NCBI GenBank assembly: GCA_964016885.1
Contig: OZ024754.1
Coordinates: 3,720,001 to 3,784,000 of the forward strand
DNA length: 64,000 bases
Source: Eledone cirrhosa
Taxonomy: Eukaryota
Reading direction: 5' to 3'
Positions 1-64,000 of the stretch are shown here, in pieces; the stretch's first letter is position 1, and each line of letters begins with the position of its first letter. Below the pieces are notes generated by a model. It saw only the letters and a program-made list of their open reading frames with translations. It ran no database searches and was not told where the DNA came from. Position numbers and translations under genes: made by a program.

Positions 1-103
1 TTATATTAACTCATAATATTATAATATTATAAAATTAAATCAAATTATTTAGAATTACAAGTGAAGTCATTCTTTTCCTTTTTTTCAAATATATATATAA
101 GAA

Positions 104-240
104 AAGAATCAGGATCCCGACGGCTGAGCTCCGGTCGTTTCGACAGCTAGATCCGAACTTAGCTTTTTTTCATATTACCCACTCTACTACCCCAAGTGTC
201 GTGCATTATGGTCCACCTGGTATCTTACCACACCCTATTT
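104..240. mobile_element. TA-embedded PLE-like remnant, family C (inverted 3'-half HHR piece plus tail)
   Basis: Shares cccgacggctgagctc...tttcgacagcta and ttacccactctactaccc...ggtccacctgg...ttaccacac with 3019-3178, 20795-20850, 48566-48685, 53150-53250, 53841-54145 and 62370-62605; flanked by (TA)n. Confidence 0.65.
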
Positions 241-241
241 G

Positions 242-285
<44 letters not shown>

Positions 286-574
286 AACCAGGTTTGATGG
301 TCTTTATTCTCTCGTTCCCGATTCCACCGAATTTATATTCATAGAAATCTGGGACTTGTTTCCTTCTTCATCACTTTCTGCTGCTTAAACCATTTTGTTT
401 GTTTACCCTAGCGTCCCCTTTATTTACGTGTCCCAACGACTTTTTTTTAGCCGTTGCTCGCACCAACCTGAGGTATATGGCCTTTAATGCGACGAAATGC
501 CTACGACGGTTGGATGGCCACTGATGAGGACAAACTTTTTCATATGTAACCCATTTGCAGCGCCGCAGCTCCAT

Positions 575-680
<106 letters not shown>

Positions 681-770
681 CGATTTGGGGTCGATTTAAT
701 CGATTTTCTCTTTCTCCAAATATGTTTGTCCTTGACCCTAAATCATAAACCTTTATTGTTATTAGCAGTG

Positions 771-957
771 GTGGATTGGCAGTATCGGTAGAGGGTCGGA
801 CGCTATGCTTTCTAGCATAGTTATGTCCCTTTACAGACTGAGTTCAAATCCCACCGAGGTTAACTTTGCCTTTCATCCTTACAGGGTTGATAAAATAAAG
901 TACCAGTAATGTACTGGGTCATTTGCTGGCCTTGTGCCAAATGTAGAAAAATTATTA
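771..957 (+). mobile_element. tRNA-derived SINE with Deu/Nin-like core
   Basis: A-box-like tggcagtatcgg, B-box gagttcaaatcc, core gcctttcatccttacagggttgataaaataaagtaccag, tail ggccttgtgcc...attatta; many copies in the window. Confidence 0.85.
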
Positions 958-1004
958 GCAGTTGCAGCAGCCTCACCATTAGCGTCATCATCATCAACAT
1001 CAGC

Positions 1005-1262
1005 AGCAGTAGTAGTATTAGTAGTAGTATAGTATTAGTAGCAGTTATGGTAGTAGCAGCAGCAGTAGTAGTAGTAGCAGTAGTAGCAGTAGTAGTAGTA
1101 GTAGTAGCAGTAGTAGTAGTAGTAGCAGTAGTAATAGCAGTTGTAGTAGTAGAAGTATTAGCAATAGTAGCAGTAGTAGCAGTAGTAGTAGTAGCAATAG
1201 TAGCAGTAGTAGTAGTAGTAGCAGTAGTAGCAGTAGTAGTAGAAGTAGCAGCAGCAGCAGTA
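1005..1262. repeat. (AGT/AGC)n trinucleotide microsatellite
   Basis: Direct reading; explains the poly-V and poly-L ORFs. Confidence 0.95.
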
Positions 1263-1877
1263 GAAAAAGTAAACAGAGATATATAATTTCAAAGGTTGTC
1301 AATGAGATAATATATTTTTTATATTAGTTTTTGCGCAACTTTTGTAACTCCTTCCCTATAAATGATGGAGTTCGGTGTAATTCATTGCATTTGATTGCAT
1401 TGCTATATTTAAAACTAATGTAACAAAATCTATGTAGAAAGAATTAATATTCTTGTTAAAAATCTTATCTTTATTATGTTTTTTTTTTTTTTAAATATAT
1501 ATTTTTATGTTGAAAATAATCCGAACTGAATAACAAGCATTCGATATGTCTAATGTCATTGAATTACAAAGAAAAAAATCCGACTATGGTAGGATAGGAA
1601 GCGAGAGAAATATGAAGCGATACGGAGATCGAGGTAGAACGACAGATAGACAAATAGACGGAATCGAAAGATGGGTAGATATTTAGGGATAGATAAGCAG
1701 AGGTGGAGGGGGGGGGGGTGCAAAAGGCAGACAAGCAAACAAAGAGAATTATATATATATATATATGTGTGTGTGTGTGAGTTTCGGAGTTGCATCGGGA
1801 AGAGGGGTATCCAAGGATAAAAAAGGTACTCAGTATGTTGGCAGAAGAGTAACTTTTTAGTCTTTATCACACACACA

Positions 1878-1960
<83 letters not shown>

Positions 1961-1963
<3 letters not shown>

Positions 1964-2290
1964 AAAGTTCTATTTAAATTGTTGGTATACAACAAGCAAA
2001 TATTATTATAACTGATATAAAGCACTCAACAAATAATTGGAGTAAAAATACGATATTAACAAATGTAAACTATATTTATAAAACCATATTTATTTCATTA
2101 TACATATTTCAAGGACACCAAGTTAAATTATGGTGTGCTTTAAGGGAATGTCAATATTTATTTATAAAACTGTTCTATATTATATTTTATCTGATGAAAG
2201 CACACCATAATTTAACTTGGTGTCCTTGAAATATGTATAATGAAATAAATATGGTTTTATAAATATAGTTTCCATTTCATAATATCGTAT
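1961..2290. mobile_element. PLE-like remnant, family B, inverted repeat (arms about 2048-2141 / 2197-2290)
   Basis: 75-bp perfect inverted core (2067-2141 / 2197-2271); homologous to 10900-11130 and 42475-42645; between (TA)n tracts. Confidence 0.75.
2183..2247 (+). ncRNA. minimal type I hammerhead ribozyme motif
   Basis: tattttat-CTGATGA-aagcacacca/tggtgtcctt-GAAA-tatgta-TA-atgaaata: stem I, core, stem II, near-palindromic stem III, UA site. Confidence 0.8.
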
Positions 2291-2301
2291 ATATATATAC
2301 A

Positions 2302-2348
<47 letters not shown>

Positions 2349-2445
2349 CATATATATATATATATACACACGCATATATATATATATATACACACGCATA
2401 TATATATATATATACATACACAAACACACATATATATATATATAT

Positions 2446-2504
<59 letters not shown>

Positions 2505-2515
2505 TATATATATAT

Positions 2516-2962
2516 CCTCTTCTTGATATTACATCTACCTTGTCTATGTCACCTTTCTTGTGTTGTATTCCAAAATCGTTACCAAGACAACCTATCGGTT
2601 TACCTTGTTTGCTCACCTTATTTTCGTGTTTTCTTTTTTTTATTTTCTGTAACTATCCTTTGTAATCCTGTCTCTATTTCTGTACTCCGAGGAATTGACG
2701 AACAGAGGTACAAGAAGTCTTATTAGTTTCACGCTTTATATGGAAAAGGGGAAAGAAAGTTCGACGTGTCGGGCTTCGGCCCTTCTTCGGGAGTACAAAA
2801 ATAGAGACAGGATTACAAAGCATAGTTACAGAAAATACAAAAAAGAAAACACGAAAATAAGGTGAGCAAACAAGGTAAACCGTTAGGTAGTCTTGGTAAC
2901 GATTTTGGAATACAACACAAGAAAGGTGACATAGACAAGGTAGAGGTAATATCAATAAGAGG
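2516..2962. mobile_element. PLE-like remnant with about 170-bp convergent inverted repeat and a decayed HHR at 2761-2792 (-)
   Basis: 2516-2690 is the reverse complement of 2788-2962 with few mismatches; minus strand reads tc-CCGAAGA-a-gggc cgaa gccc-GACA-cg-TC-ga (GAAA mutated). Confidence 0.65.
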
Positions 2963-2966
2963 ATAG

Positions 2967-3018
<52 letters not shown>

Positions 3019-3021
<3 letters not shown>

Positions 3022-3178
3022 AGTAAGTAAGACCCCGACGGCTGAGCTCAAGCCGTTTCGACGGCTAATTCTGTACAAAGAATGGGGTCTTACTTACTCC
3101 TATTACCCACTCTACTACCCTAAGTATTGAGTACTTTGGTGCGTTATGGTCCACCTGGTTCCTTACCACTTTTCCTTC
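3019..3178. mobile_element. PLE-like remnant, family C
   Basis: Minus strand GAAA-cggct tgagctc agccg-TC-ggggtc; inverted ggagtaagtaagacccc/ggggtcttacttactcc; family tail; TA flanks. Confidence 0.65.
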
Positions 3179-3266
3179 GCTATATATATATATATATATA
3201 TATGAAAATAGAGAAATTAATGTGAGCAAGAAGCCAACAGTATTTCACAATATATAAGTGACTATA

Positions 3267-3297
<31 letters not shown>

Positions 3298-4048
3298 TAG
3301 ATGTTAACACACAGATGGAAACTAGAGATATACAGAATGTTTGGGAGAGAAATAAATACAGTTGTAGTCAAGAATTGAACCATAAATCCACAGTTCTAGA
3401 TAAATATATCAAAAATGTTTCTAGTTATTTTTTGGAGGGGTGGGGTGACATCTCGAGAAATCTAAATAGCTTAAGATGAATATTTTTGCATCACCATAAT
3501 CATCAGCAACGTCTAGAAACCACAACAATGAAACAAACAATTGTAATAATAAAAAATAGAGAAAAAATAATACGAATTACAAAAAAAAAAGGGAAGAAAA
3601 ATAAAAGAAAAAAAAGTCGTACAAAACATCCAAAATGAATAACAACCATGTTAGCAAAGGATTATATGAATTCCTTAAGAGCTTTGCCAAGGTTTATTGC
3701 TTGCGGTTGGTTCACTGTCGATTATACACTACAACGGTGTAAATTCTTTTCATTAAAAGTAGTCAGCTTAGACTATAGTGTCTTAGAAGATTCTCTGCGA
3801 ATGGTCGTGAATCTCAGGAAATTTGATATAGAAATTCGATGGTTATTCATGATTAGGGAGAATGTGTAATTAAATGTACGGAATGTGCAATACCCTTGCG
3901 TGAGCAGTCCACATACTCAATGTCTATTTGTATATATATGTATATGTTTATTTGTACGCACTTGTACTATGTATGTGTTATATGTAAGTTTAAATGTATA
4001 TATATATATTTTTTATATATATAATTCCTTTTATATATTTATAAATAG

Positions 4049-4123
<75 letters not shown>

Positions 4124-4742
4124 ATTCCTTCTATATATATATATATATATATCTCTCTCTCTCTATATATATATCTATATATATATATATATATATATCT
4201 CTCTATATATATATACTTCCACCACTACTACCATATATATATATATATATATATGTATATGTATATGTATAATTCTCGTTTTCACTCTCTCCCTCTGTGT
4301 GGGTGTAGTTGTGTTTTAAGCTAATAGAAAGTCCCATTCGCTCTCTCAGAAGACTTCAGTACAGCGCTATAAACACGATACTTCTTAATGGATATATCTA
4401 TTGTGATCACAAATGACGCATTAGATTAAACAGCCGCGATAATGAGAACGGCTCAGAATGCAAGAGAAAAAGAAGAAGAAAGTCACTTTCGAAGATGATG
4501 TACACGAGTAAAATAAAGCAAATATATAAAAGACCGAGGTAAACAACAACCACCACAGAAGTGACAACAGCAACAACAAAGACATCAACATCAATGCCAA
4601 AAACGGAAAAAACAGCAACGACAACAAAAACAACACAAGAAGAATAAATCGAAGAAAAATTACAAAGCTTCGACAGAAAAGATCAACATTTTCGCAATGG
4701 TAATAAAGGTCAGGAGTTAGCATATTGGACTGGTGGTGGCGG

Positions 4743-4779
<37 letters not shown>

Positions 4780-4789
4780 ATATATATAT

Positions 4790-4820
<31 letters not shown>

Positions 4821-4831
4821 TATATATGTAT

Positions 4832-4869
<38 letters not shown>

Positions 4870-4870
4870 G

Positions 4871-4919
<49 letters not shown>

Positions 4920-4936
4920 CTCTCTCTCTCTATATA

Positions 4937-4983
<47 letters not shown>

Positions 4984-5127
4984 AGGTATATACTTAATGG
5001 AATATTTCCTGCTTTTAATAGTAAAGTAACATTTTAGATTACCTGCAGTAAAATCAATTATGCGAATGTTCATTGAAAACTTATGAATGAATATTTATAC
5101 AAACATATATACATATATATATATATA

Positions 5128-5208
<81 letters not shown>

Positions 5209-5284
5209 ATATTTATATACAAACATATGCTCTGTATATATGTATTTGTGTGCGTGTATGTATATATATATAAATATACAAGCT

Positions 5285-5560
5285 CTATTCTAGCTGTGTT
5301 TGTTTTGTGCACAGTAAAAGACACGTGTTCGAAGGGCTGTGAGAATATCTTTATGTGTTTTGTTGTTACTATTGTAGATGTTGATGTATTTGCGCATTCA
5401 TCTGTGATATTGATTTTTATTTTTATAAGTTACAAGTCATAAAGATCTATAATGAGTGGAAATTGGACGTTGAGTCGTTGATGTATTTCTCAGGTGCGTT
5501 AGTGATAATGGTAAACATGTAGATATCTTGGACTGCTGCTTCGATTGCCAATTTCTTATT
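5285..5560 (-). pseudogene. possible highly decayed PLE-type reverse transcriptase fragment
   Basis: Minus-strand pieces [26 protein letters not shown] and [22 protein letters not shown] loosely follow the order of PLE RT C-terminal motifs; frameshifts and stops. Confidence 0.3.
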
Positions 5561-5861
5561 GGTATAAGTATTGAATCATTATCTTTGTTATCATTGGCTT
5601 TGATAGATATCAATGAAGGGGTAGGTATATTAGGACGCCACCAGATAAAGGCTTAGTAGTATTTAGTACGGTTGTGTAAGGTATTGGTTCAAATACAACC
5701 TCGGCAAGTTTGGATTTCATATTTCCATATTCGGTGAAGTGAAGTCCGAGCAATGAACTGATTTCGATATAATAGATGCTCTCTACACCCCGAAAATGAC
5801 TGTTACTCTTGTGTCTAAACTTCAAAATAATCATTGCATGCGGCACCGTAACAAAGATACC

Positions 5862-5953
<92 letters not shown>

Positions 5954-6395
5954 GTATATCAAGCGTCACACTTGATGTAATTTTATATTCATCACGGGTA
6001 CACAAGTTTGTTTAATTCTCAAACTTATACAGGAAAATGTAATGTGTAGCTTATTCGTTTGATTTCACAGTGAAATGCTCATCCGACATTGATAACTAAT
6101 TGAAAAATAAAACTATGAGAATTCACCGTGTATTGAACCCGTAGTTCATATATCATTCCAGTGTGATACAGTCAACTATCCAATAAATAATGGACAAAAC
6201 ATAGCTAAATTGATAATCCTCATTTTGGAATCATTACGTACCTGGTTTATTTTCACATCATATCATCATAGAAGAGAGTTTTTTACCATTGCCTCTGGTT
6301 GAACCACATCTTATGGGTGAAATTCGTAGATGGGCCATGTTTGGAAGCCTATAGGATGACCTGTACCTGTAATACAAAGAGATAGCATTGTCACA

Positions 6396-6630
6396 TTGGG
6401 GTCTATTTAATCGACATTCCGCTCCTCCCAAAATGTCTGGCTTTGTGCCTAAATCAGAAACCAGTATTACAGCCCTTTGTGTTCTCAGTTCAAATACCGC
6501 CGAGGTTTGTTTTGCCTTTCATCTCTACGGAGTTGATAGATAAAATAAAGTACAAGTAGCATACTGTGGTCGATTTAATCGACTTTCCACTCCCTCCAAA
6601 ATCTTTGGCCTTGTGTCAAAATCAAAAATC
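6396..6630 (+). mobile_element. two partial Deu/Nin-like SINE copies in tandem
   Basis: agttcaaataccgccgagg...gcctttcatctctacggagttgata...tggccttgtgtc. Confidence 0.7.
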
Positions 6631-7128
6631 CTTATATGAAACTATCTGCTATACCGCTACAGGACTTCCTAACTACATCTGCTAAAGTGTAGCTGTTACA
6701 AGTATTATATGTAATTACGTAATGAAGTTGAATTGATAAGTTTTGACGTTCATCATGTTTTTAAAGGATATACTGTAGATATGTTACGAAATAAGTATTC
6801 GAATCAGGTCATATATAAGTGCATACAGCTTTCTTTTTTCTACTTAAAGCAGCAACACATTGTTGAAACATGATCTCTCAGAGAAAACCCATTTATCTAC
6901 AAGCGGGAAACACACACATAAAATATACAAAAACAAACGCAGGCATACTCTAACATGCACGACATAGATATACACATGTGTATTAACCTGCACTGTGTCA
7001 GCAGTGTTTTGTCTGCCAGACGGATAAAAAAAATTTCCCAACATATTCGTTCGTACAAAAAGAGAAAACACCCCTCATTACTAAAAAAATACATACTAAA
7101 AATATATATCAACACACAAACATATATA

Positions 7129-7257
<129 letters not shown>

Positions 7258-7369
7258 TATATATAAATGTATGTATGTATATATATATATAGATAGATAG
7301 ACAGATAGATAGATAGATAGATATGTATGTATGTATGTATGTATTGAAATATATATTTACACATGTCTA

Positions 7370-7417
<48 letters not shown>

Positions 7418-7889
7418 TATATGCATACACGAGGAGAGAAAAAGAGCTCCGTATACCCCGGCCTGCCCTAAGACAGGCAGTCAAACCGACCTTGCTTTGT
7501 GTCACTATAGTCGTCAGACACACCCTCCAACAATTTGCTGACTTGTTCCCACGCATATTGCTTGACCCAGTAAGGAAAAAAATATTCTCTCTTGTCAACT
7601 TCCAGTCTTGAATCTCTCTCTCACATACACGCACACACAATCACACTCACACAGACCTTCAAGTGCACACATCTAGACACATGCACAGACACAATCACAC
7701 ACACACACACAGACCCTTACACACACAAAAGGATTACAGGAGAAGAATGTGGAAACATATTATAGTTTCACTGACACTGCATAAATTTAGAACGTACAAC
7801 TACAATTAGAAGTGGCTTACAACACCTACACACATGAACATATACATATATATATGTTTGTGTGTGTGCTTGTATGTGTGTGTGTGTGT

Positions 7890-7998
<109 letters not shown>

Positions 7999-8169
7999 CA
8001 GGATATCCGTAGATAAAAGATAAAAGTTCAAGGAAAACAATGCTCAATGTATCGCAAAAGATCTTATTTAGCATAAATAAACTTTCATACACTTAACATG
8101 TTGGAGCGACCTTAGGATCCGGGGTCCACTTATGGCTACCACTATACAGTGGAGTAAACTTTATTTATG

Positions 8170-8226
<57 letters not shown>

Positions 8227-8639
8227 ATTGCAAACTTATACAAATATATATAGTGAAACAGAGAGAGAGAGAGGGAGCGAGAGAAATAAAGAGAGAGAGA
8301 AAGAGAGGTTTCTTGTACTTTTATAGAGTAGTGTATTCTCGCTTCATGAGTACGGTCATGTTCAGCAAATTATTATTCTGTCTGTACGTTTTACATTTTG
8401 TTAAATAGTCACAACGAAACAAATATTCATATCAATTTGACAGAACCAACTGAAATATTCGATTCCTTCTGACGGCTTTGAACTTCTACTTCTGTTTTAA
8501 GTGTTAGGGTTCCGGATCAATTCTAGTATTTTCCAGTAAACAGCTTACGATGTGGTCGATTTTCAAAATGAAAACACTCTCTCATATACCATTCTTCCTA
8601 CGATATACTCCTCAAAAAAAATATATATATACATACTGA

Positions 8640-8888
8640 AGTAAAGGTTAAGTGGAAATATCCAAGAGGTAGAGCACTCAGTCCATAGGACGAGTTTAGT
8701 AGGAATAAATACAACAGTGACATAAACAGGTACTCAATTTTAGTTGGGTTCTGGGCCCCAATTACTTCAGCCTGTCATGAGAAATATAAAGAACAAAGGC
8801 CTAGTTCTTTGTTTTTCTCACAACAGGCTGAAGTAATTGGGGCCCAGAACCCAATGAAACTTGAGTACCTGTTTATGTCACTGTTGTA
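8640..8888. mobile_element. PLE-like remnant, family D, inverted repeat 8710-8794 / 8804-8888
   Basis: 85-bp arms; shares tccataggacgag...caacagtga with 35470-35680. Confidence 0.7.
8822..8873 (+). ncRNA. hammerhead-like motif with 8-nt core
   Basis: aacagg-CTGAAGTA-attggg gcccagaa cccaat-GAAA-cttgag-TA-cctgtt. Confidence 0.6.
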
Positions 8889-8939
<51 letters not shown>

Positions 8940-9486
8940 GGATATACAAGGTGTCTCATAATGATGGAACACGTTTTATTGTTGATTATCAAGAAGATGG
9001 ACATTCGTCTGCTTTTAAACTGTTGTGTATTTTATTGCCTACGCAGTGGAATTAATTTTGATATTAGCCATCTGATTTCGTTTTTACAAATAGTGGATTC
9101 CCACAATGTCATGGAATCCATGCGTATTGGAATCATACCTCATCAGCTAACGTTCCATCGTCGCAGGGAAGCTTCTTGAAGTTCAGAAAGAATATGAGAT
9201 ATCAGTCATATTATATAATAAAGTGCTCTTGTTGTTGGTCTTGTGAATACTTGTGCAGATTCGCTTAGTTAGATAGTATGGAATCTTGGTACATGCGTGT
9301 CTTGAATGTGATTATGAAAAATGAGTTATTCTCTAGAGCTGCCATGTTTGAAATATATATTAGTTGCTGTTTCGTATTTCAAATTCTACATGGGAGATGG
9401 ATGTTCCCCGACTTTGCAGGCGTCTGTGTCCAGGTCTTTTAAATCTAAGCAAACATTTAACTATTATTTATATATATCAATCATTA

Positions 9487-9670
9487 GTGAATTGGCAGTA
9501 TCGGTAGAGGGTTGGACGCCATGCTTTCTAGCATAGTTACGTCCCTTTACAGTCTGAGTTCAAATCCCGCCGAGGTTAACTTTGCCTTTCATCCTTACGG
9601 GGTCGATAAAATAAAGTACCAGTAATGTACTGAGTAATTGGCCTTGTGCCTAAAGTAGAAACAATTATTA
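9487..9670 (+). mobile_element. Deu/Nin-like SINE, full length
   Basis: Same A box, B box, core and tail as 771-957. Confidence 0.85.
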
Positions 9671-9749
9671 TTAGTATATTCAATTTCATTGCCTGCAATT
9701 TGGAGATCTCACTTTCACATATATATATATAGATATATTTATAAATATA

Positions 9750-9795
<46 letters not shown>

Positions 9796-9964
9796 ATATA
9801 TATAACGACTCTTCTCGTACATTTAGCTAATACAATACTGTCAAAATATAACACGGTGCATGTGTGTTTATACACATGCACTCCGTGCTATACGTACGTA
9901 TACATATATATATACAGAGAGAGAGAGATATGTACATATAGATACAAAGTTATATATAGATATG

Positions 9965-10003
<39 letters not shown>

Positions 10004-10373
10004 GAAAAGTATAGAAATTTGTGTAGCAAGTAGCCAAGAGTATTCCATAATATATAAGTGACTATAGCGTCTAAATGGAAAAATAGTTAACATAAGATGT
10101 GGGAAAATAATTCAAATTCATTCAAAAAGAATCAGGAGTCGAACATCAGCAGAGCTCAACATATATATATATATATATTATATATATATATATATAATAT
10201 ATATATTTATATATATATATATATATATATATTATGAAAATAAACCAAAGAAGCCTTCAATACATCAAAAGTCTTTATTAGCCAACAATGTTTCGTCCTA
10301 GGGTGTTTAACTCCAACACACTCTAGTATTTTAATTCTTATGTATATACATATAAATATATATATATGTATAA

Positions 10374-10421
<48 letters not shown>

Positions 10422-10937
10422 GCATATATATATATATGTATATGTATATATGTATATATATATATATATATATAAATATATATATGTACAAAATCCATTG
10501 TGCAGTTATGACGAAGGGAATATAAATATGTGGAGATTATATTATGAATTGTGAATTCCCAAAAGATACTTGCAGTAACCGCTTCAATCCCAAATGTCAC
10601 ATTATTTCTTTGAAGCAGTTCGCCCATCTCCAGACAGCTACCCTGTCGTGAGAAAAACCCTAACTCCTGAGACACAGATTGGAAAGACATATTTCTATAC
10701 ATGTACCGTTTATTTAAACGACTATGGAGAGTTTATGATAGTGAGAGAAAGAGAAGAGAGAAGAGAAGAAGGACATAGTCGTTTAAATACACAGTTGTTT
10801 TTCAATTATTTACATATTCATTTGCATATTCACCCATAAGCTTCAAAAATCCCTCATACATTTCCACTATCCAGAGAATATCCAACTGATAAGGTATGAT
10901 TTTCCTGGGTATGTCTCTATTCATAAAACAAACTTTG

Positions 10938-11000
10938 TATTTTATCTGAAGAAAGCGTACCAAAGTGTTTCGTTACCCTTGAAATATATATAATAAAATA
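10938..11000 (+). ncRNA. minimal type I hammerhead ribozyme motif (family B)
   Basis: tattttat-CTGAAGA-aagcgtac...gttaccctt-GAAA-tatata-TA-ataaaata; stem II imperfect. Confidence 0.7.
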
Positions 11001-11590
11001 AATCTGGTTTTATAAATATAGTTTCCATTTATTTAATATCATTGAATATTTACTCCAGGAATTTGTTGAGTGCTCTAAATCAGTTATAAACATTTATATT
11101 TGCCCAACAAATTAAATACCCCTTCTACTTATATATATATATATATATATACATATATACATATATATATATTATGCACACACACACATACACACACACA
11201 TATACATATATATATATATATATGTATATATACATCTTCTTTCTGTGTACCTGTATATTACGCTTAGTTTCTTTGGATATCAATCCCTATATAATTACTC
11301 ATGTTACTTCTGTCTCTGAAGATATTATCTTTATATCCCTAATTCAAAATAGAATATCGCTCATAACGCAAAGAGTTATGTTCTTCATAAATTTATATTG
11401 GAAGATATTTCTGTGATCATTCTGTTAGTTAATACAAAATTTATATAAGATATCTATTTTCGTTCTATAGCTGCACATCAATAGTACAAATTTAATTTAC
11501 TTTCCCAAAGAAATTTAATGTCAGTATACGCAAGAGTAATATTTTTGATAGCTAATATGTTGAATAGAGGTACATTTAAACCTTATCTCG

Positions 11591-11631
<41 letters not shown>

Positions 11632-11637
<6 letters not shown>

Positions 11638-11974
11638 TGTTAAACAATATTCGATGATTATGTCAAAGAATGAGTTTTACAGTAGATTGGAAGCACTCAA
11701 CGGTAAAATAATTTTCAGGAGTTATTAATATTAAAATATAAGTATTAATAAAATAGATGTTCTTTTGATCAATTACATTTTATTATACATATTTCGGATG
11801 TACAACAGTACGTCCTCATCCTACCTTGATTAAATCTTAACCATATAACATCTCAGGGTATGTCATGCATCATTATATTTTGTCTGATGAGGACGTACTG
11901 TTGTACATCTGAAATATGTATAATAAAATGTAATTGATCAAAAGAACATCTATTTTATTAATACTTATATTTTA

Positions 11975-11978
<4 letters not shown>
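11632..11978. mobile_element. PLE-like remnant, family A, inverted repeat 11728-11820 / 11886-11978
   Basis: 93-bp near-perfect arms; left extension is the reverse complement of 42340-42435; TA flanks. Confidence 0.75.
11877..11929 (+). ncRNA. minimal type I hammerhead ribozyme motif (family A)
   Basis: attttgt-CTGATGA-ggacgtac tgtt gtacatct-GAAA-tatgta-TA-ataaaat. Confidence 0.8.
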
Positions 11979-12012
<34 letters not shown>

Positions 12013-13283
12013 GCGTGTGTGTGTCTGTGTTTAAATATATATATGTGTACATACATTTGCACAGTGTATCTCTCTCTGTCTTTCGCTCCCTCTCTCACTT
12101 TATATACATACATACATACATACATACATACATACATACATACATACATACATACATACAAAAAGCGCAGCTCCCTAATTCATAGTCTACAAATGGCTGC
12201 GATAGCTGGCACCTTCAAAATTTGCAAAACATTCTTGCGATTCAAGGGATGACAATTTCTTTTCTTTTACAACCTTGCCACCAGGAAGGTGGCCGGTCAA
12301 AAAAATATACTTGAAATTAAGAGAAAGAGAAAACATACATACATACATACATACATACATACATACATACATACATACATACATACATACATACATACAT
12401 ACATACATACACACAACACACACACACACATATTTATATATATATATATATTGAAACAAATATTGTTATACTTAGGGAGCATCATGCTGTCACCTCATGA
12501 ACCTTTTGAATTTCCTTTCAATTTATTACAAACTCCGGGTCGGTTCATGGAAAAACAGGTTATTTAGTTGTTGATTGTGAAAGCGCTTTCGTCACACATC
12601 CTGCAACCTTCTGAGGGACTGCTTTTCTAGTTATATTGTCTCTCACATTAGTATCGTCCTACACCTTCTTGTGAGCTCTGTACACATTTCACAAAAACAA
12701 GAAGTTGTAGGACAGAACAAAGCAGAGACACAAAATAACTATAAAAGAAGTCACTTGTTAGTCAAGAAAACAACACGTTGCTAATTTCAGGAATCGAGCA
12801 CACGAATTTATTATCATGAATCCGAACCACTACCCACACATCCACGTCACACTGCGTATATTTATACATATATGTGTATGTATATGCATGCATATATGTG
12901 TGAGTGTATGTGTGTGTGAGAGAGAGACAGAAAGAGAGAATGTGTGTGTGTGTGTGTGTGTATTGTGAGAGAGTGTATGTGTTTGAGCAGTGTTTCTGAG
13001 GTTACGTGTGTGTGTATTTCTGTGTATGAGATCGTGTGTGTATGCGTTCGTGTACATATTGATATGATTATACAGGAAAATATGCCAAAAGGATACTTCT
13101 GTTTCTTTATAATTGGTTAAAACTTAGAGGGCATACTCATGCGTTTACTAAATAAGATTATTTAGCAAAATAGTGATAGCGAATTTATCAAACTTAGAAT
13201 CGACTCCCGATACACTACCAGAATACTTACAGTCACCAAACAATAATTTTGTGCATAAATTATTCCTAATTCACTTTCTGTCT

Positions 13284-13336
<53 letters not shown>

Positions 13337-13374
13337 TATATATATGAATGTGTATGTATATATATATATATCTA

Positions 13375-13416
<42 letters not shown>

Positions 13417-13424
13417 TGAGTATG

Positions 13425-13522
<98 letters not shown>

Positions 13523-13790
13523 AGCATATATATATATATATAAGTATTTATATATGTATATATATATATAAATATATATATATGAATGTGTATGTATATA
13601 TATATATATATTTATGTGTGTGTGTGTGTGTCTGTATAAGTATATATATATATATAAGTATATATATTTATTCGATTATATATACATATATATGTAAATA
13701 TATATAAATATATTTATATATATAAGTGTGTGGATGACTGTGTGTGTGTGTCTGTGTGTGTGTTTGTGTTTGTGTTTGTATGTGTCGATG

Positions 13791-13852
<62 letters not shown>

Positions 13853-14267
13853 AAGAGAGGTGGAGGGACTGGCTGTTGATGTCTATTTTGTTATTTCTTA
13901 CAATGTTGTTATATATTGTTGGTAATTCCTCCCTCCGCCCCCACCCCCACCCGCTATTTTCCTCCCAGCCTCCGCCATTTCTCAATCTCTTATTCGTCCT
14001 CTTTGTGTGACAGCGTGTATTGTATCTCTTTAATACTACCACAGAAGGTCTCATCTGATTTTTGTCTTTCTATTTATCTTTGACATTCATGTTTATTAAT
14101 GTCAGAAGATTAAAAGATAGCGGGGAATTGGTCAAGTCATACTTAGATAGATGCTGGAATTCTAATCACGATCACTGTCTTACAGCAAACATAGAATAGA
14201 TTTGTGTGGAGAATTATTAAACATTTCAGCGGTTAGTGTTTTACGAAGTTGTCATCTTTAAAATCTT

Positions 14268-14860
<593 letters not shown>

Positions 14861-14985
14861 TGGTTTCGTTCTCTTCTGTTATTGTTTTCATTATATTTTG
14901 TCTCTTTACTTATATAAATTTATCAAGTGCGAAAAAACATGAATAAGTATTTTCTCAGTATGCACACATGTATATATATACAGTA

Positions 14986-15040
<55 letters not shown>

Positions 15041-15277
15041 TTATATAGGCACACTTATGTGTACCTGTGTGTATGTCTGTGGCAATCTGTGTGTACACAT
15101 AAAAGTACATAAACTCGCACACAGCTGCACAAGAGCTGGGACACAGATGCACAAATCCCATATATACCTATATCTATTTAATTATGTGAATGCTGAAGAA
15201 GTTCGCATCACAATGCCGCCGTCCCAGGAATATGTGTGTATGTGTGTATATTTGTGTGTGTGTGTGGATACATACAC

Positions 15278-15319
<42 letters not shown>

Positions 15320-15342
15320 TAGAGGGAGAGAGAAAGAGAAAA

Positions 15343-15451
<109 letters not shown>

Positions 15452-15589
15452 CAGACTTTCTGAAGCAATGAGATGATTATGATGAGGCTGAGGGTGAGGA
15501 GGATGATTATTATCATGTGGATGTTGTTCTTCTTGGGTGCAGTGTTTATGTAATGCCATTTTCTGTACACCAGTAAGTTCTCATTTTTC

Positions 15590-17020
15590 GGCTATATATT
15601 TGTTCAGACATTTCTATATAACACCCATAAAATATATTTTTAAACATTTTGTCTATACGCAGTCCTCAATTCCGGTCCCATCAATTTCCAGGTCTATATA
15701 TTTGGATGCTCACTTTTCACTGTTTGATATCTATCATATATTATCATATATTGGGACATTTTTCGCTGTGTACTGGCACTCTTTTAAGTGCTGTCTCGTT
15801 TCCCATCTCTATATATTATGGGGAATAATTTTATATCACTTCATATCCCTTGGTATTTTATATTGCTGGTCTACCTTCTGGTTTATGAAAGCTTCATCCC
15901 CTGTTTTGCTAGCAGTTATATTCCTCATTTACTAAAACTGGGCAGCGAGAAACAATGCCCTTAATTGTGTCATCCCTACTCTAGGGATTCTTAATGTTTT
16001 CATTACATTATTCCGGTATTTCTTATGAAATAGCTTGATCATGTCCCGATATGAAGAAGGTTTCAGTCTAAGATTTAATTCATAACTAGTATTGGTAAAT
16101 TTCTGTTAATACGTCCATCCTCTCTTCTTTGTTTATAGTGAATTCTCTTATATACATTTCTGAAATTCCATTTCTAGCATGGCTATTCTTTTTTTTTCAC
16201 ATAAACTCTGGACATTTCCCCTACACACCTATGTCTCAGATTCAACATTTATTTTATATTTATTGCAGATAGAAATGTGTTGTTGTTAGTGTTTAAGTCG
16301 CTATTTATATTCATTATATACTAACCAGATATCACTCGATATATTTACAAATAGTAGACGTAACCTCAACATTTTAATATTAGGTACATTTAGCAGAATC
16401 CACTATGTTGCAAAGATTCAGGCTAAGTGTCCAGTTTAAATTTACTCATTTTACATCCCTCAACTAATCTCGACTAATTACTAAATCAAATCTTACATTC
16501 GATATTCTCCCATTATAGTTTTCTAGTTATATAGACACCCAGATACCCTATATATTTGTGTTTGCGAGAAACAATTTTCTATATCCTCGTGTTTCATTTT
16601 TCTGTTTAACTGCATTTAGCGTTAATTTTATGTTTTATAACTACATCATATGACTTGGACAGCTAGAATTAACTGTCTTTTGTATTTAGCTTAATTTGAA
16701 GTGTTAAGCTAATACGTCAATATTTCCTAAACGTCTTTTTTTTTTCATTTGTCTGCGTAACACATTGTCTGGTTCATTGATTTCCAAGTATTAATAAGTC
16801 TGGGTTTCGTCTAATTCTTTTATCTCTCTTTCTATATCTAGCAAGGTATTAGTGTTCTAAATACATTTTTTTTTATGTCTTCTAGATTGGCTTGTCGCAA
16901 TTCTAATCAGATTCTAACATCAATGTCTGTAGTGAATCCGTGTAATGTCTGTAGCAATATTTCATTTATCATCTACTGCGTACAAATTGAGAAGTTCCAT
17001 ATTGAAAACACAGTTGAATT
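15590..17020 (-). mobile_element. decayed R4/Dong-like non-LTR retrotransposon coding relic
   Basis: Minus strand FNMELLNLYAVDDK* (16965-17006; YMDDLKLYA-like), LLQTLHGFTTDIDVRI*LE, EIKELDETQTY*YLEINE...QMKKK (16773-16826; YKYLGI-like), later ALFLAAQ and ETRQHLKEC; many stops and frameshifts; boundaries approximate. Confidence 0.65.
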
Positions 17021-19124
17021 TCCTCCTCCAGTTTTAGTACAACAGTGCAATTATATTAAAATATATTAGTTACATAATTTAACCAAAAAAACAGAAATGT
17101 AATGAAATTTAGGAAGTCACATAAAATATGCCACAAATTCTGTGTCGATTATTCTTATAATTAATGTATTATTGGTGAGTGTGTGCGTTCGCCATTTCCA
17201 TTAATGGAATGGCATACGGCACAACTATCAGAGAACTGCACAAGGTCCTATAACATATCTAATGGTGTTTCTTCACGTTTCCAATGATGTCGTGTTTGTT
17301 TAAATACATCTGATGACAATAATATACAAAACAGTTCAATATTGCGGAAATCAACTACACATGGAATGTAATGTATCTTACTTTACCTGAAATCTAAACA
17401 ACGAACAATAATAAATAAATAGAATATTATTTTAGCGTCAGGTTATCCTGCATATTATATAAAGTTAGAACTGTGTAAAAAACTGCTGTTGTTTAGTCTC
17501 AGATCAGATATGATAACGTGGATCTATGATCGACAGTGTTCTACAAAACTATTCCACCTATTGTTCTTGACACAGAATATATGAGCTTATATTAAGCAAT
17601 ATAACATGAGGCGTATAATAAGAAGACGACCTGCTTGTTACTTTTGTTACTTCTAATTGGTCATGATAGCACACTACATCGTCTCTAAATATGTACCTGT
17701 ATGTATACGTAATTGAGGAAGTTCGTATTATTGCAAGCTGAATAAATACTCGTTAAACTTTCAGTGCATCAATTTGCATAAAAGTAATTAATTCAGTTTC
17801 ATTAAATTATATATTTACACATAGATGATGATTTTACTTTGAGCGCTTGGTTAGTAATTTCGAAGTGGATAACGTCGGTTAAACCGCCCCCGGTATTTGA
17901 ACAGTATTTTATTTAACCGTCCCCGAAAGTTAGAAAAACAAAGTTAACAGGTTTAAGTTTTGAACTCAGAACGTAAATCACCGGAACAAATGTTCTAAAC
18001 ATTTGTCGAACCCGCTAACGACTCTGTTAATTCATCTCCGTTTCCTCCTAAATAATAAAGCCAACTTAATCCATATTTGCCAAGTAAAAACATGAACTTT
18101 CTTTATGATTTACCTCTCAAACATATTATTGCTACAATCATCTGTGAATCACTTTGATTTATTACATTCGAAAACTTCCATATTTTATTCATGATTTTTG
18201 CAGAGAAATTAACTATAGAAAGATATATATCAATCTATATTAGACCATGGTTTAGAAATATTATATAAAGGGGAAAATGAAAAGTGAGAATGAACGCGGT
18301 TCCTTCGTAGAATAGAAGCAGTGCAGGACAGAGATCATCTTCCGATGCAAACACGGCAATATGGTATTTTGGAATGAGATCGTAGGTAACTTCGCTGTTG
18401 ATTAAAGTGAGAAGACTACTATAAATTATATAATGAATATCTGGTTTACAGTTGTTTAACAATCCTCAATCGCCTTCTGCCGTGACGAAAGAAAGTAAAT
18501 AATACAAATATTTCTTGCTCATACTTAAATATATAGTGCTTCAAATTATAATTTGGTTGATTTCTCGTAGAAGTCTACACAGCCGAGGAATATAATGTCT
18601 GTTCTAGAACATGGTGCGTACTTTACTTTATCGGCTCCATTATATTGAGTAGCTACTTGACACCCGGAATATAAGCACTTATATCTGAATGAATGCGACG
18701 AGCATTCTGTTCAATACCCTATCGATGCTGCCAACTGTTTAAAGATAAAATGTAATAAAAAGAAACTTTTGTTTCAGCTTATTTGTTATATTAATTCCAT
18801 AATTTGTTATATTACTGTACATTTTTCTAGAGTGTATATAATTAACTTTATGAGCAAAGATGATTTTGTTGCAAATTCCACTAACGACAAGAGTATCACT
18901 TGTAAAATTAATGATAGTTACCTGGATGTGTTTGTTTTTATAGGCAGGAGGAGAGGGAAGATGGTAAAATAAACGGACAGAACAGAGCATAAATAAACAT
19001 AAACAAGCATAGTGTATAACTGGAATAACAGAGCAATACGATATAGCAAATACGAAGTTTAGCTTCCATTTTTGAAGAGATAAACTGTATGAGGGATGTT
19101 TCTTACTGAACAAAATAAATAAAG

Positions 19125-20330
19125 ATAAACAATGGTGCGATTCCTGCTAATTACTAGAGGAAGACATTCACGATAGAATTTCGAGTTCTTATTTCTCTGC
19201 TTACCATTACATGCAGCTGCATTTCTTTCTGTATCTATCATACTTGTATAATTTAATATCGTCATAAGTTGGCATAGAAAACAGATGGGAAATCTACTTC
19301 TTGTTATACATACAATCAGAATTAAATGTCAGGTAATTATTTGAAAGCTACCTGCATAATGACATAAACAAGTAGGAAAATATGTCTATTAAAACAGACT
19401 ATATATATGCACATGTGTTTTTCTCTGTCTCCAGGTATAATGTTTTTGATTTTCATAACTGTTATCTATAGTGACGAAAAATGATTATGGTCATCTGTGT
19501 TTGGGTGTTGGCTTGAAAGTTAAAATTCTGGTGCCTAAAAGAAATTAGAGACGACTTTCTTTGATCAAAACCGAAGATGGTGACGACCACATTCGAGGTA
19601 CTAGATTACAATTTATGAAGAGATAAAATGTAAGGGAAGGTGGGCGTCTCCTACTTTAAAAATAAAAATTGTTTCTAATTTAGGCACAAGGCTAGCAGTT
19701 TGAAGGGGACGGGAAAGTCGATTAAATCGACCTCAGTGCTTACTGATCCTTATTTTAAACTTGACGAGATTTGAACTGTGAATAATTATAGCAACAATAA
19801 TAATTGCTTCTACTTTTGGCACAATGCCATCGATTATTTTATCGATCCTGTAAGGATGAAAGGCAAAGCTAACCTCGGAAGGATTTGAACTCAGATCATA
19901 AAGGGGCATAACTAAATACTGCAGAGAATTTTGTCCGACGCTCTACCAAAATAATAATTGCTTCTACTTTTGGTACAAGGCCAGCAATTATCCCAGTGTA
20001 TTACTGGTACTTTATTTTATCGACCCCGTAGGGATGAAAGGCAAAGTTAACCTCGGCGGAATTTGAACTCAGACCATAAAGGGCCGTAACTCATTGTTAT
20101 AAGGCCTGGCGTCAGACCCTCTACCGATACTGCCAATCCACTGCCCTATATAGCAACAATAATAATAAACAATGGTTTCCTTTGTGCGAAGATTAGGGGA
20201 AAGCGTTTCACAATAGAATTCCCGGTTCTTATTTCTCTGCTTGCCATTACAGGTAACTGCATTTGTTTCTGTAACTATCCCACCTGGATGATGTCGTATT
20301 GTCATAAGGTGATCCATATCGTCATAAGTG
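19125..20330. repeat. two diverged direct copies (about 19125-19270 and 20165-20330) of an unclassified repeat
   Basis: Both contain aaacaatggt...atagaatt...gttcttatttctctgctt.ccattaca...ctgcattt.tttctgta.ctatc. Confidence 0.7.
19665..20141 (-). mobile_element. tandem trimer of Deu/Nin-like SINEs
   Basis: Copies at about 19665-19780, 19798-19948 and 19951-20141, separated by (aat)n. Confidence 0.8.
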
Positions 20331-20404
20331 ATGCAGTAATTGATTTTACGAAGGTCATGTGCATTTTCCAACATGTATTGTTTATGGTCCCGTTATTTTA
20401 TTTA

Positions 20405-20790
20405 CAGCATATATCTAGGCGGGTACAATTCACACGATCCACGGACGAATTCTCTCCAGCGGTCTCTGTCCCTCATTATCGCTACCATGTCCTGCGTCTC
20501 CAAGAGACCAGTGTCTGTCCTGAGGGTATTAACATATGTTAACTTCGGTCTTCCATTTCCAGTGTGTTCATGCATGGGTTCCCACAGGAGCACTGAGTGC
20601 AGTGTCAACTCTGGATGTCGGTGAGCCTGCCCAGCTAACCACAGTCTCCTCTGTGCTACTTTCCAGTTGATTTTTGGGAGGCACCCGCACAGCTCTGAGT
20701 TCTTCATCCTCGTTGCTGTAGTGGAGACTGTGCTGCTGTACGGGTCTGAGACTTGGACACTGACCAAGAAACTCACTCAGATGGTGGATA
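20405..20790 (-). mobile_element. RTE-clade LINE 3' fragment with 5' inversion
   Basis: Minus 20710-20405 encodes RMKNSEL...QRRLWLAGQAHRHPE...GRPKLTYVNTLRTDTGL...MRDRDRWRE; plus 20705-20789 encodes VAVVETVLLYGSETWTLTKKLTQMVD. Confidence 0.85.
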
Positions 20791-20849
20791 TATATAACGA
20801 AGGAAGTGTGGTAAGGAACTAGGTGGACCATAACGTACCAGAGTACTCG

Positions 20850-20884
<35 letters not shown>

Positions 20885-21103
20885 CATATATATATCAAGG
20901 ATCTAATACATTTCATGTTTCTTTCATCCAACACTATTTGTTATATATATTTACACTTACATATATTTAGTAAGCCTTTTGTATGACAGCCTTTCAACTG
21001 TAAGTATGGCCTTTTGAGGCCATTAAAGAAGGCATTATCATTTTCATCATTATCATCATCACCAACATATAACAATAACCATTATTATTATTATTATTAT
21101 TAC

Positions 21104-21142
<39 letters not shown>

Positions 21143-21537
21143 GATTATCATTGTCATCATTATTATCATTATTATTATTCAGTGGCCATTTTGCATATAT
21201 CGATTTCCGAATATTTTTATCTTTTATATTATGGTATACTCAATACCAGATAATTGATTTTTCTTCTTCTAATTTTAAATATCGACCATCTAACTATACT
21301 CTTCTCGAAATTGCTCAGACACCCCGATCTCGAATGCACACACTCTTACACATGAATACACGCACACACATGCATATATATGTATGTATGTATAGATTTT
21401 GAATATAAATATATATACGTATATACATACATACACACACTTACACACATATATATGTTATATGTATATATATGCATATTTATAGATGTATATATATAAA
21501 TATGTGTGTGTATATATGTGTGTGCGTATCTATATAC

Positions 21538-21587
<50 letters not shown>

Positions 21588-22925
21588 AGGAGAGAAGAAA
21601 CAATGAAATAAGAGACTACAATAACATGAATTTTATTTATATATATATATATATATGGTCTTACACATATACTCACAAATGCATGTACACACACATATAC
21701 TTACAATAATACACACTTAAGCACATACACAGAGGAAAACATCCGTAGATTGATATATAAATATATTTCCAAATATCTGTATCTTTTATTTCATTTGATG
21801 AAATAGTTTCTCAGATTCTAGGCTTATGTAAAATCATTTTACCATTTGGTTTTATTCTCTATTTTCTAGATATCGATAAAAATGTCACTTTTCGATGGAA
21901 GGTTGGGTCGGTAAAATATCTATAAAGTTTTAGGATTCCTTTATTTCATGTCACTTTCTTCGAATCAATTAAACAAAAATAAATATAATATGAAAATATA
22001 AAATATAGTAAAATAAATATATTAAAAAATAAACTCAATAATTTGGAGGGGTTGATATATTTTTTAATTTATGTATATTGATTAAATATTTATTTTACAT
22101 ATATTGATTTGTAAATCTTTTGAAATGTTATTTTCCCTTGTACTTTAAAATTCATTTCTTTTAGATTTCATTAGAGATATTTCAAGTTCGAAAGTTTTAC
22201 TAGGTATTTTTTTTTTTATAATTTTACATAATTTTACAAATGTATTTTCTTTCTCAGAAGGAATTAATACTATTTTATTACAATCTTGGAATTCGCATGA
22301 AATTGTCTTAATGCATATATTATCCTAAAAATTCTCTAGTAGCTGCCCTTCTTGAAAACTAGAATCGATGTTCCGATTCTGTTCAATTTTACATAAAACA
22401 TAAATATATATTTTCATGTTATGTTCCTGGCTATTTTGTTTTTCATCTTCTCTTAATATTTACATTTTAAAACTTTATATTTTACAATTATGCACGGACT
22501 AATAATATTCAAAATAAAAATTCATGATGAGTTTAAATAAGCAAGAATCGGAAATTTTAATATTATTAGAGAAATAAAAGCAAAGCTTACTTTGTATCTG
22601 AACGTAAAATACATAGCAGATGTCGTTATATTTATCTTAGCTGTTTTGTTTTGTTCATCGTTATGTAACTCTGTGTTGTTTTGATCTTACGTTGGACTTT
22701 TCTTAAAATATGTTTTTCGTTATGTAAGATAATAAATGAAACGAATCAACATCATTAATGAGTAACATAACTATAGCTATATTTTCTTATGTGAACCGAG
22801 TTTCATTTCCCAAACCAAATATATACCGGATATACACAGACCCCGACCCCACACCAATAGATATATATATATACATACATACATATATAAATATATATAC
22901 ACATACTTACATATACATATATATA

Positions 22926-22975
<50 letters not shown>

Positions 22976-23047
22976 CATACATATATATACGTATATATAT
23001 ATTCATTTATATATGCATATATATATATATACGTATATATGTATATG

Positions 23048-23093
<46 letters not shown>

Positions 23094-23127
23094 TGTGTGT
23101 TTGTGTGTGTATGTGTACACATACATG

Positions 23128-23159
<32 letters not shown>

Positions 23160-23562
23160 ATATATGTGTGTGTGTGTGTCTGTGTGCGTGTGTGTGTGCA
23201 TGTGTGTGTATATGTGTGTGTGTATAAATATGTTTCAATATTCGTTTAATATACTAAGATCACCTATGCACAGCTGCTGAACAAATCTGTATATCAGCCG
23301 CTTCTAAATGAAGCAATATTTATGAATTTTAAACAACGACTCTATTCCACCTACAGCCGAATTGACACCAATATGGAAGCTTCTCAATCAATTCATTTTT
23401 ATCCATCATTAAGCTCTATAAGTGCTAACACATAGGGTACGGTTTATTTTGAATACATATTTGTATATTATAGATTTAACTCAATGCAATATGTTCCTGA
23501 GACATTGATAACACTATAACAGAACGTCGTCTTAGCATAATTTTCTTTTAATATTGGCAGCA

Positions 23563-23760
23563 ACTGTGGAGGGTCGGACAACATGCTGTATGGCATAGAG
23601 TTTCGGTCCTTTACAATTTGAGTTATAATCCTGACGACGTTAGCTTTGCCTTTCATTCTTACGGGGTCGATAATGAAAAATACCAGTCATGTAATGCGGT
23701 CGATTTAACCGACTTTCCTCTCCCCCAAAATTGTTGGCCTTATGCCTAAATTAGAAAGGA
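23563..23760 (+). mobile_element. diverged Deu/Nin-like SINE
   Basis: ttggcagcaactgtggagggtcggac...gcctttcattcttacggggtcgataa...ggccttatgcctaaa. Confidence 0.75.
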
Positions 23761-24179
23761 ACATTAAATTAATAAAATTTACTAATTTAATTAAATAACA
23801 TTCATCCACTCAACTGGTTGTGGATTTAGTTTATTTAACTAATTTAGGGAACACCATTTATACCATATTGTTTGGTGGAAATTGTTCAGTGCATGATTCT
23901 TTCAAACATTAATGTGATATCTTAATCCACTTAGTTTATTATGCAATAACAACATGCTGCTTCGACCGTCTCTGGGTCACAAACATAACACACTTTTTCT
24001 TCTCTTTTTTTTCTTTGCTTTTTTCCTTAAAGCCCTTTGGAATGTGTTTACCATCATTCTGTTCATATACATCTATTATGCAATTTACACCTGAAGATGT
24101 CATCGCAACCTGGCCACTGAAAAGTGCTTGCAGAAATCTAGCGTCCTGTCATTTTACTTTATAATTATATACATATATT

Positions 24180-24310
24180 GATGTCCTAATGAGAGACACT
24201 TGTCTTTTGGAGACGCATGACATGGCAGCGATAATGAGGGACAGAGACCGCTGGAGAGAACTCGTCCATGGATCTCGGGAATTTTTCGGGAATTTTACCC
24301 GCCCTAGATA
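24180..24310 (+). mobile_element. RTE LINE 3' end (same family as 20405-20710)
   Basis: ggagacgcatgacatggcagcgataatgagggacagagaccgctggagagaa...cccgccctagata followed by (TA)n. Confidence 0.8.
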
Positions 24311-24888
24311 GATATATATATATACACACACACATACACATATATATATATATTGTGAGAGAGCGAGAATGCAGGAATACTGAGACGAAAATATTCAGTA
24401 CAGCATCCTTCTTCCACATTTCAATTATAAGCTCTTAGGGGACCTGAACTTATAATAGAAAATAAATACTTGTCCAAGGATCCGTAAAGAAGAACTGAAC
24501 TCGAAACTGAACGATTTCCAAGCGAACTCCTTTGACTACACAAACATGTCTTGTCTATACTTTTAAGTTTCGGGAATTCAAAATATATTATTATTCATTG
24601 CGCCGAGTAGCTAGATGATTCCCTTTGTTTAGAAGAATACTGTCGCTCGAGTTGCCTTAAGTTACTTCGAAATGTTATAAAAGCTTCATCTATGACAGAT
24701 GATAGACCAAACTAAGATATAAAATAAATCAAACGAGAAATTAATTTAACTTTCAAGATTAAAGCAAATCCATAAGTGACATGAGACAAGAACCTTTTCC
24801 TTGTAAATAGGTTTTTATTTAATAACTTTTTTTTATTATTAAAGCTATATATCTATATATATCTACAAAATAATATATATACATACAA

Positions 24889-24970
<82 letters not shown>

Positions 24971-27949
24971 ATGATTGTGTGTTTATATCTGCTCTCTCTC
25001 TCTCTCTGTGTTCACACACACACACATATATATATACATACAAGTATATACATAAATTTAAGATTTCAGTTCAACAATGAAGAAACTGTGGCTACTATCT
25101 TACAGTTTTGGTTTTGATTTGTATTTATTTTTTCCATCTTATTATTATTTTTTTTAAGTTTTAGTCAATATTATCTGATGGAACTTTAATTTTTACAATT
25201 CTATATCTTCCCCCGCCCATTAACTTACATTTTTTATTCTTATTTTTATGTTTTTATTTTCCTTCTAACACCATTAATTCTCTTCTTACTCATATTTCTA
25301 GATTCCTTCTCAATTTTCTCTTGTTGCCTTTTATTTCACAGTTTCTACTTTAGCTATTCATATCTTTTACTTTCCCACCACCAACACACCTGCTTTAAGA
25401 TCTGCTCACTCATTTCCCATTTACTCTCAGGCCTATTGGTTATTTCTTATAAGCTTCTATCTCCATTTTTACCATATTCCTTCTATTCTTTCATTTAATA
25501 TTCGTTTTTTTTTTTATGTCAATTACATCTCGCAGAAAACTTCAATTCCTCATAGCTATTTTACTCACATCTTTTCATCTTGATTTTTCTTTATACAATT
25601 ATTTATTTTAATATTTCATACAGCCGCCTTCTTTTGCTTTTCTTCCCCTTCTGTACCTCTACTTCTTTCCAAATCTTTCTCTCACTGTCTCTCTCATTCT
25701 TTCGCTCTCATTCTCCCCCACTCTCTCTATCTTTCTGTCTGTCTCGTTCTTCCTCTCTCACTCTACCTCTTACACATGTTCAATCTTTCCTCTCCTTCTT
25801 TCCTACTGTCCGTGTCTTTTTTCATGTTTCTTTAGCTTTCTTTTCCCCCCTCTCTATCTCATTACTTCTCTCCATTTCAGCTTTCCCACCACTTCCCCTT
25901 CTAGCATACTCTTCTCTCCCCGCTCCGCATTTTCTCAATCAATCTTTCTATATCTATCCCCTAACCTCACTGGTTTTCTGTTTCCTTTATTGATTTTTCA
26001 ACTTATACTCTCCATGTTTCCTCACTCCAACTGGAAGAAGGTGATGCGTGTCCATTGATCAATGGATTGAGAAGAGAAAAATTCCTGCAGAAAGTGTCAG
26101 GATTCCGAGTGGAACGTGTCAAATTCAATCTTCCTTTTCCCGAATGTTTTGAACCGTTCAAAGTTTTAGGGAAAGTAGCTACACCCGGAGGCTGTCGAAT
26201 CATTCTTAGCATCACCGACTTCAAGCATCACAAACACCCACTCACTCGCTTATCAATATTTGCACCATCATTAGCGGCAGGAAAAGCCCCATCGTCGTCA
26301 TCGCCATTACACACTGACTATTACCATCAGCAAGTAATGTTTTAAAAAATATACAACAAGAAACAAATAACAACCATCAAGAGAATGCAGATAGAGAGGA
26401 AGAGGAGAAGAGAAAAAGCAGAGTACAATTAAAAGAACAAAGGTGTGAGAAGCAACAGTATTATCAGATCTACAATTATAGTAAAGAGTTACGCTGTCGC
26501 AAGTAGGAATTGGAATGTTATAATTAGCATCATACTGCTTTCAATATGGCTGTAGATATAAAATATCTTCGTAACAAAGCTAACGCAAATCTCCATTATC
26601 GTCTTTTGTTCCACCATTTTGTCGTCTTTCAGAAGAAGGTCTATTAACATAATAATTAATATCAGCTAGCTATGCCAACAGCATATATGCCACTGTTAAA
26701 AAGAACAATGGAATAGAACATCTATCGTTGGTTCTACGAAGCTATTTCTGGTGGAAGTTAAAATATATGTTGATTTTTTTATTTGTATAAATTTCATTAG
26801 TTTATGTAAATATTTAGTAAATATATCTAGAACATCTATTTAGTAAAAATAACTAGAACATGTATTTGCCTAGTGATAAAACTAGTCAAAACAAATTTTC
26901 ATTGACGAAGATTTTCTGTAGACCAGAAGACATTGTTGATACAAATTTCAGACACGTTCTATATTTTAATAGCTCTTATAATTTCTAATGATTTTTAAAA
27001 TAATTATATCTGAAACATTTGGGTTTATTCTTTTAGGTATATTTTCATAATTCATTATTGTTTGAAGATCAAGGATCGTGTGTTTGAACGTAATTGTTTG
27101 TGGTTGCGTTAAGATTACGACACAATAAAAGACGGATTTCCTTTATACGTTATAACCTTCCAGCCGATATATATATATATATATATATATGGTGCTTATC
27201 GTATAGAGAATTAGAACAAATTAATGGTATACATTCCAGTCTGTTCTATATGTTCAATTTGATTTACAAGTTATGGTTGAGCAGTTATGATTATCAAAGC
27301 TTTTTGCCATACCTATGATACGTAGATATCAAACAAAACACCATACTGGGTGCCATATTAGTGAGTGTTGTTACTCTGGATTTTCGCCTGTTTATCACAG
27401 GTTCCTCAGATGTGAAATCTAACGACACTGTGATAAAGAGTTGAAACTTCAGATTAACAAGACTCACTATTAAGCCATAATAAAACTTTACCTCGGTATT
27501 GAGTACACTTTTCTCTTTTCTCCCAGCCCTCAACCAGAGACGGATATATATATATATATATATATACACACAGACACCATATTCCTTTTCTTTACACAAT
27601 TACTTATAAAATTTCATACTGCCGCCTTCTTTTGATTATATATATATATATATACATATATAGGTGCGTGTACGTGCATTATATGTTATATATATCTTGA
27701 TTGATTGGTACTTATATGTCACAGAGACAACAGCTAATTCATAAAACCTGTGAATTCGCCGATGGCTCGGCGAAAAACAAGTAGCTATCACTCAAGATAC
27801 ATATTACATATAGTAAATAGGATTCTGCCATGTGCATGAAGTCAACTCATTACTAGATATTTATGTTATTTTTAGACATATGAATCTACAATCCAGCATT
27901 AGCACTTACACAAGCACACACACACAAACAGACAAAGACACTCACCACA

Positions 27950-28074
<125 letters not shown>

Positions 28075-28983
28075 GGCAGCATAAAGTAACACAGAGACGC
28101 CAAGGCAGTGGCTTACGAAGACAGACGTTCTATTTCAGAACTAATTATTGATTAGGAAATCTGCTGGATCGATTTCTCCTTTTCCCAGCTATCTTTACGA
28201 TACAGATACCTCATGTAATATTTACTCCATCAATTTCTTCGTAAGAAAATGAAAAAAAAAACAAAAAAAAAACGTAAAACAAAACGTAACACAAAACGTA
28301 AAACAAAACGTAAAACGAAAAACCGAAATGTCAGAATGTGAAAAAGAGAAACAGCTCTACTAGACTCGTTATCAAGATGACAGAGGTGGTGGCGTCGATT
28401 GTTCGATTCTTGATGTTGTTTTTGTTGTTGTTGTTGTTGTTGATGATGATGCCATTACCATCATCATCGTTGATGATAATGATGAAAAAAGCTGTTTATG
28501 TCATTGGTGAAAATAATGGTGGTGTAGTGAACATTTCGCTGAAACTGATGATGCTGATGAGAAAAGTGATGCTTTTTTTTTTTGCTTTTTTGTTGTTTAA
28601 TGCTGATGGTGCTGGCTGATGGTGCTGATGATGTTAAGAAGAAGAAATATGTATATAGCACATTATTTCAAATTCACAGACAGTGTCTTTCTTTAGAAAT
28701 TTGATAACGTAAGAGTTAAGATAGTACACGATAAAAAAATGTCCCCATTTGATAATCTAGGGGAGGTATGTTTAGTTGGTGTAGAAAATCATCTGTATTA
28801 AACCTACCTTACCTGGAAGGGCAAGTAAAGCCTAAGAGCATAGCACCTTCTAGCGGATATATTGCACAAACCTAAAGGTGACGTAATCGAGTATGGTAAA
28901 TTTCTCCTCCTTCATCATCATCATCACCTTCAGCATCATTATCAACTTGTTTTTTTATCAACCTTATGATGATGATGATGATA

Positions 28984-29050
<67 letters not shown>

Positions 29051-29329
29051 TCACTACCACACACAACCGCCACTACAACCATCATCGTCACCACCACCCT
29101 CAGTAACACAACGACCACAAAAACGAAGCCCAAAACCACCACGCCACCACCACCACACACCACCACCACCGCCACCACCGCCACCACACACCACCACCAC
29201 CACCACCACACACCACCACCACAACCACACACCACCGCCACCATCACCACCACCACCACCATCATCATCGCCACCACCACCCTCACTAACACAAGGGCCA
29301 CAATAAGGAGGGCCAACACCACCAACCAT

Positions 29330-30040
29330 CACCACCACCATCATCGTCACCACCACCACCACCCTCACTATCACAATGACGACAATACGGAAGGCCAACA
29401 ACACCAACCACCACCACCACCCTCACTAACACAATGACCAAAATACGGAAGACCAACCACTAGCACCAACCACCACCACAACCACCACCACCCTCACAAC
29501 ACAATGACCACAATACGGAAGACCAACAACACCAACCACCACCACCACCACCACCACCTTCACTAACACAATGACCACAATACGGAAGACCAACAACACC
29601 AACCACCACAACCACCACCACCCTCACAACACAATGACCACAATACGGAAGACCAACAACACCAACCACCACCACCACCACCACCTTCACTAACACAATG
29701 ACCACAATACGGAAGACCAACAACACCAACCACCACAACCACCACCACCCTCACAACACAATGACCACAATACGGAAGACCAACAACACCAACCACCACC
29801 ACCACCACTACCTTCACTAACATAATGACCACAATACGGAAGACCAACAACACCAACCACCACAACCACCACCACCCTCACAACACAATGACCACAATAC
29901 GGAAGACCAACAACACCAACCACCACCACCACCACCACCCTCACTAACACAATGACCACAATACGGAAGACCAACAACACCAACCACCACCACCACCAAC
30001 ACAATGACCACAATACGGAAGGCCAACAACACCACAACCA
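29330..30040. repeat. CAC-rich minisatellite, about 61-67-bp monomers alternating in a 127-bp dimer
   Basis: About 11 copies of acaatgaccacaatacggaagaccaac; monomers alternate cctcacaac and cttcactaac; near-identical ORFs start at 29611, 29738 and 29865. Confidence 0.9.
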
Positions 30041-30262
30041 TCACCATCATCCTAGTATTTTTGTTGAGATATTCTGCAGAACTTTAATCGCCATTATACT
30101 TCTATGTCTGCCGTAACTAAGGAACTAATACAGAAGATATTTCAAGACAATAGATGTTTTCTTTTACTCTCTTTCATCTTCTAATTACACTCACATTTCT
30201 TAAACCTCATTTTGTCATTTATTTATTTATTCATTTTCTTTATTTTCTTTACTATTGTTTCA

Positions 30263-30297
<35 letters not shown>

Positions 30298-30415
30298 TGC
30301 AGTCTTTTGTTTTTCTTTGTCACAATTTTCTTCTTTCCAATTTAATTTTTTTTCTTCCAATCAAAACTTCTTTATTTATTTTCTTTCTTAAAATTGACGA
30401 AACAGAAGCAGCATC

Positions 30416-30473
<58 letters not shown>

Positions 30474-30871
30474 GACCGATAATTTTCTTTTTAAGCCGGT
30501 ACAATATGGTAGACAAATACGAAAAGCAAATGATGACAATTGAAGCAAAACAGAACAAAGTAATGCTTTACCCAATATATTTTACCATGATATTTCAGGG
30601 TTATACCCTCTTTTCAGATGCGAAGATGAAATAGTCTGAGGTAAAACAAACTAGTGATCAAAGTTTTCAGAATTTTCTTCCCTAACTGGCCTATGTGCTG
30701 GCTAGATGTGGACTGTTTCCGCTTCGCAACTGAAAAGAGGGTTACTGCCCTTAAATATCATGCTAAATTAAATAATTGTTTCTACTTTAGGCACAAGGCC
30801 AGCAATTACCCAAATCCCTCAAAGAACCACAAATGTTTATGGAATCTGCAATGGACTCAGGTGGGTTGTCA

Positions 30872-31038
30872 CCTTCTTCTTCTTCTACTTTTTCTTCTTT
30901 TCTTCGCCTCTTCCTTCTTTTTCTTCTTCTCTTCCTTCTTCTTCTTCTTCTTCTTCTTCTTCTTCTTCTTCTTCTTCTTCTTCTTCTTTTTCTTCTTCTT
31001 TTTCTTATTCTCATCCTTATTTTTCTTCTTCTCATCCT

Positions 31039-31070
<32 letters not shown>

Positions 31071-31226
31071 TTCTTCTTCTTCTTCTTCTTCTTCTTCTCC
31101 TCCTCCTCTTGCTTCTTCTTCTTCTTCTTCTTCTTCTTCTTCTTCTTCTTCTTCTTCTTCTTCTTCTTCTTCTTCTTCTTCTTCTTCTTCTTCTTCTTCT
31201 TCTTCTTCTTCTTCTTCTTCTTCTTC
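30872..31226. repeat. (TTC)n polypyrimidine microsatellite
   Basis: Direct reading; explains the poly-F, L, K and R ORFs. Confidence 0.95.
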
Positions 31227-31500
31227 ATCGTCCTAATCATCACCTTCCCTCATCACTCCACACCCCCCATAGTCTAATATCCCGCCACAATATTACCCCC
31301 ACCTCTCTATATATCTCCAATACACTGGCATTTATTTCCAATTTATTTTATGCATATTTTTATTTTTATATTTATTTAACAATCTCCTTCTTCATGTATC
31401 CATTCCTCTCTACAAAGATGCCGCAATACAATGTGTTCAATGCATACATACACAGACACACAGAGACACACAGAGACACACAGAGACACACAGACACACA

Positions 31501-31568
<68 letters not shown>

Positions 31569-31689
31569 TACACATACAGACACATACATAAGCATACACA
31601 CATACATAGACAGACACACACAGCCATATCCACCTACATGCCCGCCCGCATATTCGCAGACACATACATAAATACTTACAAGAATATAT

Positions 31690-32610
<921 letters not shown>

Positions 32611-33122
32611 TGCAAACATACAAACATAAGCAAACATGTATGCGTGTTTCTGCAAATCTTTGTCTCAATTCTTGTTTGAATTAAGACGAAGAAGAGAACA
32701 AAAAAAAAAAAAAACACCAAATACAACAACAACAACAACAACAACATTCCCAGCATCAGCAGCAGCTGTAACTACTACAACAACAACTACAACAACAACA
32801 TATTTCACCAAATGTAATATTCACATATACGAGAGAGTAACAGTCAGCCAGTCACTCTTGTTTCCTATCTCTCATTCCGGCACCCTGGCTCGATACTTCT
32901 CCACTCTTCCATTGGGCAATATTTCGGTGAATGTCATCTTTACGCGTGCGCAGGAACACTATGGGGTACGGCTGCTCTCGCGATCCGGATCGAAACGAGA
33001 CCTCATAAACACACGTATACACATCATACAGTCAGACATGCGTGTATGTATTTATCTACAGATGTATGCATGCATGTTTGAATATATATATGTGTATGTA
33101 TGTATCTCTCTCTATATATATG

Positions 33123-33203
<81 letters not shown>

Positions 33204-33226
33204 GTATATATATATATATATACATA

Positions 33227-33282
<56 letters not shown>

Positions 33283-33460
33283 GTATATATATATATATAT
33301 ATGTGTATATATATGTATATATATGTATGCATGTATATGTATATACATTTGTGTGTATGTGTCCGTACAATATACATACGCACACACAAACACCCATTCA
33401 TGTATATAAATATATGTAAACATACAAGTTTACAAATATGTATAAATACACAAACGCACG

Positions 33461-33492
<32 letters not shown>

Positions 33493-33525
33493 CATATATA
33501 TATACATATATATACATATATATAC

Positions 33526-33696
<171 letters not shown>

Positions 33697-34480
33697 GTGT
33701 GTGTGTATGTGTTTGTACATGCCTGTGTGTGTGTGTTTGTGTGAAGTTACATGCGAAGGTAAATTGAAAGAGAAAGTTGAGTGAAACTACAAGGAAGAGG
33801 AAAGCAAGCAAAAGAGAATATGAGGCAAAACAAAAAAGAAACAAAACATACCAACAAAACTAACAAACTAAAGCAAAAAAAATATATATATTTAAAATAA
33901 AATACAAATAAAAACACCAAACACCATGCTAAAATTAACAAAACATAAAAGAACAAAAAACATAAAACTCTAATAAGAAAACAAATACAACGGATAAAAA
34001 TGAAAGAATAAAAGAAAAACTGAAAAAAAAATCGAATATAAAAAAAAAAAAAACTAGTATATAAGAAAAGATGAGGAGGAAAAATTGTAAGATGAAATAG
34101 AATAAAATAAAGAAGGTAGAAACAACAAGATATGGTTGAAGGCGAACTAAGAAGAAGAAGAAAAAGAAGAAGAAGAAGAAAAGAAAGAAGAAGAAGAAGA
34201 AGAAGAAAAAAAAGAAGGAGGTGTGAAAAATAAAAAGGAAGTGATGACACAAGTTAGACTGGGAGGTTAAAATGGATGAATATGAGAGAGACAGAGAGGG
34301 GAGGGGGGATAGAGAATAGAGAAATGGTGAGTGGGTGGGATAGTGAGGCAGGGAGAGAGACAGTGGTGAGTGAGGATGAGTGAGGATATGAGAAAGCATG
34401 GAAGGGTGAGTGTGAGAGACTGTTAATGATGATGGTGAGAAAACGTGTACAAAATAGCGTAAGAAAGAACAAAGACCATG

Positions 34481-34660
<180 letters not shown>

Positions 34661-34704
34661 TATATATATAGATATATATATATGCAAATCTCTCTCTATA
34701 TATA

Positions 34705-34738
<34 letters not shown>

Positions 34739-34824
34739 GATGTATATGTATGTATATATATATGCATATATATATATTTGTGTGTGTGTGTAAGTGTTTG
34801 TGTGTTTGTATATATATATATACG

Positions 34825-34868
<44 letters not shown>

Positions 34869-35386
34869 GTATACAATATATTTATATATATAGATATAAC
34901 GTATGTATATATATATGCATATATATATATATATATATTTGGGTGTGTGTGTAAGTGTTTGTTTGTATATATATATATATAAAGAAAGAGAGAAAGAGAT
35001 TCATATCTCTATGCATATGTGTATGTCCTGTATATGTTTGAGTGTGTATGTTTGTGCGTGTTTTTGTGAATGCGCTGTGTGTTGTGTGTGAGTGTGTGAC
35101 TGTGTTGTGTGTGAGTGTGTGTATGTGCTCGATGTGTGTGCGTGTGTGTGTGTGTGTGTTAACTGTTGTGAGTGGAAGCGGAGATAAAAGAGCAATGTAG
35201 GTTATAAAATACTAGGAAAATAATCAGAAATGGAGAAAAAGACAATGATAAGAGATAAAATATCCATTGATGGGTGTGGTGAAGTTTAGAGGAGGTTGGG
35301 GGCTATATATTTACGTGTGTGTGAGAGTGTGTCCAGATATACATACATATATATATCTAGCTCTCACTTTCTCCTTCTCTCTCACG

Positions 35387-35452
<66 letters not shown>

Positions 35453-35610
35453 TGTTGTATGAGTTTTGTAGAAGTACCCAACTCATCCATAGGACGAGAT
35501 AAGTATAATTAGTTGCAACAGTGATAGTCACGTTTATTTAAATTTTCGTTAGATTATACACTCCAACTAATTCAGTCTGCTATATACTAAAAGAAAATGG
35601 TTACCTTCAA

Positions 35611-35660
35611 ACAGGCTGAATGAATCGTGTTGTATAACCCGACGAAACTTAAGTACCTGT
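35611..35660 (+). ncRNA. hammerhead-like motif with 8-nt core (family D)
   Basis: acagg-CTGAATGA-atcgtgtt gtat aacccgac-GAAA-cttaag-TA-cctgt; decayed inverted copy at about 35530-35580 with core CTGAATTA. Confidence 0.6.
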
Positions 35661-35680
35661 ACATGTCACTACTCTAACTC

Positions 35681-35726
<46 letters not shown>

Positions 35727-35829
35727 AATGAATGAAGTAATTCCGTCGGAAAAGTCCAGGAAAAAAGAGTGCTCTATGTAAGCAACAGAGCTTAATTATT
35801 ATTATGTAATAAACAACATAAGGCAATTA

Positions 35830-35889
35830 TTCCATTTACCAGTGGTTTCTTAAAAGCAAAAGGTTTTGCTTTCAATCCTCAGAATGAAA
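35830..35889 (-). ncRNA. type I hammerhead ribozyme motif
   Basis: Reverse complement of 35998-36057. Confidence 0.8.
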
Positions 35890-35997
35890 AAATCCTGGTT
35901 TGTTTATTGAATTTGGATCTTAAAAAAAATTTTTTTTTCTTAAAAAAAACTTTTTTTCTTTTTTTAAGATCCAAATTCAATAAACAAACCAGGATTT

Positions 35998-36057
35998 TTT
36001 CATTCTGAGGATTGAAAGCAAAACCTTTTGCTTTTAAGAAACCACTGGTAAATGGAA
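35998..36057 (+). ncRNA. type I hammerhead ribozyme motif
   Basis: tttcatt-CTGAGGA-ttgaaagcaaaa cc ttttgcttttaa-GAAA-cc act gg-TA-aatggaa. Confidence 0.85.
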
Positions 36058-36083
36058 TAATTGCCTTATGTTGTTTATTACAT

Positions 36084-36121
<38 letters not shown>

Positions 36122-36125
<4 letters not shown>

Positions 36126-36330
36126 ATAACAATAAATATGAAGACTAAAATCCGAAGAGGGCTCGATAAGGATAATATATATATATCAAAATGCATAAAA
36201 CCATAGACCAAATATTTATTAAAATAACAGATTAAAATTTAAGCAAAGAATCTCTGCGTTCACCCTTAACGGGATCTTCAGAAGATCCCATTACGGGTGA
36301 AAGCAGTTGAACTTTAATCTGTTATATCAG
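36122..36330. mobile_element. PLE-like remnant, family E, fold-back centred at 36280
   Basis: Homologous to 53280-53445 and 62688-62937; palindrome gggatcttc-a-gaagatccc. Confidence 0.7.
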
Positions 36331-36449
36331 TATATATATATATACAAAAAATAAGCGATGAAATACCAATGAAGGTTGGAAAATCACTGACGAAGGACTA
36401 TTTTTATCATATGTAACCCATGTGCAACCACGCAGTATTCTTTCTTCTC

Positions 36450-36490
<41 letters not shown>

Positions 36491-36899
36491 TTGAGAGATA
36501 GAGAGAAGGAGAGAGAGAGAGATGGTTGGAGGCAGCCGTATGAAAGACAAATAGAATAGAAAGGGTGGTGTGATTGCAATGTTTCGGGCCACGAAATACC
36601 ACCCGTCTTATCTGAATGGCTGTATGTATACTTATACCTCAGTGTCCCACTCTGAGTTGAAGTGAAAGGGCCGAAACAGAATTCCGCGATATATTCTATA
36701 GATATTCTATCAGGCCAAATGGGTCCGATGCTACTGTACCTCGCTGCTTTCTTTTTATCTAAGATAAACAGTACAGATAAAGAGGTCTCAATATACGAAT
36801 AAATATACGGAAATAGGCCTAATTTCAATATACAGCCGTGTGATATATAGAATAAGCTGAAATAATTATACAAATTGGGAAAATTGTGGGATAGCCACG

Positions 36900-37460
36900 G
36901 TCAACTTTTCCTTTCTTTCATCATCACCTTTCATCATTTCCGCAACTGGTGCAGCCAGTCGTTGGGCGCTTTTGCAGTCCGTAGTCACCACTGGTCGCTA
37001 TTCTTCGCCCTGGCTAGAAGGATCTCGATGTTATGACTAGTGCAGGCTTTGATGTTGGACCAGGATTTTCTTTGCCTCTTCTTCGCCCTCACTCCTCTGC
37101 GACCTGATGGATTGTTTTGGACAAGGTTTGTGGTGGTATATATGACCATACCAGACAAGCTTTCGTCTTTTCACTATTGCAAGGAATGGTTCCTGTCTGT
37201 CAGCCTATTTGTTTACTTGCTACCTTTTGCGCTCCGTGTTCTTGTGGTCGAATGTCTGGATTTTTGGTTCTATGTAAGCTTTGTGAGTCCAACTCTCAGT
37301 CATATACAAAAGGATTGAAGTTACCGAGGACTTGTTTAATTTGAGCTTCATCGGAAAGTTGATGGAGTTGCTTTTCCATCTGACATTCAGCTTTCCCATG
37401 GCTGAAGTGGCTAGGCAGAGTCATGTCCATATCTCCATTTGGGATCTACCATCTTAGAGA
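36900..37460 (-). mobile_element. decayed RTE-clade LINE 3' region (second family)
   Basis: Minus strand QEPFLAIVKRRKLVWYGHI matches the RTE R..L.W.GH motif; frameshifted. Confidence 0.7.
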
Positions 37461-38119
37461 TAGAGGGGGACTGGTGAGAATGCCTTGGGCTGACATATCA
37501 GCAAGGAATGAACAGAATATGTCGATGCTCAGAGATGTCTCCAGCCATGAACATCCCACATCTTTGTATATTTGAGTCTTTACTGACAAAAGAGTACATC
37601 CATTTAAGAAAGACGATTGTGCTTAGAGTATATTTCTAACCCGTCGAGGTAAAGTTAGAAAGCATTACTGACGAGAAGATAGTGCCAATGATATTATATA
37701 TATATATACATATGTGTGTGTGTGTGTGTGTGTGTCTGTGTGTCTGTGTGTGTGTGTATCTATGTATGTACAAGGGTGTGTTTAAGTGTGTGTGTCTGTG
37801 TCAAGTGAAGTGGGGAGGGAATGAAGGAAAAGAAAGCTGTTGTAAAGTAGGTGAGATATGGGAAGAGAATTAAAAAAAATAAAATGGAAAGTTGTTACGA
37901 AGGAAAGCCAGATTGGAAAAAGGGAGAGAGGGGAAGTGAGAGGACAGTTAAAATAAGGAGTGAGGGGTAGGGGCAAATTTGATAGGGTTGGATGGAAGCT
38001 GGAGAGTTATAAAAAACATTATCTGAGACATACAGACAGCTTGCATATAAGGAAAAAAAACTGGTGTAAATAGGGAAGGTAAAGTAATATATATGACAGT
38101 AAGAACGGTAGAATGAGAA

Positions 38120-38172
<53 letters not shown>

Positions 38173-38920
38173 GGGGGGAGGGAGAGATGAGAATGGGAGA
38201 TGAGAGAGAGAGATTGGATGGGTAGGAGTGTGAGAAGGGGCAGAGAATATAAGGGTAGACCTTTTGTGGGTGAAGAATTTGGATATTTCATCTGATTGCA
38301 AAAGTAGAGTGTGATTGAAAGAGATGAGGATGGTATGATCCAATGGGGGGAGAGGGGTTAAAAATAACCAGAGAGAGAGTGAGAGTGAGGGAGAGAGAGA
38401 TAAATAGAGAGAGATATATATATATAGATAGAGAGAGAGAGGTAGATAGATGAGAGAGAGAGAGAGAGAGGGAGAGATGGAGAATGAGAGAGAGAGAAAG
38501 TGGAGATGGAAAAGAGAGATAGAACATGTAACTACTACTCCGAGAGAGAGGGTAAAGGAGAGAGATAATTAGAGAAAGAACGAAAGAAAGAAAGAAATAG
38601 AGAGATAGGGGGGAGTTTGGGGCAAAAATTAAAAAAGAACTGGTGAAGTAGGGGTCAGACAGAGTAGATATGAAAGGGATGTGTATTTTAGCTTAGTGGA
38701 CGTTTTAAAAAAGATTTAAAGATATACTGTGTGAGTGTATGCATATATAGTTACTTGTCTGTGTATATTTGTAAATATGCGTCTGTGTGATATATACAAA
38801 CGTATACAGGCAATTAGGAAACACAAACGCACACATACACACACACTGACACACACACCCACACACACATATATATATATATGCATACAAATACATAAAT
38901 ACATATATATATAATATACA

Positions 38921-39104
38921 ATTGTTTCTACTTTTGGACAAGGCCAGCAATTATATCAGTGTATTACTGGTACTTTATTTTATCGACCCTCTAAGGATGA
39001 AAGGCAACGTTAACCTCGGCGGGATTTGAACACAGAATCGCAAGGGCCGTAACTCTATGCGTCAAAGCATGATGTCCGACCCTCTACCGATACTGCCAAT
39101 TCAC
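38921..39104 (-). mobile_element. Deu/Nin-like SINE, full length
   Basis: Reverse complement of the 9487-9670 type. Confidence 0.85.
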
Positions 39105-40657
39105 CAATATATATATAATATATAATGTATATATATATACAGATATTCATATACATATATGGGATTGTATTTATATATATATATATACATATATATATAT
39201 CGAAATAGAGAGAGAGAGAGAGAGAAGCATATGAAAGTATGATTGCTGAGAAATGCGATGCTCTTTCAGATTATTGTACATTTTAAAAAGATTAAAGTAA
39301 TAGAGAAACGGTGTATTCCAGAGTTTATACGTGTACGAACGTACGTCTTTGCGTGTCTGCGCATGTGCATTTTTGTGCATACAAATGAGTGTGCATGATT
39401 GTAAGTTTATGTGTGTGAGCGAGTATATGTTTATGCACTTATATTCAGTTCCATATGTACGTGTGTACGTCTGTAAAGTAGATAGAGAGAAGGAATGAGA
39501 AATAGAGAACCATAAAGTGAACGAGTGATATATAGAGAGAGAGATATAGAGGGAGAGAGAGAGAGAGGGGGCGATAAAATGAATGCATGAGGAAGAGTGA
39601 AACATAGATATATTGGCGAGAGTGAATTAATAGTTTTTTAAAACAGTTAATGTTTACAATTGTTTCAACCACATATACATACGCGTGCACGCACTCAGAC
39701 ACACACACATATATATATATATATATCAGCCTGTAGGTTGAAGAAAAAGAGGAAAAGAGGAAAGGGGTACTCAATCTTCGTACTCCTGGAGATGAGGGTT
39801 GCACATTTTTTCGGGGGTATGTGTTACCCATATGTAATGTCTCCCTCTATTGAGGAAAATCGATTAATTTTTAAATTGCATTTGTGATAGTATTTTACAC
39901 GTTTTTATTGTATCTAAACTTCCCCCTTTGTATTTGTCCCCTTCTTTTGTGCCCCTGTGGCTAATAAAGAAACATAACTATCTATCTATATATATATATA
40001 TTTATAAGTTAGACTTACTTAGATGTGATAGATAGATTTTTTATAGCGAAATCTGTCGAAGGACTCTCCTATGTTTTCTATTTGCTGGACAATATGTATG
40101 ACGGACACCTCTAAAAGGTTTGCATTCAAGTATTCTCTTCTTCTGCTCAGTCCTCGCCGACGCTTCTAGAATTACTTTAAGAGAATGGTGAGGAAGAGTG
40201 GGAGGTGATGGCTTCTAGTGTGTGGTTATGAAAAATGGGTGAGAGCAACGCGATTGTCGAGGCTATGTGGTCCTACTGTGATTATTCTTTTCTACAAAGG
40301 AGGAAAGAAACCGGGAGAAAGCATTTTCTACGCCCGCCAGGCGACATACTAATCTGAGGTTTTGTGCGGGAATTTTCTGTTAAATGCCCTAAAGCGAAGT
40401 CCTCTCCTATTGGGGAACTCTTCCTAGTCGACATGTTATTGTTTTATATTGTGTTCATGACTATTTTGTACAATTAGTCTCATTGTTATACCTACTATAT
40501 TTCCTCGCTTGATATCCTCCTTTACTTTATTCGATTTAAATCCCATAGTGCATTTCATCTCTTTCTGGTTTTCTCCGCAATTACTCGGGGTCATATGGGT
40601 AATAAATCAAATTATCATCATCATCATCATCGTCGTCGTCGTCGCCATCATCATTTT

Positions 40658-41046
40658 GTGGATTGGCAATATCGGTAGAGCATCAGACACTGTGCCTTGC
40701 ATCATAGGAGTTATTGCCTTTTACGTTCTGAGTTCAAATCTCGCCAGATTAACTTTGCCTTTCATCAATAAAAATAAGGCACCAGTAATGCAGTGGGGTT
40801 GATTTAATCGACTATCCCCTCCTCTCAAATTACTGGCCTTGTGCCTATACTAGAAATCATTATTATTTGGATTGGCAGTATCAGTAGAGGGTCGGACGCC
40901 ATACTTTCCAGCATAGTTACGTCCCTTTACGATCTGAGTTCAAATCCCGCTGAGGTTGACTTTGCCTTTCATCCTTACGGGGTCGATAAAATAAAGTACC
41001 AGTAATGTACTGATGAATTGCTGGCCTTGTGCCTAAAGTAGAGACA

Positions 41047-41112
<66 letters not shown>

Positions 41113-41306
41113 AGAGCAGTGAATTGGCAGTATCGGTAGAGGGTCGGACGCCTTGCTTTGACGCATAGAGTTACGGCCCTTGCCATTCTGATTTCAAATC
41201 CCGCCGAGGTTAACTATGCCTTTCATCTTTACGGGGTCGATAAAATAAAGTACCAGTAATGTACTGGGTAATGTGCTGGCTTTGTGCCAATAGTAGAAAC
41301 AATTAT
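40658..41306 (+). mobile_element. tandem trimer of Deu/Nin-like SINEs
   Basis: Copies at 40658-40866, 40868-41050 and 41119-41306, joined by (att)n. Confidence 0.85.
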
Positions 41307-41389
41307 TAATATTATTATTTTTATTATTGTTATTACTCTTTGAGTCTCAGTCATTGATGTTAGTTAACTGGAAAGTTTGTTGAGATGAA

Positions 41390-41450
<61 letters not shown>

Positions 41451-41639
41451 TCTGTTGTCGGTTCTTTCCGTACGTTACACAGCTTTGTTCTGTTTCCAGA
41501 CATTTATTCAACCCATCTTATTAAAATGTCTAACTGTCTTGTAGATACTCTAATCAGTGTCTTCTTGAGCTGGTTAGTTTATCTCTACCTACAACACTTG
41601 GAGGCTAAATCTATGTTTCTTTATCAATACACACACACA

Positions 41640-41690
<51 letters not shown>

Positions 41691-41793
41691 GCACAAACAC
41701 ACGCTCTCTATTACTCTCTCACACACTCACATATATATTTATATATATATTCATATCTATCTATATACATCTATCTACCTCACGATCTCTCTT

Positions 41794-41942
<149 letters not shown>

Positions 41943-42049
41943 CATCTATCTATATACATCTATCTACGTCACAATCTCTCTTTCTCTCTCTCTCTCACAC
42001 ACTCACACACACACACACGCATATATATATATATGTATGTATATTTATG

Positions 42050-42105
<56 letters not shown>

Positions 42106-42155
42106 TATATTCATTCAAAATATTTAAAAAAATAGAACTTCATTGTGATGAAGTA

Positions 42156-42222
42156 TATTTTATTATACATATTTCAGAGGTACTGAGCTAACTTCAACAG
42201 TACGTCCTCATCAGATAAAATA
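42156..42222 (-). ncRNA. minimal type I hammerhead ribozyme motif
   Basis: Reverse complement of 42227-42293. Confidence 0.8.
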
Positions 42223-42226
42223 ATAA

Positions 42227-42293
42227 TATTTTATCTGATGAGGACGTACTGTTGAAGTTAGCTCAGTACCTCTGAAATATGTATAATAAAATA
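42227..42293 (+). ncRNA. minimal type I hammerhead ribozyme motif
   Basis: tattttat-CTGATGA-ggacgtactg...cagtacctct-GAAA-tatgta-TA-ataaaata. Confidence 0.8.
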
Positions 42294-42517
42294 TACTTCA
42301 TCACAATGAAGTTCTATTTTTGTTAATATTTTGAATGAATATTAATAACTCCGGAAAACGATAACAGTTGAGTGCTTCCAATCTATTGTAAAACTAATTC
42401 TTTGATTTATTCATCGAAACTTGTTTAACCTTTAAATATATATAGGTATATATGTATATATATATGTATATACAATGATATTCAATAAATGGAAACTATA
42501 TTTATAAAACCCTATTA

Positions 42518-42576
42518 ATTCTATTATATATATTTCAAGGGTACCAAAACTTTGGTACGCTCTTATCAGATAAAAT
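42518..42576 (-). ncRNA. decayed hammerhead motif (family B, G8A)
   Basis: attttat-CTGATAA-gagcgtaccaaa gt tttggtaccctt-GAAA-tatata-TA-atagaat. Confidence 0.6.
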
Positions 42577-42749
42577 ACAAAGTTTGTTTTATAAATGTTG
42601 ACATAACCAAGAAAAGATACCTGAACGGTTCAAGTTTTTCTTGGATATATATATATATGTATAGGTATCTATCTATCTATATATATATATGTATAGGTAT
42701 CTATCTATATATATAGATAGGTATCTATCTATATATATATAGGTATCTA

Positions 42750-42794
<45 letters not shown>

Positions 42795-42807
42795 ATATAT
42801 ATCTATA

Positions 42808-42934
<127 letters not shown>

Positions 42935-43822
42935 ATATACACACATATATACTGAGAAAAAAGAGGGAGAGAGAACTATGTATACCTACCTTCCTTTACA
43001 TACATACATGCATACATACATACATACATACATACATACATACATACATACATACATACATACATACATACATACATACATACATACATACATACATACA
43101 TACATACATACATGCATGCATACAGACATACATATCTCCATGCATACATATATGCCCGAAGCTTTGCAATGGTATGGAAGAATGCCATTGTACGCATTCG
43201 AAGATAGAAAAATGGATCAAGATTATGAAAATGAACTACTAGCAATGTAGACCTTTTCTTCGTTCGGCAAAAGACATATGAAGCATAATTTTTTTACTCT
43301 ATTTCCTGGACCACCTACTTTACATAGACGATGGATATTTGTGGTGAAGGCTTCATTCGTTGCTACGAATGTTGCTGTCTTTGATATTAACTGGCAGTCA
43401 CACGATGTATATAGAGAGGAATGTATAAAATGGATTATTATAAAGCTATTTATTTCGAAAGAAGCAATTATTTTACATTTTTGGTAAAGGTGTGGATTTT
43501 CGCATAATTAGACGCTGATGATAGTCTCCAAATCCGTTTGATCTAAGAAGTGATAACTTATCAAATATATATATATATATATATGTATGTAGGTTTATAT
43601 ATTTATATATATACATATATATATATATATATAGGTGTATATATATATATATTTATATATCTGTGTGTATATTTATATATATTTAATATATATTTATTTA
43701 TATATGTATATATATATATATTTATATATGTATATATATATATAGAGAGAGAGAGATATATAGGTACGTATGCCTGAATATATAGATAGGTACCTATATA
43801 AGTATGTGTGTGTTTGTGTATA

Positions 43823-43854
<32 letters not shown>

Positions 43855-44344
43855 CCTATACCTATATATATATATATATATATATATTATACACAGTGTG
43901 TTTATTACTGCATACATTATTATATATATATCTATATATATATATAAATTTATATATATATAGAAATGTAAATATATATATATATATACATATACATATA
44001 CATATATATATATGCAAATATGTATGTGTATAAACAGATATTCAAATATACACACATACGAACTTATACCTACATACATATGTAATTACAGAATTACATT
44101 TATATATGAGTCCACTGTGCTATATCAATGCGATTACCAAAAGCTGATACTTATTTAGGTTATATGGTACATATACATAAATGCATTGAGGGTTTAACAC
44201 GTACAGACATATATAGATACAAGCGCGCGCACACACACACACACATGCATACACATGAAAATATCCAAACCTATAGTAAAACACTCGCGTATGCTACTTA
44301 TACAGGCCTGTGTTTCCAATTTCTTAACACATACATAAACACAT

Positions 44345-44503
<159 letters not shown>

Positions 44504-44557
44504 TGTGTGTATATATACAGAGTTGAAAATTGCAAACTTGACTGTCACCACAGAATA

Positions 44558-44596
44558 TGAACCTGAAGATTGCGAAAGTATGAAAGTACTTGTTCA
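44558..44596 (+). ncRNA. 39-nt minimal hammerhead ribozyme motif
   Basis: tgaac-CTGAAGA-ttgc gaaa gtat-GAAA-gtac-TT-gttca; palindromic stem III. Confidence 0.75.
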
Positions 44597-44907
44597 ATTA
44601 ACATTTAACATTTAATATTCTAACATAATATTTATTATAATTTTAAAGGATTGTGAATAAAACGAGTAAATCAAACAAAGTTGGAATTCCTTTTATTAAT
44701 ATAATATTCTATACACAATCATACACAACCGTGTATATTTATTTATATATTCATATATATATATATATATTAGAAAGTGAGTTATTTTTTACAAAAATGA
44801 AAAATGACCGAGGTGTCCTACACGAGTGAAAGTATAAGGAAAACAGATGAAATCGAAAATGCAACTGGAGTATTTTTTTTTTTTAAATATATATATTTAT
44901 TTGGTAC

Positions 44908-44943
44908 CTTTACCGGTTTCGCAGTTCTTCTGCTTTTCAAAAG
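44908..44943 (-). ncRNA. hammerhead motif with compensated U3-A8 core
   Basis: ctt-TTGAAAA-gcag aagaa ctgc-GAAA-ccgg-TA-aag. Confidence 0.65.
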
Positions 44944-45025
44944 TAGAGTTGAGATGGAGGGTCTGTGGTTCTTCTCACATCTGTGAGAATGTGAGAAAAA
45001 ACACAGACCCTCCATCTCAACTCTA

Positions 45026-45061
45026 CTTTTGAAAAGCAGAAGAACTGCGAAACTGGTAAAG
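45026..45061 (+). ncRNA. hammerhead motif with compensated U3-A8 core
   Basis: ctt-TTGAAAA-gcag aagaa ctgc-GAAA-ctgg-TA-aag. Confidence 0.65.
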
Positions 45062-45149
45062 GAACCAAATAATTATATATATAAAAAAAAAAAGGACTCC
45101 AGTTGCATTTTCGATTTCATTTTTTTCTTTATATATATATATGTGTGTG

Positions 45150-45358
45150 TACAAAAAAGGTAAACAGAAATAACAACACAATCGGTACAGTATATGGAAA
45201 GTATATATTAGGTTAACGCTTGATATAGAAGGAAGAGGGTCTTAACGTTTCAGACGCTATTCCTTCATCAGAAGAAAGAATGAGAAATACAATGGAATTG
45301 GATTTGGAAAAAATGTCTTTAGATAAAAATAATAGGTCCATTCATGTTGATATCTCTT
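45150..45358 (-). mobile_element. PLE 3' end: ORF C-terminus, HHR and tail (family F)
   Basis: KRYQHEWTYYFYLKTFFPN resembles the R...E..WI..LKT..P.GLN end of PLE GIY-YIG domains and runs into the HHR; second copy at 61378-61588. Confidence 0.65.
45240..45275 (-). ncRNA. 36-nt minimal hammerhead ribozyme motif
   Basis: tctt-CTGATGA-aggaatagcgtct-GAAA-cg-TT-aaga. Confidence 0.7.
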
Positions 45359-45374
45359 GTGTGTGTGTGGGTGG

Positions 45375-45454
<80 letters not shown>

Positions 45455-45716
45455 ATAAATACATACATACACGTTTTGATATATACATGAATATTGAGAG
45501 ACACAAACAAAGTTTAGATTGCCATGCACCAGTGTATAATATGGTGAGCATGAATATCTTCGTCATATGTTTGTATATGAGCACTCATCTCTCAACACAT
45601 AGATACAAACACACGCAGATACACGCGTGCGCACACGCACACATACACTCGTGCATCCACACATCTCTATATTTATATATCTTATATATATATGTGTCTG
45701 TATATATATATACAAG

Positions 45717-45752
<36 letters not shown>

Positions 45753-45851
45753 CTATATATATATATATATATATATATACTATATATATATATATATTTA
45801 TATATCTCATATATATATATATTTTTTTTTATATATATATATATTCATATG

Positions 45852-45896
<45 letters not shown>

Positions 45897-47865
45897 ATAT
45901 TTGAGTGTATATATATATATTTATATATTTATAAATATTTATATATATATATCTTGCTATATTGTATACATATATGTACATACATGTATGTATCTATATG
46001 TATATAATGTATGTATATGACATAAACACACACACACACATATATATACAGATATATAATTTGTATATGTATATATGAATGTATGTATGTATAATTATGT
46101 CTGTGTGTCTGTGTGTGTATCCTCACACTCACCATGATGATCTATTGTGAAAAGAATTGAAGCTGGGGATTTTAATATATATAATATTAGATTAAGCTTT
46201 AGCAATGCTCGGCCAAGTTAATCAGGAAGATTGAAACTCATCGTCGGCAGATATAGGAAAATGAATTATAAACATTCTTCATATAAATAACCTTACTAGC
46301 TGCTCCTGCTTATATATTTGAAGTTCACACGTACTCCATTGATATTTTTTCCCTGCTTCAATATTTCTTAGAAAATAATTTGTTCCAATAAATCATTTAT
46401 TAGTTGAAAAGGAAGGAAAAAATGGAAGACATTTTAGGATTTCTTGAGAATTTTCATAAGAAAATGGATTAGAGGCAATATATTGAATAATTAATTTCCC
46501 TCATAATATTCATCATGTGTAAAAGGGAAATATTTCTTTCTTTTGACTCTACGATAGGATTTCAGTAGAATAAAATTAAAGTGACTTTTGCGGCATTCGT
46601 GACTTTTTAAAGAGCGTCGTGACATGAATTGCTCTACTTAAAATGAATACTAAGGTCATTAAAACCCATTTGATGACCCAACGTCCGAAACGACTCGTTC
46701 TTCTTTGAATGTTTATATTTTTCTAAAAAAAAATTAAATCAAATATTTATGTAAACTTTTGTTAATCTTACTCCAAACGTTTGTTATGTAATACAAGGTT
46801 TAGTCATTCTCTTAAACATGTCAAATTTCTTGATTATTTTTCAAAATGATTTCAAAAGTCTTGGGCAGTGTCTGAGAAATATGGCAACGAAATGGTTAAT
46901 AGAACGATTCATATTTGATAATTTATTGTGCAAGTCTCTTAGTTTAAGATAGGTTGGTCACACTTGTTAGGATTTGTTCATAAGTCTGTTAGATTACAGC
47001 TGACAAAAGGTTGAACAATCACAGTAATAACAACAAACAGAACATCAACTACCAAGACTTAATGCAAGCCGAGATAGTTTTCATTAGAATGTCTCTTGTG
47101 TTTTATATTAATTTTTCTCTTACATATAATGAGACATTCTGAGAATTTGAATGGACTCGAGTGTTCGTTTAATATCCACGGTTATTTGTGGTGTACTTGG
47201 AAACAAATTAGCTTTATTACGAAGAATCTGAAACCTTACTTAAGCTTAGATCTTATGATTTCATATAAAATACTCTTACTTCCTTGCTCTTTGTTTTTCT
47301 TTTCTGGATTTAGCAATCTCGTTTTCTTAGCTGAGAACGAGACGCGAGGGAGAAGAGAGCCTCTCAGTGTTGCTTCCCTTTGTTAACAGAAAAAAACAAT
47401 AGTGTTTAATGCTATATGTTACACTCCCGTCACCGAATTATCTAGAGCTGCAAAAATAGTATTACTTTGGCGGTAATTTACTTGGCCGTGTTTCTTCAGG
47501 TATTTGTTGTATCTTCTAGACTTCCAAATCGAATTAATGAACCATGCCATCTTGTTGCAGCTGCTTTTTGATGTCATTTTCTGGCTAGGACACCGGATAT
47601 TTAATTTCATTTACTGACCGCAAAAGCTTGTCTTCATAACATGAGACTGAATGCAAATTTTGCCAATAGTCATCCTAGTGGTGGAAGATGTTCCGCCATG
47701 TCTCTCTAATGGTATCAATGCCATGTCTTATAATATGAGGCTTGTCTTTCTCTAATATACAGAGTCCTCTTCATATTTATTCCATTGGTTGAGCACTCTC
47801 TCTGAATATATTACTTACTCTGACTGTTTGACCGTGTTATATTGCGTATTAATATTACCGGCTAA

Positions 47866-48185
47866 TCATCATCATCCTCATCCTCGTTTAACTTCTTTTT
47901 ATTCCAGGATGGCATGGGTTAGACGAGTTATCCTGTTGTGAGCAATGCCACGTCAGGTGACCATGTCTTGCACACACAAAACTGATTTGGGCTTGGTTTT
48001 TACAGCTGGATGCCCTTCCCTACCGGCAACCTCATTTACAGTCAGCACTAGGTGCATGTTGTCGTGGCCCCTACACGATCACTTTACAGTGAGTACTGGG
48101 TGCTTTATATAGTGGCGCCTACACGATCACTTTACAGTGAGTACTGGGTGCTTTATGTCGTGACACCCACACAACGACTTTACAT
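47866..48185 (-). mobile_element. second octopus-type SINE-like repeat with (gat)n tail and internal ~47-bp tandem duplication
   Basis: (cat)n-cgtttaac...gcatgggttagacg, ggatgcccttccct and two copies of ctacacgatcactttacagtgagtactgggtgcttta; family recognised from memory only. Confidence 0.6.
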
Positions 48186-48565
48186 ACCATTTAACAATTC
48201 TTAATACTAAAACTTGGCACTCCACCGCTTTCATGATTTTAATAGAATTTTCTGGCTGTTTCCATAATAGTTTTTTTTACACTTCTTTAATCGGTATAAT
48301 TCAGAACCATATATCAAGTCTTTTATTTACCAATATTTAAGAAGGCAAATCGTTTCACTCTACTAGAATAACTGAAATTCTGAAATGTTATTCACCTTTT
48401 ATTGGTCCAGAGGTAGAATGATATGCCAATCAAATCATTCATAAATATTTATCCAAAAGAATTTGAAAACAAATCTGTTGTAAATTCACCCTCTTCCCCA
48501 ACAAAAATCTATATCTTATGTTTGATTACAGACCTCCATATATATATATATATATATATATATAA

Positions 48566-48834
<269 letters not shown>

Positions 48835-49866
48835 TATATATAAACCTGTCGAAAGTGGAGAATAGTAAGGGATTCGGTGTCCGAATGACACTCAGCGCTA
48901 AAGTCTATATGATTGCCCATGTGTTTACACGTTGCTGACGTGATATATGGCGTGTTCTTCTTCACCCCAGCTATGTACAAACATAATTTCGTCCAGAGAA
49001 ACTGGAAGAGAAAAGGAGAAAGAAGGTTAGAGAAAGAATCTGTCACCATAAATGACCGGTATCTTATATATTGAGTTCGAAAAATTAAGGATAATGTTGA
49101 CCTTTTAAGTATTTGAACTCAGAATACTGAGAACTGGGACAAATACTGCAAAGTATTTCAAATGCTGCTCGATCGTAGCAGACAATTCACCTGGTATCTC
49201 TTAAAATAAAGCAGAGTTTATAACTAAAGATGATTTTAGTGTCAGAGATTTGTCTAAATCACGAATGTGAACGGACATTTTTGTTCGTCGTATAAATCGA
49301 AAGGTCTCAAGTAAACACATGTCTCCCATATAAGACTTCCACTTTGACTGCGTCTTGTCATAAATTCAAAAAAACAAAAATAACAAAAACAACAACAGAT
49401 AAAATACCATCAAAATGGTGAAACTGAGATTGGCATGACGATGGCAATGATATCGGTTTAGTAAACATCAACGTCTATCCATCAAATTTGAAGGAGAACT
49501 AAACAGCAACGAAATGAGATTTGGTTTGGTTTCCTAAACTCAAATATATCCTATACAAATAGAGTTAGATGTTTCTTTTGTATGACTTCAATATAATTAT
49601 GTTCCATATGAAAGTAACATGAAAACGGATAAATAATAATACATTATTTTTATGTATTTTTAGCTTCAAAATAGACAATTTTTATATGTATACTTTTATG
49701 CATGTTCTGTGGGAAATCTGTTTCCATTATTCTGAAGTGTTACTACAGAACTGGCACCATACCAGATATTCGAAGAACTCTTTTTATTTTTTCTATTACA
49801 ATTTCTATTTTTGTTTAGTTTTTGTTGTTTCAATATTTTATTTTATTTTATTATTATTTATTCTAC

Positions 49867-50094
49867 CTTTTCTTTTCTGCAGCAGTCACTTTCATCCTGG
49901 CTTCAATGATTTCTGAAACATCAGTAGAAACGATTTTTGTGTAGGTGACTCTGATTGTCCGCTCACAGCAGGCTGCAAATGCATACTTTACAGAGATGTG
50001 TAATAGCAAGCCTATCGGCTTGTACTGTGTATGCCGGAAGCAAACTACACTCGAGAGACTCACTTCCGGTTTGTGGAACGAGGCCATTTTAAAA
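49867..50094 (-). other. candidate host exon or promoter-like unique segment
   Basis: Minus-strand acceptor-like ttttttttttgtcag, then aaaATGG, an open frame MASFHKPEV...AAEKK and a possible AG/gtagaa donor; also two CCGGAAG motifs; no recognisable homology. Confidence 0.25.
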
Positions 50095-50636
50095 CTGACA
50101 AAAAAAAAATATATAAAATAGAAAACAGCCCAAAAAGCAGCACTGATACTAATTACTCGGTATTGATTATTTCAAAATTTAGTTTCTACCATTTTTTCTT
50201 TCGTTTTCAATCCATATTGTGCCTTACAGAAAAAAAAAAATTAAATTTATTCTTGAGATTAATTTTATTATTTTATTCTTTGCTCTTCCGCTTTCGGATT
50301 TCGTTTTCTTTTTCATTCTACTTGTGTGACTAAAATGAAGAATTTTCTTGAAGGATAAAAAACAGGTTTAATCTTTGCATATTTTCATCAAGAGAAAAAT
50401 ATTTCTTTACATTACAAGAAATAATTGATATACCGTATGTTTGTATTAATATTATTATTATTATTGTTATTAATATTATTAGTCGCTTATTTTCCTCTCA
50501 TCACTGTTTGTTTTTGATGTTCCTTATTTAAGTTTATTTCATCTACTTCTACAAACATTTAGTGTTGAAAATTGTTTAAATAAAAATTGTGAATATATAA
50601 TAAGAGATACATATAAGTATTCACAAACACACAACA

Positions 50637-50693
<57 letters not shown>

Positions 50694-50894
50694 CTTGTGT
50701 GCATTTAGTTATATATGGTCCCTTATCGCCAGATAGAGTGGTACGGACACCTTGTTAACATAGGGCGTTTCTTGGGCATTTTAAGAATTGCAGAGCCCAT
50801 CCTGCTCTAGGCCTGTCTACAGCAGATTTCTTGTTGAGAAAGATAGCAAGTAAGAGAGAGAGAGGAAATGGGAAAGAGATATAGAAGAAGAATC

Positions 50895-51025
50895 GACCCC
50901 AGTACCAGACTGGTACTTTTTTTATCGACCTCAAAACGATGAAAAGCAAAGTTAACCTGACAGAAGTGAAACGAATCGAATACCAAAAAGCATATCCGAC
51001 GTTCTAACAACTCTACAAATTCGCC
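50895..51025 (-). mobile_element. decayed Deu/Nin-like SINE
   Basis: tcgaccccagtaccagactggtacttt...tatcgacc...gatgaaaagcaaagttaacc. Confidence 0.65.
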
Positions 51026-51101
51026 TATATATATATATGTCCCAAGGCTCTGATACCATCAACACCATAAACACAGAGCTGGCATGTCTAAGAACCGACT
51101 A

Positions 51102-51157
51102 ACTGCCTGATGAGGTCATAGCCATTCAATGGCTATCATCGAAATATATATAGCAGT
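51102..51157 (+). ncRNA. minimal type I hammerhead ribozyme motif (family G)
   Basis: actgc-CTGATGA-ggtcatagcca ttcaa tggctatcatc-GAAA-tatata-TA-gcagt. Confidence 0.85.
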
Positions 51158-51199
51158 AAATAAAGGATTATGAGTTCATGCAAATTGACTTATGTTTCG

Positions 51200-51273
<74 letters not shown>

Positions 51274-51369
51274 AGGGAGAGAATGAGCTTGTGTACAACT
51301 CGCTGTGAAACGTCGTTTCGTTTGTTTATTTTCATCTCACTTCATTTCGTCATAGAGTTTATTTCTGTT

Positions 51370-51408
<39 letters not shown>

Positions 51409-51614
51409 GTGTATATATAAGAAGGTATGCATATTTGTGAGTTTCTATCTATATGTAAACCACAATATTATTTTCTGAATTCCCTGAGTGGGGAGAGGGT
51501 GTTACATACGCATGCATATTTCATAAAGTCATGAACTATATACGGAAGTAAAAAGCTTTTAAATCAAATATGAAAGAAGGAAATATTTTGGTTTTTACTT
51601 ATACATATATATAG

Positions 51615-51706
51615 ATAGATACACACATACGTACATACACACATACAATCACACATACCTGCATATATCTATCTATATATATATATGTACATATATATAT
51701 ATATGC

Positions 51707-51747
<41 letters not shown>

Positions 51748-51793
51748 AAACTGGCACTAATTTAGAGAAGAGGGCCATCTTTTCATTATATAT

Positions 51794-51842
<49 letters not shown>

Positions 51843-52058
51843 CGAGAGAGATGAAGAGAGAGTAGATACATACATACGTACATACACACATACAATCACA
51901 CATACCTGCATATATCTATATCTATATATATATGTACATATATATATATATATATATATATGCATATATATATATACATATATATATATATATGAAACTG
52001 GCACTAATTTACAGAAGAGGGCCATCTTTTCAATATATTTATATATATATATAAATAT

Positions 52059-52100
<42 letters not shown>
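51615..52100. repeat. tandem duplication of an about 250-bp microsatellite-rich unit
   Basis: Two copies of catacgtacatacacacatacaatcacacatacctgc...aaactggcactaattta.agaagagggccatc. Confidence 0.85.
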
Positions 52101-52911
52101 TGGAGAGAGAGAGGGGGGGGGGGGAATAACAAACATACAGGCGCTAGTCAGTTCTGCATCAAGCTGCACATGAGGATAGCATGTGCAGCTACTACCGACT
52201 TCTAATATCCTATTATACATACATGCATATGTTGAAGCTTCCAGTAAAACATACGTATATGTAGATTATATAAATATAAACAAGCACGTATGAAGACAGT
52301 CATGCACACACGCTCACTCACACACACATATATATATATATATGTGTGTATGTGTGTGTGTGTGTGTGTGAGTATGTTTGAAAATGTGTGCGGGAGGGGG
52401 GGGGGGTATAAAAGAGGGTATATTTGTATCCGTGTGCAAGCGCGTGTAGTTTCAATATATATGAATTTATAATGTATATATTATTCAAAATACATATTTA
52501 ATAATAGAAATATGAATAGATTTTTGCATATTATATACATAGGTAACTGATGTCGCTAGTGTATCAGAATGAGACACAAAGAAGCAAAGCGCTTATTTTA
52601 TTTATATATTTTTTAGCAATAATAAATGGGAATTAGGCTGTGATATTATGCCATGTTTTGAAAAAAAATAATAATAATATCATTTGAACAATATGACGCA
52701 CAATTTTGCAGTATTTAAGAGAACTCTTTCTTTTTTATATACAATAACTTACGAATGCATGTGTGTATGTATGTATGTATGTATGTATGTATGTATGTAT
52801 GTATGTATGTATGTATGTATGTATGTATGTGTGTGTGTATGTATGTATGTATGTGTGTATGTGTGTACGTTTGTGTGTATGTATGTATGAACACACACAT
52901 ACATAAACACA

Positions 52912-52947
<36 letters not shown>

Positions 52948-53149
52948 ATTATACCTATAAGTATTTGTATACGAATATAAATACATACATATACATATAC
53001 ACACAGACATATGTATGTATATATACATACTTATAAACACACACACACACACACGCACACACACACAGACACACACACACACATATGTATATATATATAC
53101 AAACATATACATATATAAATACACATATAATCACACACTATATATATGA

Positions 53150-53437
53150 AAAGATTCAGGATCCCGACAGCTGAGCTCCGATGTTCCGACAGCTGGATCT
53201 GGACTTTGGTGGGTTTTGGTCAACCTGGTATTTTACCACACCCTTTCTTTTCTGATATATATATATATATATATATTTATTTATTGAAATAACACATTAA
53301 AGTTTAAGCAATGTATCGTTACTTTCACCCTTGACTGGATCTTCTGAAATTTATTTTAATAAATATTTGCTCTACGGTTCTTATATATTTGATTTATATT
53401 TATCCATATCTAGCCCTCTTTGGATTTTAGTCTTCAA

Positions 53438-53445
<8 letters not shown>
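53150..53445. mobile_element. adjacent PLE-like remnants: family C (53150-53250) and family E (53280-53445)
   Basis: Family E minus strand reads ttt-CAGAAGA-tccagtcaagggt-GAAA-gtaacgatacattgc-TT-aaa (53303-53349). Confidence 0.65.
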
Positions 53446-53476
<31 letters not shown>

Positions 53477-53528
53477 AAGTACCAGTAATGAACTGGTGAT
53501 TGCTGGCCTTGTGCCTAAAGTAGAAACA

Positions 53529-53594
<66 letters not shown>

Positions 53595-53840
53595 TATGTA
53601 TATTAAAATAACAGATTAAAGTTTAAGGAAATAATCGCTGTGTATCTATCAGCATGTGACCTGCGTTTCGTGATCGATCCGCTCAAGGTACGATCGATAG
53701 TGATCAAGCTCTACTCATATATATATATGAATAAAATTAGTCGTTCACCATTGATCTTCCAACCCTCATTGGTATTTCTTCGCATTAAAGATCACGTAAA
53801 CAAACAGAGATGGTAATGCAACGGAAAGAGGGGAATATAC

Positions 53841-54143
53841 ATATGAAAATATTCCGGCTTTTTCGACAGCTATTCGGATCTAGCTGTTGAAACAGCCGGA
53901 GCTCTGCCGTCGGGTCCTGAGTATTTTTCATGTTACCCACTCTACTACCCCAAGTATCGTTCTGGTCCACCTGGTATCTTACCACACCATATATATATAT
54001 ATATATATATATATGGACGAGCATGATACTTGGGGTAGTAGAGTGGGTAACATGAAAAATACTCAGGACCCCGACGGCTGAGCTCCGGCTGTTTCGACAG
54101 CTCGCTCCGAATAGCTGTCGAAAAAGCCGGAATATTTTCATAT
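53841..54143. mobile_element. family C nested inverted repeat with (TA)n spacer
   Basis: About 53841-53968 versus 54014-54143; each arm starts with its own ccggc..cgacagct/agctgt.gaaacagccgg hairpin. Confidence 0.75.
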
Positions 54144-54144
54144 G

Positions 54145-54177
<33 letters not shown>

Positions 54178-54179
54178 AT

Positions 54180-54239
<60 letters not shown>

Positions 54240-54774
54240 GTGACCTGTATAACCACTGTGACAGGCGTTTCGCCGTCTAGGCACTGGATGCTCTTACATT
54301 AGTCCGTTTCGTGTTGGGTTGTATTACAGAGTTCAGATTGGCGCTAATGTGCAAAGTGTAAATAACAGCAAGCAGCATCGAAGCCAATTTTGCAGCATAT
54401 ATATAAACTGTATTGGCATATTACAATCGTTTCAAAACGATCAGCTCCGGATACAGCAACAAAGACCGGAGCACGATTCTACTTCGACATCGGCTATGTG
54501 GGTTTATATATGCAAAGATATTTAAACTGTTTGTCTTTAGACATATACATTCGTATATTTGATGAGAACTATTCAGACCAGAACAACTATGACACCAATG
54601 AAACACAAATAAATAACAACAGTGGTCCCTAGATAGGTAACTGCACATAGATAGACAGATAGACATATAGATAGACAGATAGACAGGCGAGCAGACGATC
54701 GGACAGATGGATGAACGGACAGGCAGACAGACAAAAAGACGACAGACAGAGAGACAGACACAAAGATAGATAGA

Positions 54775-55132
<358 letters not shown>

Positions 55133-55411
55133 TAAACGGTAAATATACAGAGAGTAGTCTCCATAATTTAGACAACGTTAAATAAAAATATTGAGAAAAT
55201 AAAAATATTTAATTTAAATGAATGTAAAAAGAAAAATGGCGCTGACTGTAGTGACACGGCCGCATAGGTCAAGGAAAATAAATAAATTATCTATTAAATT
55301 AAATACTATAGACCTTGTCGTTTTTGCGGATAGTATGCTAGTATACACGAACCCATACACACACATACACACTTATACACTGAAACACATATATAAACAT
55401 ACATATATACG

Positions 55412-55484
<73 letters not shown>

Positions 55485-55681
55485 ATATTTTATTTGAGTG
55501 ACCCGAATCTTCCTGGTCGGTCTTTTTCGGCTGCATGGTTGATGTTAGGCATAGTCTTTGTGTGTTGGTATTTTAACGATAGTTATAGCTCTGATTTATC
55601 TGAATTATTGAGCCCTCTGCCACTCATGTCGGATTTGTTTATCGTTAATTCGTGAGCTGATTTTCCGATACTCGATTATTC

Positions 55682-55730
<49 letters not shown>

Positions 55731-55733
<3 letters not shown>

Positions 55734-55843
55734 GTTTCTTCTATTGGCACAAGGCCAGCAATTACACAGTGCATTACTGGTACTTTATTTTATCGACCCC
55801 ATAAGGATGAAAGGCAAAGTTAACCTCGGCGGGATTTGAACTC
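55731..55843 (-). mobile_element. 5'-truncated Deu/Nin-like SINE fused to a 36-bp inverted repeat (55844-55879 / 55900-55935)
   Basis: SINE ends at the B box, directly abutting aaatggcttctacaggactag.../...ctagtcctgtagaagccattt. Confidence 0.8.
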
Positions 55844-56009
55844 AAATGGCTTCTACAGGACTAGCACTGTTTCATTCGAATGAAATCATCTGATTACCAT
55901 CGAATGAAACAATTCTAGTCCTGTAGAAGCCATTTCTATATAAAATATTTATACTCTGCTATGTATTGAGTACCTTACTTACTGTGGTTATCCCGATTGA
56001 ACCAGGGAT

Positions 56010-56109
<100 letters not shown>

Positions 56110-56823
56110 GTGTGTATGTATGTATGTATATACATATATATGGATACACACAGACACACACAGACACACACACGCACACATGTATATATATGTATGTATG
56201 TATGTATGCATATACATATATATATATACACACAGACACACACAGACACACACACGCACACATGTATATATATGTATGTATGTATGAATGTATGAATGTA
56301 TGTGTATATATTCTTACTTCAATGAATGCTATGACGTTTAACCCATATCCAATTGTGAGATCTTTACAAATATAAACGTAGATTTTATGAGAAAAACATC
56401 CGTAAATGGTACTTAACTAATCACAAAACTATGCTGGAGAATATATATTTAAAGTTTATGAAAGTCCTACGTAATTGAATATAATTCAAAGACACAATGA
56501 GAACTTTATGATTATAATAGCATAAAGCATGGGGCAATGAGTCAATACAACCTGGCATTCATTAAATAATTTATCTGATTTATTTTTGAAGGAACGTCAT
56601 ATATATATATAGTTTATCTATGCATATCTTTAGGCCTTTATTCCTCACCACATCCATATCTATATGTATATGCGTGGCAGCTTATGTATATATATATATA
56701 TATATAGATATATATATATAAATATATATATATATAAATATATATATATGTATCTGCCTCTGTGTGTCACTACACATACCTGTATATACATAAATGTATG
56801 TATACACATATATATATATACAT

Positions 56824-56860
<37 letters not shown>

Positions 56861-56959
56861 TGTATGTATGTATGTATGTATGTATGTATGTATATATGCA
56901 TATATAAGTGTATACATACATTTATGTATATACAGGTATGTGTAGGGACACACAGAGAC

Positions 56960-57031
<72 letters not shown>

Positions 57032-57447
57032 GTGAAAATATTTATACATGCGTGTGTGTGTGTGTGTGTGTGCCTGCGTGTGTGTGTGTGGTTGCGTGTG
57101 AGTATGATTATTTGTATGTGTTTGAATAGCTTCGAACTAATAACTTGAAATGATATCTAATTTGAATCAAATGACATTTTCTTAAATGAATCGTCATACA
57201 ATATTTAAAATATCTATAGAAATAATCTTGCATACCGCCTACTTCTCAACTTAATAGAACAGCATATTACACACACACATACACACATATATACATATAT
57301 ATATATATATATATATGTAATATGTATGTGTACATATATTGAATTAATTAACCATGCATGTCACTGTTTGTATAGCATTAGAAATATATGGATATGTATG
57401 GAAATATGCACACAATCCAGACAAAATAAAACTGAAAAACTAAAACA

Positions 57448-57517
<70 letters not shown>

Positions 57518-58084
57518 AGATGGGTGTGTGTGTTTCTATACACACATACATACCTACAAATGTATAGATATACATACATGCAGAGAACAATTGAAGAATT
57601 GGCAAGTTTTAAGAACAGTAGATATTATTAACAAAAAGGCTTTAGAATTGTTACATCTATTTCTTCATATCTCCAAAATGATTCTTAACAAAATAACAAC
57701 ATATTCAAAGTGTCTCGTTTTTATGGTGTGTACGTGTTTGTGTGTCTATTAGTGGGTATGATTCTGTGTGTGTGTGTATGCCTGGGTAGGCACGTGTGTG
57801 TATGAATGTGTTTGGGATTGCATGTATTTTCTTTTTGTTTTCATCAAACTCTGGAATATTTTCTAAGAAACAAGGAAAGAACAAGAAAGATGGTAACCTT
57901 TAAAGACAGGCAGGACGTCACAAAGATGAGGGTTACGTCTAAACGTCAGTCTTTGAAACAGTTGATCACTGGAGACATCCACTCTTACGGAAATACGTTT
58001 TAAACAATATGTATTAACTCAAAATTGAATGCATGTAATGAATTTAAATAAATTCTTAAAGACATATGTACATGTACATATATA

Positions 58085-58186
<102 letters not shown>

Positions 58187-58941
58187 CATGTATACTTATC
58201 TATACATGTGTGTCTTTACATATATGTATATGTATGTCTTTATATATATGTATATGTATGTCTTTATATGTATGTTGTTATTTATATATATAATGAATTA
58301 GTTATATGGTTTCATGAATAAGTCTTGCAGAATTCATTTATTCACATTAAGATTTTGTAACAATTACCTGGTATGTGGCAGATTTTCATGAAACTAAGTT
58401 TAAGTGCAGGTAACGGACACTACTCCCCTCCCCCCACACACATGCACACGCACACACACACACACACATATATATATGTGTGTGCATTGAAACTATGCAT
58501 TGAAAGCTATCGGTTTAGGGGATACGATGATCGGCTCATGGTCGGCAAGTCGTGAATTCGATTCTCTACAGTGCCTTGTTTTCTTGAGCAAGAAATTTAT
58601 TTAACGTTGCACCATCCCCGACCAAATTTCGGATGGCATCATGGCTTCCTGGAAAGCGTTCAACAATGCAACCTAAGAATTCGTAGAAGTCTTAAGTTCT
58701 ACAAAGCAACTGACACATTGTCAAACTAAACCATCGTCTATGGGGTGCCAGTTGTATATCGCCGAAACTAAAAGTTACAGTTTACCCTGCAGTAGGACTG
58801 CCAACACTTTTATATGGCACGGAGTCGTAGACACTTTTTTTCACCCACATATATAAGCTTGATATCTTCCACAACCATTGCCGTCCCTCTATTTGTGGTT
58901 ATACACTTTCTGGCAGAGTCTCCAATGCAGATAATTTCAGT

Positions 58942-59200
58942 TTGTGCAATATTGGTGGGATTGAATCATTTTTCATGCAATCCCAAGTTAGAGGGACTGA
59001 TCATACCCTACAGATGACTGAGGAGCGCACACCCAAGGTACCCTTATACCATCAATTAGATAGCGGTGCTCGTAATATAAGAACACCATTACTCAGATAT
59101 AAAGACAAACAGACTCACGAACTTAACTCAGTTATCCTACGTCTTATTTCTTTTGAAGCTCAGCCTAATGACCGTGATAAAAGGAGAGGTTTGTGTTACG
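58942..59200 (+). mobile_element. decayed RTE-clade LINE C-terminal relic (third family)
   Basis: IESFFMQSQVRGTDHTLQMTEERTPKVPLYHQLDSGARNIRTPLLRYKDK...DRDKRRGLC follows the RTE QLRW.GHV.RM...R.PK..LY..L..G.R..G.P..RYKD pattern. Confidence 0.75.
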
Positions 59201-60270
59201 TTCTTATGATCTACAATAAATGCAGCTTGATATGTACATCAACAGCTTGACAGATGTGCCATACGATTTATAACAATACAATACGCGTATAAACAGAAAA
59301 TACTGTAGAAACCTTACATTTCGAAATACTCCGGGACGGTCCACCATATATACACACATTAAGTGAGGTGAGAAACTATATGACGTGTACCAACACGTAC
59401 AGTTGTCCCATCGTGATATTATCCAAAGTACATATTTCCAAGATGACAAACTGATATTGGAGGAAGATTCAGCTGTTATGTTTCTTTAGTCGAACAGCTA
59501 TATGTATGTTCAGCCAATTATCTTCTCAGTGTCGTTTCTCACCTTCTTTAATTCATGCTGAGAAATAATTTAAACAACATCACAAGGATCATTGTCTTAA
59601 TTATTTATAATATCGTCTCACTCCTTTAAACAATCATGTTGAGAAGTGACAGATTATTAGAATAAACAAACATTTCCTTCGAAAATTGGACCGCGGAATA
59701 TTTTTCATATATTACCATTAATTTTATTTTTATTCTCTACCGATTTAAAACTATTTTTTTGTCACTACGTCCCCCACCTAATTTACCAGACCGGTTTCTG
59801 TCACACCTTACATTTGGCAGAAAAATAAAATTAGTCAAATAATTGCAGAATCGGTTTGTGAGATGGCAAATAACACAAGAAGCATTTAATGAAATCAAAA
59901 AAACGTTCTGTGTGAACTAAGACAGCTCCCTAATCAATCCCATGAGGCATCACTTAGATATTTTTGTTTTATTTTCTCCACAGATTTATTTCACTATAGT
60001 TGGCATTTGATATTATTCTCATCACGCATTTACTGAATAACTAACTATGAAGAAGCGAGAAGGACTGCTACTACAACTACAGCAACAACAACGAAAATAA
60101 GAACTACAGCAGTTACTAGAACTACGACAGCAAAAGAAGAACAACGCTACACCACATATAATGTTTGGCTACCTATTATTTACTTTTTATTTATTCATAT
60201 CTCACATATTACATATTCTTAGCAAAATAGGTACACACACTTGCTGGCATGTTTATAGCCCTATATATAA

Positions 60271-60310
<40 letters not shown>

Positions 60311-60640
60311 ATGCATACATGCGCTGACACACGCGAACACATGCAATAAATAAACATACATACATATATATATATATACATATATGTGTGTGTGTGAGTG
60401 TATGTGTGAGTGCTTGGTGTATAAATATATCTGATTAAGGCCTTACTGAGATTTTATGAACATTTTCAAGTTAGTACACAATATTGCAAGGAAAATGTCA
60501 TGTAGATGCTTGAATGAAATATCTCGGCTCTACAGTCAAACTTCAACCATTATACATGAGTTCAGCTGCAATATTTCTATATACCTGAGCAATTAGTGTT
60601 CAATTTAGAACATGGAAAAATATCCTAACTCCTATAGTCA

Positions 60641-60829
60641 GGTGGATTTTGCAGTGTCGGTAGAGGGTCGGACGCCATGCTTTGATGTATAGAGTTACAG
60701 CCCTTGCCATTCTGAGTTCAAATCCCGCCGAGGTTAACTTTGCCTTTCATCCTTACGGGGTCGATAAAATAAAGTACCAGTAATGTACTGGTTAATTACT
60801 GGCCTTGTGCCAAAAGTAGAAACAATTAT
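60641..60829 (+). mobile_element. Deu/Nin-like SINE, full length
   Basis: A box, B box, core and tail as in the other copies. Confidence 0.85.
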
Positions 60830-60831
60830 AT

Positions 60832-60887
<56 letters not shown>

Positions 60888-61070
60888 TTTGAGTATATAT
60901 TGGTTGTTTACCTCAGTATGCAGATTGGAGTACTCGACGAACTGGAAACGTATGGTTACAGATCCTCGGAGGACTAACAACATACACAGGAACTGGACAT
61001 ATCGATGTATTGACAGAGTGGGACACACTTCAAAAACATGTGTACGTGTCTTTTCCACACTAATTCTGAA

Positions 61071-61121
61071 TGCCTGAAGAGGTCACAGCCAATAATAGCT
61101 GTCACCGAAATATATATGGCA
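61071..61121 (+). ncRNA. hammerhead motif, family G, cleavage site mutated to UG
   Basis: tgc-CTGAAGA-ggtcacagc caataata gctgtcacc-GAAA-tatata-TG-gca. Confidence 0.7.
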
Positions 61122-61179
61122 GAGAATTTATAATAAGCGAAGCCAAATTTTACATGTTTGACTTACATAGAAAAATGTA

Positions 61180-61348
61180 TATGCATACATGGACACACTG
61201 GAAGAGGAAGAACAAGGTTAACGTATGTTGATGCCCTAAGGACAGACACTGGTCTGTTGGAGACGCAGGACATGGCCGCGATAATGAGGGACAGAGACCG
61301 CTGGAGAGAACTCGTCCATTGGATCTCTGGAATTTTACCCGCCCTAGA
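61180..61348 (+). mobile_element. RTE LINE 3' end (same family as 20405-20710)
   Basis: HGHTGRGRTRLTYVDALRTDTGLLETQDMAAIMRDRDRWRELV, ending cccgccctag followed by (TA)n. Confidence 0.85.
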
Positions 61349-61377
61349 ATATATATATATATATGTGTATGTGTATG

Positions 61378-61588
61378 TAAAAGGTAAACAGAAATAACAA
61401 TACAGTCAGTACAGTATACGGAAGGGATATATTAGGTTAACGCTTGAAATAGCAGGACGTTTGGGACGCTAGTCCTTCATGAGAAGAAAGAATGAGAAAT
61501 AAGATAGATTTAGGGGAAGGGCGAGTTGGAATAGGAAAAAATGTCTTTAGATAAAAATAACAGGTCCATTTATGTTGACATCTCTTGC
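61378..61588 (-). mobile_element. PLE 3' end, family F, decayed HHR
   Basis: Homolog of 45150-45358; KRCQHKWTCYFYLKTFFP; core mutated to CTCATGA and CAAA. Confidence 0.65.
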
Positions 61589-61802
61589 AATATATATATA
61601 TATAGCTTTGTGTGTGTGTAGATATATTTATATCATGTATGTATATGTATATAGACATACCGACACTATATATCTGTAACTGTACGTGCATATGTTTCGT
61701 AAATAATTATGTAGATATTTACATAACTATGTTGAATGTATACATAGATGTTCAACAATGCGTACGTTCAATACCTATCAGAATGTTTATAAGCAGGCAG
61801 TA

Positions 61803-61849
<47 letters not shown>

Positions 61850-62369
61850 GGTGAATTCCAAGATCTAAATTAATGAACATTTATGTATGAAAACATCGCA
61901 TATAACTGCAATAAGAGAAGACAATACATACATGACGGTCGAAATTATGATATATTACAAACATGTAGATAATTTACGGCGATAACAATATAAAGAATGT
62001 TATATGATTTTATAGTTTGATTCACTTTCCGAGCCTAAACATAACCTACAATATATATATATATATATATGTATATGAACACACACACTCACATACACAT
62101 GCATAATATATACATGCATAATATATACATGCATAATATATACATATATACCTATTTATGCACGTGTGTATCTAGGGATGTATGTATGTATGTACGTATA
62201 TATAAATATATGTATGCTTGATTCTAAATATTAATGTATATAAATTCAATACATATATTTTCAGAACCACGTCAAAAGTTTTCCTGAAAGAGGTTTGAGA
62301 ATCTTGTTTATACAGTTTATATATATATATATATATATATAAATCTGGATGGATTCAGTCTGAAACTCA

Positions 62370-62605
62370 GCAGAGTACTCGATACTTGGGGTAGGGGAAT
62401 ATGTTTATATTATAAAGAATCTGGACCCAACGGCTGAGCTCCAGCCGTTACGACAGCTATATCCGAACTAGGGTTCGTATCTAGCTGTCGAAACTGCCGG
62501 AGATCAGCCGCCAGTTTCCTGAATCTTTTCGAATTACCCACTCTATTAACCAAGAATCAAGTATCCTGGTGGGTTATGGCCCGCCTGTATTTTTACCACA
62601 CCCTA
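62370..62605. mobile_element. PLE-like remnant, family C, head-to-head inverted copies
   Basis: cggctgagctcc...cgacagcta.atccgaac / gttcg.atctagctgtcgaaac..ccggag.tcagccg plus family tail. Confidence 0.65.
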
Positions 62606-62643
62606 TCTGATATAAACATATCTCTCTCTCTCTCTCTCTCTCT

Positions 62644-62687
<44 letters not shown>

Positions 62688-62691
<4 letters not shown>

Positions 62692-62929
62692 ATAATAATA
62701 AATGTGAAGACTAAAATCCGAAGAGGGCTCGATAAGTGTAATATATATATAAAAATATATAAAACCATAGACCAAATATTTATTAAAATAACAGATTAAA
62801 GTTTAAACAAAGAATCTCTGCTTTTACCTTTAACTGGATCTTCTGAAACTAAACTATTTTTTAGTTCCAGAAGATCACGTTAAGGGTGAAAGCAGCGAGT
62901 CTTTGCTTAAACTTTAATCTGTTATTTTA

Positions 62930-62937
<8 letters not shown>
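62688..62937. mobile_element. PLE-like remnant, family E, inverted repeat about 62775-62852 / 62861-62937 with CAGAAGA hammerhead-like folds
   Basis: Plus: agttc-CAGAAGA-tcacgttaagggt-GAAA-gcagcgagtctttgc-TT-aaact (62863-62913); minus copy at 62800-62850. Confidence 0.7.
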
Positions 62938-63016
<79 letters not shown>

Positions 63017-63460
63017 TAAAAGGAAAAGAAAATGCTGACAAATTGTTCGCAGTGAAAAATAGTTTAATCAGGAATAAGTAAAAATTAGTAATAAGTATTG
63101 GTTTGTATTCAGTTTTGGTTTTTAAGTTTTTACCGGTTGCGCATTTCTTATATATATATATATTTATATATATAATTCTTATAGTTCTGTGTGAGTGAAC
63201 TTATGCGTTTCTGCCAAGCCATATCTACGTTTATGCACTAACATATGATATATAAGAGCCTGTAGAAGAATTATGCACGACAGGAGTTTATATTCATCTC
63301 CCTGAATACATGGCGTGTATTCTGAAGAGTAGGTGCCTACTCCAGATCCTCACATTGCAGGTATGAATGCAAGTGTTATTATATCGTTTTAGATATTAAA
63401 ACACGCATTTCAAATGATTAGCAATTACGTATGGATACACACACACACACACACACACAC

Positions 63461-63519
<59 letters not shown>

Positions 63520-63640
63520 CATACATACACACACACATATATATATATATGGATATGTGCGTGTAATATTATCATAGATGCTCATGTAGAGTTAAAATCT
63601 TTTATGTATGCATACATATATATATATATGCATATAATAT

Positions 63641-63735
<95 letters not shown>

Positions 63736-64000
63736 TATACAATAAATGGCTGTTTCTTGTGTAAGTTAATTGAATTTACCGTGTAGATCATGACAATTTA
63801 AATTTAACATCAACAAATCATGAAATTGCAGCGGCATATAAGAGGGTAAAATTAAACATCATGAAGTTTTAATTTTATCCTAGATCTCGTGTCAGCAATT
63901 TCCTGACTGCCATGTTTATGATTGCTAGAGGGCTTTAATTGTTCAGAGCAATAGATGTTGTGATGTTGTATCATTATTTATGGTCACGTATGATAATAAA

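Follow-up and report, generated by a model that had tools for sequence, protein, structure and literature searches.

Inverted 3' ends of a Neptune-like Penelope retrotransposon carrying minimal hammerhead motifs with a U3-A8 core pair

Described relatives and the parent element

Hammerheads with a U3-A8 pair have been described in the Cercyon Penelope-like elements of Schistosoma mansoni, with about 1,300 heterogeneous matches (Cervera and De la Pena 2014, PMC4209133), and the passages on Cercyon in that study report pairs on opposite strands at distances of 100-700 bp, a dependence on dimers and a low activity in vitro. Natural U3-A8 covariants of C3-G8 were also found in several of the hammerheads surveyed by Perreault et al. 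(2011, PMC3088659), who cite earlier work for the in vitro activity of U3-A8. That U3-A8 occurs as a natural covariation, as an earlier reading of this locus from sequence alone had stated, agrees with both papers (PMC3088659, PMC4209133). The covariation seen here is the same change from C3-G8 to U3-A8 as in that general survey, whose passages on it draw no tie to Penelope pLTRs (PMC3088659). In Craig et al. (2021, PMC8557442), a CX2-5CxxC linker is given as the mark of Neptune and Nematis, and the function of Penelope hammerheads is called unclear in the passage concerned. For the Anolis element PAc (Poseidon), the sections on the hammerhead and tail report that hammerhead mutants had no effect on insertion, that no RNA reads ended at the cut, and that the tail is the stretch from one internal RT start site to the other (Frangieh et al. 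2024, PMC11167929). The U3-A8 core itself is already published, and the family described here is a further case of a known kind of element. Its usefulness lies in being a young, intact and very high-copy family for testing U3-A8, and the gains are evidence across lineages that the 3-8 pair is under selection and, possibly, a way of reading in vivo cleavage from sequence alone.

Compared with the Cercyon description (PMC4209133), this family shares the U3-A8 pair, the pLTR location, the mostly single or opposite-strand copies, and a palindromic helix III implying dimers. The traits given there for metazoan PLE minimal hammerheads, a palindromic 15.2-16.2/loop 3 and a G10.1-C11.1 pair, are present here. 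Helix II is 4 bp here versus 7-8 bp in Cercyon, and the extra base between A9 and G10.1, a trait of the consensus shown in PMC4209133 and not a catalytic requirement, is absent. The present family comprises about 12,500 matches of low heterogeneity with intact young ORFs, in contrast to the roughly 1,300 heterogeneous Cercyon matches (PMC4209133). As in the PAc passages of PMC11167929, the tail is bounded by two internal RT start sites and the main template appears to be uncleaved RNA. The PAc hammerhead is C3-G8, overlaps the ORF start and gave no in vivo cut ends; in the present family the motif is part of the UTR, and the cut shows an enrichment of genomic 5' ends.

Two full-length copies, L075 and L078, consist of a hammerhead, ORF1 (~409 aa), ORF2 (775 aa) and a second hammerhead, the hammerheads lying in both direct pLTRs, ~4.7 kb apart. 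ORF2 matches RVT_1 in Pfam, just under the curated cut-off, together with a C-terminal GIY-YIG, and its translation holds a CX4CX2C linker ahead of the endonuclease; a protein search returned many near-identical open frames of 775 aa, and ORF1 had no Pfam match. Traits of EN+ Penelope elements are present, including pLTRs, an inverted 5'-truncated copy and a tail at one end. The linker and the (TA)n targeting point to a Neptune/Nematis-type element. RT with C-terminal GIY-YIG, linker, pLTRs, inverted 5'-truncated copy, one-end tail and microsatellite targeting are all features of Neptune/Nematis EN+ elements as PMC8557442 outlines them, compared with which the tail is ~69 nt here versus a typical 30-40 nt and the ORF1 and RT-EN reading frames share an overlap that contains an in-frame U UUU UUA heptamer.

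This overlap places ORF1 and RT-EN in the -1 frame relation (L075:1353-4817, slippery site 2513), and it occurs in 5 of 6 two-ORF elements checked (L075, L154, L155, L159, L163 and L156, the last being a near match). A programmed -1 frameshift is likely because ORF2 has no Met ahead of its DKG motif. Frameshifted ORF1s are mentioned in a figure legend of PMC8557442, where the clade is not evident, and a literature search on an ORF1/RT-EN frameshift in such elements returned no paper matching all features sought. Close ORF2 relatives (P0012, P0038, P0042, P0058) come from records labeled as assemblies of bacterial symbionts of molluscs and are probably host contamination.

The inverted pair and its hammerhead motifs

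The window, that is, the whole stretch of 64,000 nucleotides analyzed, has a GC content of ~30%, and its positions 44770-45129 form an inverted repeat within (TA)n-rich DNA (Table 1). Read outward from the center, each arm is CTT-TTGAAAA-GCAG AAGAA CTGC-GAAA-C(C/T)GG-TA-AAG. The plus arm comprises stem I CTT (45026-28), the core TTGAAAA (45029-35), stem II GCAG/CTGC (45036-48), GAAA (45049-52), CTGG, TA (45057-58) and AAG (45059-61); the minus arm has U3 at 44940 and the CCGG variant. The arms at 44908-45061 are minimal type I hammerheads with U3-A8, and they belong to two head-to-head 5'-truncated pLTRs from one Neptune-like Penelope retrotransposon insertion in (TA)n. Aligned to full-length L075, the left arm starts 43 nt upstream of U3 and reaches the distal 3' end, which is the distal RT start site. 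The family's copies in the window are most likely inert fossils.

Table 1. Features of the inverted pair, in window positions
Feature	Positions	Strand	Basis
Left arm: 5'-truncated 3' end (pLTR) of Penelope-like element, with tail	44770..44983	-	Alignment to L075
Tail, ~69 nt, left arm only, adjoining (TA)n	44770..44838	-	Two discrete family 3' ends
Minimal type I hammerhead with U3-A8 and the palindromic hexamer ACCGGU in helix III; predicted cut 44911/44910	44908..44943	-	
Inversion junction between the two 5'-truncated arms, approximate	44984..44988	.	Mapped arm ends
Right arm: tail-less 5'-truncated pLTR copy that stops at the proximal RT start site, adjoining (TA)n	44989..45129	+	
Minimal type I hammerhead, U3-A8; hexamer ACUGGU; predicted cut 45058/45059	45026..45061	+	

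Using a descriptor with stem II of at least 4 bp, stem I of at least 3 bp and positions 3 and 8 free, 0.375 matches were obtained by chance per locally shuffled 64-kb window, with U3-A8 in 0 of 40 shuffles. Rfam, run over 40000-50000, gave no hammerhead family among 96 matches, and the library models therefore miss the U3-A8 motif. The sequence-only reading had anticipated that a CUGANGA-based search would overlook it, and reading the window bears out the sequence and coordinates it gave for both arms, as well as the change from C3-G8 to U3-A8 and the UUGAAAA core on each.

Both arms contain UUGAAAA, GAAA and GUA, with a Watson-Crick 3-8 pair and an NUH site in place; all core positions besides 3-8 are intact, and the 3-8 pair is complementary. 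Helix II has 4 bp with a pairing probability of 0.82-0.95. Helix I has only 3-4 bp and is weak; its pairing probability is ~0.3 for the young subfamily and 0 for the left arm of the window. Helix III has a 2-nt loop that is unable to close in a monomer, and two motifs could pair through a palindromic duplex of 6 bp, with self-duplex energies of -8.3 kcal/mol for ACCGGU and -3.2 kcal/mol for the right-arm ACUGGU. ACCGGU is found at the variable site in 114 of 139 aligned arms, and the right-arm hexamer, one change off this palindrome, is likely a product of CpG decay. The 10.1-11.1 pair is G-C in 111 of the 139 and G-U in an older subfamily, and A9 directly adjoins G10.1 with no extra base between them.

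Cleavage by hammerhead dimers has reportedly been described by Lunse et al. An assay of the motif as a tandem dimer had been proposed; in the window the arms are inverted, and a read-through RNA of both would form one long hairpin of -198 kcal/mol. Since the arms are mutually antisense, no cis dimer can form, and a dimer would have to come from two RNAs or from one full-length or tandem transcript through its two direct pLTRs.

The ends of the family were mapped in 116 arms, drawn from similarity searches and not a random sample: measured from the predicted cut, the 3' end lies ~79 nt on in 41 arms and ~148 nt on in 51, mostly against (TA)n, and 37 start at 35-49 nt upstream of U3. A 5'-end hot spot ~36-46 nt upstream of U3 is seen family-wide (44983 and 44989 in the window) and is possibly the pLTR transcription start; its reading as a splice acceptor was rejected, many copies retaining CAG. 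Among the first 100 matches listed of two subfamilies, 25 and 13 head-to-head pairs (50 and 26 matches) were counted, often spaced 94-115 nt, and each list of 100 held 2 direct neighbors within 6 kb, all more than 3 kb apart. A non-LTR retrozyme reading was set aside, as no head-to-tail array of short non-coding hammerhead units was found for the family and direct neighbors are scarce. Elsewhere, tandem arrays of ~420-520 nt units with C3-G8 hammerheads resemble non-LTR retrozymes (G000:C2:78934837-78936979, G000:C4:90058337-90059854, L078:6819-7760). The window also holds at least four further hammerhead-like repeat families, nearly all C3-G8 and two of them also as inverted pairs, at 2191+, 10946+, 11884+, 35882-/36005+, 42214-/42235+, 42569-, 45271-, 51107+ and 61074+.

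Consensus and covariation of the 3-8 pair

The genome searched comprises 3.0 Gb in 1796 contigs. A DNA similarity search yielded 1415 candidates, of which 40 were scored, and subfamily patterns with positions 3, 7 and 8 free, counting each inverted pair twice, yielded 4342 matches in the window's subfamily, 1799 in an older one and 6405 in a young one, summing to 12,546. U3-A8 is present in 4268 of the 4342, with position 3 altered in 42, position 8 in 32 and both in 0; it is present in 98 of the first 100 matches listed of the older 1799 and in all of the first 100 listed of the young 6405. U3-A8 is the family consensus, and the 4268 of 4342 settle the check on genomic copies proposed for the locus earlier.

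A looser pattern revealed one C3-G8 copy, L043. It was considered as a C3-G8 sister subfamily and rejected, its nearest neighbors having U3 in 35/35 arms and A8 in 33/35, and it is read as a lone double mutant; by chance, ~0.09 double mutants are expected in the stricter set of 4342. No C3-G8 ancestor subfamily was found, L043 being the only such copy and lying among U3-A8 relatives, and no U3-G8 or C3-A8 subfamily was seen across the three subfamilies. Four contig runs, of unrecorded kind and with thin cover in two, displayed no difference at positions 3 or 8 among the rows listed.

Within the family, single variants occur at ~1% per site, as neutral decay predicts, and within-family data alone therefore show no selection; the three subfamilies differ by too few master-level changes for conservation of the core to be shown. 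Across lineages, 80 metagenome loci related to ORF2 were searched with the descriptor left free at positions 3 and 8. On the sense strand, 30 of 31 distinct matches are Watson-Crick (22 C-G, 4 U-A, 2 A-U and 2 G-C), and on the antisense strand 3 of 10. A quick RT tree was built from L075 and 24 loci, one row each, leaving out L155, L191 and L228, whose matches lie inside the RT match and include the sole non-Watson-Crick sense match. Among these 25 Penelope lineages all four Watson-Crick forms of the 3-8 pair are represented. U-A requires 5 changes on the quick tree, at least 4 of them forced by well-supported branches; the U-A lineages are not clustered, and L229 is a long branch.

Such cross-lineage covariation in the sequences supports selection on the 3-8 pair in Penelope hammerheads. 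The earlier suggestion of selection holds on this ground, and not from the two arms or from within-family data; occurrence on both arms adds no evidence, the arms being copies of one master and not independent. The five U3-A8 cores (L164, L171, L204, L216, L075) are all UUGAAAA, with A at position 7, where C3-G8 cores mostly have U/A. Well-formed Penelope hammerheads with A3-U8 and G3-C8 cores were also encountered (L207:1969, L214:117).

Junctions at the predicted cut and competing explanations

The arms are probably best explained as the inverted 3' ends from one Neptune-like Penelope insertion, each with the family's minimal hammerhead, in which U3-A8 likely takes the place of C3-G8 while a slow self-cleavage, likely aided by a dimer or a protein, is retained. 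Full-length tandem copies would be transcribed from ~43 nt upstream of U3, and RT would start either ~79 nt or ~148 nt beyond the cut, usually on uncleaved RNA. A minor RNA fraction would be cut after GUA when two ribozymes build helix III from their ACCGGU hexamers, and run-off on the cut RNA would produce copies beginning at the cut. Most copies span the motif, having derived from uncleaved RNA, and cleavage is therefore unnecessary for most insertions.

Given an RNA cut after GUA and cDNA run-off, copies are expected to begin at AAGG. Exactly this start, preceded by non-family bases, was found in 80 matches; the 30 cut-site loci inspected include 3 internal tandem duplications, which are not fresh 5' ends, 1 internal deletion and a few that are complex or share one insertion. 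A perfect 14-nt TA flank is present in 14/80 at the cut versus 4/30 at -9, 1/35 at -16 and 1/44 at ~+37 (binomial p ~3e-5). Junctions to (TA)6 within ~28 nt were listed in 100 + 65 rows and counted by eye, using only rows without extra bases; more than half of the rows were set aside as unclean or duplicate. The clean junctions comprise 17 loci at 0/+1, 10 at -2, 8 at +2 and 2 at -1, the -2 class sharing its TA with the target and the 0/+1 class being ambiguous by one base. Upstream, 32 clean junctions are scattered between -5 and -27, no site having more than 6, and 17 against a rate of 6 gives p ~2e-4. Both tests are post hoc, prompted by an earlier hint, with sampling that excluded +4 to +36. 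Copies beginning at the cut make up less than 1% of the family.

Cleavage in vivo may have left the excess at the cut site as its footprint in the genome. Whether the 5' junctions of truncated copies preserve such cleavage by the U3-A8 minimal hammerhead as a fossil record is, in our judgment, finely balanced; on that reading, cleaved 5'-OH RNA was reverse transcribed and inserted in the germ line, such that sequence alone would score ribozyme activity family by family. No published report of such a junction pile-up was found in a literature search lacking most subscription journals. If the peak holds, the question of hammerhead function becomes testable in any genome with enough copies.

A rather unlikely alternative is that the motif is a real hammerhead descendant, inactive or nearly so here and kept as a structure, promoter or RT-recognition element, the junction peak reflecting RT stalling at stem I/helix III combined with A/TA microhomology. 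The weak stem I, the origin of most copies from uncleaved RNA and the low in vitro activity described for metazoan minimal hammerheads in PMC4209133 are in its favor, and a small cluster of 6 junctions at -12/-13, beside stem II, indicates that structure may matter. Microhomology, however, would have to contend with the 5-7 junctions at each of the other A-runs of the motif versus 37 at the cut-site run, and inactivity with a core that is otherwise intact and complementary at 3-8. The single (TA)n junction of a second hammerhead family also falls at its predicted cut (1/1), an anecdotal count.

The origin of the U3-A8 pair could also be ascribed to AT-biased drift in one master, with U3-A8 hitchhiking unselected. 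C3 to U and G8 to A are each GC-to-AT transitions, the window having ~30% GC, and the C3-G8 state is represented by L043 alone, with no ancestral subfamily found; against this, the cross-lineage tree set is entirely Watson-Crick, G-C and A-U included, and no U3-G8 or C3-A8 subfamily was seen, such that drift is largely refuted and very improbable. Scarcely credible is a functional host hairpin, either an miRNA/endo-siRNA precursor or a cis-acting ribozyme pair: the long hairpin is near-perfect and weak Rfam miRNA matches exist, but these lie under the gathering score (best 71 bits versus 100) and are hairpin artefacts, the inverted layout is an insertion by-product at a large share of family copies, and the opposite orientation precludes a cis ribozyme pair.

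At G000:C2:327097787, C3:99356404, C15:20763763, C20:28598796 and C28:67342196, the inverted insertions have their fold-back point precisely at the palindrome of helix III, which suggests cDNA self-priming there.
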